A stretch of DNA of 63,975 nucleotides, counting the filler, from an uncultured bacterium (GTDB taxonomy: Bacteria > Hinthialibacterota > Hinthialibacteria > Hinthialibacterales > Hinthialibacteraceae), in the NCBI GenBank assembly GCA_964449065.1. It is 5 parts of 5 records of this genome, joined end to end, with 100 filler letters (N's around TTAATTAATTAA, not from the genome) between each part and the next. Parts side by side here need not be neighbours in the genome. Positions count along the whole stretch, not along the records: positions 51,428 to 63,975 come from CAYVAZ010000142.1; 4 more parts are not named here. One strand, given 5' to 3'. Position 1 is the first letter of the stretch, and each line of letters opens with the position of its first letter. The position numbers and the translations under genes are program-made. Below the pieces are notes generated by a model. That model was not told where the DNA came from, did not search any database, and worked only from the letters and a program-made list of their open reading frames with translations. Shown piece after piece: positions 1-63,975 of this stretch.

Positions 1-55
1 CCTAGGACACCGCCCTTTCACGGCGGTAACAGGGGTTCGACTCCCCTTGGGGACG
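1..55 (+). tRNA. tRNA-Glu(TTC), 5' end cut off by the window edge
   Basis: Canonical Glu 3' part: GGAC-A-CCGCC-CTTTCAC-GGCGG-TAAC-AGGGG-TTCGACT-CCCCT-TGGGGAC-G. 4-nt variable loop; CCA not encoded. Confidence 0.93.
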
Positions 56-123
56 TTTTCCTACCCCCTTACTTCTTTTATAACACAGATCTTTTTTCCC
101 AACGATAAATCAAAAATATTGGT

Positions 124-1035
124 TCAGACATCGCAGGTTTTGACGCCATGACGGAGGGCTGCGAGTTTGTCATCCCAGGTGGGGATGAACTCTTGCGAGA
201 CATAGCCATCGTAGCCGGTTTCTAGAATCGCGCGCATAACGGCGGGGTAGTTGATTTCCTGCGTTTCGTCGATCTCTCCACGGCCGGGCACGCCGGCGGT
301 GTGGTAGTGGCCGATATAGTCTTTGTATTGATTGATGCGGCGGATGATATCGCCGTTCATGATTTGCACGTGGTATACATCGAACAGCAGTTTCATTCGT
401 GGGGAATCGACTTTTTGGATCATCTCTATGCAGAAGTCAACATCATCGCCGAAGTAGCCGGGATGGCCTTTCATGGGGTGGGTATCGTCGCGTGTATTGA
501 GGTGTTCCAGGCAAAGATTGATCCCTTTTTCTTCCGCGAGACCGATGACCTGCTTCCAGCATTCGACGCAGTTATCAGCGCCGCGCTTGTCGGTGAGCCC
601 GGGGGGGCGCATTCCGGTGAAGGTGATGACGTTGGGGCTGCCCACTTTGGCGGCGAAGTTGATGGAGTCTTTGAGGCTGTTTATACAAACCTCGTGGTTG
701 TCGCGGGTGCAGGGGCCGGTTTTAAATCCGTGGCTGCCGATCATGGCAAACTTCATGCCGCGTTTCTTTAAGGCCTCATGATGCTCTCTGCCAATATCCA
801 TGGCGGGCATACCCATTTTGTGGCAGGCGTCGATGAGGGTTTCGGCGGGCATGGGATTAAAGCACCAGGCCATGACGGATTGTTTGATGCGCCCGTTTTG
901 GATTTTGTAGTCTTCCGGCGGGATTTTGCCTTCTTGGTGCGCGCTTGCGTATAATTCATTCGTTGTGCCTAGCAAACCCGCAGCACTGAGCACAGCGGTT
1001 CCACCAATCATCTTTCTCCGAGAAATAGTACCCAT
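124..1035 (-). CDS. Hydroxypyruvate isomerase-like TIM-barrel sugar isomerase, Tat-exported
   Basis: SRRKMIG Tat motif; LEHLN, FDVYHVQIMNGD, HYHTAGVPGRGE and QEINY motifs of the Hyi/AP-endonuclease-2 family. Confidence 0.88.
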   Translation of the reverse strand: MGTISRRKMIGGTAVLSAAGLLGTTNELYASAHQEGKIPPEDYKIQNGRIKQSVMAWCFNPMPAETLIDACHKMGMPAMDIGREHHEALKKRGMKFAMIGSHGFKTGPCTRDNHEVCINSLKDSINFAAKVGSPNVITFTGMRPPGLTDKRGADNCVECWKQVIGLAEEKGINLCLEHLNTRDDTHPMKGHPGYFGDDVDFCIEMIQKVDSPRMKLLFDVYHVQIMNGDIIRRINQYKDYIGHYHTAGVPGRGEIDETQEINYPAVMRAILETGYDGYVSQEFIPTWDDKLAALRHGVKTCDV

Positions 1036-1114
1036 TTTACTTGCCTTTCTAATGATTATGAATCATGTGAATTAAGGTTAGCAACCTTGATGACCACAAA
1101 CAAATCTCGAATCT

Positions 1115-1516
1115 CTAATATACCGGCACGCTGCTGTCGACTTCTTCGGACCAGGCGTGGATGCCGCCTTCCATGGTTTTGGCGTTTTGAAAGCTGAGCC
1201 CCCACAGCTGTGTCATCACCTGTTCGCTGCGGTGGCCGTGGTGGCAAAAGACGATGACTTCTGCGTTGGGGTCGTCACTGATCTCTTTGTAGCGTGTGTG
1301 CATCTCGCCCATGGGGATGTGTAATGCTCCGTCTATTTTAGCCATTTCCACTTCTTCGTTTTCACGGACATCCACCAAAATGATGGGCTCGCCGTTATCG
1401 AGTTTTTCTTTCACGTCCCGCGGAGTGATCGCGCAGGAATCCATTTTGGGGATTTCGATCTTTTTTGCTTCAGGCTCTTTTTTGCCGCCTAACCAGGAAA
1501 ACAGTCCCATATCCAT
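1115..1516 (-). CDS. Rhodanese-like sulfurtransferase
   Basis: LVDVRE..E, FCHHGHRS active loop, GGIHAWS..VD..VPVY. Confidence 0.9.
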   Translation of the reverse strand: MDMGLFSWLGGKKEPEAKKIEIPKMDSCAITPRDVKEKLDNGEPIILVDVRENEEVEMAKIDGALHIPMGEMHTRYKEISDDPNAEVIVFCHHGHRSEQVMTQLWGLSFQNAKTMEGGIHAWSEEVDSSVPVY

Positions 1517-1656
1517 AACCTCTTTCGGGAATTTTTCTTATTGTAATACGCTTGTGTGTAAAAATAAACGGTACGCTTTCATCTTGTGTTTCGGGAAGAA
1601 CAGCTCAAAAATAGGAGTTGACGTTTGACTGATCAATTTAAATGGGGAGAAAAAAA

Positions 1657-2946
1657 ATGACGGAGAAAAAAACAGCAATCCAACGCCGGGATTTTGTGAA
1701 GTCTACCACGGCGGCGACCGCGGCGGTGACGGCCTTCAACGTATGGAACGCGCCCGAAGCCCGCGCGGTGCGGGAACTGAAAATCGGTGTGGCCGGCTGC
1801 GGCGGCCGGGGGCGCGGCGCGATGGTTAATGCTTTGCAAGCGGATGACAACTGTAAGATCGTTGCCTTGTGCGATATCTTTGAAGAAAAGTTTGACGCGG
1901 CAAAACAGGAATTGGAAAAAGCAGGCCGTTCGTCCAAAGTGGAAACCTTTTTGGGATTTAAAGCGTATCAAGAGTTGATGAAGACCGATTGTGATTATGT
2001 CATTTTGGCTACGCCTCCGTGCTACCGGCCGGAAACGCTGGAAGCGGCTATCGAGGCAGGGAAGCATGTGTTTATGGAAAAACCGGCCGCGGTGGATGCG
2101 CCCGGTATCCGCCGGATTATTGCTGCCGGCAAGAAAGCGAAAGACAAAGGGCTTTCTATTGCCGCGGGCACGCAGCGGCGCCATCAAGCCGAATACATTG
2201 AAGCCATCAAACGCATTCATGACGGCGCGATAGGGGATGTGGTCAACGCGCAGGTGTTTTGGTGCGGCGGGCCGATCGGATTTCCGGAGCGCAAGCCGGA
2301 ATGGTCGGATGTCGAATGGCAGATCCGCAGTTGGTATCATTGGCTGTGGCTGTCCGGCGACCATATTTTAGAGCAGCATGTTCACAATATGGATGTGATG
2401 AATTGGGTGATGAATGATCATCCCATAAGCGCGTTTGGTACCGGCGGACGCGGCTGGCAGGAACGCGGGGATATTTACGACCATCATGCCGTGCATTTTC
2501 AGTACGCCAATGGGATGGATGTGATGAGCATGGCCAGTCAGCACCCGCGCGAAGACGGCAGAGTGGAAGAGCGTTTTCAAGGGACAAAAGGACGCGCGCG
2601 TACGTCGCAAAACGGGCCGTGGTGGATTCAAGACGCCAAAGGCAAGACGATTTGGGAACACACCGGAAACAAGAGTTCACCCTATGTGCAAGAACACGCG
2701 GACTTAATGGACAGCATCCGCAACAACAAGGGGCTTAATGAAGCGCGCAATGTCGCCGAGAGCACCATGTCAGTGATGATGGGACGGATGGCAACTTACA
2801 CCGGTGGGGAAATTAAATGGGATGATGCGATCAACTCAAATGAGACGTTCCCGGTGTATTACGAATTTACCGATGTGGACGCGAAAGGCGCGCCGGTTCC
2901 CGGCGGGCAGCCCTACACCGGCAAAGAAGGCTGGCAGCCGGGATGA
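1657..2946 (+). CDS. Gfo/Idh/MocA family oxidoreductase, Tat-exported
   Basis: QRRDFVK Tat motif, GCGGRGRGA, GKHVFMEKP, EQHVHNMD. Start 1657 follows GGAGA; 1642 is an alternative. Confidence 0.9.
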   Translation: MTEKKTAIQRRDFVKSTTAATAAVTAFNVWNAPEARAVRELKIGVAGCGGRGRGAMVNALQADDNCKIVALCDIFEEKFDAAKQELEKAGRSSKVETFLGFKAYQELMKTDCDYVILATPPCYRPETLEAAIEAGKHVFMEKPAAVDAPGIRRIIAAGKKAKDKGLSIAAGTQRRHQAEYIEAIKRIHDGAIGDVVNAQVFWCGGPIGFPERKPEWSDVEWQIRSWYHWLWLSGDHILEQHVHNMDVMNWVMNDHPISAFGTGGRGWQERGDIYDHHAVHFQYANGMDVMSMASQHPREDGRVEERFQGTKGRARTSQNGPWWIQDAKGKTIWEHTGNKSSPYVQEHADLMDSIRNNKGLNEARNVAESTMSVMMGRMATYTGGEIKWDDAINSNETFPVYYEFTDVDAKGAPVPGGQPYTGKEGWQPG

Positions 2947-2986
2947 TGTTGAACCTATATCCTTTTACAATCTGATGATTTTCAAA

Positions 2987-3019
2987 AGAAAGGGCCGTGT
3001 AAACCGCGGCTCTTTTATT
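2987..3019. terminator. Bidirectional intrinsic terminator
   Basis: AGGGCCGTG/CGCGGCTCT stem with A- and T-tracts, between convergent genes. Confidence 0.6.
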
Positions 3020-3046
3020 ATCCCTTCATACAAAGTAAGAACTTGA

Positions 3047-3721
3047 TTACTGATTGATTCGCCCACCTGTTCGCATAAATATATCTCCAACGCTATTCAA
3101 CCCATTGGATGAATGATAAGGCAATCCCCGAATCGAGCGGTCACTGATGCCTCCCGCAAAACCATCCGGCCCTACGCCATGCAAGGCATACTCCCCCCGC
3201 TGCATCGGCGTAAATCCCAGCACCTCTGCCAACGGCATTTCCAACGCGGCCAGATTCATGTTGTTGTTGTTTGAACCGGTTCCCGGTATGTTTGGATCAA
3301 AATCCGCGTAGGTATATGTATCCGTCGGACTTCCGAATCCCCGGTCGGTTTCGTCCCGCAGTTTTCCCAAAAACGGATCAATCGGTACACTCGATAAGTA
3401 CGAAACCGGGCTGGTTAACACGCCCAAATAATGTGTTTTTTTTCGTTCACCTTCCGGAAAGTTGCCTACTCCGTTAAAGATATTTTCCAAAATATCGCGG
3501 CCTTCCGTTGTATCGTCATCCCAACCATCTATCGGCAAATGTCCCGTATCCAAACGCAGCTGCTCAATGCCCATCAAAATCGCGCGCATATCCGCTTTGC
3601 TGCGTGCCAGTTTTGCCCGTACCTGCGCGTTCAAAAAATTCGGAACCGCAATGGCCGCCAATATCCCGATGATCGCCACCACTATCAATAACTCAATTAA
3701 CGTAAATCCCCGCTTCACCAT
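3047..3721 (-). CDS. Prepilin-type N-terminal cleavage/methylation domain protein (pseudopilin-like), paralog 1
   Basis: KRG|FTLIELLIVVAIIGILAAIAVPNFLNAQ; C-terminal YHSSNGLNSVGDI. Confidence 0.9.
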   Translation of the reverse strand: MVKRGFTLIELLIVVAIIGILAAIAVPNFLNAQVRAKLARSKADMRAILMGIEQLRLDTGHLPIDGWDDDTTEGRDILENIFNGVGNFPEGERKKTHYLGVLTSPVSYLSSVPIDPFLGKLRDETDRGFGSPTDTYTYADFDPNIPGTGSNNNNMNLAALEMPLAEVLGFTPMQRGEYALHGVGPDGFAGGISDRSIRGLPYHSSNGLNSVGDIFMRTGGRINQ

Positions 3722-3949
3722 AATCCTCCTTAAAACAAGCTACCTTTAGGATTATAAAAAACGACCCGTATGTCAATATGGTATTGAAATTTATTGAAGC
3801 GCCAGAATGGGTGGAGTGGGGTGGGGTGAGGCCGTTGCGAAACTGTCAATGTACGTTCATGAGTGAAGTGTTAGCGCCGGCAGCAGGCAATAAAATAAAT
3901 GATGCATTCAATCTGATTGATCTTGATGATCTGAATTCTGTGATACATT

Positions 3950-5131
3950 TCACTGGCGGCCTGCCGGTTCCATTGAAAATAGCAGTACATACCGGTCGTC
4001 GTGGTGCCGGATGCCCAGCATGTTGATCTGGCCGAAAGAGGTAATGAGCGATGTGGATAAATGCAGGTTTTTCCCGTCAAACGGCTTGTCATCGTGATCG
4101 CGTTTCTTATAAACATGAATATCAACACGGTACTTCCCATCCTGACCGATCCCCTCTTCACATTCCACTTCAACAAAATACTCATCCCCCAGGGCTGTCC
4201 GGAAAAATCCCGGCACCGCGCTTTCCGATGCCAACACCGCTTCCGTCTCAACTTGATATACTTCCGTATGCTGCAATGAACGGATTATCCCATCCAACTT
4301 CGTGTTGGGAAAGATATCCCCCAACACACGGTTTAAATTTTCCCGGCTTTCGGCCATAAAATCGTGCTCTTTAATTTCCGTGTCCGAATCCGTGTGCTTG
4401 GCACGGCGAACATATTCGGTAATTCTCTCCGCATCCTTGCGTGTGCGCGCAAACCCTTCCACATCAAATTTTGTTTTGTGATCGTGCCGGTCCACATCCA
4501 CTTCCGTAAACAAGATATCAGGAAACCGTTTGCTATAGTCTACCAGCCATTTCGGATACTTACTGCTTGTTCTCCCTTTATCCCAACAGTGGCCGTCTAT
4601 TTCAAACTCAAACGGATAATCCTTTAATTTGGGGTGGATATCCCGTTCTACATACGCCAGCCGGTACATCACCGGGGTGTGAGATACTTTGGTGTCTTCC
4701 AACTGATCCAGAAACGCTTGAATTTGTTTGTGCTCTTCATCCGCTGCCAACACCACAAGAAGATTCTTCTTCGGATCATACTGCACGGATGCAAACGGGG
4801 CATCGCTTTGATTGCCATTGGCTTCTTCGGTGGGTTCTGTTGCGCTTGCAATCACCTCTTCTACAGGAATCTCATCCGGATACCGCAATTCATCTGTTGA
4901 AGTAATAAACCGCGAAAGAATCGTGACATATCCGGTACGAAACGATGAAGGTACGGAATACACACGAAGTTTATGGTTTGCGGGTGATTCATCTTCTTCC
5001 AGAGTGGTATTTTGTGCTTGTGCCTTACGCTCCATTGATGAAGAAAACGTATAGATCGCATAACCGGCAGCAAGGAAAAGTGTGATAAGAAAAAGAGGGA
5101 AAAATACGTTCCGCATGTCTAATATTCCCAA
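3950..5131 (-). CDS. Exported or membrane-anchored protein with a secretin N-domain-like (NolW-like) segment
   Basis: N-terminal hydrophobic helix; SVQYDPKKNLLVVLAADEEHKQIQAFLDQLE resembles the Secretin_N repeat; overlaps the upstream gene. Confidence 0.65.
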   Translation of the reverse strand: MGILDMRNVFFPLFLITLFLAAGYAIYTFSSSMERKAQAQNTTLEEDESPANHKLRVYSVPSSFRTGYVTILSRFITSTDELRYPDEIPVEEVIASATEPTEEANGNQSDAPFASVQYDPKKNLLVVLAADEEHKQIQAFLDQLEDTKVSHTPVMYRLAYVERDIHPKLKDYPFEFEIDGHCWDKGRTSSKYPKWLVDYSKRFPDILFTEVDVDRHDHKTKFDVEGFARTRKDAERITEYVRRAKHTDSDTEIKEHDFMAESRENLNRVLGDIFPNTKLDGIIRSLQHTEVYQVETEAVLASESAVPGFFRTALGDEYFVEVECEEGIGQDGKYRVDIHVYKKRDHDDKPFDGKNLHLSTSLITSFGQINMLGIRHHDDRYVLLFSMEPAGRQ

Positions 5132-5556
5132 ACGACTTGAATATCGTTCTCCAGATAGCCGTGCACCAAATATTTGGATTCATCCGGCTTATTATCCGGT
5201 TCGCTGGATATCAAGGTGGGATGATTCACTTTGGGAAACAACGCCATCAACTCAGGATCATCCACAATCCGCTGCCCCGGCGTCAAGATCGGATCGGGCC
5301 GTTCAGATGTTTTCGTTTTTACCGTGCGGTTCATTAAACTGTATCCCGAACCCAATCCGGCGAACACAATAACAATCGCCAATAGGCCCGCGTTCAGCGG
5401 CTTGCCGAATACCCGGTTCCACAGCGAACGTTTGACCCAAGCGTGTTCAAACACCTGGCGGAACTGTTGTACTTCTTGTTCGGAAATGGTGTCTTGCAGC
5501 GCGTTTTGATAGCGCTCTTCCAAATCATGCAATGTGCGTTCTTCCTGTTGTTTCAT
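5119..5556 (-). CDS. Single-pass membrane protein, putative anti-sigma factor
   Basis: One TM helix (LLAIVIVFAGLGSGY), located directly downstream of an ECF sigma. Confidence 0.6.
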   Translation of the reverse strand: MKQQEERTLHDLEERYQNALQDTISEQEVQQFRQVFEHAWVKRSLWNRVFGKPLNAGLLAIVIVFAGLGSGYSLMNRTVKTKTSERPDPILTPGQRIVDDPELMALFPKVNHPTLISSEPDNKPDESKYLVHGYLENDIQVVWEY

Positions 5557-5568
5557 ACAGCATCTCCC

Positions 5569-6114
5569 CTATGAAACACAAAATTCTGCCCGCAGCGCCT
5601 CCGTGGCGCGAAAGACTCGTGTCCGTGCGGTCTTTACGGGACAGCCCATAATGTCGGCGATTTCTTGATACTTCATTTCTTCTATGTAGCGCAGCGCGAA
5701 CGCGGTGCGGAAATGTTCCGGCATCTCCTGAATATACTGCATGATCTTATCCAGCCATTCGTTCTGTTCGGCATATTCAATCGGGATCAATTTTGCCGGA
5801 TACAGCAGTTGTTGCAGTACACCGGAATCAACATGCTGCTGCCGCTGCGCTTTGCGGATATGATCCACACACAAATGATAACAAATCGATGCCGCCCATG
5901 ATTGGAACGAAGTTCCTTCTTGATATTTGTGCAGGTTTTGAAAAATCTTAAGCCATGCTTCCTGACTGACTTCTTCCGCAATCGATTGGTTTAAGGTTGT
6001 ACGATACGCCAACCGGCGCAGAAACAGCGCGTACCGCACAAACAATTCTTTTCCGGCCGCGGCGTCGTGTTTCTTACAACGCTTTACAAGCATGTCGTCG
6101 CTTATATCCCGCAC
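5569..6114 (-). CDS. ECF RNA polymerase sigma factor
   Basis: Region 2 AEEVSQEAWLK..F.SW; region 4 MKYQEIADIMGCPVKTARTRVFRA; GTG start after GAGGG. Confidence 0.92.
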   Translation of the reverse strand: MRDISDDMLVKRCKKHDAAAGKELFVRYALFLRRLAYRTTLNQSIAEEVSQEAWLKIFQNLHKYQEGTSFQSWAASICYHLCVDHIRKAQRQQHVDSGVLQQLLYPAKLIPIEYAEQNEWLDKIMQYIQEMPEHFRTAFALRYIEEMKYQEIADIMGCPVKTARTRVFRATEALRAEFCVS

Positions 6115-6136
6115 AGTTTTCCCTCGTGTTGTATTT

Positions 6137-6376
6137 CTAGTAGACCATCAAGGTTGTTATGATGGATGAAAACTTACCAATCCACATGAAATGAATGGGA
6201 TCCGCCATTCACAAGCGTTAGCGCAGTGCCACAACCCCCTTGCATAAGGGGGTGGAGCCGTAGGCTCCAGGGGATTTTGCGTAGTTGAATGCGTGCTTCG
6301 ATCCCCCCTAGCCTCCCTTAACTAGAGGGGAAACAGCGGATAGCCAGCCGTTCTTTTTTGATTAACAGATTACCAG
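6137..6376. mobile_element. MITE-like element, family A, copy 1 (about 240 bp)
   Basis: Long near-identical match to 52347-52609. Begins CTAGTAGACCATCAAG, ends TTGATTAACAGATTACCAG; no ORF. Confidence 0.75.
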
Positions 6377-6393
6377 TGTTGTCTTTCCTTTAT

Positions 6394-6420
6394 TAAACGT
6401 TCCTATTTCCAAAACGTTCC
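6394..6420 (-). promoter_or_regulatory. Putative ECF promoter for the sigma operon
   Basis: Minus strand GGAAC-N16-CGTTTA. Confidence 0.6.
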
Positions 6421-6448
6421 TTTTATTTTATGGATTCCCTTTTTTTTC

Positions 6449-6475
6449 GGAACGCTTTGCAAAAACCATCGTTCT
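6449..6475 (+). promoter_or_regulatory. Putative ECF promoter for the efflux operon
   Basis: GGAAC-N16-CGTTCT, the same motif as the divergent copy. Confidence 0.6.
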
Positions 6476-6513
6476 AATAGTAAAGCATAACCAAAATAAA
6501 TGTGGATGGTTAC

Positions 6514-8400
6514 ATGAAATTGCCGCAATGGATATTCTGTTGTCTCCTCACACTCTCCGGTTGCGTTTTAGGGGGATGTTCCGCCAAATACCACCGCGAA
6601 TCGGTGGATAAAACCACCTACCAAACCATTCTAGAAACGCAAAAAGCGGGTCTTGGCAAAACCGAACCCTTTACCATCAATAACCCGGAAGAAGAACTCC
6701 GCCAGCGTATCATGAAAACACAGCCAATCCTCTTGTCTCACCCCGCTTCCGCCGGCACGCAATATCTCGAACCGATTGAACACTGGCCCAATGACGGCTA
6801 TTTGCAGTCTGCAACGTTCACGCAAGATGTTACCGATGAAACGCAAGTTATCATATTGGATTTGCTTGAAGCCTTGCAAGTCGCCGCCCGAAACAGCCGC
6901 GAATACCAAAGCCAAAAAGAGCAGGTGTTTCAAGAAGCTCTCAATTTGGATTTGGCGCGCGAAGAGTTCCGCACCAGTTTCTTCGCGGCGTGGAGCACCC
7001 AATACGAACTGGACCGCACCGAATCCGATGACCCCGGCGGGATTGTCACCGAAGGTATCGCAAACAACTTTTCTCCTTCTTTCAGCAAAACCTTTTTATC
7101 GGGCGCCCAGCTTACCGCCCAATTAGGATGGGATCTTGCCATGCTGCTCAGTCCCCGCGATATTTCATCCAGAGGGTTATTCGGCGACGCGTCTCTCACG
7201 ATCCCGTTATTGCGCGGGGCGGGTAGGCACATCGTCGCCGAACCCCTAACCCAAGCCCAGCGCGACATGGTCTACGCCATCTATGAATTTGAACGATTCA
7301 AACGTTCGTTCGTGGTTGATATTGCTGATCAATATCTTTCGGTTTTACAACGCTTGGATGAAGTCAACAACGCCGAACAAAATTACCGCAGCCTTATTCT
7401 ATCCGCGCGCCGCGCTCAAATGGATTTACGCCAGGGCGATATTTCTCCGGTACAGGTCGATCAAGCCTACCAGGATGAGCTCTCGGCGCGTAACAACTGG
7501 GTGAGTTCTTTGCAGGAGTTTGCCGGTGCGATGGATGCGTTCAAACTGCAACTGGGCTTACCGGTTGAAGCCAATATCGAATTGAGCCGTGAAGATTTTG
7601 ACCGTCTCGCGCAATCCTCCGAAAGCATTCTCGCGGACGCCACCACGTTCGACCGGGAAGAAGATATTCCGGCAGCCGACGCGGAAATTGTGTTGGATGA
7701 TCCCACCGGTCTGGAAGCCGGGCGCTTTGATATCAGCCCCAGAGAAGCAATCGAACTGGCGTTTCAAAACCGCCTTGATTTGCGCGTTACGCAAGGCCAA
7801 GTCTATGACGCCCAGCGCCAGGTTGTCATTGCCGCGGATGGACTGAAGACGGAGATTACTTTATTCGGCAGCGCATCGACCGGGCAGGGGCGGGGAATCG
7901 GTTCCGCCGGTCAACTCGACGCGGAAGTTTTGGACTTGGACAGCGGATTCTATACCGCACTCTTAAACATCGATCTCCCCACCGAACGCACCGCCGAAGC
8001 CATCGCCTTCCGCCGCAGCTACATCGGTCTCGAACAGTCCGTGCGTTCATTACAGGATTTAGAGGACAGCATTAAGCTGCAAATTCGCAATCATCTGCGT
8101 ACACTACAAGAAGAAAGAGAAAGTCTGCGCATTCAAGCACGTTCTGTCAATTTGGCGGAACAGCGCGTCGAAAGCACAAACCTAAACCTGCAAGCCGGGC
8201 GGATTGAAATCCGCGACCTGCTCGAAGCACAAGAAGATTTATTATCCGCCCAAAACGCCTTAACCGCGGCCATGGTCAATTTCCGCATCGCCGAACTGGA
8301 ATTGCAGCGGGATTTAGGCGTTCTCGAAGTTAACCACGAAGGCATTTGGACAGAATATAATCCGGAGGTATTAAACAATGAAACAAGAGAAATCAGGTAA
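6514..8400 (+). CDS. TolC family outer-membrane efflux lipoprotein
   Basis: Lipobox-like GGC; two OEP helical repeats (LDLLEALQVAARNSREYQ; RDLLEAQEDLLSAQNA). Confidence 0.88.
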   Translation: MKLPQWIFCCLLTLSGCVLGGCSAKYHRESVDKTTYQTILETQKAGLGKTEPFTINNPEEELRQRIMKTQPILLSHPASAGTQYLEPIEHWPNDGYLQSATFTQDVTDETQVIILDLLEALQVAARNSREYQSQKEQVFQEALNLDLAREEFRTSFFAAWSTQYELDRTESDDPGGIVTEGIANNFSPSFSKTFLSGAQLTAQLGWDLAMLLSPRDISSRGLFGDASLTIPLLRGAGRHIVAEPLTQAQRDMVYAIYEFERFKRSFVVDIADQYLSVLQRLDEVNNAEQNYRSLILSARRAQMDLRQGDISPVQVDQAYQDELSARNNWVSSLQEFAGAMDAFKLQLGLPVEANIELSREDFDRLAQSSESILADATTFDREEDIPAADAEIVLDDPTGLEAGRFDISPREAIELAFQNRLDLRVTQGQVYDAQRQVVIAADGLKTEITLFGSASTGQGRGIGSAGQLDAEVLDLDSGFYTALLNIDLPTERTAEAIAFRRSYIGLEQSVRSLQDLEDSIKLQIRNHLRTLQEERESLRIQARSVNLAEQRVESTNLNLQAGRIEIRDLLEAQEDLLSAQNALTAAMVNFRIAELELQRDLGVLEVNHEGIWTEYNPEVLNNETREIR

Positions 8401-9919
8401 AACAGGTATCCTTATAACAGTCATTATCGTTCTGGTTGCGGCAGGTTTCGGCTACGCGGCTCTGCAGCCGAACGGTACATCCAACCGAAATTATGAAGAT
8501 GCCCCTATCTTTGAAGTCAAGCAAGGCCCACTCAAAATCAGTGTGGTCGAATCCGGCACCATCCGCCCCCGCGATGAAGTCATCCTGCGCAACAACACCG
8601 ATGAAGACACCAATATCATTTCGATCGTTCCGGAAGGAACCAAAGTTAAAAAGGGAGAAATTGTAGCGAAACTGGATGCCTCGGAACAAGAAGAACGATT
8701 GGTCGAGCAGCACTTAGAGCTTCAAAACGATCAAGCCGAACTCATCAGCGCCCGTGAAAATTTAGATATCGTACGCAATCAATCCGAATCCAATATCGAT
8801 CAGGCAGAACTTCTATACCATTTTGCCCAGCAAGACTTGGTAAAATATAAAAGCGGTGAATATCCCAAACAACTGAAGGAAGCGCAAGTGGCCATTACAC
8901 TCGCTTCCCAAGAATACGCGCTGGCCAAAGAAGACCTGAAATGGTCTAAAATTCTCTTCGAGAAAAAGTATCTGGCCGAATCCGAACTCCAACAGGATGA
9001 GCTGGCCGCCAATCGCGCGGAATTGGATTTGGAATTGGCCAAAGAAGATTTGGAACTGTTGAAGAACTACACCCACATCCGTCAACTCGAACAACTCGAA
9101 AGCGATGTTAAACAAGCCCGTATGGAGTTAGAGCGTACCCGAAGCAGCGCTTCCGCCAATATAGTTGATGCCTCTTCCCGGTATTATTGGCGGCAGGAAC
9201 GGGTAGCACGTGAAACCCGACAAGTTCATGAGTTGCATGGGGAAATTCAAGCCGCTACTTTGGTTGCTCCCATTGATGGGCTGGCATTGTATGCCTCCAG
9301 CGTGTTGGAGAACTGGGATGACGATGATGACCGTATCCGGGTCGGCGCCTTGGTCGATGAAGAACGGGAAATCCTCATCATCACCGCCGCCGAAGAATAC
9401 AACGTCGATATCCTGGTACAGGAAACAGACCTGAACAAAATAAAGGAAGGATTGAACGCGGAAATCACGGTAGACGCCCTGCCCGGTTCCGGTTTCAAAG
9501 GCGTCGTTCATAATGTTTCCCCGTTGCCCAACCAAAGGCAGCAATACCTCAACCCAAATCTGAAAGTCTACAGCACCGATATCATGATTACCAGCGATTC
9601 CTCCGCCCTGCGTAACGGCATGAGTTGCAAGGTGGATATCATTGTTGAAGAATACGAAAACGTCGTATACGTTCCGGTGCAATCGGTAGTAAAAATCAAC
9701 GGGCAAACTACCGTATTCGTTCTAAAAAGCAATGGCCGGATTGAAGCGCGCCCCGTCACCATCGGTCTCGATAACAACAGCATGATTCACATTAAGGAAG
9801 GGCTTAGCAAAGGCGAACTGGTTTTGCTCACACCGCCGCTGAACTATCAAAATAACGAAGACAACCTAAACACGCCGGAAGAACAGCCGCTGCAAGACGA
9901 ACTGGCCAGCGCGCAATAA
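8378..9919 (+). CDS. Efflux periplasmic adaptor subunit (HlyD/MacA-like MFP)
   Basis: N-terminal TM, lipoyl half-motifs (VPEGTKVKKGE; APIDG), long coiled coil, VYVPVQSV...GLSKGE. Confidence 0.9.
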   Translation: MKQEKSGKTGILITVIIVLVAAGFGYAALQPNGTSNRNYEDAPIFEVKQGPLKISVVESGTIRPRDEVILRNNTDEDTNIISIVPEGTKVKKGEIVAKLDASEQEERLVEQHLELQNDQAELISARENLDIVRNQSESNIDQAELLYHFAQQDLVKYKSGEYPKQLKEAQVAITLASQEYALAKEDLKWSKILFEKKYLAESELQQDELAANRAELDLELAKEDLELLKNYTHIRQLEQLESDVKQARMELERTRSSASANIVDASSRYYWRQERVARETRQVHELHGEIQAATLVAPIDGLALYASSVLENWDDDDDRIRVGALVDEEREILIITAAEEYNVDILVQETDLNKIKEGLNAEITVDALPGSGFKGVVHNVSPLPNQRQQYLNPNLKVYSTDIMITSDSSALRNGMSCKVDIIVEEYENVVYVPVQSVVKINGQTTVFVLKSNGRIEARPVTIGLDNNSMIHIKEGLSKGELVLLTPPLNYQNNEDNLNTPEEQPLQDELASAQ

Positions 9920-10060
9920 CTTTTTCAACTGGCAGAAAATGATTCAAATGGCAGAGCAGACATCCTGACTGCCACACTTTCGGATGTGACGCGCAATCCC
10001 GTCTCACCATGTCCCTCTCCCGCCAAGAGAGGATCGTATGAAAGCATCGTGAAAAGAAAT

Positions 10061-10765
10061 ATGAATCAAACACAAAACGGCATAGAAGCCCAACTCGAAT
10101 CCGTTACCAAAACCTACGTGATGGGCGATCAGGAAGTACACGCCCTGCGCGGGGTGGATGTCTCCTTCCGCAAAGGCGATTTCTGGGCCATCTTAGGAGC
10201 CAGCGGGTCGGGCAAAAGCACCCTCCTCAATCTGCTGGGCTGCTTGGACCGTCCCACCGCGGGTGAATATATCCTTAGCGGCAACCATGTAAAGGAAATG
10301 GATGACGATGCCCTCAGCGAAATCCGCTTGCGCCTGATCGGCTTCATCTTTCAAAGCTTTAACCTGATTCAGCAACTCACGGTTGAAGAAAACATCCAAC
10401 TGCCGTTGTACTATCAAGAAGTGGAAGCCGAAGAAAGCCAGGCCAAAGCCCAAGAACTTGCCCGAATGGTGGGATTGACGGACCGGCTGCGGCATCACCC
10501 TTCCGAACTTTCCGGCGGCCAGCAGCAGCGTGTTGCCATTGCCCGCTCACTGGCAAACGACCCCCAAATCATCCTTGCCGATGAGCCGACCGGGAATCTG
10601 GATTCCAAAACCGGATCGGAAATCATGAAATTATTGTGCGAACTGAACGAACGGGGTAAAACCATAATCATGGTGACCCACGAACAAGAAATCGCCTCGT
10701 TTACAAAAGAGCAGCTCTACATGAAAGACGGACGCGTCGAACGCATCGAAGGACGGTACGCATGA
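10061..10765 (+). CDS. ABC transporter ATP-binding protein (MacB/LolD-like)
   Basis: GASGSGKST, LSGGQQQRVAIAR, ILADEPTGNLD, VTHE. Start is uncertain. Confidence 0.93.
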   Translation: MNQTQNGIEAQLESVTKTYVMGDQEVHALRGVDVSFRKGDFWAILGASGSGKSTLLNLLGCLDRPTAGEYILSGNHVKEMDDDALSEIRLRLIGFIFQSFNLIQQLTVEENIQLPLYYQEVEAEESQAKAQELARMVGLTDRLRHHPSELSGGQQQRVAIARSLANDPQIILADEPTGNLDSKTGSEIMKLLCELNERGKTIIMVTHEQEIASFTKEQLYMKDGRVERIEGRYA

Positions 10766-12030
10766 AAAACTCCCGCATCTATAGAGAAGTAAAAATGGGC
10801 GTCAAAAACTTGCTGAATCACAAACTGCGTTCGTTTCTTACCATGTTGGGGATTGTATTCGGTGTCAGCAGCGTCATTTCCATGCTGGCAGTAGGCGAAG
10901 GCGCCAACCGCGATGTGATGGAACAAATTCAAAAGCTGGGCAGCAACAACATCATCATCAATAGCGTGAAACCCATCGAAAGTGAAACGTCCAAAGATGT
11001 CATGGTCCGTATGAATGTCTACGGCCTGAAATATGACGATCACCGGCGTATTCAAGACAGCTTTACACACGTCCGTGAAACCGTTCCGGTAAAAATTGTC
11101 CGCAACCAAGCACAATTGGGTTCACGCACCATGGATATCCGCGTGTTGGGAGTCACGCCGAATTGGTTTCATTTGGTCAAACGGCCGCTCATCGCCGGGC
11201 GGACCTTGACGCAAAGCGATCTGGATACCAACGCAAAAACCGTTGTGTTGACTGAATACGGAGCCCGTAGACTTCTGGCAACGGAACACAGCATCAGCCA
11301 AACCATCCGCATTGGCGGCGTGGTGTTTGAAGTTGTCGGAATCGTGCAAAGCGAAGGCAGCCAGGGCAGCAATGTTCAAACGCCCGATCAGCAAATCGAC
11401 GCGTATATGCCCATCAATGTCGCTCGCAGCCGCTTTGGCGATATCATCCTCAAACGCACAGCCGGCGCCGAAATCCGCGAAAAAGTCGAACTGCATCAAA
11501 TCATTGTGCAGGTCGACCAATTGGATAACGTGGAAAGCACCGCCGCTGGAATCGAATATGTCTTAGAACGGTTTCACAATCAAGAAGACTACCAAGTGAA
11601 TGTCCCTTTGGCACTGCTAAAACAAGCCCGCCAAACCAAACGCACCTTCAACATTGTATTGGGCGCGATTGCCGGCATCAGCTTGTTGGTTGGCGGTATC
11701 GGCATCATGAACATCATGCTCGCCGCCGTAACCGAACGCACCCGCGAAATCGGCGTCCGCCGCGCCATCGGTGCCAAACGCAAACAGATCATTCAACAGT
11801 TTCTCATTGAAACAGTAACCCTGTCCGTCACCGGGGGACTGATCGGCGCCATTTTAGGAATCATGATTCCCCGTGTGATCACACACTTTGCTGATATGCC
11901 CACCATTGTGACGCCGGAAAGCCTCATTCTCTCCATCGGCATCAGCCTGACTGTCGGCATCATCTTCGGCTTATACCCGGCCATCCGCGCCGCCAACCTG
12001 GACCCAATAGTCGCCCTCCGCCATGAGTAA
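10762..12030 (+). CDS. ABC transporter permease (MacB/FtsX-like)
   Basis: RSFLTMLGIVFGV, VGGIGIMNIML..VTERTREIGVRRAIGA, LDPIVALRHE. Confidence 0.93.
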   Translation: MKNSRIYREVKMGVKNLLNHKLRSFLTMLGIVFGVSSVISMLAVGEGANRDVMEQIQKLGSNNIIINSVKPIESETSKDVMVRMNVYGLKYDDHRRIQDSFTHVRETVPVKIVRNQAQLGSRTMDIRVLGVTPNWFHLVKRPLIAGRTLTQSDLDTNAKTVVLTEYGARRLLATEHSISQTIRIGGVVFEVVGIVQSEGSQGSNVQTPDQQIDAYMPINVARSRFGDIILKRTAGAEIREKVELHQIIVQVDQLDNVESTAAGIEYVLERFHNQEDYQVNVPLALLKQARQTKRTFNIVLGAIAGISLLVGGIGIMNIMLAAVTERTREIGVRRAIGAKRKQIIQQFLIETVTLSVTGGLIGAILGIMIPRVITHFADMPTIVTPESLILSIGISLTVGIIFGLYPAIRAANLDPIVALRHE

Positions 12031-12227
12031 TACCAGATTGCTAAGAGTAAGTGAGTGATTCCATCTTTTATTTTATAAGGCAATGTATGAATAACATTCT
12101 CAATGCCCTCCGTGCCAACTTGGTATAAGTCGCCGAACCTACAAATCATACTCCCTTGTAAAAATTGATATGTTCCTGTTGATATCCATCATTCAATTTC
12201 CCCATACCAATGCTATGATTATTTATC

Positions 12228-12767
12228 ATGAACTTCACTCAACTTTCCATCCCAAATGCCTACTGCATCACCTTACATCCTTCGGGGGATGAAAGAGGCT
12301 CCTTCACGCGCATCTTCTGCCAAAACCAATTTCGCGGGCACAATCTCCAGCACGATATCAAACAGGTCAACACTTCATACAACCAAAAAAAAAGCACCCT
12401 CCGCGGCATGCACTTCCAAGCCCCGCCGCATGAAGAAGCCAAACTCGTACAATGCATTCAAGGCGCAATCTTTGATGTTCTGCTTGATCTCCGCGAAGAT
12501 TCCCCCGCCTATCTGCAATGGCATTCCCTTGAACTGCGCGCGGGTGATTCCCTCGCAGTCTACATCCCTGAAGGCGTAGCCCACGGTTTCCTCACTCTCG
12601 AAGACAACTCTACCGTCTTATACCACATGTTCCACGATTACCATCCGCAAAGCGCATCCGGCGTTTTATGGAACGATCCCGCCTTCAACATCCAATGGCC
12701 CTTCGCCCCAGCCGTCATCTCCAAAAAAGACGCCGGCTTTCCTCTCTACAAATCCTTCAACCAATAG
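12228..12767 (+). CDS. rfbC: dTDP-4-dehydrorhamnose 3,5-epimerase
   Basis: DERGSF, TLRGMHFQ, AHGFLTL, WNDPAFNIQWP. Confidence 0.92.
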   Translation: MNFTQLSIPNAYCITLHPSGDERGSFTRIFCQNQFRGHNLQHDIKQVNTSYNQKKSTLRGMHFQAPPHEEAKLVQCIQGAIFDVLLDLREDSPAYLQWHSLELRAGDSLAVYIPEGVAHGFLTLEDNSTVLYHMFHDYHPQSASGVLWNDPAFNIQWPFAPAVISKKDAGFPLYKSFNQ

Positions 12768-12867
12768 AACCAACTTGCAAGGCGGCTCACGAAGCTGCCT
12801 ACCGGATAACGGTGGCAATTTACGATAGGCCGGATCATCTGCTTTTACCGGAATGAAGCGTACTTCC

Positions 12868-13009
12868 GGCTCGGCAGGAGGTTTGCCCTTCCATGGGCTC
12901 GCTTCGCGAAAGGTGGGCTACCGGACAAAGCCCTTCGGTTGGATTCAGGCTTGCACCCGCTTTGACATAAAGCGTAATCAAGATTGTAAGAGTGTTGAGC
13001 CCACCCTAC
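12868..13009 (+). repeat. 143-bp structured composite repeat (REPIN-like), copy 1
   Basis: Colinear with 27984-28126 (minus) and 31384-31526; GGTGGGCT...AGCCCACCCTAC ends. Confidence 0.75.
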
Positions 13010-13038
13010 CAATATAACGGACATTTTTTATTTCAAAT

Positions 13039-13138
13039 NNNNNNNNNNNNNNNNNNNNNNNNNNNNNNNNNNNNNNNNNNNNTTAATTAATTAANNNNNN
13101 NNNNNNNNNNNNNNNNNNNNNNNNNNNNNNNNNNNNNN
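13039..13138. other. Artificial contig-join spacer (also at 25849-25948, 38594-38693, 51328-51427)
   Basis: N44-TTAATTAATTAA-N44; the internal contigs decrease in length (12710, 12645, 12634 bp). Confidence 0.97.
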
Positions 13139-13277
13139 CGGCGGTGGGCTTGATGACCATGACGTTGGGCGCGGTCAATTCACCCGTCACCGGTGGAACG
13201 GGGATTTGCTGCGAATGGGTGATAATGGTATTGAACAGCAATGCGGCAAATATAGAAACCCTCAACAAATATTTCAC
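13139..13277 (-). CDS. Secreted protein, N-terminus only (truncated by contig end); possibly TolB by position
   Basis: Signal peptide MKYLLRVSIFAALLFNTIITHS; RBS AAGGAG; follows tolQ/tolR/tolA-like genes. Confidence 0.5.
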
Positions 13278-13306
13278 GTGTGTGTCTCCTTTTTATTCGA
13301 ATAAAT

Positions 13307-14128
13307 TTAGCGTTTTTGCAGTACAAATGGTACCCGAACTTGTACCGATGATGCCGGGAACGTAGGGGGCAGTTCGGGAACCGGATTTGCATTTTTTAAG
13401 GCATTTAATACGGTTTGATCCATCAAAGCCCAACCTGAATCGGTTAAGATTGTAGCGTTGCTGATATTACCCTTTTTGTCAATTACAAAACTGACAATGG
13501 TTGTATAATCCCGGCTTTCCGGGGGAGTTGTTCTGGGTTTGCGCCAATGGCGGGAAAGGTGATTGCTGAGTTTGGTGCCGTAGGTGCTTTTGTCTTCATC
13601 CGAGACGCCTTCGACTTTCGGGAACATTTCTCCGTAGTTGAACGCGGGCTTTCCGGTGGGGGAAGGCGGCGGCGTTTTCAATAAATCTTCAAAACTGACG
13701 ATTTCCTGCGGTGGGGTTGGTGTTTTCGAGGGGGCCAGTGTGGGAGTGGGTTTGGGGGTATGTGTTTCGGTCGGCACCGGGGTGTTCGACGGCTTGGGTG
13801 TCGGCTTATTTGTTGGCTTTTTCGTCGGGCGTTTTGTAGGGGTATTGGTTGGTTTCGCCGTCGGCGTGTTTGTTGGTTTTTTGGTAGGTTTGGGCGTTGG
13901 TTTTACACGCGTTTTGATGGCTTGAATGGTATCTTCGCTGAGTTCTTGTTGGGGCTTTTCCGGTTCGGGTTCGGGCGGTTGGGGTTGTTCTTCCTGCGGT
14001 TCGGTTAGATTGACCGTCATATATTGCTGCTTTGGCGGCTTGTAGGTGGCGCGGGTAGGCAGAACAAGATAAATCAAAATTGACGCATGAATCAGAACGG
14101 AAATGGTAATGGCGGTTCTGTGTTTCAT
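13307..14128 (-). CDS. TonB/TolA family energy transducer
   Basis: SVLIH TM motif, Pro/Thr-rich linker, C-terminal VSFVIDKKGNI...SGWALMDQ..LNALKNA.P.P. Confidence 0.88.
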   Translation of the reverse strand: MKHRTAITISVLIHASILIYLVLPTRATYKPPKQQYMTVNLTEPQEEQPQPPEPEPEKPQQELSEDTIQAIKTRVKPTPKPTKKPTNTPTAKPTNTPTKRPTKKPTNKPTPKPSNTPVPTETHTPKPTPTLAPSKTPTPPQEIVSFEDLLKTPPPSPTGKPAFNYGEMFPKVEGVSDEDKSTYGTKLSNHLSRHWRKPRTTPPESRDYTTIVSFVIDKKGNISNATILTDSGWALMDQTVLNALKNANPVPELPPTFPASSVQVRVPFVLQKR

Positions 14129-14137
14129 GATGTACCT

Positions 14138-14554
14138 CTATGCCCCGTTTGATTTCTCATCCGCGGCAATACCAACTTGAATGAATCCGGCCTCTTTGGC
14201 AATCGCCATGACGGAAACCAATTGTTCGACCAATGCCAGCCCGTCGCTGTGGATGTAAACGCGTTCCCCCGGTTTTTCTTCATACAAACTCTGCATCACC
14301 GCGGGCAATTGGTCCTCCGATACGGTTTCCCCGTTTACGGTAACGGTTCCCGGAGCGCTGATGCCGATTACGATGCTTTGTTTGCCGGAGCGTTCGGTAT
14401 AGGTTGCTTGTGGCAGATCGATGTTCAGGCCGGTCTGCACAAAGTTTGAAATTAAAATAAACACCACCAACAGCACCATGATGATATCGATGAGGTTGGT
14501 AATGTTGACTTCGGTTAACGGTTCGCGGCGGTATCGCGTTTTACGAAGCGGCAT
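14138..14554 (-). CDS. ExbD/TolR biopolymer transport protein
   Basis: EVNITNLIDIIMVLLVVF, IDLPQA. The real start is MPLRK at 14554. Confidence 0.9.
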   Translation of the reverse strand: MPLRKTRYRREPLTEVNITNLIDIIMVLLVVFILISNFVQTGLNIDLPQATYTERSGKQSIVIGISAPGTVTVNGETVSEDQLPAVMQSLYEEKPGERVYIHSDGLALVEQLVSVMAIAKEAGFIQVGIAADEKSNGA

Positions 14555-15365
14555 TTTTTCTCCTTGCCGGTTTGCGTTCCGGTGTGCTTTTGCCATATCC
14601 CGGTTCGACGACAATTTGCCGGTCAAAGTGGTTGATGATCTCGTACGCGAAGCTTTCCAGATGGTTCTCAACCGAGCGTATGGACCGGACGATGGCATTG
14701 TGCGCGAACACGGCTGGGATTGCAACCAATAATCCAGCGACTGTGGTCAGCAACGCCACGGAAATCCCTTGTGAGACCGTGCTGAGGCTGGTGTTTTCAG
14801 CCATTCCCATTTGTTGGAAGGAGATGTAGATGCCCCAGACAGTCCCCAAGAGTCCTAACAAGGGAGAAACGGTTGAGATGGTAGCCAGTAACGTGGTGCC
14901 GTAATCCCATTTATCTTTTTCGAGTTCGATGGTGCGGTCTAAGGTGCGTTCGAGCGGGGTGACGATGGGCCGGGTGGAGATGATGCAGTTTCGTTTGCGG
15001 TCCAGGGTGGCCCAAAGGCGGAGTTCTTCATAGGCCGCAACGAAAAGGCGTGCCGGGCTGCTGTTGGGCATGATGCCTTCTTGCGACAAGGCGACGATAT
15101 CGCCGTCTTTCGACAAAAAGAGTTTGCGGAACGATTTAGATTTTTTGGCTTCCGCCCGCAGGTCCATAACTTTTTTGATGATGATTGCCCATGAAATGAT
15201 GGAGAGAACGGCAAGGATGAGATAGATGCCGAGGGTTAAGATTGAAACACTGAGATCAAAGCCGCCGCTGGGCAGGGCTTCCGCCGCGATTTGCGGGGGT
15301 ATGGTGGTGCCGGTGGCGTTTTCTATTTGTGCGGTCATGAGCCGCAGCAAGGTGTGATGCTGCAT
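14541..15365 (-). CDS. MotA/TolQ/ExbB proton channel protein
   Basis: LATISTVSPLLGLLGTVWGI, GISVALLTTVAGLLVAIPA. Confidence 0.92.
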   Translation of the reverse strand: MQHHTLLRLMTAQIENATGTTIPPQIAAEALPSGGFDLSVSILTLGIYLILAVLSIISWAIIIKKVMDLRAEAKKSKSFRKLFLSKDGDIVALSQEGIMPNSSPARLFVAAYEELRLWATLDRKRNCIISTRPIVTPLERTLDRTIELEKDKWDYGTTLLATISTVSPLLGLLGTVWGIYISFQQMGMAENTSLSTVSQGISVALLTTVAGLLVAIPAVFAHNAIVRSIRSVENHLESFAYEIINHFDRQIVVEPGYGKSTPERKPARRKNAAS

Positions 15366-15401
15366 GAACGTACGAATTCCTTTCTGAGTTGCTTCATCGC
15401 A

Positions 15402-16163
15402 TTATGGGATATTGACCGTTTGTCCGACACGGATCAGTGAAGGATTAATGCCGGGATTGGCGCCGATCAATGCTTGTGTAGTCACGTTATGATCCGCAGC
15501 GATTTTGGAAAGGGTATCGCCGGATTTTACGGTGTAAGTATTACCGGATGCTGTGGTTTGTTGTGTTGAAGGAGGAGCCTCTACCCCCAAATCTTTAAGG
15601 ATGCGGTCAAAGATTTTGCGGTTTTCCTGATCCATGGTTGTGATTTGCGATTGCAGGCTGTTGATGCTGGAGCGAAGGGATTGATCCTGCTGTTTTAGAC
15701 CGGACGCTTCCGCACGGATGGAGGAGATAATTTCGCGCATGTTTTCAATGTGCTGATTGAGGTTGCGGTTGGATTCCTCTTTGGCTTGCTGGATGTTTTG
15801 GTTTAGGGTGTTGAAGTTATCCAGCGCTTGGGTATCGAGTTGATTTAACTTTTGCTGCATTTGGGCCGTTTGCCGTTCCACCGCGGCGAGGCGGTTGGAG
15901 AGTTGCTCGACCAAGGATTCCAGATTGGTTTGGCTGTAGCGGATATCGCGAAAGGCTTGCGAAATTTCCTGCTGGAGTTCGGAGAGGGATGATGTGGTGA
16001 ATTCGCTTTCTTGTTGGGCGGTTTCTTGGTAGCGTTCCAACTGGGTTTCGAGCGAATTGACCGAGCCTTGCAATTGATTGATTCGCTTGTTGGAGCAGCC
16101 TATAAATAGGGATAGTATACATAGGTATCCCACTATGGATGGCGCGTTCCAGCATTTATACAT
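15402..16163 (-). CDS. Coiled-coil lipoprotein with C-terminal LysM domain
   Basis: LFIGC lipobox, long heptad coiled coil, YTVKSGDTLSKIA...LIGANP...IRVGQTVNIP. Confidence 0.88.
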   Translation of the reverse strand: MYKCWNAPSIVGYLCILSLFIGCSNKRINQLQGSVNSLETQLERYQETAQQESEFTTSSLSELQQEISQAFRDIRYSQTNLESLVEQLSNRLAAVERQTAQMQQKLNQLDTQALDNFNTLNQNIQQAKEESNRNLNQHIENMREIISSIRAEASGLKQQDQSLRSSINSLQSQITTMDQENRKIFDRILKDLGVEAPPSTQQTTASGNTYTVKSGDTLSKIAADHNVTTQALIGANPGINPSLIRVGQTVNIP

Positions 16164-16342
16164 AGCCTCAACCTCAAAAAATTACTTTATCGCATCCCTA
16201 AAACAAGTACAATCGATGTTACTATAATGTTCTGTATAAACATAGCATAGACTTGTTCAAATAAAAAACAAGATCAATTATGAATTTGTGCGCACCGATT
16301 TTTCTTTCTGTTTATTGTGAAGCGCTTGTGAGGAGAGCATGA

Positions 16343-17848
16343 ATGGCCGCGAAAGATACATCCAAGAAGTCCAATCAAACGAAGCCACAAGGTGAACAAC
16401 CTGAACAAAATCCCGATGACTTTCAGCCGGGAGATGGTTTGTCGTTATCGTTTGAAGAGGATGGGTTGATCGCCAAGTTAGAAGTTGCGTTGGAATACGG
16501 TTCCCGCTATACCCAGGACAGTTTGAAACATTATTTGTACGATCAAAATGTTGTAAATGGAATCGATTTGGATGCTCTCCGTTCGCTTTTAATCGAAGAG
16601 AATTTCAATGAATGTGTGATAGTTGCCAGAGGTGTCCCGCCTGAACATGGGAAAGACGGGTATGTTGATTGGGAAGTGGATATATCGGTTTTGGACGGCG
16701 CGAAGCTGATTGAAAAAGGCGGCAAGGTGGATTGGAAGCAGCAGCATCATGTGCTGCCGGTGAAGAAAGACCAATTGCTGGCTACACTGGTGCCCCCAAC
16801 GAATGGAACCTCCGGAAAGGATGTGCATGGTAAAGAAATTCAAGCAAACCAAGGGAATCCCGCGAAATTGCCGGGAGGAAAGAATATCCGCATCGATGAG
16901 GCCGGGGAGAAAATGATTGCGGAAATTGACGGCGCGGTCAGCCGCGAGGGGGAAAAATACGTTATTTCCGAGACATACGATGTTCAGGGGGATGTGTCGT
17001 ATGAGAGCGGGAATGTGGATTTTCATGGGACGGTGGTGATCAACGGCGGTGTGCTATCGGATTTTCAGGTGAAATCCGGGCAGGATATTCATGTGAACGG
17101 GTTGGTGGAAGGCGCACTGTTGGATGCGAAAGGCAGCATATTTATTAACGGAGGTATTCAAGGAAATCAGAAGGCGACGATCATTGCCGGGGGGGATATC
17201 ACCGTGAAATATGTTCACAACACGCGGTTGCAGGCGATGGGGAATGTGATTGTGAATTCGGCGATAACGCAGTCGTTTGTGCATTCTCATGACCGGGTGA
17301 TTGTGGAAGGGCCGAAAGGCACGATCACCGGCGGGACGGTCTACGCGGAAAATGAAATATCGGCAGATGTGTATGGGGCGGAGATTGGAACAAAGACCAA
17401 AGTTATCTTGGGAAACGACATATTGGCGTTTTCAGATAGATTGCACCAGCATGAAAAAAAAATGAAGGTGATGAAGGAAAACGCGCAAAGATTGGATCAC
17501 GCATTGCAACAACTGAACAGATTGCGGGATGCCGGGAAAATTTCACCGGAGCATGAGCAGATGCGGCTTAAATTGGTCCGGGCGGATATGCAGCAAAGAG
17601 GCCAAGTGAAAAAACTGCAGGGCGCTCAGGATGAGATGAAAAAAGAACTGGAACTGGCGCGTAAAAAACAAAAAGGGGTTGTGGTTCGGGATAAAGCGTG
17701 GGCGGGAACGACGATTCAGGTATTGAAAGAGACGTTTGTCGTGCAGAAAGAAGTGAACAAAGTAATCTTTGCCATGCCCGGCGATGAAATAAAGCAGTTC
17801 GGTTATAAGGTAACGGACGGCAAAGAAGTGGCAAGTGAAAAGCAATAA
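16343..17848 (+). CDS. FapA/DUF342 family protein
   Basis: VARGVPPEHGKDG, GDVSYESGNVDFHG, beta-helix repeats, C-terminal coiled coil. Confidence 0.85.
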   Translation: MAAKDTSKKSNQTKPQGEQPEQNPDDFQPGDGLSLSFEEDGLIAKLEVALEYGSRYTQDSLKHYLYDQNVVNGIDLDALRSLLIEENFNECVIVARGVPPEHGKDGYVDWEVDISVLDGAKLIEKGGKVDWKQQHHVLPVKKDQLLATLVPPTNGTSGKDVHGKEIQANQGNPAKLPGGKNIRIDEAGEKMIAEIDGAVSREGEKYVISETYDVQGDVSYESGNVDFHGTVVINGGVLSDFQVKSGQDIHVNGLVEGALLDAKGSIFINGGIQGNQKATIIAGGDITVKYVHNTRLQAMGNVIVNSAITQSFVHSHDRVIVEGPKGTITGGTVYAENEISADVYGAEIGTKTKVILGNDILAFSDRLHQHEKKMKVMKENAQRLDHALQQLNRLRDAGKISPEHEQMRLKLVRADMQQRGQVKKLQGAQDEMKKELELARKKQKGVVVRDKAWAGTTIQVLKETFVVQKEVNKVIFAMPGDEIKQFGYKVTDGKEVASEKQ

Positions 17849-17855
17849 CAATAGG

Positions 17856-18575
17856 CTACGATAAATCGGTTGGAATGTTGACCAACACGGTTCCCGGACT
17901 GTAAAAACCTTCCGCGTATTTCACCCCCGTTAATGACCCTAAATATTGATTCAGCGACTCAACTTGCTGCAAGTAATCTTGCAGCCCCGCGTATTTGTAG
18001 CCGTCCGGCAATTCGGGGTTTATGAACTGGCTTTCGTAGGCTTTAAGTGAATTCAGTTTGATTTGGAAGTAATCGGAAATATCGACGGTGAAGCGGACAT
18101 CTTGGGTGTCGTGAATGAAGTAATGGAAGAGCCGTTGGGGTGAGTGGGCGGCGTAAAGGGTTTCGATTTTGGGCATACGGGCTTGGAAGAACGCGCTGGT
18201 GATGAGTTCGGCGGCGCCTTTGTGATCGGGATGGCGGTCAAAGGGCGGGGTGATGAATAGATAGTTGGCTTTGGTTTGGCGGATCAGATCGATGATTTTG
18301 GAGCGGTTGGCTTTGGTATCGCGGATGTTGCCGTCGCCTAGATCCGCATTGTCGCGGAATTGAAGTTTTAGAATCTTTGAGGCGTTATCGGCTTCTTGTG
18401 CGCGGATGGTGGCATTGCCCTTGGTGCCAACCTCGCCGCGGGTCAGATCGACAATGCCCACACGCTTGCCTTGGTCGATCATTTTGGCGATAGTGCCGCC
18501 CATGCCGATTTCGGCATCATCGGGATGCGGGGCGAAGACGAGAGCGTCGAGAGGTGTTTCTAAAACGTTTTTCAT
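17856..18575 (-). CDS. bshB1: Bacillithiol biosynthesis deacetylase (PIG-L family)
   Basis: FAPHPDDAEIGMGGTI, DLTRGEVGTKG, DRHPDH, AYESQF, GVKYAEGF. Confidence 0.82.
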   Translation of the reverse strand: MKNVLETPLDALVFAPHPDDAEIGMGGTIAKMIDQGKRVGIVDLTRGEVGTKGNATIRAQEADNASKILKLQFRDNADLGDGNIRDTKANRSKIIDLIRQTKANYLFITPPFDRHPDHKGAAELITSAFFQARMPKIETLYAAHSPQRLFHYFIHDTQDVRFTVDISDYFQIKLNSLKAYESQFINPELPDGYKYAGLQDYLQQVESLNQYLGSLTGVKYAEGFYSPGTVLVNIPTDLS

Positions 18576-18584
18576 TATTTTTAG

Positions 18585-18956
18585 TTACACTTTATTCGGA
18601 TTTAGAAATATTCTGTAATCCAGGTCGAACACAGTGGAAAACTTTTTGGCTATGGATTCGTCTATTTGTTTTTTACGATTTTCCAAAGAGGAAATAACGT
18701 GTCTGGAAATTCCTGATTTTTCGGCAAGTTGCTTTTGAGTGAATCCCGATTTTTCACGTGCCGCGATTAAAGCCTCTGCCCCTGAAAATTCAGAATAGGC
18801 TTCTTCCAACCGAACGGATTCCGAAACAAAACGGTATCCGTAGGACCGAATAGCGAGTAGAACTTCATCTTTGTTTTTTTCGGGTCCAATAATTTGTAAT
18901 TCAATAGGATTTGTAGACTGCTGATTAATAGGGTGCTTCATCGTGAGTGCCGGCAT
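18585..18956 (-). CDS. XRE-family HTH antitoxin (HigA-like)
   Basis: AREKSGFTQKQLAEKSGISRHVISSLEN; overlaps the upstream toxin pseudogene. Confidence 0.85.
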   Translation of the reverse strand: MPALTMKHPINQQSTNPIELQIIGPEKNKDEVLLAIRSYGYRFVSESVRLEEAYSEFSGAEALIAAREKSGFTQKQLAEKSGISRHVISSLENRKKQIDESIAKKFSTVFDLDYRIFLNPNKV

Positions 18957-19203
18957 ACGTTACCTCGATGATTCTTTCCTGTTTATCAATTACATGCCAT
19001 ATTACAACATAAGTTGGTTTCCCAAATTTTACATGGCCATGATAGCGGTTTTTGGATAATTTTCCAAAGTTTTTCCAGTTTCCGCGAACCGGACCGGAAA
19101 ATTTCAGGTCGTATAAAAGAAATTGAATTGCCCGCTTTACTTTTGTCGGGGATTCATCAATGCTTTTTTGTGCTTTAGGATGAATGAGAATAGTTCAAAC
19201 CAT
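18925..19203 (-). pseudogene. RelE/HigB-like toxin with a premature TGA at codon 3
   Basis: Manual translation: MV*TILIHPKAQKSI...GPVRGNWKNFGKL..RYHGHVKFGKPTYVVIW...IEVTYAGTHDEAPY. Absent from the ORF track. Confidence 0.8.
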
Positions 19204-19272
19204 TTTTAGCGGGGTTCAAATAACCGTTCTTTTTTAACGGCTATATTGGGTTGATTTATTTTAAAGAAAGGG

Positions 19273-20262
19273 ATGGATATGTATAGAGTCGGCATGATTG
19301 GGATGGAAGGGCATACAAGATTTACATGGGATTCGCTGCCGGAATTGCGGAATGTGAAGTTGGCGGCGGTGACGATTCAGAATGAAGGGCAAATGGAGAA
19401 GTGGAGACGGTCAAGCCAATACAGCCCGTTTGTGAGTGAGTACGATGACTATTGCCGTATGTTGGACCAGGAACATTTGGATATTGTTTGCGTTTATACC
19501 CCGAACAACATGCACGCGGAGTGTGTGCAAGCCGCAGCCGCCTACGGTGCGCATATTTATACGGAGAAACCGTTGGCCACCACCTTGGAGGATTTGGCAT
19601 CAACCCAAAAAGCGGTTGAAGATGCCGGGGTAGTGATGACGATGATGCTATCGATGCGGATGGATGGGAAGTATCAAAAAGTTCGTGAGGTTGTGCGGCA
19701 AGGGTTGATCGGTGAAGTGACGCAATGTTCGGCGCAGAAGTCGTATAAGGTCGGGTCGCGCAGTGAATGGGAGCGCAGCCGCGAAGGGTTGGGCGGTACC
19801 ATTCCATACATTGGCTGCCACGCGCTGGATTTGATCCGGTGGACAAGCGGTTTGGAGTTTGTGAAGGGGTGCGCGTTTCACAATAATGTGGGGGACCCGT
19901 ATTTGGAGGAGATGGAGAACTCGGCATCCATTTCTATTCTAGCCGATAACGGCGCGACCATATCGACGCGGCTGGATTATTGCCGCCCCGCGCAAGCGCC
20001 ATCGCATGGTGACGACCGCTTGCGCATCGCCGGGACGTTGGGCGTGATTGAAGTGATGAAGGGTGAGATCAAAGTGATTACCGATCAGCAAGAAGAAACG
20101 TTGTTGCCTCCCACAAAAAAGGTGGAGCAGTTTTCGAATTTGATTGCCGCGATTGAGGGCAGAGAGAAATTGCTGGTGCCGGCCGAAGATGCCTACCGGA
20201 TTACCGAGATTGTGTTAAAACTTCGCCATGCCGCGGACCGTCAAGAAATGGTTGAGTTGTAA
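19273..20262 (+). CDS. Gfo/Idh/MocA family oxidoreductase
   Basis: VGMIG, HIYTEKPLA, GGTIPYIGCHALD. Confidence 0.9.
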   Translation: MDMYRVGMIGMEGHTRFTWDSLPELRNVKLAAVTIQNEGQMEKWRRSSQYSPFVSEYDDYCRMLDQEHLDIVCVYTPNNMHAECVQAAAAYGAHIYTEKPLATTLEDLASTQKAVEDAGVVMTMMLSMRMDGKYQKVREVVRQGLIGEVTQCSAQKSYKVGSRSEWERSREGLGGTIPYIGCHALDLIRWTSGLEFVKGCAFHNNVGDPYLEEMENSASISILADNGATISTRLDYCRPAQAPSHGDDRLRIAGTLGVIEVMKGEIKVITDQQEETLLPPTKKVEQFSNLIAAIEGREKLLVPAEDAYRITEIVLKLRHAADRQEMVEL

Positions 20263-21227
20263 TGCGAATTTGGAATCCGAAATTGCTGCGCTATGTGGGT
20301 GTAGTAATCTTTTTGTACCTTATCTTTTTTCAAGTTGGGATTGTCGAGCTGTTTCAGCGTATCGGTTCGATGAACCTGTGGATATTGCTGCTGGTGTTTC
20401 CCATCAACTGGCTGCAATGGGGCGTGCGCGCGCTGCGCTGGCGGATATTGCTGCGCAATGAAGGGATTGAGATTCCATTGTTGGAAAATTATGTGGTGGG
20501 GTGTGCCAGCATCATGTTCGGGGTAGCCACACCGGGGCGCTTGGGTGAGTTTATCAAGGTGAAGTTTATCATGAATGCCGGACATACATTGCGGGGGGCT
20601 TTCTTATCATCATTCATTGAGCGGCTTTTTGATTTGGGGACATTGATAATCTTTGTGACGTTTGGAATTGCGGTGTGTTTGCCGTTGCTGCCGCGGCAAC
20701 TGTATACGTATGCCGCCATATTTATTTTATTTTTGGCGGGATGTTTCGGTTTGTTTTTGCTGCGAAGACGGATTCAAACGAAGTTTTTGGGGATGCTGCC
20801 GGAAACGCTTTCAGGCAATGTGGAAGAAAAGCTGGGGATGTTTAAGCAATCGGTGAAGCAAATCACCATAGGGCAATGGTTTGGTCTGACGGCGTATTCG
20901 CTGGCGGTTTGGGGATTGAATTACTTTATGATCTATTTGCTTTATCTTTCGACGGGAAATTCGATCGCGATTCATTACGCGTTCGCGTTTGCGGCGATTG
21001 GGTCGTTCGCGGGATTGATACCGTTATCGATTTTTGGAATTGGGATACGCGAACCGGTGTTTATCGGTTTGTTTACCATGCTGGGGTATGGTTTAGAGCA
21101 AGCCACCGATGAGAGTGTGTTGTTTGGGCTGATGTTTATGGTGCTGCTGTTGTATCACATCATTACCGGATTTCTCTGCTGGATGAGCCCGGTGATTCAG
21201 CCGTATTTGGGGGATATGGATTCATAA
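20262..21227 (+). CDS. Lysylphosphatidylglycerol synthase TM domain / flippase-like (UPF0104) protein
   Basis: RALRWRILL, TPGRLGEFIK, ERLFDL, GIGIRE; many TM helices. Confidence 0.85.
   Translation: MRIWNPKLLRYVGVVIFLYLIFFQVGIVELFQRIGSMNLWILLLVFPINWLQWGVRALRWRILLRNEGIEIPLLENYVVGCASIMFGVATPGRLGEFIKVKFIMNAGHTLRGAFLSSFIERLFDLGTLIIFVTFGIAVCLPLLPRQLYTYAAIFILFLAGCFGLFLLRRRIQTKFLGMLPETLSGNVEEKLGMFKQSVKQITIGQWFGLTAYSLAVWGLNYFMIYLLYLSTGNSIAIHYAFAFAAIGSFAGLIPLSIFGIGIREPVFIGLFTMLGYGLEQATDESVLFGLMFMVLLLYHIITGFLCWMSPVIQPYLGDMDS
21177..21214 (+). repeat. 38-bp direct repeat, left copy (3' end of the flippase-like gene)
   Basis: TGCTGGATGAGCCCGGTGATTCAGCCGTATTTGGGGGA; 37/38 identical to 21904-21941. Confidence 0.9.
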
Positions 21228-21300
21228 TGATTTAAAAAAGAATAATTGTATTAAATATTGAAAAACATATACTATACAAAAAGTAATTGGGAAGACACGA

Positions 21301-21567
21301 ATGTTAGAAAAAACGATTAAAACAATACAAGCCGGTTCAGACGGTCAATTATCCTTAAACGAATTCACGAAAGAAGGGGATTGTTTTCGGGTATTTGTTG
21401 ACGAGAAAAACCGGATTATTTTAGAGCCATTGGATAACATACCCGACAATGAAAAGTGGATATATGAAAATCCGGAAATCTTTGAAGATTTAAAGCAAGG
21501 GATGGAGCAATCGCAGAAAGGCGAAGTAAAAAGCCTTGGTTCGTTTGCTGAATATTTAGATGAATAA
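21301..21567 (+). CDS. Putative antitoxin
   Basis: Small acidic protein (IILEP..IPDNEKWIYENPE...SLGSFAEY) coupled to a RelE-like gene. Confidence 0.75.
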   Translation: MLEKTIKTIQAGSDGQLSLNEFTKEGDCFRVFVDEKNRIILEPLDNIPDNEKWIYENPEIFEDLKQGMEQSQKGEVKSLGSFAEYLDE

Positions 21568-21866
21568 TGTCTTTTCAACTTTTATTTTCATCCAATGCTG
21601 CTGCAGACTTTACACACCTCAAATCCCAACCAAATCGAAGAAAGCAATTTAAAGCCGTACGAAAAGCGCTCGCTTTTTTAGAATTGAATCCCAGACATCC
21701 CGGATTACAAACACATGAATACACATCTCTCACAAAAGAATTCGGTGTGAAAGTTTTCGAAGCATACGCTGAGCAAAATACACCTGAAGCATATCGAATA
21801 TTTTGGCATTACGGACCTGAGAAAGGTCAAATTACCATCATAGGTATCAAACCGCATCCAAAATAA
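21567..21866 (+). CDS. RelE/ParE-fold toxin
   Basis: NPRHPGLQTHEY..L....VFEAYAEQNTPEAYRIFWHYGP...ITIIGI.PHP. Confidence 0.75.
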   Translation: MSFQLLFSSNAAADFTHLKSQPNRRKQFKAVRKALAFLELNPRHPGLQTHEYTSLTKEFGVKVFEAYAEQNTPEAYRIFWHYGPEKGQITIIGIKPHPK

Positions 21867-21903
21867 GACTTCTATATTTAGAAACTCACTTCCATCACTT
21901 TGT

Positions 21904-21941
21904 TGCTGGATGAGCCTGGTGATTCAGCCGTATTTGGGGGA
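21904..21941 (+). repeat. 38-bp direct repeat, right copy
   Basis: TGCTGGATGAGCCTGGTGATTCAGCCGTATTTGGGGGA. Confidence 0.9.
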
Positions 21942-21944
21942 GGA

Positions 21945-22202
21945 TTAACCCACCTTTTGTTCCTCTGAAGCAGGAACACTTTCCAAATAGAGAGTATCAG
22001 GACAAAAATCTTGTCCATTCTTCCATCGAATAGAACCAAGATATGGTTTGACAGTTTGGAAAAGTTCGTATTGTTTGAGCTCCTGGAAAATACCGTTATT
22101 TAAATATGGTTTCACATCAAATATTTTTTCTTCACCGTTATCAAAGGTAATATGTAAAGCATAGTTATCCAAAGGATGAACATGTTTTATACGTGGATTC
22201 AT
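21945..22202 (-). CDS. DUF2442 domain protein (antitoxin-like)
   Basis: VHPLDNYALHITFDNGEEKIFDVKPYL..GIFQEL...W.NGQDFCPDTLY. Confidence 0.85.
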   Translation of the reverse strand: MNPRIKHVHPLDNYALHITFDNGEEKIFDVKPYLNNGIFQELKQYELFQTVKPYLGSIRWKNGQDFCPDTLYLESVPASEEQKVG

Positions 22203-22214
22203 ACAACACCTCCG

Positions 22215-22313
22215 TTACTTCAGTGGATCAATTTTAAAAATATTCTCACCATTGATGGCCAACTCCCAATTGGCCATGAGTTCATCTTTATGTATCTCGA
22301 TCCATGCTAGTAC
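22215..22313 (-). pseudogene. DUF4160 (toxin-like) C-terminal remnant
   Basis: VLAWIEIHKDELMANWELAINGENIFKIDPLK*; the N-terminal part is replaced from the CTAG at 22307 by repeat DNA. Confidence 0.78.
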
Positions 22314-22380
22314 AGTGTCAGACAAAAGTGCCGGGTAAGGTGAAAACCTTCTGGCTCGGCGGGAGCCTCGCTCTTTCCAA
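22307..22380. mobile_element. MITE-like element, family B, left-end fragment
   Basis: CTAGTACAGTGTCAGACAAAAG...GGGTAAGGTGAAAA...GGCTCGGCGGG matches 52066-52140. Confidence 0.65.
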
Positions 22381-22405
22381 AACGAACAAACTATTGACAA
22401 TTGCT

Positions 22406-22852
22406 TTAGCATCGTTTGTTGGTTGTAGGAAATTTTTCAATCCAGCTAATTAAATTGGAATAGGAACTCGTTATAACAAGATCATAAAATACACGGTCTG
22501 CCGTAACCAATACTGCATCATGTAATTCAGCAGTTGCTAGATACAAACAATCGTAAATAGGGTGATTGATATTGTTGGCCAATTCTAACGAACGATGCCA
22601 AATTGTATCAACAGGGATGAGTTGCAGAGGAGAATGTTCTTTGAATAATGTATTTACAGCATCAACGCAATCCTTAAACTCTAATTCGCCTCGATTCCGT
22701 ATTTTATTAACAGCGTTTAGACATTCATGAAATATAATGTCCGGCACAATGCGGTGGATATCGTCGGACAGAAAATATAGAGCCTGCTCATTTTGGATTT
22801 CATCAACTACCCATTTTACTGCAACACTGGCATCGATGATGTAAGTATTCAT
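22406..22852 (-). CDS. vapC: VapC PIN-domain toxin
   Basis: IIDASVAVKW, E..NA, IYDCLYLATAE...LVTADR. Confidence 0.9.
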   Translation of the reverse strand: MNTYIIDASVAVKWVVDEIQNEQALYFLSDDIHRIVPDIIFHECLNAVNKIRNRGELEFKDCVDAVNTLFKEHSPLQLIPVDTIWHRSLELANNINHPIYDCLYLATAELHDAVLVTADRVFYDLVITSSYSNLISWIEKFPTTNKRC

Positions 22853-23106
22853 CTATTGTCTCTAAGTTCGCGTATATCATCCGCACTATTGCTATTTACA
22901 CGTCCAATCCGCTTTCGCAAGGCAGCGGCTTTACTTTTGAATGTTTCCAGTATGTTGTCGGCAGAAGCGTATTCCTGTTTTTTAGGACTATTATTTAGAA
23001 CTGAATTGAGTAATGTGGCCGTTTCTTCTTCTATAGATTTACCTTCAGCTTGAGCCATCATTTTTAATTTTTGATACATATCATTTTCTATATTTAAATT
23101 CGGCAT
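22849..23106 (-). CDS. FitA/Arc-like ribbon-helix-helix antitoxin
   Basis: MPNLNIEND.YQKLK..AQAEGKSIEEE...SADDIRELRD; ATGA overlap with vapC. Confidence 0.8.
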   Translation of the reverse strand: MPNLNIENDMYQKLKMMAQAEGKSIEEETATLLNSVLNNSPKKQEYASADNILETFKSKAAALRKRIGRVNSNSADDIRELRDNR

Positions 23107-23149
23107 CGATACGCTCCAATTGGGATTGAATAATTAAATTATATCACGA

Positions 23150-25708
23150 TTAAAACTGTATTTCCATGATTTTGTTGTTGGATTCGCTTATAGATTCTAT
23201 GCCTTTTTGTGTTTTGAACTTCTCTGTTCCGGGTTCGCCTATGTTGACGGTGTAGGTGCCTTGGGCAAAGACTTTGGGTCGGAATTCCGTGCCGTTGATT
23301 CGTAAGGTGTAGATCACTTCATTGGTGCTTTCATCAATGATTTGGACGACGGGGTCTTCCATGCCCTCTACTTGAATTATGGGCAAATAGGCAGCCGCTT
23401 TTTTGCCATAGTTTTCCAGTTGGTTGATGACAATTGGCCAGCCTTCATATTGGGGTGCGTTGGGTTGGCTGGGGTCAGCGAAACGGGGCCAGTTTTCCAT
23501 GGTGATATCGCGTGTGGTTTTGTTGAGGCGGATGATGCCGTAGCCGGGCATATTGTTGTGCAGGGCCGCGGGGTCGTGCCCCATATCTTGGCCGGGGTTG
23601 GTGTGGGCATAGACCGTGATGTAATTGCCTAAACCGTCGCGGTATTCGCCGGTGTGTTCCTGCCCGTTGCCTGGAATGGGGGCATTTGGTTCGCCAAGCG
23701 GGACCCAAGCGCGGGGGTAGAAATTGGCGATGGAGGGCACGGTGAAAGACCATCCCGCGTCGTTCCAGGTATCGATACCGTGATGGAGGACGGTGGCAAG
23801 GTGCTGGTCTCCGCCGTACATAAACGCAAAGCATTTGCGCAACGCCCGCAGGGCGCGGGCGCGCCCGCTTTGGGGCCAGCCGTTGGAGTCTAAATCGGCA
23901 TGCAACCGCATAAGGTTGCCGCCGTGCAGGGTGGCCGCGTTGGCGAAGACGGTTTGGGAAAGCGCGATTTTGAATTCGGCATTGCGCCAATTTTTGCCCC
24001 AGTCATCTAAGAATTGAAGTTGGCGGTCGCCTAATAATTTCAATTGCGGTTGATCCAAACGTGACACATCAAAGTTGGGATCATCCACGTGGTCGGCTCG
24101 GCCGGTTTTTCCGGGGATGAGGCCTGCGCAACCGGATTTGAATTTACGGTCTTCGATGATGGCGAAATCAACGCGGCCATAATTCATGTTGGTGTAATAA
24201 ACCCCGATGCCTTGTTCGATGGGGGTGGGGTCATAGGGGTCGGGCAGGTTGCTGACTTGCGTGTGTTCCACCATCTTGACCCATTCAGCGGGCATAACAT
24301 ACCCGCCTTTGTCGTCTTTGTCAGTCGGTCTGCCCCCAGCACCCCAAATGTTGCCTTGATAGACATCGTGGTCATCGGGAATGGAGATGGTGGGTCTATC
24401 TTTAGTTAGATCGCGGAAGGCCCAGCACCATAGATACCATTTATACAAATAATCTAAATACGGTTCTTGGCGGTCGGCATACGTGGGGCTGGCGCCTTCA
24501 TAAAGTTGATCGCCGCTGAAGAACAAGACATCNNNNNNNNNNGGATCATGATAAGCCACACTTTCTACGATATCATTATGGGGAAACCACACGCCGCTTT
24601 CGTTCCATTGGAAGTATTTGCCGCCAACGCCGCGCTGGGTGTTGTGGTTGCCCGTGAATCCCGCGACGACAATGGATTCTTTGTCGACGGGGTCGCGGCG
24701 GATGAGACCCTCGTAGATTTTTTCAACGGCTAAGTCCGGTCTTTCTTGGTATACATATGTTACACGGTAGGGAATGTGTTTAGTGGCATCCCAGTTTTCA
24801 ACCCGAAAGTTGGCCACATATCCCGGTGTGATTATTTTTGTATGAGCGATGGGCTTCCAAAGGTCGTTGTCTTTGATATGCAACACGACTTCTTGGTTTT
24901 CTGGAGTTCCAACCGGCATGAGTTGCGCGGTCAGCTTCAAGATGTTGCGGCTCAGGGTGTATTGGGCGGAGAGGATGGGGCCAATTTCGCGGGAAGGGTC
25001 GTAGTCAATTTTGGAACCGGAAATTTCAATAGAGTTAAACCAAAATCTCCCGCCATCTCCAGGATGGGAAACGAGGGCGATATTGCCGGAGAATGTTCCT
25101 TTGCTTTTAAATACGATTTGTTTATGATCATTCGGGTTGGTTTCGTCCTTCAAAAAGATCGTGAGTTCATCGCCATTGGATTGACAGGTAATTCTTAATT
25201 TACGAGTTGAAGTGCTTGCAGCGTTAGACTCACCGGATATGAGAGTTTGAATATTATTGGTACCGCTGTTCATGTCTTGAATGATTAATTGACCTTGGCC
25301 ATTCACTCCAACAAAATAACCGGCTCCAGGACCCATGGCGTGGTGAACGAGAGAGGCGGCGCGGAAATCCACGGTGGGTCCCGCTCCAATCAGAACGCCG
25401 GCTTTGGAGTTATCTGATACGGCCCCTAAAGTTCCCAGTTGCATCTGGATATCAAAACGGCCATCGCCATCATTTATACGGTGGGTGGTGAAGTGGGCGG
25501 TGCGCATTTCAAAGCGCTTTTGGTCTTTGGTGCATTCGATGCGGCCGTCATGAATTTGCCAGTCTTGCAGGCGGTTGCCCCACAAATCCGGCCCCAGCCA
25601 GGTGCGGGTAACATCTTGGGGTATATCGATGAATTCTGCGATTGAGAGAATTGGGGTGCCGATAAGAGCAATGAAAAGAGTTAATGAGAATGCCAAACGT
25701 GTGATCAT
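23150..25708 (-). CDS. Alkaline phosphatase D (PhoD-like) family secreted protein, contains a 10-N gap
   Basis: Signal peptide; SGDQLYEG, PDDHDVYQGN, GDQH metallophosphatase motifs. Confidence 0.85.
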   Translation of the reverse strand: MITRLAFSLTLFIALIGTPILSIAEFIDIPQDVTRTWLGPDLWGNRLQDWQIHDGRIECTKDQKRFEMRTAHFTTHRINDGDGRFDIQMQLGTLGAVSDNSKAGVLIGAGPTVDFRAASLVHHAMGPGAGYFVGVNGQGQLIIQDMNSGTNNIQTLISGESNAASTSTRKLRITCQSNGDELTIFLKDETNPNDHKQIVFKSKGTFSGNIALVSHPGDGGRFWFNSIEISGSKIDYDPSREIGPILSAQYTLSRNILKLTAQLMPVGTPENQEVVLHIKDNDLWKPIAHTKIITPGYVANFRVENWDATKHIPYRVTYVYQERPDLAVEKIYEGLIRRDPVDKESIVVAGFTGNHNTQRGVGGKYFQWNESGVWFPHNDIVESVAYHDXXXXDVLFFSGDQLYEGASPTYADRQEPYLDYLYKWYLWCWAFRDLTKDRPTISIPDDHDVYQGNIWGAGGRPTDKDDKGGYVMPAEWVKMVEHTQVSNLPDPYDPTPIEQGIGVYYTNMNYGRVDFAIIEDRKFKSGCAGLIPGKTGRADHVDDPNFDVSRLDQPQLKLLGDRQLQFLDDWGKNWRNAEFKIALSQTVFANAATLHGGNLMRLHADLDSNGWPQSGRARALRALRKCFAFMYGGDQHLATVLHHGIDTWNDAGWSFTVPSIANFYPRAWVPLGEPNAPIPGNGQEHTGEYRDGLGNYITVYAHTNPGQDMGHDPAALHNNMPGYGIIRLNKTTRDITMENWPRFADPSQPNAPQYEGWPIVINQLENYGKKAAAYLPIIQVEGMEDPVVQIIDESTNEVIYTLRINGTEFRPKVFAQGTYTVNIGEPGTEKFKTQKGIESISESNNKIMEIQF

Positions 25709-25797
25709 GATATGTTTCCTCGATTTGAATGGATTGAATGACAATATCATAACGGAAAGTCTAGCGGTATTTCAACTACTACAGGTTATATAAATAA

Positions 25798-25848
25798 CTG
25801 ATGTTACGCAATCCATGATTGACGATTGCTTGATAAATGGTTTTTGTT
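25798..25848. mobile_element. End of a multicopy element (family C terminal repeat) at a contig break
   Basis: CTGATGTTACGCAATCCATGATTG...AATGGTTTTTGTT matches the reverse complement of 38698-38748. Confidence 0.7.
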
Positions 25849-26049
25849 NNNNNNNNNNNNNNNNNNNNNNNNNNNNNNNNNNNNNNNNNNNNTTAATTAA
25901 TTAANNNNNNNNNNNNNNNNNNNNNNNNNNNNNNNNNNNNNNNNNNNNTTTGCTTTGTGAGTGGTGGGAAGTGTTGATTCTTGAATCCCCCCCCTACAAT
26001 CGTAGGGCAATTAATCAATAACATCTTCACTGCAACTTGGTATTCAACC

Positions 26050-27855
26050 TCAGCTTTGTTTTTTGATCTCGGACGAAGCGGCATAACTGATGATGATTCC
26101 CAAAAAGATCATCGCCCCGCTATACATTAAAAAGAAAACATAATTCCCAAATCCCCAATCCGGTTCTATAAACACGTAGATGGGCGATAAGACAAAAACA
26201 TTTTTTTCAAAAAAAGCCACCAGTTGAATCACCGCGTTGTCGGAACGAGTACGCAAAACGAAGTAAATAAAACAAAACGCCATCAGATAGAACAAAAACG
26301 GCGCCAGAAAGTGAAAGAGGATCACGATAAAGGTATTGCGGTGAGGGGAAAACCGTTTCTTCTTCGCTTTGGTTGAATACAACACCGCAACCGAGCAGTA
26401 AAAGAACATACACGCCGAAAAGAACACCAACACAAAAAAGCACTGCAACAAATACCCCCAAGAATTTTGCAGATGAAAGACTTGGGATATCGCTAAAAAG
26501 GTCAACAAAAACGAGATAGTGATCCCTAACAGCGGCAGAGAAGCTTGCAAAAAGCCGTTCAGAATCTTGCCTTGAATGATGTGGGGTGATTTGATCAGCG
26601 TGGTCCGCAATAGATCCCAAGTGTCTTTTTGGTATTCAACCATAACGGAGTAGCTGGGGGTAACCGGTGAAAACAGCACTACAATCACGGTGCAAAACAC
26701 ACAGAGCATATAATACAAAAATTCGGCGGGAATTTTGTCCACTTCCGGGATGATTTTATACAGCGCGAACCAAGTTAACGCGGCGGTCACAAACAGGGCC
26801 CCGATGAGGATGTTGCGTTCGTTGGAAAGAAATTTGCGGTTCAACAGCAAGCGTTCTTTTTGAAACACGACATAATTATTGTCGCTAAACACCGGTTCCC
26901 GGTAAGATGTTTCAGATGACTTTTCGTTTGTCTCTTGAGGTTTTGGTTTTCGTTTGAATAGGTTGATCCCACCCAGCATGTTGGCGTAAGTGAATTTCGT
27001 TGAGAGCCGGCTGCTGAACACACGGAAAATCATGCAGGTCAGGATGAACAGAAGCAAAGCGAAGATGAGATTGGATATCCCGGTGATATAGCCGGAGTTT
27101 GTGACATAAAATGTAACAAGCCGCTCAAAAGTCTCTTGCGAGAATCCTGTTTCTTGCCCCGGTAGAAGGGATGCATTGGGCATGGAGTTTGGCAATTGGA
27201 TCATTAAAATCGCGTAAAACGGATTGATGAGGGTGCTTAGCGCCATCAACAAAATAACCCAATAATTATAACCGGTCACTGCGGCAATCATTGCGCCAAA
27301 AACGGATGGTCCCAGATAAATGAATAAAAGAATGGTAATGGCATAGCGTCCCGCTATATTGGATGAGACTGAGATCAAAGAGATGAAAGTCCCCATCATG
27401 GCAACCGAGCAGTAAAACCCGATCAAGACCACCATACACTGCGTCATCTCCTCCCATGAAATTCCCCCGGCGATGGAACTGAAATAGAAAAAGGGCAGCA
27501 TGGCCATCAGAAAAAAGAGCGAATAAAGCAGCGTGGCCAGCACCTTGCCGCCAATGATGGCGGTATGGCTCATCGGGGTGGTCATCATCAGGTCGAGGGT
27601 TTCTTCTTCACGCTCGCGCACAATGCTGGAAGCGGACATGGTCGCGATCGGGATGCCGATCAGCATGGCAACATAAACCATGGGAAAAAAAATGTTTCTT
27701 CCCCCCTCAGAAAGATCTGCCCCCTGGTCTTTCACAAAGGCGTAGGCAATACAAAATACAACCGCGGAAAAGAGCAATAAACTCATCAAGCTGAAGAACC
27801 GGTTGGGCATTCGCAGATGGGTTAGGATTTCTCTGGTAATGATCGGATTGTTCAT
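26050..27855 (-). CDS. ABC-2-type transporter permease, duplicated architecture
   Basis: NPIITRE; SIVREREEETLDLMMTTPM...IIGGK, repeated as EYQKDTWDLLRTT...IIQGK. Confidence 0.82.
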   Translation of the reverse strand: MNNPIITREILTHLRMPNRFFSLMSLLLFSAVVFCIAYAFVKDQGADLSEGGRNIFFPMVYVAMLIGIPIATMSASSIVREREEETLDLMMTTPMSHTAIIGGKVLATLLYSLFFLMAMLPFFYFSSIAGGISWEEMTQCMVVLIGFYCSVAMMGTFISLISVSSNIAGRYAITILLFIYLGPSVFGAMIAAVTGYNYWVILLMALSTLINPFYAILMIQLPNSMPNASLLPGQETGFSQETFERLVTFYVTNSGYITGISNLIFALLLFILTCMIFRVFSSRLSTKFTYANMLGGINLFKRKPKPQETNEKSSETSYREPVFSDNNYVVFQKERLLLNRKFLSNERNILIGALFVTAALTWFALYKIIPEVDKIPAEFLYYMLCVFCTVIVVLFSPVTPSYSVMVEYQKDTWDLLRTTLIKSPHIIQGKILNGFLQASLPLLGITISFLLTFLAISQVFHLQNSWGYLLQCFFVLVFFSACMFFYCSVAVLYSTKAKKKRFSPHRNTFIVILFHFLAPFLFYLMAFCFIYFVLRTRSDNAVIQLVAFFEKNVFVLSPIYVFIEPDWGFGNYVFFLMYSGAMIFLGIIISYAASSEIKKQS

Positions 27856-27920
27856 CAATTGTTTACCGCTTCCCAAATTGGATTGTAATTGAAAGTCGTT
27901 GCCAAAAGTATACTCGTTTT

Positions 27921-27945
27921 GGGAGGGCGAGGCTCCCGCCGAGCC
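27921..27945 (-). repeat. REP-like 25-mer GGCTCGGCGGGAGCCTCGCCCTCCC
   Basis: Perfect copy; variants at 12868, 22353, 28102, 31293, 31384, 52113 and 52289. Confidence 0.85.
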
Positions 27946-27983
27946 GGAAGTACTTCCCCTAATCGACTCATTCTATTAGTAGG

Positions 27984-28126
27984 GTAGGGTGGGCTCAACA
28001 CTCTTATTACTATAGAAAACGCTTCATGTAAAAGCGGGTGTATGCCTAATTCCAATCATACGGCATTTGTCCGGCAGCCCACGTCTCACGAAGCAAACCT
28101 TGGGAGGGCGAGGCTCCCGCTAAGCC
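27984..28126 (-). repeat. 143-bp structured composite repeat, copy 2
   Basis: The reverse complement is colinear with 12868-13009. Confidence 0.75.
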
Positions 28127-28207
28127 GAAAGCGCCTCCCCCAAATCTAATCATTCTTTTATTAAGATAGAATAAAGATTGCCATCTGTCCGCCAATCTTG
28201 AATAAAA

Positions 28208-29623
28208 TTATTGATAATTTATACGGTTAAATACCGGAATTATTTCCCGCGATTGATCCGGTGTGATCTCTACATTCCCATCTGGTGTCAATGCGTAGAC
28301 CATAAAATCATACCGCTGATGCATTCGCGGCCCGGAGCGGAAATCCGGATGGATGCGTTCGGCATTTGTGCTCCAAACCAACTCGTTTTGCTCTCCTGAC
28401 GCGGAGCGGCCTAAATACGCATATTTTGTTTCATCTCTTTCTTTCACATACACGTGATAATCCGTTGCATTGGGGATGAGTTGGTTCCAGGCAATCGTGA
28501 TTTCCCGTTCGCCCCGCCATTTCCGTTTGTCTTCATCCTCATTCGGGTTGATGTGTCCGAACGCAAGATGATCCGCGTGATCCCAATACCAGTTCCACAC
28601 CGCCGCTGCCGCAATGCGGGCCTTATAGCGTTTGCCTTCTTCTGTCGTATGTACCGCATCGCTGAACCAATCCTGCTGGTCTTCAAATCGTTCCGCGAAA
28701 TTGAGGTACGCGGTTTGGGTTTGGCGTGCGGCATTCTTCATGATCTCATTATGTTCTTGAATCATGGGCCGGGTCTTTGCCGGGCTTTTTTCTTTGTGAA
28801 AAGGCATATCGGCAAGGATGAGGTGGGCGTTGTTCTTCGTTGCCAGTTTGATAAACGAATCCAGATTGCGTTGGTAGGTTTGCTCTGAATTCGGGGCAGG
28901 TTTTGGCAACCGTTCCTCCTTAGGGATATTGCGAATGACAAAGTTTTGCAGGTGATGCACCATAAATCCCCGTTTTTGGATGATGCCGTTTGTTACAAAG
29001 CTGTATCGGCTGAACCAGCGCAAAAGAAGCCCGGTTTGATCCTGCCAATGGGTGCGGAAGTTGGTGTAATCCGGCTTAAACTCTCCCCAAACACGCGGCA
29101 TGGCGTCGTTGGCGCCATGATGAAGGATGATGATATCGGGCGAGAAATCCTGCACGCGGATGCTGTAGTTGATCAGGCTTTCTTGCAGCGTCCATCCGTC
29201 ACAGCCAAAGTCCATCACCTCAAACATGGGAGTCTCCGTTTCGCTGTGAAGATACAAACGCAGCGCGATGGGGTATTTTTCGCGGGTGGTGGATCCCCCC
29301 AGACAGGCAATACGGATTTTATCCTTGGGCTTCGCGAAGGAATAATAGCGGTTGTTGATGGTCATTCCGTTTTCGGCATATTTCGTATCGGTACGAGCGT
29401 AGGATAAATACGGATGCGGTTTATACTTCTCGGTGGAGATATCCTCCCGCGCGACGTGGATGTATTTTTGGATGACCTTGTATTGATTCGGCATAAAGCA
29501 ATACAACAATGCCCGGTAGCCGGTTTCGACAATCAATAAAGCAAAGAAAATCGACGCGACCACAAGCAGTGAGTTGACGATATCTTTCCGTGAAGGTTTC
29601 GCGATCATTTGTTGGCCTACCAC
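28208..29623 (-). CDS. Membrane-anchored SGNH/GDSL hydrolase with a C-terminal FN3-like domain
   Basis: TM helix, CLGGSTT, HGAND, FSDAVHTT; C-terminal IAWN....DYHVYV...YLGR...YDFMVYA. Confidence 0.8.
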   Translation of the reverse strand: MVGQQMIAKPSRKDIVNSLLVVASIFFALLIVETGYRALLYCFMPNQYKVIQKYIHVAREDISTEKYKPHPYLSYARTDTKYAENGMTINNRYYSFAKPKDKIRIACLGGSTTREKYPIALRLYLHSETETPMFEVMDFGCDGWTLQESLINYSIRVQDFSPDIIILHHGANDAMPRVWGEFKPDYTNFRTHWQDQTGLLLRWFSRYSFVTNGIIQKRGFMVHHLQNFVIRNIPKEERLPKPAPNSEQTYQRNLDSFIKLATKNNAHLILADMPFHKEKSPAKTRPMIQEHNEIMKNAARQTQTAYLNFAERFEDQQDWFSDAVHTTEEGKRYKARIAAAAVWNWYWDHADHLAFGHINPNEDEDKRKWRGEREITIAWNQLIPNATDYHVYVKERDETKYAYLGRSASGEQNELVWSTNAERIHPDFRSGPRMHQRYDFMVYALTPDGNVEITPDQSREIIPVFNRINYQ

Positions 29624-29677
29624 TCCATTGTATAGACAGAAAGTAAAATCATATCATACTGTTATTACGAAGAAAGA

Positions 29678-30175
29678 ATGACAAACCCGATGAGTTATTA
29701 TATCAGCATAGAAAAAGAGTACTTAAAGTTTTCTTCCGCCCACTTCACGCTGTTTGACGACGGCCGCGAACCGCTGCACGGGCATAATTTCCGCGTGAAG
29801 ATCGAGGTGGAATCGGACGCGCTGCGAAAAGGCTTTGTCGTAAATTTCGTGCCTCTCAAAAAGTCGTTGCGTTTGATTTGCGAGCGCTTGGATGAATGCG
29901 TCTTGCTGCCGCGATCCAAACGGGTAAAGGTCCATCCAAACGGGCAAAGCATGGAAGTGACAGTGGATGACGGCAGCCGCTATACCATCCCGCAACAGGA
30001 AGTTATCGTGCTGCCGTTGGATAATGTTACGTGTGAATCGTTAGCCTATTACATCGGTTCGGAACTTCTCCAATGCCGCGAAGAGTGGGATGCGGAGAAT
30101 ACCGTGGTTTCCATGCGCGTCTGGGTGCAGGAAACCCCCGGACAAAGCGGTGGGTACTGCATGAACTTGAAGTAG
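29678..30175 (+). CDS. 6-pyruvoyl-tetrahydropterin synthase / QueD family (PTPS-III-like motif)
   Basis: FSSAHF, REPLHGHN, NVTCESLA, VQETPG. Confidence 0.85.
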   Translation: MTNPMSYYISIEKEYLKFSSAHFTLFDDGREPLHGHNFRVKIEVESDALRKGFVVNFVPLKKSLRLICERLDECVLLPRSKRVKVHPNGQSMEVTVDDGSRYTIPQQEVIVLPLDNVTCESLAYYIGSELLQCREEWDAENTVVSMRVWVQETPGQSGGYCMNLK

Positions 30176-30230
30176 AATGCGACGCGTGTTAGAACAGTTT
30201 CATCAAACGGAATGGGGAAGAAGTGACAAT

Positions 30231-31133
30231 ATGCTATATCACGCCAAGAAACAAAACGTTTTGATCACCGGTGGAAGCGGGTTTTTAGGCCGCCATCTTG
30301 CACAGCATTTACGAAAAGTGCATGAAGTTTGCGCGACCTATTCTAAGCGGAGGATTAATATTCCCCGTTGTCAAACCGGTTGCCTGAACGTATTGCAGGA
30401 TCACACGTTTCGTGAATTGTTTAAGGAATTTGATCCGGATGTGGTGGTGCATTGCGCCGCGATTGCGGATGGAAGAAAGTGCGAAGAATCGCATGAAGTG
30501 GCGCAGGGCGTGAACGTTGCGGGAACCGAGAAATTGATGAAAGCGATTCCCAAAAAAGATGCTCTGTTTATATACATTTCAACCGATTTGATCTTTGACG
30601 GCAACAACGCGCCGTATGATGAACACGCGGAACCAAAGCCGATTAGCTTTTATGGAAAAACCAAGCGCATGGCGGAACAACTCGTGTTGAAAAACTGGAA
30701 GAATCATGTGATTCTTCGCCCGGCCTTGATCTACGGAGCGGCACACACATCCGGCAAAGGCTCCTTCCTGCAATGGATGGACGATGCCTTTCAAGAGAGC
30801 GATGAAGTTCCTTTATTTAACGATGAATTCCGTACGCCGGTGTATGTGAAGGATATTTGTACTGCCGTCAGCGCGCTCATCCAAAGGGTGGGGCATCACC
30901 GCGTCTATCACATCGGCGGGCCGGAACGTTTAACGCGGGTGGAATTCGGCAAAACGTTGGCCAAAGTGCGGGGGCACGATGCCGGAAAGATAAAAGAGAC
31001 TTCGCTGGAAGATATGGATACCGGCTATCCCCGTCCCAAGGATGTCTCGCTGGATTCAACACGCATTCAAGAAGGCCATCGAGTGAAACTGACTCCGGTT
31101 GAAGATGCCCTGCGGGAGATGTTTTCAAAATAA
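30231..31133 (+). CDS. RmlD-like NAD(P)-dependent SDR (dTDP-4-dehydrorhamnose reductase family)
   Basis: ITGGSGFLG, YISTDLIFDG, YGKTK, RPKDVSLD. Start is uncertain (30177 or 30231). Confidence 0.87.
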   Translation: MLYHAKKQNVLITGGSGFLGRHLAQHLRKVHEVCATYSKRRINIPRCQTGCLNVLQDHTFRELFKEFDPDVVVHCAAIADGRKCEESHEVAQGVNVAGTEKLMKAIPKKDALFIYISTDLIFDGNNAPYDEHAEPKPISFYGKTKRMAEQLVLKNWKNHVILRPALIYGAAHTSGKGSFLQWMDDAFQESDEVPLFNDEFRTPVYVKDICTAVSALIQRVGHHRVYHIGGPERLTRVEFGKTLAKVRGHDAGKIKETSLEDMDTGYPRPKDVSLDSTRIQEGHRVKLTPVEDALREMFSK

Positions 31134-31383
31134 TCCAGAAACGTATAAATTCGTGTGTGGTATTGAACAGTACATAATCGGACAGACAGCCCAAAATCAT
31201 ACGGCGATATTCTCTTCTTGATGAACGATCAAGTCGTGTTGATTTTCTTTTGCCAAATGTTTTGGATTATTGGGGAAGGATAGCGTGTTTCTGGCTCGGC
31301 GGGAGCGTTGCCTTCCCAGGGCTTGTGATTCTGAATTTCCCCTACCCCCCTTAATAAGGGGGGCAACAACGGCGGGTGCTTTT

Positions 31384-31526
31384 GGCTTGGCGGGGGGCTT
31401 GTATTCCCATGTCTCGCTTGCGCGAGTGGTGGGCTACCGGACAGAAGCAGAACGAGTTGGTTTAGGTATACACCCGCTTTGATATAAAGTGTAATCATCG
31501 TTTTGAGAGCGTTGAGCCCACCCTAC
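31384..31526 (+). repeat. 143-bp structured composite repeat, copy 3
   Basis: Colinear with copies 1 and 2; lies in a repeat-rich intergenic region (31290-31670). Confidence 0.72.
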
Positions 31527-31610
31527 GAAATACCGGATACCCGGTTTTTATCGTACGTGGCCGCGCCCCTTCTGTCCTCCTTGCGTTGGATATCTTCCCC
31601 AAAGGCTTTT

Positions 31611-31670
31611 GTAGGCTGGAAGCCTGCACCACATTTTTCAACCGCGAATGAACGCGAATGCGCGCGAATG
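31611..31670 (+). repeat. 60-bp composite: small palindrome plus (CGCGAATGAA)-like tandem decamers
   Basis: Near-identical to 38471-38530; the decamer array also occurs at about 52188-52217. Confidence 0.8.
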
Positions 31671-31804
31671 TTCGAGCATAAATATATCACTTATCTCGTT
31701 CCATAAGAGTTAATGTTTTAAACAACTTTTCTAATACAGGATAATGACTGATGATTCTAAAATGAAAGCCGCTGTATTTTGTGCTTCGATGATTTTGAAT
31801 ATTG

Positions 31805-32248
31805 TTACGATTCCGCATTCAATGTCTGTAAGATATCAATGATCGCTTGCATATCGGAAATGCATGATTGTATTTTTCTCTTCTTTACTGCCCGGCACAA
31901 GATTTGATCCAAACCGGATAGCAAAGTTCTTGCATCGGACACCAACTGTTTCCCCTTTTTGGTAAACCGAATTTCTTTTTGCTTCCCATGTCCTTTTTTC
32001 TGTTCTAAATAGCCGGCGTTACAGAGTTCCTTCACTGTTTTCGCGACCATTTGCCGGGAAACACCCATTTGCCGGGCGATTTCCGAACCATAATTGACTC
32101 CACATTCCAAATGGCTGATAAATCCAAGAATCGCTGGAGTGACTGAATCATACCCTTTTTCTTGCAAATGCTTGGATAAATAAATCGATATTGCAACCTG
32201 AACTTGAGACGCATGAAGCAAAATCTGAAGTGAAATACTATCCACCAT
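31805..32248 (-). CDS. MarR family transcriptional regulator
   Basis: SEIARQMGVSRQMVAKTVKEL...GYLE.....KQKEIRFTKKGKQL. Confidence 0.88.
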   Translation of the reverse strand: MVDSISLQILLHASQVQVAISIYLSKHLQEKGYDSVTPAILGFISHLECGVNYGSEIARQMGVSRQMVAKTVKELCNAGYLEQKKGHGKQKEIRFTKKGKQLVSDARTLLSGLDQILCRAVKKRKIQSCISDMQAIIDILQTLNAES

Positions 32249-32261
32249 AGAAATCGGTTTA

Positions 32262-32324
32262 TATGTTAACCTTGTTGACATAGTGACACCCCCGCGATAT
32301 TATTATGTCAACTCAGTATACATA
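32262..32324. promoter_or_regulatory. Two putative MarR operators, consensus TATGTCAAC-N3-GTTGACATA
   Basis: TATGTTAACCTTGTTGACATA (32262-32282) and TATGTCAACTCAGTATACATA (32304-32324), in the divergent intergenic region. Confidence 0.7.
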
Positions 32325-32336
32325 AGGAGAAACAAA

Positions 32337-32732
32337 ATGAATCCCCTAAAACAAGTGATGTTAGCCAATGCCGGCAGTTGTTTTTTGTTCGGGCTATTAT
32401 TTGTTTTAATTCCCGGCAGCGTCATCGAATTTTTACGTCCTACGGAACCGGTTCCATACAATGTGTTAAGAATGATAGGCGCCGTTTTAATTGTGAACGG
32501 TTTCCATTTAGTATGGGCTTCCGGAAAAGAGATGCCCAATAAGCGATTGATTATTTACTTCTCTTTGGGCGATTTATTGTGGGTTTTGGGTACAGTGGTT
32601 TTACTCATTTTAGGAGTATGGATCACCTCATTTGCCGGCATCATATTTTCACTTCTCATAGCCGTTTTGGTTGCGGCTTTTGGTCTATTGCAAATACACT
32701 ACCGGTTTCAATCCCCTGAAAGATGGACTTGA
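32337..32732 (+). CDS. Small four-TM membrane protein
   Basis: AAGGAG RBS, four hydrophobic helices, divergent from marR. Confidence 0.75.
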   Translation: MNPLKQVMLANAGSCFLFGLLFVLIPGSVIEFLRPTEPVPYNVLRMIGAVLIVNGFHLVWASGKEMPNKRLIIYFSLGDLLWVLGTVVLLILGVWITSFAGIIFSLLIAVLVAAFGLLQIHYRFQSPERWT

Positions 32733-32874
32733 GCGGTTGTTAAAACACTGTTTGTTTTGGCAGCCACTCCAATTTAGAGAAAACCGCTTATCTACAGCAT
32801 CCAATTTACTGCCACTTTCTTCTCTATATCTTTTCGTTATGCTTAACCAATCCGGTTACAGAAAAGGAGTCACC

Positions 32875-33780
32875 ATGGTCTCTCAAGTGCAGTTAACAAA
32901 GAACGGTCCTGCTCTGTCGAACATCGTGCAAGGCTTTTGGCGGCTGGCCGATTGGAACGCGTCCAACAAAGAGGTTATCGCGCTGGCCGAAACCTGTTTG
33001 GAACTTGGCATCACCACATTTGACCACGCCGATATTTACGGCGGCTATACCTGCGAAGAATTGTTTGGTCAAGCGATTGCGGAGAGTTCGTTGAGACGGG
33101 AATCTTACCAAATCGTAACCAAATGCGGGATTAAACTGAAAACCAAAAACCGCCCGGATCATTCGATAAAATCGTATGACACAAGCAAAAGCCACATCCT
33201 GCATTCCGTTGACAACTCGCTGAAAGCATTGCGTACCGATTACATCGACATTCTGCTCATTCACCGTCCGGATGACTTGATGGACGCAAATGAAGTGGCC
33301 GAAACCTTTCATGAACTCAAACAGTCCGGCAAGGCGCGTCACTTCGGCGTGTCCAACTTTCCGCCCCATACGTTTGATCTGCTTGCTTCCCGCTTCCATG
33401 CCCCTTTGGTCACCAACCAAATCGAATACAGCGTGTTAAACATGCAGGTTCAAACAGACGGAACGCTGGATTATTTGCAACAGCACAACATCAAACCGAT
33501 GGCATGGTCTCCCTTTGGCGGCGGGGCATTGTTTACGGATCAAGAGAAACACAAACCGCTTGTTCAAGTCCTTCAAAAAATTGGGGAAGAGCATGGCGGC
33601 GCGTCCATCGATCAAATCGCGTTGGCGTTTATCTTGAAGCATCCTGCGGGATTCATTCCGGTCTTGGGCACCGGCAAACCCGAACGCGTTCGGACGGCGG
33701 TAAAGAGTTTGGATTTTCATTTATCCCGCGAGCAATGGTACCGCGTTTGGGAAGCCTCAAAGGGACACGAAGTTCCTTAA
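32875..33780 (+). CDS. Aldo/keto reductase (YdhF-like)
   Basis: GITTFDHADIYGGY, TKCGI, LLIHRPD, FGVSNF, PMAWSP; AAGGAG RBS. Confidence 0.92.
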   Translation: MVSQVQLTKNGPALSNIVQGFWRLADWNASNKEVIALAETCLELGITTFDHADIYGGYTCEELFGQAIAESSLRRESYQIVTKCGIKLKTKNRPDHSIKSYDTSKSHILHSVDNSLKALRTDYIDILLIHRPDDLMDANEVAETFHELKQSGKARHFGVSNFPPHTFDLLASRFHAPLVTNQIEYSVLNMQVQTDGTLDYLQQHNIKPMAWSPFGGGALFTDQEKHKPLVQVLQKIGEEHGGASIDQIALAFILKHPAGFIPVLGTGKPERVRTAVKSLDFHLSREQWYRVWEASKGHEVP

Positions 33781-33955
33781 TCAAGCGGACAAAGAATGTT
33801 TATGCCGTTGCGGCCGCGATCAGCCGGGATGAGAATTGTGTCAACGATTTATTGAAGGGGATCAACGCGGCATCAACTATCATCTTTTTCTATCACCACA
33901 ATTTGTTCTATCACCACAAACCTGAATTGCTTTCAAAATTGCTTTTAAAATTGCT

Positions 33956-34519
33956 TTAAAATCCATAATTGTGCAACTGCTGTCTGTTATTATAAATAAT
34001 ATCCCCGCCGCTGATGATGCCGTTGGAGGGATGGTAGAAATCCGGAAAGCGGGAAGTATTAAACACCGTGGGCAGTTGATCGGGGCCGAAACTCATCAAT
34101 GAATATGATTCGATAATGAACCGGCCGTTTTCCCGGTCCGCATCGCTGGGGACGGGGGCGCTGTAGGCGTAGCTGCCGTCATACAAATCAAAGAGGGGTT
34201 CTTTTTTGTGATGATCGGGCTGAAAGGGATCGTCAACCGGGCCCGAGTAATAAGCCACCGGCGTGGTCAGCGGGATAAAGGCGTGGCTGGGGGTTGAGCC
34301 GAAGAAGCCGGGGATCAAGTTTAGGATCGGTGGATAGTTGTTGTAATCCAAATGATACGTTTCAAAGGCGGTGCTCAAGCTGCGGAAATCGCTTAATGAC
34401 CGCGATACTTTCGCGCGGACCTGCGCGTTCAAGAAATTGGGCAATGCTATAGCCGCCAAGATACCGATGATCGCTACCACAATGAGTAATTCTATCAGCG
34501 AAAAACCTTTGTGTATCAT
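33956..34519 (-). CDS. Prepilin-type pseudopilin-like protein, paralog 2
   Basis: KG|FSLIELLIVVAIIGILAAIALPNFLNAQ; LTTPVAY; YHPSNGIISGGDI. Confidence 0.9.
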   Translation of the reverse strand: MIHKGFSLIELLIVVAIIGILAAIALPNFLNAQVRAKVSRSLSDFRSLSTAFETYHLDYNNYPPILNLIPGFFGSTPSHAFIPLTTPVAYYSGPVDDPFQPDHHKKEPLFDLYDGSYAYSAPVPSDADRENGRFIIESYSLMSFGPDQLPTVFNTSRFPDFYHPSNGIISGGDIIYNNRQQLHNYGF

Positions 34520-34685
34520 GTTGCCGCCTGCGATGAATTGTGGTACGTGTCCATTCATTATTACCCCAAATTAAGGATTTGTAAAATGTTAAATTTTTAT
34601 TATGATGGATAAGGAATATGGAATCCGCGGCAGTTGAGTTATGCATGCCGCATCATTTTTGAATTGGAGCTGAGCGGAAAATATT

Positions 34686-37600
34686 ATGCAAAACATGTTT
34701 CGCCCTTTGAAGTGGATATTGAGTGATTTATTGCGGCCGGTTTTTTTGTGTGGAGCGTTTGTAGTGGTTTGCCATCTTTGTGTTTATGGCGGGGGGCCTG
34801 CCCAACTGGATATTGAATTTCCCCAAGCCAATATTTTTTTGTTGGATCCGGATGAAGATCAAAATCTGTTTGTGATTGAATCCAACGAAGACGATGGCGC
34901 GCTGCGGTCGCGGGTTGTAGAAAATCTGACTGCCGGTGAACAATTTATCGTTGTTGTGGTGCCGAGGGATTTTGAAGAAGGCGCCCCCACCAATCAATAC
35001 CGGTTATCCGTAACTGGGCCGGGCGGGGTATCTGAGCCGCCGGAACCGGACGACCAATTTATCAGCATATCCGTGAATGATGATCCCATCGAAGCCTCGT
35101 TTGAAGAAGCGGATGAACAGGATTGGTATTCGTTTATCCCCAGCGCGACGGGTGTTCATATGGTGGAATTGCTGCCCGACCCGGCGACTCACAAACCGGG
35201 ATTGCCGCTCAAATGGAACGTGCCTGAAGTTTCGTTTCAAATGGATCAAGGGCCGTTGGGTGATTTGGATGAATCCACCATCCAGCAGATGGTGCGCGAT
35301 GCCGTTGCGGTTTGGAACGGGGTATCGTCCGCCAATATTGAACTGCAAGAAGGCGAGCCGCTGCCCGCCGATATCGTGGTCGCGGATGCCACCCGCTTAA
35401 CGTTGGGAGGGCATACCCTATTTTACGATCAGCAGCGGGACGCGCTTCTGTCGTTTGGCGGGTTTGATTTCAATTTCGCGCTCGATGGGGGCACGCGCGA
35501 GTGGGACGGGTCATCCTGGGTGGAATTGGAGTTGGAAACCGCGCCCTCTCCCCGCGCCTATCCCGCGACCGCTTACGATACCTTCAATCAGCGCTTGATC
35601 CTGTTTGGTGGATTTGGAACCGGTGAGGATGGAACCCTTGCCGCATTGGGGGATACGTGGGTATGGGATGGGGAAGCCTGGACGGAGATGTCGCCTGCCG
35701 TGAGTCCGCCCGCCCGGTTTTTTTCGGATATGTCCTTTGATCAATTCTTCGGGGAAGCGCTGTTGTTCGGCGGGAGAGACGATGGCGCCTTGCTGAACGA
35801 TACCTGGATTTGGGATGGAGAAAACTGGATCGACTTTTCCAATCCATTGTTTAATCCACCCGGCCGCTTTGGTCATCAGGTGTTTTATGATCCGGTATCG
35901 GAACTGACGTACGCGATACATGGCTCCACCGGGGGCGGGAATTTTTTTGATATGTGGGTATGGCGCGGCACGACTTGGTCCAATATTACCGATGAAGTCA
36001 CAACCCCTTCCGCGCGGGCGTTTGGTCAGATCGCGTTTGATGAAGGTTTGGAGCGGATTGTCCTATTCGGCGGCGATGGCGGGAACGCCGGACTGTTAAA
36101 TGACACATGGATTTGGAATGGCACGGATTGGGTTGAAGCCAGAACGGAAACCGCGCCGCCGCCCCGGTTTGAATTCGGCATGGCGTATGATGCCGGTCAA
36201 CAAAGCCTGTTTGTTTCCGGCGGCAGACAAGATAACAGCGTTTTGAATGACAATTGGTTGTGGAATGGGGAAACGTGGACGCAATTGGGACCGTTGGATA
36301 GCTTGGAAAACGAATTGAACGGCTTTGCCGATCAGGGTATTAACCCCATTGTGTTTGACAATCAAGGCAATTTAACGGAGTTGCTGCTGGGCGAGGGAAT
36401 GAGAGAAATCGCCTCATCGTTCACGGAAATTGTCCGCAGCGAAGACGACGAAATCCTTGCCGCCCGTATGGTGTTAAACGGATGGTTCTTAAGTGAAGCC
36501 GCGGGTGAGAATCAACTAAGCATTAAGGATTTCACCAATGAACTGGTACATGAATTCGGCCATTTTTTGGGATTAACCAATACGCAGTTTAATACCTATA
36601 AGCAGCGCAATAACGATCCGGTTGATGATACCCCGACCAGTGTGATGTACCCCTTCCGGCTGGAATTAACCGGTGACGAGTTGTTTATTCATCACGATGA
36701 TATAGTGGCGATTTCCGAATTGTATCCTTCCAGTGATGGAGCGCTTGAATCGGATTTCGGCACCATTTCCGGCAAAGCAGTGTTTGAGGAGGGCCAACCC
36801 GTTTTGGGCGGAATGGTGATTGCCCGGAAGGTAGACGATTTGGACAATATCCTTTTGTCGCGCATGACGGATCAAAACGCTCAATTGGATGGGGCCTTTA
36901 CGCTGCCGGGATTGCCGGAGGGAGACTATCTCGTTTCCATCGAACCGGTTGATCTCAGCCACTTTGACGAAGCGGATGTCGGCTTTCACTCCGTGGATCC
37001 AAACGGGGCCGCGTTTACCGCGCCGCCCGCGCCGGAGTATTACAACGGCGATAATGAAACCGGTGATCCTGAAATAGACAATCACAGCAAATTATCATTG
37101 GTTCGTGTGCAACCGGGGCAGGTGAGCGAGGTAAACTTTGTTTGCAGCACGCTCATTTCCGGGCGTCTGCTTCGCAGTCAACTGCTTCCGTTTGATGTGG
37201 ATTTTACTAGCGGCATATCGGAGGAAGAACGCAATGACCGGTTTTATCCGTATTCGGTAGTGATCGATGACACGCAAACCGCAATGACCGTTGAGTGGAA
37301 CTCGACCGGCAATCTCCCGCTTGGAATTCGGGTGGAACGGGCGGGACAAACGGTGTTCTCTAATCAAACCAGCCCGGAAGCCCGGCGCAACTTCGGCATG
37401 GCCTATGACGCGGCACGCCGGCGCACCGTGTTGTATGGCGGCTGGGTGGATACCGGCCCGGAAAACGATACCTGGGAATGGGACGGCACATCCTGGCAAT
37501 TGCGTCCGGTGGATTTGAGTCCGGTGCCGCGGTTGGTTCACTCGCTGGCGTATGATGAAGCCCGCGAGCGGGTGATTATGTTCGGCGGCACCGATACCGC

Positions 37601-38450
37601 GACCGGCGGCGGGGGTGTGAACTTTGGCGACACGTGGGAATGGAACGGCAGCGAATGGGACCCCATCCCCACCCCTGATTTTCCATCGCCGCGAGTTGGG
37701 TACAGTTTGTCGTATGATGCGGATTTGGGGAAAACATTTCTCTTCAGTGGAATTGATTCAACATTTACTTGGGTCGGCGATACGTGGGAATATGACGGCA
37801 GCGCATGGTCACAGATCGAAACGTCAAACCGGCCTTCCGCGCGCAATGCCTATTCGATGGTGTATGACCAAGCGCGGGGATTTACGTTGTTGTTCGGCGG
37901 CAGCGATGCCAACGGCACCATCAACGGAGAAAGCTGGATGTTCGATGGGATGAATTGGACCGAGTTAAGCCCGGCAAATGCTCCTTCGCCCCGGCGGTTT
38001 CACGATATGGTTTATGACACGGAACGGGATGTAATGGTGTTGTTTGGCGGGGTGGATGAAGGCACCGATCACATGGATGACACCTGGGAATGGGACGGCG
38101 AAACCTGGACGGAAATTAATACGCCGAATTCACCCGCCCCGCGCAGCCGCCACCGCATGGCGTATGACAGCAACCGCGGCCGGGTTGTGTTGTATAGCGG
38201 ATTCAGTGAAGTGGATGGAGAAGAAACCCGGCTGTCCGATACCTGGGAATACGACGGCAGCGATTGGGTGAATGTAACGCCACCGGTGCAAACTGAAAAC
38301 GCGTTTACGTTAACGCGCGCGAATGGTTTGGAGTCCGGAACCTATTTCTTGTGGGTGTACAATCCGGCGGAAACCAATGGGAGCTATACAATCAAAGTGA
38401 CCGCATCGGAAGACGATGACGTTTCTGTAAACCAATGGAACTTGCACTAA
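34686..38450 (+). CDS. Large secreted multidomain protein: metzincin-like domain, two Kelch-like beta-propellers, PPC/Ig-like domains
   Basis: Signal peptide; about 12 repeats of PR....AYD.....LFGG....DTWxWDG..W; HEFGHFLGLTN and the SVMYP Met-turn; ends SVNQWNLH. Confidence 0.85.
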   Translation: MQNMFRPLKWILSDLLRPVFLCGAFVVVCHLCVYGGGPAQLDIEFPQANIFLLDPDEDQNLFVIESNEDDGALRSRVVENLTAGEQFIVVVVPRDFEEGAPTNQYRLSVTGPGGVSEPPEPDDQFISISVNDDPIEASFEEADEQDWYSFIPSATGVHMVELLPDPATHKPGLPLKWNVPEVSFQMDQGPLGDLDESTIQQMVRDAVAVWNGVSSANIELQEGEPLPADIVVADATRLTLGGHTLFYDQQRDALLSFGGFDFNFALDGGTREWDGSSWVELELETAPSPRAYPATAYDTFNQRLILFGGFGTGEDGTLAALGDTWVWDGEAWTEMSPAVSPPARFFSDMSFDQFFGEALLFGGRDDGALLNDTWIWDGENWIDFSNPLFNPPGRFGHQVFYDPVSELTYAIHGSTGGGNFFDMWVWRGTTWSNITDEVTTPSARAFGQIAFDEGLERIVLFGGDGGNAGLLNDTWIWNGTDWVEARTETAPPPRFEFGMAYDAGQQSLFVSGGRQDNSVLNDNWLWNGETWTQLGPLDSLENELNGFADQGINPIVFDNQGNLTELLLGEGMREIASSFTEIVRSEDDEILAARMVLNGWFLSEAAGENQLSIKDFTNELVHEFGHFLGLTNTQFNTYKQRNNDPVDDTPTSVMYPFRLELTGDELFIHHDDIVAISELYPSSDGALESDFGTISGKAVFEEGQPVLGGMVIARKVDDLDNILLSRMTDQNAQLDGAFTLPGLPEGDYLVSIEPVDLSHFDEADVGFHSVDPNGAAFTAPPAPEYYNGDNETGDPEIDNHSKLSLVRVQPGQVSEVNFVCSTLISGRLLRSQLLPFDVDFTSGISEEERNDRFYPYSVVIDDTQTAMTVEWNSTGNLPLGIRVERAGQTVFSNQTSPEARRNFGMAYDAARRRTVLYGGWVDTGPENDTWEWDGTSWQLRPVDLSPVPRLVHSLAYDEARERVIMFGGTDTATGGGGVNFGDTWEWNGSEWDPIPTPDFPSPRVGYSLSYDADLGKTFLFSGIDSTFTWVGDTWEYDGSAWSQIETSNRPSARNAYSMVYDQARGFTLLFGGSDANGTINGESWMFDGMNWTELSPANAPSPRRFHDMVYDTERDVMVLFGGVDEGTDHMDDTWEWDGETWTEINTPNSPAPRSRHRMAYDSNRGRVVLYSGFSEVDGEETRLSDTWEYDGSDWVNVTPPVQTENAFTLTRANGLESGTYFLWVYNPAETNGSYTIKVTASEDDDVSVNQWNLH

Positions 38451-38470
38451 GACCGTTTTTGTTTTGGATT

Positions 38471-38530
38471 GCAGGTTGGAAGCCTGCACTGCATTTTTCA
38501 ACCGCGAATGAACGCGAATGTGCGCGAATA
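38471..38530 (+). repeat. 60-bp composite repeat, second copy
   Basis: GCAGGTTGGAAGCCTGCAC..CATTTTTCAACCGCGAATGAACGCGAATG, matches 31611-31670. Confidence 0.8.
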
Positions 38531-38697
38531 ACGACGGTGGTATTTCCAGGTCTTAGAGTTTTATACTGGTTTTATTTTGGATTATCGGGGAGGNNNNNNN
38601 NNNNNNNNNNNNNNNNNNNNNNNNNNNNNNNNNNNNNTTAATTAATTAANNNNNNNNNNNNNNNNNNNNNNNNNNNNNNNNNNNNNNNNNNNNTCAC

Positions 38698-38748
38698 AAC
38701 AAAAACCATTTTTCAAGCAATAGACAATCATGGATTGCGTAACATCAG
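38698..38748. mobile_element. End of a multicopy element (family C terminal repeat) at a contig break
   Basis: ...CATGGATTGCGTAACATCAG; reverse complement of 25798-25848. Confidence 0.7.
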
Positions 38749-38770
38749 ATCCTAAGAAGAAAAGTAAGAA

Positions 38771-38800
38771 GAAAACCGGGAATTTCTATACCCGGTTTTC
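38771..38800 (-). terminator. Intrinsic terminator after the ThuA gene
   Basis: GAAAACCGGG/CCCGGTTTTC perfect 10-bp stem. Confidence 0.65.
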
Positions 38801-38820
38801 CCAAGATTCGTGATGAGTGA

Positions 38821-39774
38821 TTACCGTTCATTCCATGTGTGAATTAATTTTTCGACGCGTTCTATATTAAAGTTTTCCGGGATGGAATAGTCTTGGTTTT
38901 CATTGAGTAATTCCAGCGTCACCGGTTTCGTTTCGATCCCAACGGCTGGGACTTCCAAGTGTGCGGTCCACACAATTGCGTTTAAGACCAACTGGCGAAA
39001 TTCGGGGTGCGCCCAGTTCCAATGCCAGTGGCCTCCGGTAAAACCAAAGCCGCGTCCGCCGTCGGGGCGGTCATAGGCCCAGGCCACATGCTGGGGAATC
39101 CCAAGCATTTTGCGCACTTCGGGGTTGCCGCTGTGGGCGCCATCGGGACGGCTGAGGGTTGATTTGGGGGGGACATCACTCAAGATTGGCAATACACCTT
39201 TCATGCCTTTGATGAAGCGCATGTTATAGTACCACTCATCGTTGATGGAAAACGGTTTGACCCCGTTGGTGATGGGATGTTCCGGCAGGTCGCCGAACGC
39301 GGCGATCCAGTGGGGATTGACGGAATAATGTGTTTCGAAGTAACCGCCGATCCAGGATTTGAGTGCGTCGCCGTCTTCGCCTTTGGGGATTTCAACGCCG
39401 TAATGAATGGCAACGACACCCATGCCTTTTGCTGTAAGTTCATTTACTTGATCGAGATGGCCGCGAACCGGATGGTTCCCGCCGCCATCGGCATACATGA
39501 TGATGGTATCGGCTCCGTCAAAGGCGTTGGGGTCATCGGGCCAGCCGTCTTTGTAGACGACGGTATCTAACGGAAGGCCGCTTTCATCCAGCCACTTTGC
39601 CAACAATTTGCAGCCGGCATAGTGTTCGTGCGCCATATAACCGTGGCTTTTTTTGCCGGCCACAAACACGATTTTTTTCCACTCTTTCCGCGAATCGGAT
39701 ACCGCCCAATCCGCCGCGAAAATCATTCCCACAACCGCGAGAATCGAGAATGTTATTTTGAATGAATGGTTCAT
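38821..39774 (-). CDS. ThuA-like (trehalose utilisation / class I GATase-like) domain protein
   Basis: Signal peptide; KKSHG..AHEH.AG, DEWYYNMRF, GGRGFGFTGGH.HWNW. Confidence 0.85.
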   Translation of the reverse strand: MNHSFKITFSILAVVGMIFAADWAVSDSRKEWKKIVFVAGKKSHGYMAHEHYAGCKLLAKWLDESGLPLDTVVYKDGWPDDPNAFDGADTIIMYADGGGNHPVRGHLDQVNELTAKGMGVVAIHYGVEIPKGEDGDALKSWIGGYFETHYSVNPHWIAAFGDLPEHPITNGVKPFSINDEWYYNMRFIKGMKGVLPILSDVPPKSTLSRPDGAHSGNPEVRKMLGIPQHVAWAYDRPDGGRGFGFTGGHWHWNWAHPEFRQLVLNAIVWTAHLEVPAVGIETKPVTLELLNENQDYSIPENFNIERVEKLIHTWNER

Positions 39775-40000
39775 GATGTATGTTTCTCCCATAAATTGAT
39801 TGTTAGAGCAATTCAGGTTTGCGTAGGGGTGCAATGTGTACAAACGTGTAACGGCTAGAAGCCAATGCTGCCCGGCTATTCAAATCTGAAACGTTCTGTT
39901 ATTTTATAAGTTTGCCATGTCTTTGTGAATTCAGATAGGTTTGTGAACAATGAAAAAAGAGGAGAGTAGAAGAATTTTTATTTTTTTTATGTTTGAGTAT

Positions 40001-40018
40001 TGACTTACTGGTTAGTTA
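40001..40018. promoter_or_regulatory. Putative TetR operator overlapping the tetR promoter
   Basis: TGACTTACTGGTTAGTTA, 15/18 match to the palindrome at 40640; overlaps a TTGACT -35 box. Confidence 0.65.
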
Positions 40019-40036
40019 AGCAATAATACGGGAATT

Positions 40037-40621
40037 ATGGCACCAAGAAAAGCAGGAAACGCAAAATCAATGGTTCTGCAAGCCGCTGGCGACTTGTTTT
40101 TTGAACAAGGATATCATTCGACAACGGTCGACCAGGTCATTGAACGTTCCGGAATATCCAAACCAACTGTGTACAATTACTACCCAACCAAGCAGGATTT
40201 GTGCATTGCGTATTTAACGGAACGGATGGCGGTGGAACTGAAATTGCTGCGGGATGTTCTCGCGGCAAAGCGTTCCGCGAAGACGAAGTATATGGGAATC
40301 ATCGAACATTATGGAGACCGGATTTTGGCTTCGGACTACCGTGGCTGCGGATTTTACAACATGATCAGCGAAATGGCCGATTGCAAAAACCCTATCGTAA
40401 AAACGGCGAAGAATTATGCGGAATCCGTAAAAGAAATTATTCGTGCTGTCGTGGAAGAATTGATTCAGGCTGATCCTAAATATAGAAAATTAGACAAAGA
40501 ATTACTTACCAATTCCTATTATGTAATCTTGGGTGGAATGATTATGGCTTCGCAAGAATTTCACGATGTATGGCCGATACAAACTGCCAGACAAACCATT
40601 TCGCGGTTGATTGAGTGCTGA
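40037..40621 (+). CDS. TetR/AcrR family regulator
   Basis: AAGDLFFEQGYHSTTVDQVIERSGISKPTVYNYYPTK; RGC motif. Confidence 0.92.
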   Translation: MAPRKAGNAKSMVLQAAGDLFFEQGYHSTTVDQVIERSGISKPTVYNYYPTKQDLCIAYLTERMAVELKLLRDVLAAKRSAKTKYMGIIEHYGDRILASDYRGCGFYNMISEMADCKNPIVKTAKNYAESVKEIIRAVVEELIQADPKYRKLDKELLTNSYYVILGGMIMASQEFHDVWPIQTARQTISRLIEC

Positions 40622-40639
40622 TTTTTTTTGGTTTTATAC

Positions 40640-40657
40640 TAACTAACTAGTTAGTTA
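40640..40657. promoter_or_regulatory. Putative TetR operator upstream of the OsmC-family gene
   Basis: Perfect 18-bp palindrome TAACTAACTAGTTAGTTA. Confidence 0.72.
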
Positions 40658-40686
40658 ACATTATATTTGCCGAAAGGAGATGTAAG

Positions 40687-41256
40687 ATGAGTACTACTGG
40701 AATGGAAAGCAAGCAAGATGTTATTCGAAATGGAGTTCATGTAACCCAACTCAAAGAAACCGTTGCCGCCGTTAAGCAGGACCCGGAATTAGCGGCCTTT
40801 AAATTCCGCGCGAAAAACCAATGGGTTGATGGAGGATTGAATCAAATCCAAATCGATGACTATTATGGTACAAAACAAGAGATACAAAGAAAAAAACCGT
40901 TTGAATTCCGGGCCGATGAGCCGCCGGTTTTATTGGGGAAAGATCAAGGGGCGAATCCGGTTGAATATTTGCTCACAGCGTTATCCGGCTGCATGACCAC
41001 GACCTTGGCATATCATACAGCTTCCCGGGGAATGGAGATCGAAGCGGTTCAATCGGAATACGAAGGCGATATTGATTTAAACGGATTTTTGTGCATTGAT
41101 CCAGAGGTGCGCAAGGGATATCAAGAAATTCGGGTGACGTTCAAAGTGAAAGGCGATGTAAGCGAAGAAGACATCAAAGAGTTGGTGCAAAATTCACCGG
41201 TGTATGACACGATAACCAAGCCGACTCCGGTTCGAATCATTGTGGAAAAAGAATAA
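40687..41256 (+). CDS. OsmC family protein
   Basis: ADEPPVLLGKDQGANPVEYLLTALSGC, GDIDL.GF, SPVYDTI. Confidence 0.9.
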   Translation: MSTTGMESKQDVIRNGVHVTQLKETVAAVKQDPELAAFKFRAKNQWVDGGLNQIQIDDYYGTKQEIQRKKPFEFRADEPPVLLGKDQGANPVEYLLTALSGCMTTTLAYHTASRGMEIEAVQSEYEGDIDLNGFLCIDPEVRKGYQEIRVTFKVKGDVSEEDIKELVQNSPVYDTITKPTPVRIIVEKE

Positions 41257-41274
41257 TCCAGAATAGGTACAGAT

Positions 41275-41314
41275 TCCGGTTCAACGAAGTGTTTCATACC
41301 TTTGTTGAACCGGA
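41275..41314 (+). terminator. Stem-loop after the OsmC-family gene
   Basis: TCCGGTTCAAC/GTTGAACCGGA 11-bp stem. Confidence 0.55.
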
Positions 41315-41612
41315 TGTCTCATAATAATCCATTAAATTGGTTGCAAGGTGAATATACGGGCAAGATGGGCGGCCGTTTCCAAATCTTCTTGCTTTAAGGC
41401 TTCTCTCACTTCATCCAGTTTATATGCATCATCTAACGTGAGATAGGGTGCCCACTCCGAATCATCTTCAATCAATTCTACATCCACTTCNNNNNNNNNN
41501 NNNNNNNNNNNNNNNNNNNNNNNNNNNNNNNNNNNNNNNNNNNNNNNNNNNNNNNNNNNNNNNNNNNNNNNNNNNNNNNNNNNNNNNNNNAATTCCAGAT
41601 AAAGGAAACGGT

Positions 41613-43514
41613 ATGTGCGGTTTGTGCGGTATTTTGTATGTGGATGAATCCCAGCCGGTGGAGCGGGAACTCTTGCAGCAAATGACGGACGCGATTCGTC
41701 ACCGGGGACCCGATGATGAGGGGCACTATATTGATGGCCATGTCGGGCTGGGTTCGCGGCGGCTTTCGATTGTCGGGCTGGATGACGGACACATGCCGAT
41801 GTCTTCCGCAGACGGAACGGTTACCGTTGCTTATAACGGTGAACTTTACAATCACCCAGCCATTAAACAGCAATTGGGCAGCGTGGAACATCTATACCAT
41901 ACGCAATCCGATACCGAGAGTTTTTTGCACTTATACCGGGTTTATGGCGATGCCTTTTTAGAGCACACCCAAGGCATGTTCGGCATCGCGTTGTGGGATG
42001 GCTCTACCCGCCGCTTGATTTTGGGGCGCGACCGCCTGGGAATCAAACCGCTTTATTATCAATTCGACGGCAAAGCATTGCGGTTCGGTTCGGAGATTAA
42101 ATCCATTTTGTGCGACCCGAATGTACCGCGTGAAATTGATTTGGAAGCGTTAAACCTCTATCTTTCGTATCTGGCCACGCCTTCACCCTATACGATGATT
42201 CAAGGTATCCGGCAATTGCGACCGGGTGAGATGCTGGTCTATCAAAACGGACAGATTTATTTGCAGCGCTATTGGAAACCGGAAGAACGCATTCACCCTC
42301 ATTACCATATTGATGAGCAAGAAGCGGTTCGTGAAATTCGTGAGCGGTTATCGCAAACCGTACAAGAGCATTTGCTGGCGGATGTGCCGGTCGGTGCGTT
42401 TCTTTCGGGGGGGATTGATTCCAGCGTGCTGGTGGGGTTGATGAAAGAACATATCGGGCCGGACTTTCAAACCTTCGCGATCGGCTTTGAAGGGCATGAT
42501 CTGTTTGACGAAACCGGAGACGCCAAGCGGGTCGCGGAGCATTTCGGCACGGAGCATTATGAGCAAAAACTGGCTCCATCCGATTTGCTCAACGCGTTGG
42601 ATGACATCACCAAACAATTGGATGAGCCGCTGGCGGATTCATCCTGCCTGCCGGTTTACTATGTTTCCAAACTGGCGGCAGAGCATGGTAAGGTGGTGCT
42701 TTCCGGCGATGGCGGCGATGAGATTTTTGCGGGGTACCGCAAGTATTTGGGCGAGCATTACCGGCGGTATGTCTCCTGGCTTCCCCGCCCTGTTTTGACT
42801 GGGCTGGTTCATGCGGTTGAAAGAACTATTCCGGAATCGCGGTCTAACGCGTTGATGGATTATCTGCGCCAGATTAAGAAATTCTTTCGCGGGGTTGACC
42901 CGGACGCGTTCGCGCGGCACCGCAAATGGGCGTTACACTTTGAAGATCGTTTACGAAAACAATTCCTCCACCCTGATGTACTGCAAGCGGTCAATAGGGA
43001 TGAATCAACATCGTTTCGAAAGGCGTTTTATGATGAGATGCCGCAGCTGGATGAACTCAGCCGTATGTTGTGGGTGGATTTACGCCACGGCCTGCCCGCC
43101 GATATGCTGGTGAAAGTTGACCGCATGTCGATGATGCATTCATTGGAAGTGCGTGTGCCGTTTTTGGATCATAAACTGGTGGAATACGCGTTCTCGCTGC
43201 CGGACCGAGTTAAACTGAAAGGGACTACAACCAAATGGATATTAAAAGAGGCCTTTAAAGATATGCTGCCAGATGACATTCTTCATAAGCGCAAGCATGG
43301 GTTTGATGTTCCGGTGGGCGAGTGGTTTAAAAACGAACTGCGTGATGTAATTGAAGATGTTTGCTCCAAGCAAACGGTTTCCAAACGGGGATTGTTTAAT
43401 TACCAAGCCGTTCAGTCTCTTTTGCGCGATCATACCAATGGCAAACGCGATTACAATAACCAGTTGTGGATGCTATTGAGTTTGGAGTTGTGGCAGCGAG
43501 AGTATTGTGAATGA
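41613..43514 (+). CDS. asnB: Asparagine synthase (glutamine-hydrolysing) family amidotransferase
   Basis: MCGLCG N-terminal nucleophile, HRGPDD, LSGGIDSS, SGDGGDE, RVPFLDH. Confidence 0.92.
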   Translation: MCGLCGILYVDESQPVERELLQQMTDAIRHRGPDDEGHYIDGHVGLGSRRLSIVGLDDGHMPMSSADGTVTVAYNGELYNHPAIKQQLGSVEHLYHTQSDTESFLHLYRVYGDAFLEHTQGMFGIALWDGSTRRLILGRDRLGIKPLYYQFDGKALRFGSEIKSILCDPNVPREIDLEALNLYLSYLATPSPYTMIQGIRQLRPGEMLVYQNGQIYLQRYWKPEERIHPHYHIDEQEAVREIRERLSQTVQEHLLADVPVGAFLSGGIDSSVLVGLMKEHIGPDFQTFAIGFEGHDLFDETGDAKRVAEHFGTEHYEQKLAPSDLLNALDDITKQLDEPLADSSCLPVYYVSKLAAEHGKVVLSGDGGDEIFAGYRKYLGEHYRRYVSWLPRPVLTGLVHAVERTIPESRSNALMDYLRQIKKFFRGVDPDAFARHRKWALHFEDRLRKQFLHPDVLQAVNRDESTSFRKAFYDEMPQLDELSRMLWVDLRHGLPADMLVKVDRMSMMHSLEVRVPFLDHKLVEYAFSLPDRVKLKGTTTKWILKEAFKDMLPDDILHKRKHGFDVPVGEWFKNELRDVIEDVCSKQTVSKRGLFNYQAVQSLLRDHTNGKRDYNNQLWMLLSLELWQREYCE

Positions 43515-43550
43515 TGGATTTACCACAGAGACACAGAGATCACAGCAAAA

Positions 43551-43760
43551 CTAATTGAACAGTTTATCATAGACAGTGTCTTCTTCAGAATCGTCGCGTA
43601 AAAAATATTGATAAGATTGCTCTTTCCATTCTTCGTCTTCTATATCCGCGATTAAACGAATGGTTACTTTCCCTTGAGGTGGTAAATTTGAAGCAACCTC
43701 CGGTGGAATAATAAGTGTATTTATGCCAGTTAATTCAGTTTCAAACTCGATAGTTTTCAT
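43551..43760 (-). CDS. Small acidic protein, probable orphan antitoxin
   Basis: MKTIEFET....TLIIPPEVA.......EDEEW.......FLRDDSEED.VYD. AT-rich, with no toxin gene downstream. Confidence 0.6.
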   Translation of the reverse strand: MKTIEFETELTGINTLIIPPEVASNLPPQGKVTIRLIADIEDEEWKEQSYQYFLRDDSEEDTVYDKLFN

Positions 43761-43806
43761 AATAAGGATTCTACTCTTATAACAAATGAGAGTCAATCAT
43801 TTAATT

Positions 43807-44748
43807 CTATGTAAGCCGTTTGACGGGGATGGCTTTGAGGATGCCCAACCGTGTAATTTGTCCTTTATGCGAGCGTTTCACTTCTTCAGAGGTATACAGA
43901 ACTTTGGCCAGGATTTTGTCCTTCGGTTTGATGGTATGGGCGTTAAATAGTTCCTTGTTCACCCCTCTGCGTTTGAACCATAAAAACCCATCGTAGCTAT
44001 GGTGGCGAAAGGTAAAACTGTTGCCGGTGTGAGAGAGATGCATCACTTCGACTTCTATTAGGTCTCCGGGAATGGTGCGCGGCTCCAGATACACGATTTG
44101 TTCTTTGGCTTGTTTCGCGTTGATGGTTAAGCCGGGGATATTGGTGATTTTCAAATTTAGCGTATCCCCAACTTTCGCGCCGGATACTTGCTTAATAAAG
44201 CAGCGATATGATTTCCCATTCGCATCCGTAAGATAAAAACCCGGATCTCCTTCGAGCGGTTTCTCCGTTTGGCTTGTTTTTCGGTTCTCTACGACAAATT
44301 CCACCGTTCCATCAATAAACGCATTGATATCGACTTCATCCGGTTCAATGTAGTGGGCGTTGTTATCCGCCAATAAGGCACGCAAGCGTTCGAAAGATTC
44401 TTGTGAGGGTGATTTATCGGACGGTTCGCTGATGTGGAGCAATAGTTCCTTGGCATAGTCATGGGTATTTTTGTATTGTAAATTCAACTGGGATTGCTGT
44501 AATAGTTGGTAAAATTGTTTCTCCTTATCCACAGACCAATCGTCTTTTTGAAAGACACGCTCATGAAGTTGCTTGATATTGTTTGCGGAAAGAATGTCTT
44601 CAAACGCCTGTTGATACGATAGAAATATCTGTTTCGACTGAGCGAAGCATTGTTTATCGACTAATTCAAGAATCCGTTCCATGTAAAAAATGGCGTTTGT
44701 TTCTTGAAACGAGACATCTTGAACATCGGGAATGCGCACTGCAACCAT
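43807..44748 (-). CDS. Hypothetical protein with tandem OB-fold (TRAM/S1-like) segments
   Basis: GAKVGDTLNLKIT, PGDLIEVEV, IKPKDKILAKV; good RBS. Confidence 0.6.
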   Translation of the reverse strand: MVAVRIPDVQDVSFQETNAIFYMERILELVDKQCFAQSKQIFLSYQQAFEDILSANNIKQLHERVFQKDDWSVDKEKQFYQLLQQSQLNLQYKNTHDYAKELLLHISEPSDKSPSQESFERLRALLADNNAHYIEPDEVDINAFIDGTVEFVVENRKTSQTEKPLEGDPGFYLTDANGKSYRCFIKQVSGAKVGDTLNLKITNIPGLTINAKQAKEQIVYLEPRTIPGDLIEVEVMHLSHTGNSFTFRHHSYDGFLWFKRRGVNKELFNAHTIKPKDKILAKVLYTSEEVKRSHKGQITRLGILKAIPVKRLT

Positions 44749-44882
44749 CCTTTTGTCCTTTCCATTAATTCCTTATTACTGAGTGTATAGAAAGAAGATG
44801 GAAAATGCAGAAAATATTTGTAAAATTCTGTATCTTAGTAAATATTGTATCGATACTATTCCTCCTTTTAGCAGATGCCGCT

Positions 44883-46568
44883 CTAAAAAGAGTAACCATG
44901 TCCGGCGGGGTATTCTTCATTAAGGGAAACCGGAAGTCGGCCGTGAGGAATGCGCTCGCCGCTTATAACCTCTGTAACCGCGTCAAACATTTGTTCCGTA
45001 AAGCGGTAAGCGCAAAGGTAGGCATCTACATCAGGAAACGCATTGAGAAGGTAGGGATTCCCGAATGATACAAGGATAACCGGTTTCTCTGCCTGAATCG
45101 CTTTGTGAATAATCGACTCATGAGCAGGAGGGACGTGAATTGAATCTTTTTCCGGTAAGACCTGAATATCCGCCATGAACACGATGATATCGGATTGTTG
45201 CATATATTCATCCACCTGTTCGCGCAGATTTTGATCCGGTTCCGAAGGAACCACAATCGCCAAATCATTCAGATAATCCGCGGAAAATTGCTCTTCACTG
45301 CGTTTGTCTTGCAAAAAAATGAGGCCTGCATCATCGGTCGGCAAAATGGGGATGCAGCGGCCATCGTTTTTAACCAATGTGACCGCGTCACAGCAGATAT
45401 TAAAACTGATTTCATCTGCTTTGTTGATAAGGGGTTTCGGTATCGGCAAGGGTAACTCACCAATCGGCTCAAGGATGGCAAAGGCTTCTTTCATGGCCAA
45501 TATTCGGGTGACGGATTCTTGCAAACGGTCCATGCTAATCTCTTTATTTTCAACCGCTTGCATCACCCCTTTATACGCTTCCGGTAAGTCCGGGGGCATC
45601 AATACAATATCGGCACCCGCTTGAATCGCTCTCACAGCGGCTTCACCGGGACCGCATATTTCCGTCACAGCCTTCATCAGCATGGCATCGGTGATAATCA
45701 CCCCCTCAAATTCCATCTCATTGCGGAGCAGATTGGTCAAAATGTTTGAAGAAAATGTAGCCGGAACCACTTCTTTATCCAATGCGGGTAGGTGGATGTG
45801 TGCTGTCATGATGGATTCAATTTGGGTGTGATCGATAGCGCGTTGAAACGGGCTCAGTTCCATCTCTTGCAGTTCATCTTTCCCCACATGAATTTTACAC
45901 AGTTTCAGATGAGTATCTTCCGAGGTATTGCCATGTCCCGGAAAATGTTTGGCGCAAGGAACCACCATACCATCTTGAATGCCTTGGATATAGGCTTCAC
46001 CCAGCATACCGACTAGATGAGGATCTTCGCCGAATGAACGCACATTGATTATGGGGTTTGCTGGATCATTGTTGATATCAAGTGAGGGAGAAAAGATGTA
46101 ATTCACACCGATCAACCGGGCTTGTGCGGCTGTCCAAAATCCCATTTGATAGGCATATTGCGGTGAACCGGTGGCTCCAACAGCCATAAAGGCAGGAAAA
46201 TGACTCAATCCCTGCGCGATCACTCCACCAAAACCGCTGCCGGCACCGTTTTCCATATCGGCTCCGATGAATAACGGAATTTTGGATTGCTCTTGCAGCA
46301 TTTGAATCAAATGCGCAGTCGTTGGCAGGTAGTAGCGATTTAAGTAATAGCCCCCTAAATGATATTTGGCGACTTCGTCTTGCAAGCGGTTCGAATATTC
46401 TTGCAGTTGCTGGTTTACGGTATACCGCTCCGGCATCATATAGGCGGTAAACAGTTGCCCCACCATTTGAGGGACATCCATTAGCGAGAGCAGGTCTTCA
46501 ACCTTTTGAATCTGCGGATCATCCAATCCAAAATATTCATAGCATTTTGCTGTATGGGTTGTCGACAT
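44883..46568 (-). CDS. Glycoside hydrolase family 3 beta-N-acetylhexosaminidase
   Basis: ADMENG, NPIINVRSFGED, KHFPGHG.T..DTH, IITDAM.M, FGNPY, G.LPV. The real start is MSTTH. Confidence 0.9.
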   Translation of the reverse strand: MSTTHTAKCYEYFGLDDPQIQKVEDLLSLMDVPQMVGQLFTAYMMPERYTVNQQLQEYSNRLQDEVAKYHLGGYYLNRYYLPTTAHLIQMLQEQSKIPLFIGADMENGAGSGFGGVIAQGLSHFPAFMAVGATGSPQYAYQMGFWTAAQARLIGVNYIFSPSLDINNDPANPIINVRSFGEDPHLVGMLGEAYIQGIQDGMVVPCAKHFPGHGNTSEDTHLKLCKIHVGKDELQEMELSPFQRAIDHTQIESIMTAHIHLPALDKEVVPATFSSNILTNLLRNEMEFEGVIITDAMLMKAVTEICGPGEAAVRAIQAGADIVLMPPDLPEAYKGVMQAVENKEISMDRLQESVTRILAMKEAFAILEPIGELPLPIPKPLINKADEISFNICCDAVTLVKNDGRCIPILPTDDAGLIFLQDKRSEEQFSADYLNDLAIVVPSEPDQNLREQVDEYMQQSDIIVFMADIQVLPEKDSIHVPPAHESIIHKAIQAEKPVILVSFGNPYLLNAFPDVDAYLCAYRFTEQMFDAVTEVISGERIPHGRLPVSLNEEYPAGHGYSF

Positions 46569-46662
46569 ATTGATTTTTTCTCCTAATCCATTTCTAATGG
46601 AACAACAGTACATAGTACATAGACTTACAAAAAGACTCATCATTCTAACCTGGAGGTATCGT

Positions 46663-47334
46663 ATGAAAAGCCGTTGGATTATTGCAATCAGTCTTATCGT
46701 AACACCATATGTTCTTGCCGTAGCAGGGGACGCCGAATATAAAAAGGGCGAACAGTGGTCGTATGAGGTAAAAGGACCGAGGCCCTGGTCGGATGAAAAC
46801 ATTTACGGAGACCGGACAATTTCGATATTAAACGAAACGGAATCCGGCTGGAACGCGAAAGAAATGTGGGGAACGTATGACGAACAACCCTACCGTTACA
46901 CCGTCAATGAAAAGGGATTGGTATCAAAGTTGGAAGTGGGAAACAACATTGTCATTGAGTATGATTCTCCTATCCCATTTCAATTTGTTGATCTACTCAA
47001 GGTGGATGAAGAAAAGGACTTTGGCGTATATACCCAGGATGCGGACTCTTGGTCATTATCGTTATCAACACATGTGAAACGGGCTGCCGATGAAGATGTA
47101 ACCGTCCCGGCAGGGGAGTTTAAAGGCAGCCAAAAGTATATTGTGGAGCAACGACTTACATTCTCAAACGATCAGCAAGAGCGCACCCGCAAAATGACCC
47201 GCCATGTTTGGGTGCATCCCAACGTAAACGGGATTGTAAAAGAAACACTTAAATTTCAAGCGATGGCACCGGATGCCGGCGACGGTTTGCTGGAAAGCAC
47301 ATCGGTTTTGAAAGAGCATATCGTGAAAGAATAG
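46663..47334 (+). CDS. Secreted hypothetical protein (VTVPAGEF motif, DUF3108-like)
   Basis: GGAGG RBS, signal peptide, EDVTVPAGEFK...WVHP.VNGIVKE. Confidence 0.7.
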   Translation: MKSRWIIAISLIVTPYVLAVAGDAEYKKGEQWSYEVKGPRPWSDENIYGDRTISILNETESGWNAKEMWGTYDEQPYRYTVNEKGLVSKLEVGNNIVIEYDSPIPFQFVDLLKVDEEKDFGVYTQDADSWSLSLSTHVKRAADEDVTVPAGEFKGSQKYIVEQRLTFSNDQQERTRKMTRHVWVHPNVNGIVKETLKFQAMAPDAGDGLLESTSVLKEHIVKE

Positions 47335-47352
47335 ATCTTTTGTTTGAGTGAA

Positions 47353-47388
47353 AGCAGGCGGACTTGGTGCCGCCTGCTGCTATTTTTC
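47353..47388. terminator. Bidirectional terminator
   Basis: AGCAGGCGG/CCGCCTGCT stem between convergent genes. Confidence 0.6.
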
Positions 47389-47398
47389 ACGTCCCTCT

Positions 47399-48826
47399 TT
47401 ACCCATCCAATGCCGGGAATGGAAATTCTTCCGATGGCACTCTTGCCGATGCGGCGATTTGTTTGATTTGCCGGATAATTTCCGGGTGCTCGTTGACCAC
47501 ATCAGTGGTTTCATTGCGGTCATTTTTGATGTTGTACAGCTGCCAGGATTTGTCGCCTTGTTTGCGCTGCAAGTTTTGGCGGATGCCTTTCCAATCGCCC
47601 ATGCGAACTGCTTGCTGCCCTCCATAAGACGGGAATTCCCAATAGAGGTAATCGTGTTCTTTTTGCTTTCCTTCTCCGAGCAAGGTTGGGGCGAAGCTGA
47701 TGCCGTCGGTGTCTTCCGCGGCTTTGCCACCGGCAATGTCTGCCAGCGTGGGCATGATATCCCAAAAGGCGGAGGTATGGTTCGTTTGGGTTCCCGGAAC
47801 GATTTTTCCTTTCCAGCGGGCGATAGTGGGCACGCGGATGCCGCCTTCATACAGAGAACCTTTCTTGCCGCGCAAGCCGCCGTTGCTGTTGAAGAATTCC
47901 ACTCCCGGTCCCTTTAAATGTGTAGCGCCGTTATCGCTGGTGAAAAGAACCAGGGTATTTTCATCCAAACCCAGTTCCTCAAGCAATTTCATCATGCGTC
48001 CGATGTCGCGGTCCATGCGGCTGATCATTCCGGCATAAGCCGCTTTGGGGGTGGGATGGGGTAAATATCCATCGGAACCGTCATACGCGGGGTCATCCCA
48101 CTTACCGATGTATTGTTCCATTGAGTCTTCCGGCACTTGCAATGCCAAATGCGGTACAGGAGTGGGATAGTACAAGAAAAATGGATGGTCTTTATTTTGG
48201 CGGATGAAATCCAACGCTTCCACGATCATTTCATCCGCAGCATACCGTTCTCCGGTCAGGCCGCGGTCGTTGCCGGGCAAGGGGATTTTTTCTTCGTTCT
48301 TATAGAGGTAGCGCGGATAGTAATTGTGCGCATGGCGCTGGCAGTTATATCCGAAAAAGAGATCAAGCCCCTGGTTGTTAGGGTCGCCGCTGGAACCGAC
48401 CGGGCCGAGTCCCCATTTGCCCATTGCCCCGGTGGCATACCCCTGTTGTTTCATCATTTCAGCGATGGTATACGAATCATCCGGGATGGGCAGTTGGCCT
48501 TCGGGTTTTACCTCGCGGTTGGAGCGGATGTAGGCGTGTCCGGTGTGCTTTCCGGTCATCAACACGCAGCGGCTAGGGGCGCATACCGCTTGGCCGCTGT
48601 AAAATTGAGTGAGTTTCATCCCTTCCCCTGCAAGTTGATCGAGATGGGGGGTTTTGATTTTATCTTGCCCGAAACAGCCGAGTTCACCATAGCCCAAGTC
48701 ATCCGCGACAATGAGAATGATATTGGGTTTTCCAGGCTGCCGCGATTGCGCATTGTGAATGCCGCACAACGCCGGGATGGAAAGCGAAGACGATTGTAAA
48801 AAGTTTCTGCGGTTGATCATGGTCAT
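47399..48826 (-). CDS. Cys-type arylsulfatase, Tat-exported
   Basis: NRRNFL, PNIILIVADDLGYG, CAPSR, GKWGLG, FTSDNG, KGSLYEGGIRVP. Confidence 0.95.
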   Translation of the reverse strand: MTMINRRNFLQSSSLSIPALCGIHNAQSRQPGKPNIILIVADDLGYGELGCFGQDKIKTPHLDQLAGEGMKLTQFYSGQAVCAPSRCVLMTGKHTGHAYIRSNREVKPEGQLPIPDDSYTIAEMMKQQGYATGAMGKWGLGPVGSSGDPNNQGLDLFFGYNCQRHAHNYYPRYLYKNEEKIPLPGNDRGLTGERYAADEMIVEALDFIRQNKDHPFFLYYPTPVPHLALQVPEDSMEQYIGKWDDPAYDGSDGYLPHPTPKAAYAGMISRMDRDIGRMMKLLEELGLDENTLVLFTSDNGATHLKGPGVEFFNSNGGLRGKKGSLYEGGIRVPTIARWKGKIVPGTQTNHTSAFWDIMPTLADIAGGKAAEDTDGISFAPTLLGEGKQKEHDYLYWEFPSYGGQQAVRMGDWKGIRQNLQRKQGDKSWQLYNIKNDRNETTDVVNEHPEIIRQIKQIAASARVPSEEFPFPALDG

Positions 48827-48952
48827 TTTCTCCCTGTTGTTATCTTTTATTACTATAAATGAAGTGTTCGTTTTTTGTGAGGGTTAAAAAATGGATGTTT
48901 ATTCTTGGAATTCTCTCAGGTTTTGTTATGATAGAGATTATCACATCAATGA

Positions 48953-49366
48953 ATGAACCAGATAGGTCTTATGTTACAAATCAATATACGCAAACATGAA
49001 AAATCGACTACGGTAGCCCTACGCGGTATTTTGGAGGAAGCGGATGTTCAAGAGTTGATTGACCAGTTGGAATTTCTATTAAAGTTTGACAACAAACTGG
49101 AGTTGATCTTCGACTGCACCCGATTGGTAAATACAACCCCTCCCGTTATTGACGCGTTGTATAACGTTTTATTGCGGTTGTCTTATTTACGGCAAATTAC
49201 CTTTTGCGGAATGAACGATGAAGTGTTACGGTCCGTTAAACGTTCCCGTTCTATCGAGTTCATCAACACAGGCGGTCCGTATCAGGAGTTCCTTGAACAA
49301 GTGAACGGCAAGTCTCCAAAAGAAGATAAGAAAGATTCAAGTATAGAAGTGAAGCCTATTATGTAA
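48953..49366 (+). CDS. STAS-like (anti-sigma antagonist-like) domain protein
   Basis: VALRGILE....QELIDQL.....LIFDCTRL........ITFCGMNDEV; degenerate. Confidence 0.6.
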   Translation: MNQIGLMLQINIRKHEKSTTVALRGILEEADVQELIDQLEFLLKFDNKLELIFDCTRLVNTTPPVIDALYNVLLRLSYLRQITFCGMNDEVLRSVKRSRSIEFINTGGPYQEFLEQVNGKSPKEDKKDSSIEVKPIM

Positions 49367-49639
49367 CTCATGTTACGCATACGTAATGATATGCTCGTTA
49401 TTCTAATCTACCGCTGTATCTATCGCCCTCGCCCACCGGGAGAGGGACGGGGTGAGGGCTTAGGGAGACAATACCCTTTTTGTACACTACTGAGTAGTAG
49501 GGAGCAATCGCTCTCATCGCCCTCATCTCTTATCTTCTCCCAAAGGGAGAAGACGATAGTCGTACGGAAAATTAAAGGGCTTTCAATAGAACTCAATTTC
49601 AACATGAGTTTTCTATTCCCTTTTGCGTAACGTCAGTTA
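49364..49639. mobile_element. MITE, family C, complete copy (about 276 bp)
   Basis: TIRs TAACTCATGTTACGCA / TGCGTAACGTCAGTTA; the left ~100 bp recur inverted at 51428-51539; internal REP-like CCCTC..CCC..GGGAGAGGG palindromes. Confidence 0.8.
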
Positions 49640-49667
49640 AGTAAGAATCATCGTCATTGCTTTCTTT

Positions 49668-50321
49668 TTACCCGCCCGCCACGCCGGATATTTCTCCACC
49701 CGCGCGGACAATATCCCCAAAGCTGCGCAATCCGTTAGAGGCATTGTACAACCGGTTGTTGGCATGCATCCCTGGGGTGACGATGGGATTGCCGGGTGTC
49801 ACTTCGCCGCCCAGCAGTTTCATTTCCAGCGCCCAATGCACCCCGCCGTTGTTGGTTAAATCCGGCCCGGTGGATTTCATGCCGTAGCCTTTCGGGCAGT
49901 TGGAGATCGGGACCCCATAGCGTCCGGCGCATTGGTTGCCGTCTTTGCCCCAGCGTCCTCGGTAATGCACATACACATAGCTCTCAAACAGGCCCCCTTG
50001 CGAGAACTCTTGCAACTGCTCCATCTTTCCGCGGGGAGCAAAGGGATCGTCAAAATCGACGGTTGCCATATAGGCAACGGGGGTAGTAAGTTCCTGCACG
50101 ACGGTAATGACATTCCCGCCGCGGTGGGGCCAGGGGTATTCGTTGTGATCGAGTTGATACATATCGAGCGCCGTGCCGATGGCGCGGAGTTCACTTTGCG
50201 CACGGGCCACCTTCGCGCGGGTTTGCGCGTTTAAAAAATTGGGGACCGCAATCGCAGCCAGAATGCCGATAATGGCCACGACGATGAGGAGTTCGATGAG
50301 GGTAAAGGCTTTTCTATCCAT
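49668..50321 (-). CDS. Prepilin-type pseudopilin-like protein, paralog 3
   Basis: RKA|FTLIELLIVVAIIGILAAIAVPNFLNAQ; LTTPVAY; YNASNGLRSFGDI. Confidence 0.9.
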   Translation of the reverse strand: MDRKAFTLIELLIVVAIIGILAAIAVPNFLNAQTRAKVARAQSELRAIGTALDMYQLDHNEYPWPHRGGNVITVVQELTTPVAYMATVDFDDPFAPRGKMEQLQEFSQGGLFESYVYVHYRGRWGKDGNQCAGRYGVPISNCPKGYGMKSTGPDLTNNGGVHWALEMKLLGGEVTPGNPIVTPGMHANNRLYNASNGLRSFGDIVRAGGEISGVAGG

Positions 50322-50574
50322 AGTAATTTTATCTTATCATAAATACGAAACGGTTTTAATTATTTTTTGTAATAGGTCAGCCGTTTGAAGAAAAATATCG
50401 CCTCCCAAGCCTGGAGGGGGGGGGTAGGGGAGGGTTGATCCGATTTTTTGAGAAAATGCCATACCCCTCTCTCCTAGCCTCTCCCATTGCATTAGGGAAG
50501 GAAAAAAGTAAATCAAACCCATTTTTTCCCTTTATACCGCTGACCAGTTACCATTTTTCAAAACACCAAAATCA

Positions 50575-51174
50575 TTATTGCAGCATAATCCCCGCGACTT
50601 CTCCTCCATAGCGAACAATATCACCATTGCTTCTCAATCCGTTTGAAGGATGGTATAGCCTGTCCGACGGATTTTTGGCTCCCACACCAAAACGCAGTTC
50701 CAATGGAGGGTGAGACCCGCCGGAATGAACATGATCCGGGCCTTGTGAATTCATTGCAACACCCGCAGGAAACCGGTCCACCAAATCTCCATATCTTCCG
50801 CGTTCTCCATTTGACCACCGTCCCCGGTAATTCACCCATACATAGCTTGTGACGTTCATGCCGAAATTTTCTTTCATGGATTCGGGATTAAAGGGATCAA
50901 TTAGATCAACGCTGTTGATATAAGATACTGGGGTAGAAAGTTCGTAAACATTGGTGATCATATTTCCGGAATGCGCCGGAAAGGGAAAGGCGTTGTGATC
51001 GAGATTATACATTTCCGAGGCTTGCTGCACGGAACGCAGGTCAGATTGCACCCGCGCGATTTTCGCGCGGGTTTGCGCGTTTAAAAAATTGGGCACCGCA
51101 ATCGCGGCGAGGATGCCGATGATGGCAACCACGATGAGGAGTTCGATGAGGGTAAAGGCTTTTTCTTTCATCAT
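50575..51174 (-). CDS. Prepilin-type pseudopilin-like protein, paralog 4
   Basis: EKA|FTLIELLIVVAIIGILAAIAVPNFLNAQ; LSTPVSY; YHPSNGLRSNGDI. Confidence 0.9.
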   Translation of the reverse strand: MMKEKAFTLIELLIVVAIIGILAAIAVPNFLNAQTRAKIARVQSDLRSVQQASEMYNLDHNAFPFPAHSGNMITNVYELSTPVSYINSVDLIDPFNPESMKENFGMNVTSYVWVNYRGRWSNGERGRYGDLVDRFPAGVAMNSQGPDHVHSGGSHPPLELRFGVGAKNPSDRLYHPSNGLRSNGDIVRYGGEVAGIMLQ

Positions 51175-51427
51175 ACACTTTAAATAACACAGTTTAGTAG
51201 AAAAGAAAAGAAAAAAATGCCTCGTCAAAATAATTTGTGGGTGAATTTTTACAGAATCATATCATAAATGCTTTATTATGAGTATGTTATATTGATTAAA
51301 AATCGTGAATCTTTTGATACTCATTTTNNNNNNNNNNNNNNNNNNNNNNNNNNNNNNNNNNNNNNNNNNNNTTAATTAATTAANNNNNNNNNNNNNNNNN
51401 NNNNNNNNNNNNNNNNNNNNNNNNNNN

Positions 51428-51539
51428 TTATTCCTCCCGAACCCTCACCCCGTCCCTCTCCCGGTGGGCGAGGGCGATAGATTCAGCGATCAATTAGAAA
51501 AACGGGTATATCATAATATGTAGTGCGTAACATGAGTTA
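51428..51539. mobile_element. MITE family C, partial copy at a contig start
   Basis: Reverse complement of 49364-49467; ends TGCGTAACATGAGTTA. Confidence 0.75.
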
Positions 51540-51569
51540 GTAAATATCATTTATTTATTGGAGATACAA

Positions 51570-51797
51570 ATGCCGCAAACAACATCCCGGTTTCAAGAAT
51601 TGATTGATTCCATAGAAACGATGGCGGATGAAGACCAGGCCATGCTGGTGAACATCATTCAAAAACGTCTGCAAGAAAAACGCCGCCAAGCATTGATAGA
51701 AGAAATCCGCGATGCAGAAGACGAATACCGCCATGGCAGGACATCCACAGGCAGCGTGGCGGACTTCATGAAAGATGTGGAGTCATGCGAAGATTAA
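51570..51797 (+). CDS. Putative antitoxin
   Basis: Small protein (FQELIDSIE...RRQALIEEIRDA..EY..G...GSVADFM) overlapping a RelE-family toxin. Confidence 0.78.
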   Translation: MPQTTSRFQELIDSIETMADEDQAMLVNIIQKRLQEKRRQALIEEIRDAEDEYRHGRTSTGSVADFMKDVESCED

Positions 51798-52069
51798 TTT
51801 GGCAAAAACAAGTTGTCAAACAAGTCAAAAAACTTATTCGCCAAAAACCGTTTCTAAAACCAAAAATTGAAAACACACTTTCACAACTGGTAGACTCTCC
51901 TTTTGCCCCTTCACTAAACACGCACAAATTAAAAGGGGGATTGAAAGCCTGCTGGTCATGCACAGTTGATTTTGAAACCCGAATCGTTTTTCGGTTTGTC
52001 CCATCAGAAGAATCGGATGAAGACGATATCTTACTGTTGGCTATCAGAGACCATGATACGATATACTAA
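51785..52069 (+). CDS. RelE/YafQ-family mRNA interferase toxin
   Basis: PFAPSLNTHKLKGGLK.CWSC.V....RIVF......ILLLAI.DHD.IY. Confidence 0.85.
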   Translation: MRRLIWQKQVVKQVKKLIRQKPFLKPKIENTLSQLVDSPFAPSLNTHKLKGGLKACWSCTVDFETRIVFRFVPSEESDEDDILLLAIRDHDTIY

Positions 52070-52350
52070 TACACTGACAGGCAAAACGTGTTGGGTAAGG
52101 TGAAAACTCTGTGGCTCGGCGGGCGTCTCGCCCTCCCAAGCGCTCGTGCTTGATTAAGGATTGAATGTATTCATTTGCTTTTTTTAAACCGCGAATAAAC
52201 GCGAATGAACGCGAATAAAGGCACGGTTTATTTTCTCTCTAAGCGTAGGGATAGTTTGGCTCGCAATTTTACGCGAATCCGTGCTTCCGGCTCGGCGGGA
52301 GCCTCGCCCTCCCAATTCAACCCGACATTAAGACTCTGTCAGACGACTAG
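52066..52350. mobile_element. MITE-like element, family B, complete copy
   Basis: CTAATACACTGACAG ... CTGTCAGACGACTAG imperfect TIRs with YTAR ends; carries two REP 25-mers and a CGCGAAT decamer array. Confidence 0.65.
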
Positions 52351-52609
52351 TAGTTCATCAAGGCTTACATGATGGGTGATAACTTAGCCATCTATATGAA
52401 ATGAATGGGATCAGTCATTCACAAGCGTTAGCGCAGTGCCACAACCCCCTTGCATAAGGGGGTGGAGCCGTAGGCTCCGGGGGATTTTGCGTAGTTGGAA
52501 GCGTGTTTCGATCCCCCCTAGCCCCCCTTAACAAGGGGAGAAAACAAACGATGTTCCAGGTTCTTCAAACGGATAGCCAGCCGCCATTTTTTGATTGACA
52601 GTCTACTGT
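52347..52609. mobile_element. MITE-like element, family A, copy 2
   Basis: Matches 6137-6376; shares the CTAG at 52347-52350 with the family B element. Confidence 0.75.
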
Positions 52610-52709
52610 TACTTAGAGTTTTAAAAGTGAATTGTGATTGATCTTAGGCAAAGAGAATTCGAAAGATGCGGCAAGGGGAAAAACGATATCTCCATGCCAC
52701 TCCTTTTCT

Positions 52710-53759
52710 CTAAATCCACCCCTGCAATTCTCTCCGAATGAGGCCGCTGAGAAAATCGATATGCGGGTCGGTATCGTTCAAACAGGGGATGTAGTGAAAC
52801 TCCCCGCCGCCGTTTGCCTCAAACAACTCCCGGCCTGCCATATTCAGTTCTTCCAGGGTTTCGATGCATTCGGCCACAAACGCGGGTGACACAACCGCGA
52901 TTCGCTTAACGCCCTCTTTCGCGAGCCGTTCGATGGTTTTGTCGGTATAAGGCTCCAGCCATTTTTCCGGCCCAAAGCGGGATTGAAAGGTGTTGATCCA
53001 ACGGTCTTCAGGCCAGTCCAGTTTTTCCCGTACAAGGCGCGAGGTCTTGCAGCAGAAGCAGTGATACGGGTCGCCCTGCATCAGATAGCGTTTGGGCAAT
53101 CCGTGAAACGAAGTGAGGATGTATTCCGGCTCATGCTCCAATCCATCCAAATTGTTTCGAATTGAATTGGCAAGGATTTCAATATACTTCGGATCATCAT
53201 GCCATCCCGGCGCGGTGCGGATGGCCGGCTGCCGGTTTAGGGTTTTGAGGTAATCGAACGCGGCATCATACGCCGTCGCGGTGGTCGTGGCGCTGTATTG
53301 CGGGTACAGCGCGAAGAATAAGATTTTGTTGCATCCTTGATTGATCAATTTCAAAATCGACTCTTTGGTCGATGGAAAACCATAGCGCATCCCCCATTCA
53401 AACACGATGTTGGGGTGATCCTTAAACTTCGCGCTGATCTTCTCGCACTGTGAGCGCGTAATGGTACGCAAAGGTGATTCGTTCCACTCTTGATCCCAAA
53501 CCTTTTTGTACGCCTCACCGGTTTTGAAGGGGCGGCGCGTAAGAATCATCCCCTGCAGGATGGGCTGCCAAAACCAGCCGGGGTAATCAATCACCCGTTT
53601 GTCGCTTAAAAACTCGCTGAGATAGCGGCGGATCGTCCAATAATCGGTCGCTTCCGGCGTCCCCAAATTCAGCAGCAGCACGCCGGTCTTCGGCGCATGA
53701 ACTTCCGGGTGGCCTTCCGGCAAATGCGTTTGCGTTGTTTCCGGTACAGCATCAGACAT
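52710..53759 (-). CDS. hemH: Ferrochelatase
   Basis: LLNLGTP, EFLSD.RV, SPL, MRYG.P, LYPQYS, SFHGLP, FQSRFG..WL.P, ETLEE, PCLND. Confidence 0.95.
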   Translation of the reverse strand: MSDAVPETTQTHLPEGHPEVHAPKTGVLLLNLGTPEATDYWTIRRYLSEFLSDKRVIDYPGWFWQPILQGMILTRRPFKTGEAYKKVWDQEWNESPLRTITRSQCEKISAKFKDHPNIVFEWGMRYGFPSTKESILKLINQGCNKILFFALYPQYSATTTATAYDAAFDYLKTLNRQPAIRTAPGWHDDPKYIEILANSIRNNLDGLEHEPEYILTSFHGLPKRYLMQGDPYHCFCCKTSRLVREKLDWPEDRWINTFQSRFGPEKWLEPYTDKTIERLAKEGVKRIAVVSPAFVAECIETLEELNMAGRELFEANGGGEFHYIPCLNDTDPHIDFLSGLIRRELQGWI

Positions 53760-54061
53760 TAATGTTCTCCCAAAATAGCCTCTTTTTCGCCTCTGGGCGG
53801 AAAGCCCGTCATCCAATACGGTTTCGTTGCCTTAATGGATTTACGTGAAATCATAGTTGGTGAATATCCACAGGCAATGTTAAAAGTACTTTTCGGTTGA
53901 AAAATCCGCGGGACATCAGTCTTCAGTATTTTAAGTTCTTACAAGTTGTATGGATGAAGCGCTGAATTCAGTAGGTAGAATGCTGGAAGTACAATCAAGA
54001 AGGACTACAGTTCGCCATCGTCTCTGGTTAACAAAACCCGCGATGGTAAAATAGACCAATC

Positions 54062-55888
54062 ATGAACATTCCTATCCTAACGTTTCTTCTTTGCATGTGG
54101 TTTGCTTTCACTTTTCTACTGTGCAATCTCACCATCTGGCTTTACGTGAGCAATCCACATTTCTATGACGGCTTCCCTGGAATGATCGTAGGTTGCTTGA
54201 TATTGTCTGGAATCATGGGTGGGCTAGTGTTATTAGCTTTGTTGAACCTAACGGCATTGATTCCCCGCATAAAAGCAGTGGTTCAATCCCGCAAGCGTTT
54301 GATAAAATCAACCGGCATTACCGTTTCCCTTATTTGGCTTTTGATCCCCGCCGCTTTGTGCATAATCAGCTCGCGGCAACAAACGATACGGCTTGCCAAT
54401 CCACCCAAACTCATCGTCATCGGTGTAGATGCCGCCATTTGGGATTTACTCAACCCTTGGATGGAACAAGGTAAGCTTCCTCATCTGCAAAGTGTCAAAG
54501 CGAAGGGCGTTTCTTCTACGTTGCGCAGCATGGACCCCATGCGCTCGCCCAGCTTATGGACCAGCATCTGCACCGGCGTTTCTCCGGAACGGCATGGGAT
54601 CAACGGATTCTTTTCTACCCGCGCCGATTTAAAAACACCCCGGATTTGGGACATAATGACCGCCAACGGCCTATCAGTCGGTTTATTCAACTGGTTGTTG
54701 ACCAATCCGCCTGAGTCCAAATTCGCGTTTTGCATACCAGCATGGCTAGCCGCCACGGCAGAAACCCACCCCATGCAGTATCACTTTTTGCAAGAACTCA
54801 ATCTGGATCAAGAATTGGGCGGCGGGCGCTTGGATGTCAGCGAAGCGTTAACCCAGGCGGCGTTGAACGGCGTGCGGGTGAAAAGCCTGGAAAACATGAC
54901 GCGCTTCTATCTGCAAGACTTTTTTGGTTTGGATGATGAAGCGCGTTTAGCCCGAAAAATGCTGGCTGAGGTCCCCATGCAAACCGATGTATTTCTTCAT
55001 CTGCTGCAGCAACACCAGCCGGATGTTGCTGCTATTACTTTTTACGGTTCGGATAAATTGGCGCACCGTTTTTGGCATTATATGCAGCCGAAAGCCTTTT
55101 CGAATCATGACTATCAGCACAAGCCGGAGTATGAAAGTGTGATCGAACACTATTACATCCAAACCGATCAAGCCATTGGCAGGATCCTCGACGCAATTAG
55201 CAATGAAACAACCGTGGTTTTGCTTTCCGATCACGGCATGAAAGCCGATCCCGCCATGCCGCGGCAGTTCTTTTTAGATCCATCCGCACTCCTCAATCTT
55301 ATGAATCTTGAGTCGTTGTTTCGCCATCAAACCATCATGCGGCGCACCGTATTGAAACCGGCGATGGATGACATACTGTTGCTGCAAGAAACCCAATCCG
55401 CGCTGCAATCCTTCCGCTTTCCGAATGGTGATACGGTATTTCGTGTGATTATTGAGGACGGTAAGATCGTATTGCGCACCAATTTTTCTCTGACTTGGAA
55501 TGATGGTTCTCCTCTTTTAACAGAAGATCACATTCAATATGCCGGACAAATCATCCCCATCGAGGAATTATTCTTCTCACGAACGTTTTCCGGAACGCAT
55601 GATCTTAATGGAGTTTTGATGATGCAGGGACCTCATATCAAACAAGAAGTAAGCATCTCGCCGCCGCACTTGCTGGATGTCGCGCCGACATTGTTGTTCA
55701 TGATGAACCAACCCATCAGCAAAACGTTAGAAGGAACGGTAATAAAGGAAGCGTTTCAACCCGGCTGGTGGACAACCCAAACCGTTCAACTTGTAGATTC
55801 CTATGAACAAATTCCCTATAAAATCTCCGCCCCAAAAACCAACCAAGCATTGCTTGAACGATTGCGCAGTATGGGGTATGTTGAATAG
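54062..55888 (+). CDS. Membrane-anchored alkaline phosphatase superfamily protein (type I phosphodiesterase / NPP-like)
   Basis: Three N-terminal TMs; IGVDAA, SP.LWTSI.TG..P.HGI, LSDHG, SGTH, DVAPT, ERLRSMGY. Confidence 0.87.
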   Translation: MNIPILTFLLCMWFAFTFLLCNLTIWLYVSNPHFYDGFPGMIVGCLILSGIMGGLVLLALLNLTALIPRIKAVVQSRKRLIKSTGITVSLIWLLIPAALCIISSRQQTIRLANPPKLIVIGVDAAIWDLLNPWMEQGKLPHLQSVKAKGVSSTLRSMDPMRSPSLWTSICTGVSPERHGINGFFSTRADLKTPRIWDIMTANGLSVGLFNWLLTNPPESKFAFCIPAWLAATAETHPMQYHFLQELNLDQELGGGRLDVSEALTQAALNGVRVKSLENMTRFYLQDFFGLDDEARLARKMLAEVPMQTDVFLHLLQQHQPDVAAITFYGSDKLAHRFWHYMQPKAFSNHDYQHKPEYESVIEHYYIQTDQAIGRILDAISNETTVVLLSDHGMKADPAMPRQFFLDPSALLNLMNLESLFRHQTIMRRTVLKPAMDDILLLQETQSALQSFRFPNGDTVFRVIIEDGKIVLRTNFSLTWNDGSPLLTEDHIQYAGQIIPIEELFFSRTFSGTHDLNGVLMMQGPHIKQEVSISPPHLLDVAPTLLFMMNQPISKTLEGTVIKEAFQPGWWTTQTVQLVDSYEQIPYKISAPKTNQALLERLRSMGYVE

Positions 55889-55908
55889 AAATATGAGAGA
55901 GTATGATC

Positions 55909-56133
55909 ATGGCTACAGAAAACGAAACCAAAACCAAGCGTGAATGGCTGCGCTGCTCGTCCGTCGTTATTTGTTTTTATGCAATTGTTTACTTTTTACT
56001 GGGCGGAAAACTGTTGGGATATTTAAATCCTTGGCTCATCGGAGCCGTGATTGTACTCGCGGTTGTTGATATTTTGGTTTTACGCAAGTATATTGACCGT
56101 TTTATGGATCAAGACGACGACCAGTTGCCATAA
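55909..56133 (+). CDS. Small two-TM membrane protein
   Basis: Two hydrophobic helices; follows the phosphodiesterase gene. Confidence 0.55.
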   Translation: MATENETKTKREWLRCSSVVICFYAIVYFLLGGKLLGYLNPWLIGAVIVLAVVDILVLRKYIDRFMDQDDDQLP

Positions 56134-56420
56134 TAATTGTGGGAGGGAGATTCTTCCGCGGCGGGGGGTACTTATTCGCGTACCCAATAGAGGAAAAGGC
56201 AGCCGCGCCCCCAAACACGAATGTAAAACCATTTCCATTTAGGATTGTTCATTAAGCGCGGCGGCAGGCCTCAACGAAGGAAAGACTCAGCGTTTTTCTT
56301 TCCCGACAATCCTAAATAACGTCGGTATAAAAAGTACTTTGATTTGTATACATTCGCGAGCATTCGTGTTTCAATTTATAGTTGTCTAGCCGGACATATT
56401 TTCTGATTAAGGGAGGAATC

Positions 56421-57425
56421 ATGCCGCATCCAATTCAAACCACAGTCGTAGGCAGTTATCCTGTGCCGCAGTGGCTTATGGGCAATCCATCGCGCTTGGC
56501 GCTGCGCGACGCCATTATGGCGGTACTGCACACGCAGGAACTTGCCGGGCTTGATGTCATCGCCGACGGTGAGTTGAACCGATTTGATCCCAATCATCCC
56601 GAAACCAATGGAATGATCGATTATTTTGTCAAGCGTATGAGCGGAGTGAAGACGGCTTACACGCTGACCGACCTCATCAAGTTTCGCGAAGATCACGGCG
56701 TGGATTACCGCAAAGAACCCGCCGCCATCATTGTCGATAAAATAGAAGAAGGCACACTCAACCTACCCGGCGATTTTGATTTCATCCGCCCGTTGACCAA
56801 ATGCAAACTGAAGTTTACCTGTACCGGCCCGCACATGCTGGCGAAAGTCGTGACCAACCAACATTATAGCGATACGGCGGCACTGGCGATGGATATTGCG
56901 GAAGTGCTACGCAAGCAATTGCAGAACATCGATGCCGAAATCATCCAACTGGACGAAGCCAACATCAGCGGCCACCCCGAAGATGCCGATTGGGCCGCCG
57001 AAGCGCTCAATCACGTATTGGACGGCATCAAAGGCGAACGCGGCCTGCATATCTGCTTCGGAAACTATGGCGGCCAAACCATCCAAAAAGGCTTTTGGAA
57101 AGACTTGGCACCGTTCCTGAACAAACTTAAAGTCAACCATTTGATTTTAGAATTCGCCCGCCGCGGTTACGCCGAACTCGATGACATGAAAGAAATCGAT
57201 CCCAAAATCGGATTGGGTATCGGCGTGGTGGATATCAAAGACAATGAGGTTGAATCCCCCGATTTGATCGCCGAACGCATCGAAAAAATCGTCTCAACCT
57301 GCGGCGAAGGACGACTGCACTACATCCACCCCGATTGCGGCTTTTGGATGTTGCAGCGCAGCGTTGCCGACCGCAAGATGGAAGCGCTCGTAAAAGGAAG
57401 GAATGTGTACCTTGGCAACCAGTAA
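56421..57425 (+). CDS. Cobalamin-independent methionine synthase II family (MetE C-terminal domain only)
   Basis: TTVVGSYP, QE.AGLDVI.DGE, IQLDE, HICFGN, PDCG zinc ligands; GGGAGG RBS. Confidence 0.88.
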   Translation: MPHPIQTTVVGSYPVPQWLMGNPSRLALRDAIMAVLHTQELAGLDVIADGELNRFDPNHPETNGMIDYFVKRMSGVKTAYTLTDLIKFREDHGVDYRKEPAAIIVDKIEEGTLNLPGDFDFIRPLTKCKLKFTCTGPHMLAKVVTNQHYSDTAALAMDIAEVLRKQLQNIDAEIIQLDEANISGHPEDADWAAEALNHVLDGIKGERGLHICFGNYGGQTIQKGFWKDLAPFLNKLKVNHLILEFARRGYAELDDMKEIDPKIGLGIGVVDIKDNEVESPDLIAERIEKIVSTCGEGRLHYIHPDCGFWMLQRSVADRKMEALVKGRNVYLGNQ

Positions 57426-58533
57426 ACCGGCCGTTCAACGGTATCCATCTGAATACAGCCGGCATGTTGATGAGCAAACCGGGGCGGTGATTCATCAGCT
57501 CACCCAAGCCGAATGCGTCAACCATCCGCCCTACTTTCTGACGTCCGCCTTTCCCCCGGATGGCAAGAGCGTGATCTTCACTTCCTACCGTTCCGGTAGC
57601 GCGCAACTGCATGAAGTGGATTTTCCCGACGGCGAAATTCGCCGGTTGACGGATGTCGAAAATTTCCATCCCTATTCCGCGATTTTGTCTCCGGATGGCA
57701 GTGAAGTGTTCTATACCCGTGGCCCGGTCATCGAAGCCATCAACCGAAATGGTTTATCCACCCGTACTCTGTATGAATTACCCGGCGCGCAGTTTGGCGA
57801 ATGTGCCCAAAGCCCAGACGGCAAGTGGCTGGTGACCGCGCTGAAAAAAGACGGCAAAAGCGGTGTCGCCGTGGCGGCAGTCGATGGCAGCGGCGGTGAA
57901 GTGATTCTTGAGTTTGAGCGTACCATCATCCATCCGCAATTTCATTCACTCGATAGCGATTGGATTGAATTTGCCGGAGACCCGGCCCCGCGCATGTTCC
58001 GCATCAAGCGCGACGGCAGCAACCTGGAATGCCTCTACGAGCATGACAACAACGAATTCGTTGTCCACGAAACCTTTTTGGGAAAAACCGGCGACTTGGC
58101 ATTTACGGTATGGCCGTTTGCGCTCAAGCGTATGGACTGGAATACGAAAAAAATTTCCACAATTGCCAATTTCAATGCCTGGCATATCACCCCCAATCAG
58201 GCGGGCACCAAAATTCTCTGTGATACCAATCATCCCGACATCGGCCTTCAGTTGGTGGATGTTGCTTCCGGTGAGAAGAAAACCATTTGCCATCCAAAAA
58301 GTTCCAACGGGGGGTCGCAATGGAAAACATCCCGCTATGCCGTTGCCGAAGACTGGGCCGCCGCGCGTGATCAGAAGGATGAATCCCTCAGCTGGATGGA
58401 GATGAAAGTCGATACCGTCTACGGCCCGCAATGGACGCACCCCCACCCCGCCTTCAGCCATGATGAGAGCATGGCCACCTACACATCCGATGCAAGCGGC
58501 TATCCCCAAGTGTATGTAGTCGAACTAAAATAA
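57403..58533 (+). CDS. Oligogalacturonate lyase / TolB-like beta-propeller protein
   Basis: DEQTGAVIHQLT....NHPPYF....F..DG, HPQF, VHETF, HPHPAFS. Start may be TTG 57412; overlaps the upstream gene. Confidence 0.8.
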   Translation: MCTLATSKPAVQRYPSEYSRHVDEQTGAVIHQLTQAECVNHPPYFLTSAFPPDGKSVIFTSYRSGSAQLHEVDFPDGEIRRLTDVENFHPYSAILSPDGSEVFYTRGPVIEAINRNGLSTRTLYELPGAQFGECAQSPDGKWLVTALKKDGKSGVAVAAVDGSGGEVILEFERTIIHPQFHSLDSDWIEFAGDPAPRMFRIKRDGSNLECLYEHDNNEFVVHETFLGKTGDLAFTVWPFALKRMDWNTKKISTIANFNAWHITPNQAGTKILCDTNHPDIGLQLVDVASGEKKTICHPKSSNGGSQWKTSRYAVAEDWAAARDQKDESLSWMEMKVDTVYGPQWTHPHPAFSHDESMATYTSDASGYPQVYVVELK

Positions 58534-58971
58534 CCCTTGACATCCGTAACAAGAAACGGGCACCGAACCCTCATAATCCTGAAAGAATCTAGCGCAGAAG
58601 AAACAAAATGCCGGTGGAGTGGGTCGCGCTTTGTTGACCCACCGGATCATTAATTGGTAACAGTTAAACGAACTCGATTCCTCTTCTGTTTCCTGGAAGA
58701 TATCTTCCTTGGCCAGTGCCATTGACGTAAGGAATCAGTCTAAAATAGCAAAACCTTTTCTCCGCCAAGTTGAAGGAGAGGCCCGCATGGCGGGGGAGAG
58801 TGCGACTACGTGTTATAGAAGCAAATAAGTTTAATCGCTACATCAATGACATTGGGAGTTGGAGGGAGTAGTTTCATAGCGCGCTCCGGTATTTGTTGAT
58901 ATATTGATAACCAATATTAGTGCGACACACGCATTGGTTTACAGTGAATAGCTGCTATCAAAGGAGTCATC

Positions 58972-59226
58972 ATGGAATCGATTTCTTATTCAGCAGTTCG
59001 GTATAAATTGAAGGAAACCATGAATAAAGTGTGCGATGACCGTGAACCGGTTATTATTACCCGTCGGGATGGGGACGCGGTCGTGATGTTATCATTAGAG
59101 GAATACAACGCCTTGGATGAAACAGCCCACCTAACACGCAGCCCCAAAAACCGCAAACGTTTGGAAACAGCATTGTCAGAATTCAACCAAGGAAAGTACG
59201 AAGAAATAAAACTCATTAAATCATAA
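58972..59226 (+). CDS. yefM: Phd/YefM antitoxin
   Basis: ISYSAVR..L...MNKVCDDREPVIITR....AVVMLSLEEYN.L.ETAHL.RSP.N..RL. Confidence 0.92.
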   Translation: MESISYSAVRYKLKETMNKVCDDREPVIITRRDGDAVVMLSLEEYNALDETAHLTRSPKNRKRLETALSEFNQGKYEEIKLIKS

Positions 59227-59481
59227 AACGGCGCATTTGTTTGTAGAGGATGCCTGGCAGGATTATGAGTAATGGCAGGCGGAATACAAACGTGTTCTGA
59301 AACGGATACACGAACGGATTAAAGAGTACAACGCCACCCAACAACCGGTAAAGGCAATCCGGAATGATTGCGAGATAATTTGAAAGGTTGGTGGTCCCGT
59401 CGTATCACTCAAGAACACCGTTCGGTTTACAGTTTTGATAGTGAGTCCATCATCATTATGCAATGCTGATAGCACTATTAA
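59223..59481 (+). pseudogene. yoeB: Txe/YoeB toxin pseudogene
   Basis: F.EDAWQDYE*WQ...KRI..I.E /frameshift/ RHP..GKGNPE*L..NLKGWWSRRITQEHR.VY....IIIMQC**HY. Confidence 0.85.
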
Positions 59482-59530
59482 CAGTAAAACCATGTGGTTG
59501 TGAATAATGCAAACTTCTTTATGAAAACCC

Positions 59531-60661
59531 TCACAGCTTTATAAACACTTTATGCTTAAACAAGAAATACAGCACATACCACTGCGCCGCGGTGACGCCG
59601 ATGCCGTGCAATACTTCGAAGAGTATGATCCAATCAAATGACTGCATCCATCCGAGTGCGAATTCGGTGAAGATGCGCAGATTTTCGTCGATCCAATGAT
59701 AAAACAATTGCGTCATCACATAGGCGAAGATTGAGTTCATCCCGATCACTACCAAAAACCAGCTCCATGATTTGCAGCCCAGCATATCGTTAATATAGTA
59801 GAAAAACGCTAGAAAGAGAATGCACCATCCAGTGGAATACAATCCGAATGATACCGTCCAGATCCGTTTGATCATCGGGCTGATGTCTGTGAAAGCCAAA
59901 AGCCAGCCAACAATAATCAACGCGATAGCGGAAATGATGAAATCAGTAAGAATGGTTATCTTGGGCAGTCCGCTGCCGGCTAACTTTCCGCACATCATCC
60001 CCGCAACAATGGTTGAGAATGAGGGCACGGCGTTGGATATCGCCCACATGCCGCCGTTGATCTCATAGCCGATGATGCCCATTTGATAGAGCCATTGGTC
60101 GATCTTTTGCCCCAGGGTGGTTACCTCATTCGGGGTGCGGTCAAAAGGTGTTTCTCCGCTGAAGGATATCCATAAGATGTGCCATACCACCAGCACGATG
60201 GCTGCTATAGCCCCTTGTGAAAGATAACGCATCCCCACCATGAGTGAGGCAAAGATATAGCATATCGCGATCTGCGGCAGCACATTGATGAGCGTGTTGG
60301 TGACCTCGCCGTTGTGAATCGAAGTAAAGATCACGGCTACAAACCACAGCATAAAGCAGCGTTTAAGCACCAATAAAAAGTTTTTCGATTCGGATATCCC
60401 CAGCGATTTGCGTTTGGCGAACGAGAAGGGCATGGCCATGCCGACCATAAAGGTAAACGCGGGTTGGATGAGGTCCCAATACACGCAGCCTTCCCACTGC
60501 ACGTGGTGGGTATGGACATCAATGATATTGAGCCAAGTGCCTTCGAAGATGCTGAAGTTGAATCCTTCCGAAATCAGTGTAAGCATAATCAGTCCGCGAA
60601 AGGCATCCAGCGAAGTCAGGCGTGTGGTGAGAACATCCGGTTTGGCATCGGTCATGAGCAT
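59531..60661 (-). CDS. Heparan-alpha-glucosaminide N-acetyltransferase-like membrane acyltransferase (DUF5009-like)
   Basis: RLTSLDAFRG, H.QWEG...WDLIQPAF.FMVG, KRIWT.SF, GMNSI.AY. Confidence 0.85.
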   Translation of the reverse strand: MLMTDAKPDVLTTRLTSLDAFRGLIMLTLISEGFNFSIFEGTWLNIIDVHTHHVQWEGCVYWDLIQPAFTFMVGMAMPFSFAKRKSLGISESKNFLLVLKRCFMLWFVAVIFTSIHNGEVTNTLINVLPQIAICYIFASLMVGMRYLSQGAIAAIVLVVWHILWISFSGETPFDRTPNEVTTLGQKIDQWLYQMGIIGYEINGGMWAISNAVPSFSTIVAGMMCGKLAGSGLPKITILTDFIISAIALIIVGWLLAFTDISPMIKRIWTVSFGLYSTGWCILFLAFFYYINDMLGCKSWSWFLVVIGMNSIFAYVMTQLFYHWIDENLRIFTEFALGWMQSFDWIILFEVLHGIGVTAAQWYVLYFLFKHKVFIKL

Positions 60662-60867
60662 CCCTCCTGCATAACAGTCGAATGCCCATCATACAATATT
60701 GGGGAGTGCGTTTATAGTTGTGATGCAAACATTAGCTCGTAGACTATCTCTTATTTACCCGCATGGTTTGGGGGTACAAATGATAATGGAACCCATAACG
60801 ACCTCAACCAATCTGTTCTGTTTTTCATGCATTTAGGAAGGGTGAACGCCCGGTAAGCCGCAAGAAT

Positions 60868-61200
60868 TCATTGCCTTGTTTCCCTCGACAACACCACTGA
60901 TGCCCATTGGTTGATGCTTTTACCGCTTCCTTGCGCGGCAGCCGCTACTGCCGCGTGCAGTTCGGGGGGTACGCGCAGCATCATCTTGCCGGAATACGGT
61001 TGGTTCGGTTCCTGCCCCAGCCGCTTACACGCCTCCAAATAATCATCCACCGCTTGCCGAAAATGGGTTTCCAACTCATCCACCGTCACGCCATGAAACG
61101 ACACAATATCCCGAATGCCGATAACATGCCCCACAAAGATGTTGTCTTGCGCGTCATACTCAACACGTGCTGAATATCCTCTGTAATTCATGGCATTCAT
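60868..61200 (-). CDS. hicB: HicB antitoxin
   Basis: MNYRGYSARVEYD...FVG.V.GI.DIVSFHG.TV.EL...F..AVDDYL...YSGKMMLRVPPELH. Confidence 0.93.
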   Translation of the reverse strand: MNAMNYRGYSARVEYDAQDNIFVGHVIGIRDIVSFHGVTVDELETHFRQAVDDYLEACKRLGQEPNQPYSGKMMLRVPPELHAAVAAAAQGSGKSINQWASVVLSRETRQ

Positions 61201-61451
61201 GGCTCTTCACCCAATTGTTGCAAAAACCGTCTCACATCTTTCACGCGGTATCGCAGGGCCTCTTTTTGTGGGTGAGGCCGGTGAAAGACGGCCCGCAATC
61301 CATCTTTTTCAAACGTCACCGATGAACCGGAACCTTCAATGACCCTGTACCCAATTGCAACCAATTGCGATTCAATCTCTTTTCAAACAATAGTCCCATT
61401 CACAGGTTCAGAAAATATCGCTTCCAACGTTTTACGCTGCTTTCGGTTCAT
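61197..61451 (-). pseudogene. hicA: HicA toxin with an in-frame TGA at codon 23
   Basis: MNRKQRKTLEAIFSEPVNGTIV*KEIES...EGSGSSV......FHRPHPQKEALRYRVK; TGA at 61385-61383, where homologs usually have Trp. Confidence 0.85.
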
Positions 61452-61457
61452 GCCTAA

Positions 61458-61478
61458 TGATATCACAATTCGATATCA
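61458..61478. promoter_or_regulatory. Putative HicB operator
   Basis: TGATATC-N7-GATATCA palindrome immediately upstream of hicA. Confidence 0.65.
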
Positions 61479-61828
61479 TCGCAATTGGAAAAACGAATGA
61501 AAAAACGATGGCATTGGAACTCTTTACTTTAAAAAAAGCATCGTCTGAAAAATGAAGGGTCCCGAAACTGCCTCAACTCATCCTACTCATGGCTAAGATT
61601 GTTGGATAGGTAACAGGATTTTCAAAAACAATAATATTTTAATTTAATGAACGGATATTTTAAATAGAAAAACTTAAGACATAAATAATAATATAATTAA
61701 AAACTTTAGGATATTTCAAATAAAAAAATAGTTTAATATAAACCTAGTATTATGAATACTTTAAAACTTATATTTAAGTTATTCTTTATAAAATAATCAC
61801 TAATTTTTATTTTGTCTTATATTTCGTC

Positions 61829-61857
61829 TTGACAATTTTGTTTTGATGGTGTAGAAT
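61829..61857 (+). promoter_or_regulatory. Sigma70-type promoter
   Basis: TTGACA-N17-TAGAAT with an AT-rich upstream tract. Confidence 0.7.
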
Positions 61858-61926
61858 TTCGATATAAAATAACTGGTAATACTGTATTCCGAAAGTGGAA
61901 CGGTCACACAAAGTAAGGGAATTAAA

Positions 61927-62655
61927 ATGGAAGAGAAAAAATCACCAACAACGCCTTATATGTCTTTTAAAACATTTCAAAATGTACTTGACAGATATGT
62001 TGACCAAGATATTCCATCGCATATTGATAGTTCGCTTTTTCCTAATATGTCAGGTGGCACTTTTTCACAACTAACTGGCACATTAAGGTTTTTTGGATTG
62101 ATAAATGGAAACAATGAGACAAGCAAAGAATTCTTCGGTAATTTAGTTGATCCGAACACGCGTAAAGAAACATTAAAAACGCTTTTGAAGAATCATTATG
62201 AGCCTTTGTTTTCATTCAACTTAAAAACGACTACGCCTAAGGTTTTAAGAGATACTTTTTATGAAAATATGAATGCACCGTCTTCTGTACAAAAAAATGC
62301 GCTCAACTTTTTTGTCCAAGCTGCGCAGTATGCAGGTATTGAGATTTCTCCAAATGTAGTGAAAGGTATACGTAATTTATCTTCATCGACTAAAAAACGT
62401 GTGTCTACAAAGCCTAAAACAAAAAAAGAGAAAAGGGCAAATGAAAAACCAGTAGATAATAGTGATAGTTTTGGTGATTTGAAGGTAATACCAATTCCAT
62501 TAGGAATTAGTAAATATTGGAAAATTGGTATCACAGAAGAGTATAATGATCGTGATTTAGAACTTTTTTTAACTATAGCTAAATCAGTTTTAAAGCAAGA
62601 ATTGGAAAATCAAAATGAAGAATTAGAAGATGAAGAGGATGAGGAAGATATTTAA
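61927..62655 (+). CDS. DUF5343-like hypothetical protein, AT-rich
   Basis: PYMSFKTF..VLD.....IPSHID.S....MSGGT.SQL...LRFFGLI; basic linker and acidic tail. Family assigned from recall. Confidence 0.7.
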   Translation: MEEKKSPTTPYMSFKTFQNVLDRYVDQDIPSHIDSSLFPNMSGGTFSQLTGTLRFFGLINGNNETSKEFFGNLVDPNTRKETLKTLLKNHYEPLFSFNLKTTTPKVLRDTFYENMNAPSSVQKNALNFFVQAAQYAGIEISPNVVKGIRNLSSSTKKRVSTKPKTKKEKRANEKPVDNSDSFGDLKVIPIPLGISKYWKIGITEEYNDRDLELFLTIAKSVLKQELENQNEELEDEEDEEDI

Positions 62656-62690
62656 AAAGCCGCGATTGGTCAGAATCGCGGCTTTTCATT
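62655..62690 (+). terminator. Intrinsic terminator-like hairpin
   Basis: AAAAGCCGCGATT-GGTCAG-AATCGCGGCTTTT. Confidence 0.75.
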
Positions 62691-62763
62691 ACGCCCGTAG
62701 CTTAATGGATAAAGCAACTCTCTTTCGAAGGGTCAATTCCCGGTTCGAGTCCGGGCGGGCGTA
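62691..62763 (+). tRNA. Atypical tRNA, anticodon TTC (Glu), Arg-like body
   Basis: Complete cloverleaf: ACGCCCG/CGGGCGT; D arm GCTT-AATGGATA-AAGC; AC arm ACTCT-CTTTCGA-AGGGT; variable loop CAATT; T arm CCCGG-TTCGAGT-CCGGG; A73; no CCA. Confidence 0.8.
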
Positions 62764-62823
62764 ATTGTATTCTACACTAATTTTTACTTTATGTAACGTA
62801 AAAAATGCATATAAATATAAAAA

Positions 62824-63975
62824 CTACGCCAACAGTTTTTCTATCACATGCCCCGCCACATCCGTCAGGCGANNNNNNNNNNCCCTGAAAGCGGTAGGTT
62901 AGTTGTAAGTGGTCAAGCCCCAGCAGATGCAGGATGGTTGCGTGAATATCGTGCATGTGCACCGGGTCTTTGGTGGGGCTGAAGCCGAATTCATCGGTCT
63001 CACCGATTGTGATTCCCGGTTTGATACCGCCGCCCGCGAACCACATGGTTGAGCATTCGATATGGTGGTTGCGCCCAACGGTATCGCGTACTTCGCCCAT
63101 CGGGGTGCGGCCGAACTCGCCGCCCCATACCACCAGGGTGGAATCCAGCAGCCCGCGCTGTTTTAAATCTTTCACCAACGCGGCGCATCCCTGGTCGATA
63201 TCCTTGCAGACTTCATCCAACGAATCATCCAAGTTTTCCGTGCGGCCGCCGTGGTGGTCCCAGTTGGTATGGTAGAGTTGAATAAAGCGGCTTCCCCGTT
63301 CCACCAGCCTCCGTGCCAATAAGCAGTTGTTGGCAAACGACGGCTCTCCTGGAGTGATACCGTACATTTCCAATGTTTCTTGCGATTCATCCGAAATGTC
63401 TATTAAATCGGGGGCGCTGCTTTGCATCTTGTATGCCATCTCATACGAGGCAATCCGGGTGCTGATTTCTGGGTCGCCGGTTTCCGCCAGATGGCGCAGG
63501 TTGAGTTCTTTGATGGCATCGATGGAGCGCCGCTGCCGTTCCGGTGTGACGCCTTCCGGGTTCTTCAAATATAAGATTGGTTCGCTGCCCTGCCGAAACG
63601 GAACGCCTTGAAAGGTGGTCGGCAAAAAGCCGCTTCCCCATAATGGCGAGCCTCCTCGCGGGCCGCGCGGACCCGATTGCAGAACAACAAAGCCGGGCAA
63701 ATCTTCCGCTTCACTGCCAATGCCATACGTCACCCATGCCCCCATACTCGGTCTGCCGAACTGCTGCGAGCCGGTATTGGCAAACAACTTCGCCGGGGCG
63801 TGGTTGAAGACTTCTGTCTTAACCGTTTTCACAAACGAAATATCATCCACTATTGTTGATGTGTAAGGCAAACATTCCGAAACCCACGCGCCGCTGCTGC
63901 CGTATTGCAGGAACTTCCGGCGGGTTCCCAACAACTTGGGCGTTTCTTTCGCGAAGGAATCCATAAACGCAAATC
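62824..63975 (-). CDS. DUF1501 domain protein (5' end outside the window; 10-N gap near the 3' end)
   Basis: NHAPA, GRPSMGAWV.YG.G, CLLARRLVERG.RF, WDHH, WGGEFGRTP, RLTDVAG..IEKLLA*. Confidence 0.92.

Follow-up and report, generated by a model that had tools for sequence, protein, structure and literature searches.

Arginine-type tRNA genes with foreign anticodons and adjacent putative antisense RNA genes: a candidate RNA-only toxin-antitoxin module

The tRNA gene at positions 62,691–62,763 of the analysed stretch of DNA (the window; 63,975 nt, several contigs joined by N runs, with the tRNA-bearing part at 51,428–63,975 being CAYVAZ010000142.1) belongs to a family of arginine-type tRNAs that, judged from pattern matches, is rare and scattered, and in which many members lie beside a putative small-RNA gene matching their own anticodon arm. 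This predicted architecture of a tRNA plus a cognate antisense gene is well supported and constitutes the new element; the literature searched, in which subscription journals were mostly outside coverage, offered no account of a tRNA paired with an antisense gene of its own. We put forward as a hypothesis that the family tRNA is a toxin, and give even chances to a reading in which it would be charged by arginyl-tRNA synthetase (ArgRS), mistranslate and be silenced by its cognate antisense RNA. The fuller proposal, an addiction module of about 200 bases that needs no protein and occurs in many phyla, with an ArgRS-hijacking tRNA, an anticodon-arm small RNA and a window copy that is controlled by read-through and silenced in cis, comes close to an even chance without quite reaching it.

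Structure and identity elements of the window tRNA

ARAGORN, Rfam, fold, alignment and covariation all supported an Arg-type body with a UUC anticodon on the plus strand, a putative RNA toxin. ARAGORN called a tRNA-Glu(TTC) at 62,690–62,764 and RF00005 scored 61.9 bits over 62,691–62,763, which together with the sequence itself confirmed the original prediction of a non-canonical tRNA with a Glu anticodon on an Arg-like body with G37. The acceptor stem is an intact 7 bp beginning with A1-U72 and C2-G71, A73 follows, and CCA is not encoded. The D arm has a GCUU/AAGC stem and the loop AAUGGAUA, which includes A20, whereas the anticodon arm has a single U-G pair in its stem and the loop C32-U33-U34-U35-C36-G37-A38, followed by A39; the variable loop is 5 nt long. 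The predicted fold was a cloverleaf (z −2.0) in which three extra pairs lengthen the acceptor stem, so that sequence and fold bore out the earlier description of stems pairing with one G-U and continuing for three pairs. The gene is a 7/5 cloverleaf, and no 8/4 or 9/3 allo-tRNA fold was found. At gathering score, Rfam reported no family besides RF00005 in the window, and no C4/CI-type match.

An assembly artefact was rejected as the source of the gene because its sequence is unchanged in contigs from two DNA runs of a single study that may also underlie the assembly. A tRNA fragment at an integration site was also rejected: such fragments are partial copies of host tRNA genes in the available text of PMC9897764, whereas the window gene encodes a full cloverleaf, no partial host copy was found, and none of the 42 tRNA genes of the genome is an identical host tRNA. 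The Arg(TCG) register was discarded for its worse stem, in agreement with the original prediction. A 77% match in a relative proved to be an ordinary Arg(TCT).

Among the canonical Arg determinants, A20 and A/G73 are present, but C35 with G/U36 is not; the gene has U35-C36, and its CG falls at 36-37. A20 is described as the strongest bacterial Arg determinant, and U34-U35-C36 as Glu determinants, in the accessible part of PMC9976931. The window tRNA is thus like tRNA-Arg in A20, A73 and an acceptor stem resembling those of the tRNA-Arg genes of its own genome, and unlike it in lacking C35. The closest annotated phage matches were tRNA-Arg in 9 of 11 records (76–78% identity). With canonical tRNA-Glu it shares the anticodon determinant U34-U35-C36, but G1-C72, U2-A71, the absence of nt 47 and A37 are all four missing, in line with the loss of Glu determinants that had been predicted. 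The differences previously listed from the tRNA-Glu at window positions 1–55 stand; that gene is not complete, being only the 3' part of a canonical tRNA-Glu truncated by the contig end.

The original prediction had also offered a backup tRNA-Glu evading anticodon nucleases, or a substrate for a second GluRS. U34-U35-C36 and the location of the gene in an island would suit these ideas, but the four missing determinants make them very improbable, and the genome, which is 87% complete, shows one GluRS, the second class Ic gene being its one GlnRS. Furthermore, near-identical bodies carry TTC, TAC or GAC (L104, L041 and L084), so the anticodon varies freely and Glu is one of its settings; neither idea is supported.

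Family distribution and antisense partners

The family pattern combined an Arg-type D-loop with C36-G37-A38, C36-G37 having been built into the first patterns, and the family trait is a CG at 36-37 rather than 35-36 together with the Arg-type D-loop A20. It matched 11 viral and 81 genome stretches, and 91 were aligned; the first, narrow pattern gave no matches in viral contigs. Titles of the matches span Actinomycetota, Bacillota, Chloroflexota, Omnitrophota, Planctomycetota, Pseudomonadota and others. The pattern of the window tRNA occurred in 1 of 35 genomes of its phylum, this genome only (a second odd tRNA of the same genome, L001, carries G32 and lies outside the pattern of that scan), and a scan of 400 other genomes from the phylum to which one match belongs yielded no occurrence of the family pattern. 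A lineage-wide isotype, including the widespread Glu isotype that the original prediction had named as evidence against itself, was rejected on this rarity. The opposite outcome, a gene with no conserved homologs or an att remnant, is contradicted by the full cloverleaf and by the homolog search, which returned this rare family of 91 aligned similar genes, viral and genomic.

Members carry a dozen anticodons and were named Val, Ala, Asp or Gly by ARAGORN; TTC is among the rarest, with 0 of the 91 pattern matches. The cloverleaf of the 91-row alignment was 94% paired, and covariation, calculated with 24 non-A39 control rows included, was 0.693 versus 0.179 when shuffled and at most 0.170 when slid. 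Pair 31-39 was the weakest (unpaired in 34 of 90). A39, which the pattern does not require, was present in 67 rows, and omission of the near-duplicates L012, L080 and L086 left 64 A39 rows to be tested. Ten Asp(GTC) rows (nine from Planctomycetota, one from Nealsonbacteria) and three Gly(ACC) rows were housekeeping-like or point variants and were treated as controls, not members. The nine Planctomycetota tRNA-Asp(GTC) genes (L016, L030, L044, L045, L061, L062, L078, L082 and L083) have an Arg-type D-loop, A20 and G37, and two of them adjoin tRNA-Val(TAC); if housekeeping, they would need some guard against ArgRS. L103, a metagenome match, was set aside as an 8-nt-loop variant in the Arg(TCG) register.

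Partners, meaning sequences that repeat or complement the anticodon arm of the gene in question, were sought among repeats within about 300 nt on each side (extended to about 600 nt at six loci) with a seed of 9 nt; partner and acceptor tallies were counted by hand from tool outputs. Partners were present in 29 of the 64 A39 rows (3/6, 5/16, 9/20 and 12/22 by batch), in 1 of 24 non-A39 rows and in 0 of 6 ordinary plasmid tRNAs, although many rows are kin, so that the 29 are not independent events and the tallies overstate independence. The matches were 9 to 28 nt long and extended across ten different anticodons. No anticodon-arm partner was found at seed 9 in 35 of the 64 A39 rows, 14 of which have a full acceptor stem, and a rescan of 14 loci at seed 7 added only L069. 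L102 and L104, two of the three metagenome matches with a TTC loop, likewise gave no anticodon partner. When rows were grouped by acceptor pairs (by eye, from the alignment), partners accompanied 26 of 40 genes with 7/7 pairs, 2 of 8 with 6/7 and 1 of 16 with five or fewer, and this association with intact stems points to charging. An acceptor of only 3–5 pairs was seen in L020, L021, L064, L072, L089, L052, L059, L028, L124 and L132; the D, anticodon and T arms of this group are intact, most of its members are partner-less, many are in Bacillota or phages, and they are possibly detoxified copies or serve a separate use.

L001, one of the 42 tRNA genes of the genome, has an Arg(ACG)-like body with an AAC anticodon (contig C159, 8047–8120) and shares U33-N-N-C36-G37-A38-A39 with the window tRNA. 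At a distance of 125 nt upstream, 15 nt of its anticodon arm recur exactly, and on the opposite strand this copy falls between the sole promoter-like site (8000–7971) and the sole terminator-like site (7948–7924) in 400 nt, both tool-called on the minus strand, forming a putative small-RNA gene that is about 45 nt long and complementary to the tRNA's anticodon arm. The tRNA is enclosed by a perfect 13-bp inverted repeat, and L018 is arranged in the same way, its repeat being 15 bp long. From their translations, we take the neighbours of L001 to be replication, VirD4-like, MobC and relaxase genes. By its predicted elements, L001 is a complete cassette (7918–8162) on a plasmid-like contig; a plasmid search with it gave zero matches. 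Relaxase, MobC and VirD4-like neighbours are annotated at L150 and, from translations, presumably also flank L018, while the neighbours of L010, L005 and L047 are presumably integrase, resolvase or repressor-like. Of the two matches in the plasmid search with the window tRNA, L150 was a family member with 6/7 acceptor pairs and no partner, and the other was not a tRNA; the search with L120 gave six matches, all ordinary tRNAs.

A second promoter, partner and terminator were tool-called in L001 and L076 and recognised by eye in L060, L087, L085, L040, L027, L051, L047 and L018. The usual order was promoter, tRNA, second promoter, complement a few bases past the start, and terminator (L076, L060, L087, L085, L040, L027 and L047). 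Same-strand copies (L001 and L018) correspond to an antisense unit encoded on the other strand, and in L051 the antisense unit comes first, followed by a terminator and then a tRNA without its own promoter. Predicted pairing in L076 spans the acceptor, D and anticodon arms. In the loci read, the partner is a putative separate antisense small-RNA gene. Upstream copies in L053 (2253–2315) and L023 (1161–1188) resemble the tRNA throughout its 5' half, which hints that partial duplication of the tRNA gene may give rise to partners.

The same loci bear on whether the tRNA-shaped RNA is a stable antisense regulator like P1 C4 or P4 CI RNA and not a decoder, with the complementary unit as its target leader or sponge and the "anticodon" as a specificity code between elements. 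Several features agree with such a regulator: the complementary sequence changes in step with the loop, a 9-nt seed loop could be opened by A39 together with the weak 31-39 pair, copies with a broken acceptor stem are retained in several phages and in a plasmid, and L001 and L087 have a gene after the short unit (in the latter at 777–968, a small gene with two CxxC motifs that we take to resemble anti-TRAP). However, in L060, L040, L076 and L085 the short unit ends, by eye, in a terminator beyond which the sequence reads as an opposite-strand gene, and no same-strand gene was seen after it in these four loci; C4/CI targets lie in a leader within their own operon. Partners also accompany intact acceptor stems, and regulation gives no reason for A20 and a CG kept in two registers (described below); we consider this explanation unlikely.

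Organization of the window locus

The window tRNA lies in an AT-rich island (61,400–62,800; GC 0.23–0.35 versus 0.47 for the genome) between hicAB and a DUF1501 gene, and a search of 40 relatives for this island returned nothing except tRNA-level or short matches. Its neighbours are DUF5343, HicAB and DUF1501, with no ProRS paralog among them. Within 4 kb of the tRNA are the hicAB pair (60,868–61,364) and a YefM-type antitoxin followed by a probable partner gene (58,972–59,493). A 10-N gap at 62,873–62,882 inside the DUF1501 gene displaces its called end. The upstream neighbour, a DUF5343 gene (61,927–62,655, plus strand; 242 aa; PF17278, E 4e-7), has one distant homolog only and no relatives in viral contigs, and it is driven by the island's best sigma-70-like promoter (61,829–61,857, plus strand; 11/12 matches).

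A perfect 13-bp hairpin with an A-run before it and a T-run after it (62,655–62,686) ends 4 nt 5' of the tRNA; by eye it reads as a two-way intrinsic terminator, and the consensus scan for terminators returned no call there. With this hairpin between DUF5343 and the tRNA, the latter would be reached only by read-through from the promoter at 61,829–61,857, and the promoter scan found none directly upstream of the tRNA. A hairpin directly 5' of the tRNA is also present in about nine partner-less, unrelated family members, behind which no consistent antisense promoter was seen. At the other end of the gene, a weak promoter-like site on the minus strand (62,769–62,797; 9/12 matches), whose start would be at the tRNA 3' end, may fire across the tRNA to the hairpin and produce a candidate cis-antisense RNA; this is suggestive only, since the site is one of 12 in 1.5 kb of the locus (6.0 ± 2.4 in shuffles).

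A weak complement of the anticodon loop, noticed by eye in the DUF5343 leader (61,887–61,900, plus strand; 6-nt core 61,890–61,895), is possibly a decayed partner and possibly chance, and repeat searches of the locus did not recover it. No separate partner of at least 9 nt was found nearby and none was clear elsewhere in the genome, where one-mismatch 13-mers numbered 7 versus 3 in the control. A 16-nt direct repeat (15/16 identical; 61,798–61,813 and 62,775–62,790) brackets the promoter, DUF5343 and the tRNA, and may mark insertion ends or reflect chance in AT-rich sequence.

At the window locus, only the tRNA half is clearly visible. The terminator preceding the tRNA most likely keeps its level low, and a cis-antisense transcript perhaps silences it as well; the tRNA may be an orphan. 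A silent orphan left behind a terminator after losing its partner and promoter would agree with the lack of both and with a small island not seen in the 40 relatives examined. We nevertheless hold it improbable, given that all four stems are intact and that the terminator-then-tRNA arrangement recurs in unrelated members, with L051 adding a clear upstream partner.

Proposed toxin function and comparison with known systems

In the reading to which we give even chances, host ArgRS would charge the family tRNA through A20 and the slid CG, and the charged tRNA would insert Arg at GNN codons (GAA/GAG for the window tRNA), which would be toxic to the cell. The small RNA would neutralise the tRNA by base-pairing to its anticodon arm and in many cases on into the D arm, and the resulting RNA-only toxin-antitoxin pair would maintain plasmids, prophages and islands. 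In the fuller proposal, the free anticodon bases would have two roles, setting the aim of the toxin and acting as the key that matches it to its antidote. Among the options in the original prediction, a mis-decoding tRNA is the one that fits the family evidence.

The genome has one ArgRS, with an N-terminal domain. C36-G37 was reportedly described by Sissler in 1996 as an alternate Arg identity set, from yeast. CG or CU slid to 34-35 is accepted by E. coli and yeast ArgRS (PMC4742068), and yeast ArgRS charges tRNA-Asp when G37 is unmethylated (PMC9976931), according to the portions of these papers available. NAC members have A35-C36, given as ValRS determinants in the accessible part of PMC9976931, and could be charged with Val. 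As a check on our own filter, C36-A37 with a non-C35 anticodon was searched for, yielding two viral matches, both CGC (CG at 34-35) with intact acceptors and both with a partner (15 and 20 nt). Beyond these two, five CG-at-34-35 matches were Thr(CGT) with no partner (0/5), three of them lying within tRNA arrays; the tally of Thr(CGT) matches lacking an anticodon partner was seven, several being ordinary array genes. Thr(CGT) on an Arg-type D-loop occurs outside obvious arrays in L114, L118, L135 and L137, and L118 has a hairpin directly upstream, as at the window tRNA.

The tRNA may also be a toxin held by antisense RNA that acts otherwise than by Arg misincorporation, namely by tying up ArgRS, by stalling ribosomes while uncharged, or by causing +1 frameshifts through an unmethylated G37 and a loose 31-39 pair. 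Bacterial TrmD needs G36-G37. The cassette evidence applies here as it does to Arg misincorporation, pair 31-39 is weak, and C36 blocks arginylation in one yeast context (tRNA4-Arg, anticodon CGC included; PMC4742068, part of the text). Yet the two CGC members have A37 and still carry partners, and the link between partners and intact acceptors points to charging, which leaves these other routes quite unlikely.

If the toxin reading is true, the family would represent the third RNA-only toxin-antitoxin system and the first with a tRNA toxin. Synthetase "identity sliding", known from mutants, would be used in nature, and a portion of the unusual annotations of Val(AAC), Ala(AGC) and Gly(ACC) genes in bacteria would be explained as genes that do not decode the named amino acid. 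The cassette would also offer a natural, sequence-programmable off-switch for a tRNA.

Natural bacterial tRNAs with the body of one amino acid and several foreign anticodons are shared with tRNA-ProX of Streptomyces and Kitasatospora, which combines a Pro body with a ProRS paralog and is toxic in E. coli (PMC10404621, accessible part). Unlike tRNA-ProX, the present family has an Arg body, no synthetase was seen alongside, and a putative cognate small RNA is present. Allo-tRNAs are missense suppressors with 8/4 or 9/3 folds and Ser/Ala identity that are lethal when induced and lie near toxin-antitoxin loci (PMC5389517, accessible part). The accessible parts of both papers describe mistranslating bacterial tRNAs that are toxic in E. 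coli, and the word "antisense" is absent from them (PMC10404621, PMC5389517). Unlike allo-tRNAs, the tRNA described here is a plain 7/5 cloverleaf.

C4 of P1/P7 and the CI RNA of P4 are cloverleaf-like and have a loop complementary to neighbouring sequence of the same element; they are not true tRNAs, their target is the leader of the operon to which they belong, and their specificity varies between elements. Here, in contrast, the complement has its own putative promoter and terminator. TADB 3.0 lists two validated RNA-RNA systems, creTA and SdsR-RyeA, in neither of which the toxin is a tRNA (PMC10767807, accessible part). Like these type VIII systems, the present cassettes would comprise two adjacent small RNAs on the same or opposite strands, one of which is the proposed neutraliser; such putative pairs of adjacent complementary RNA genes occur in 29 of the 64 rows and in L001, and the window tRNA has no separate partner. 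CreT is said to sequester a tRNA, and CreA works through Cas proteins. Unlike in type VIII systems, the tRNA itself would be the toxin here.
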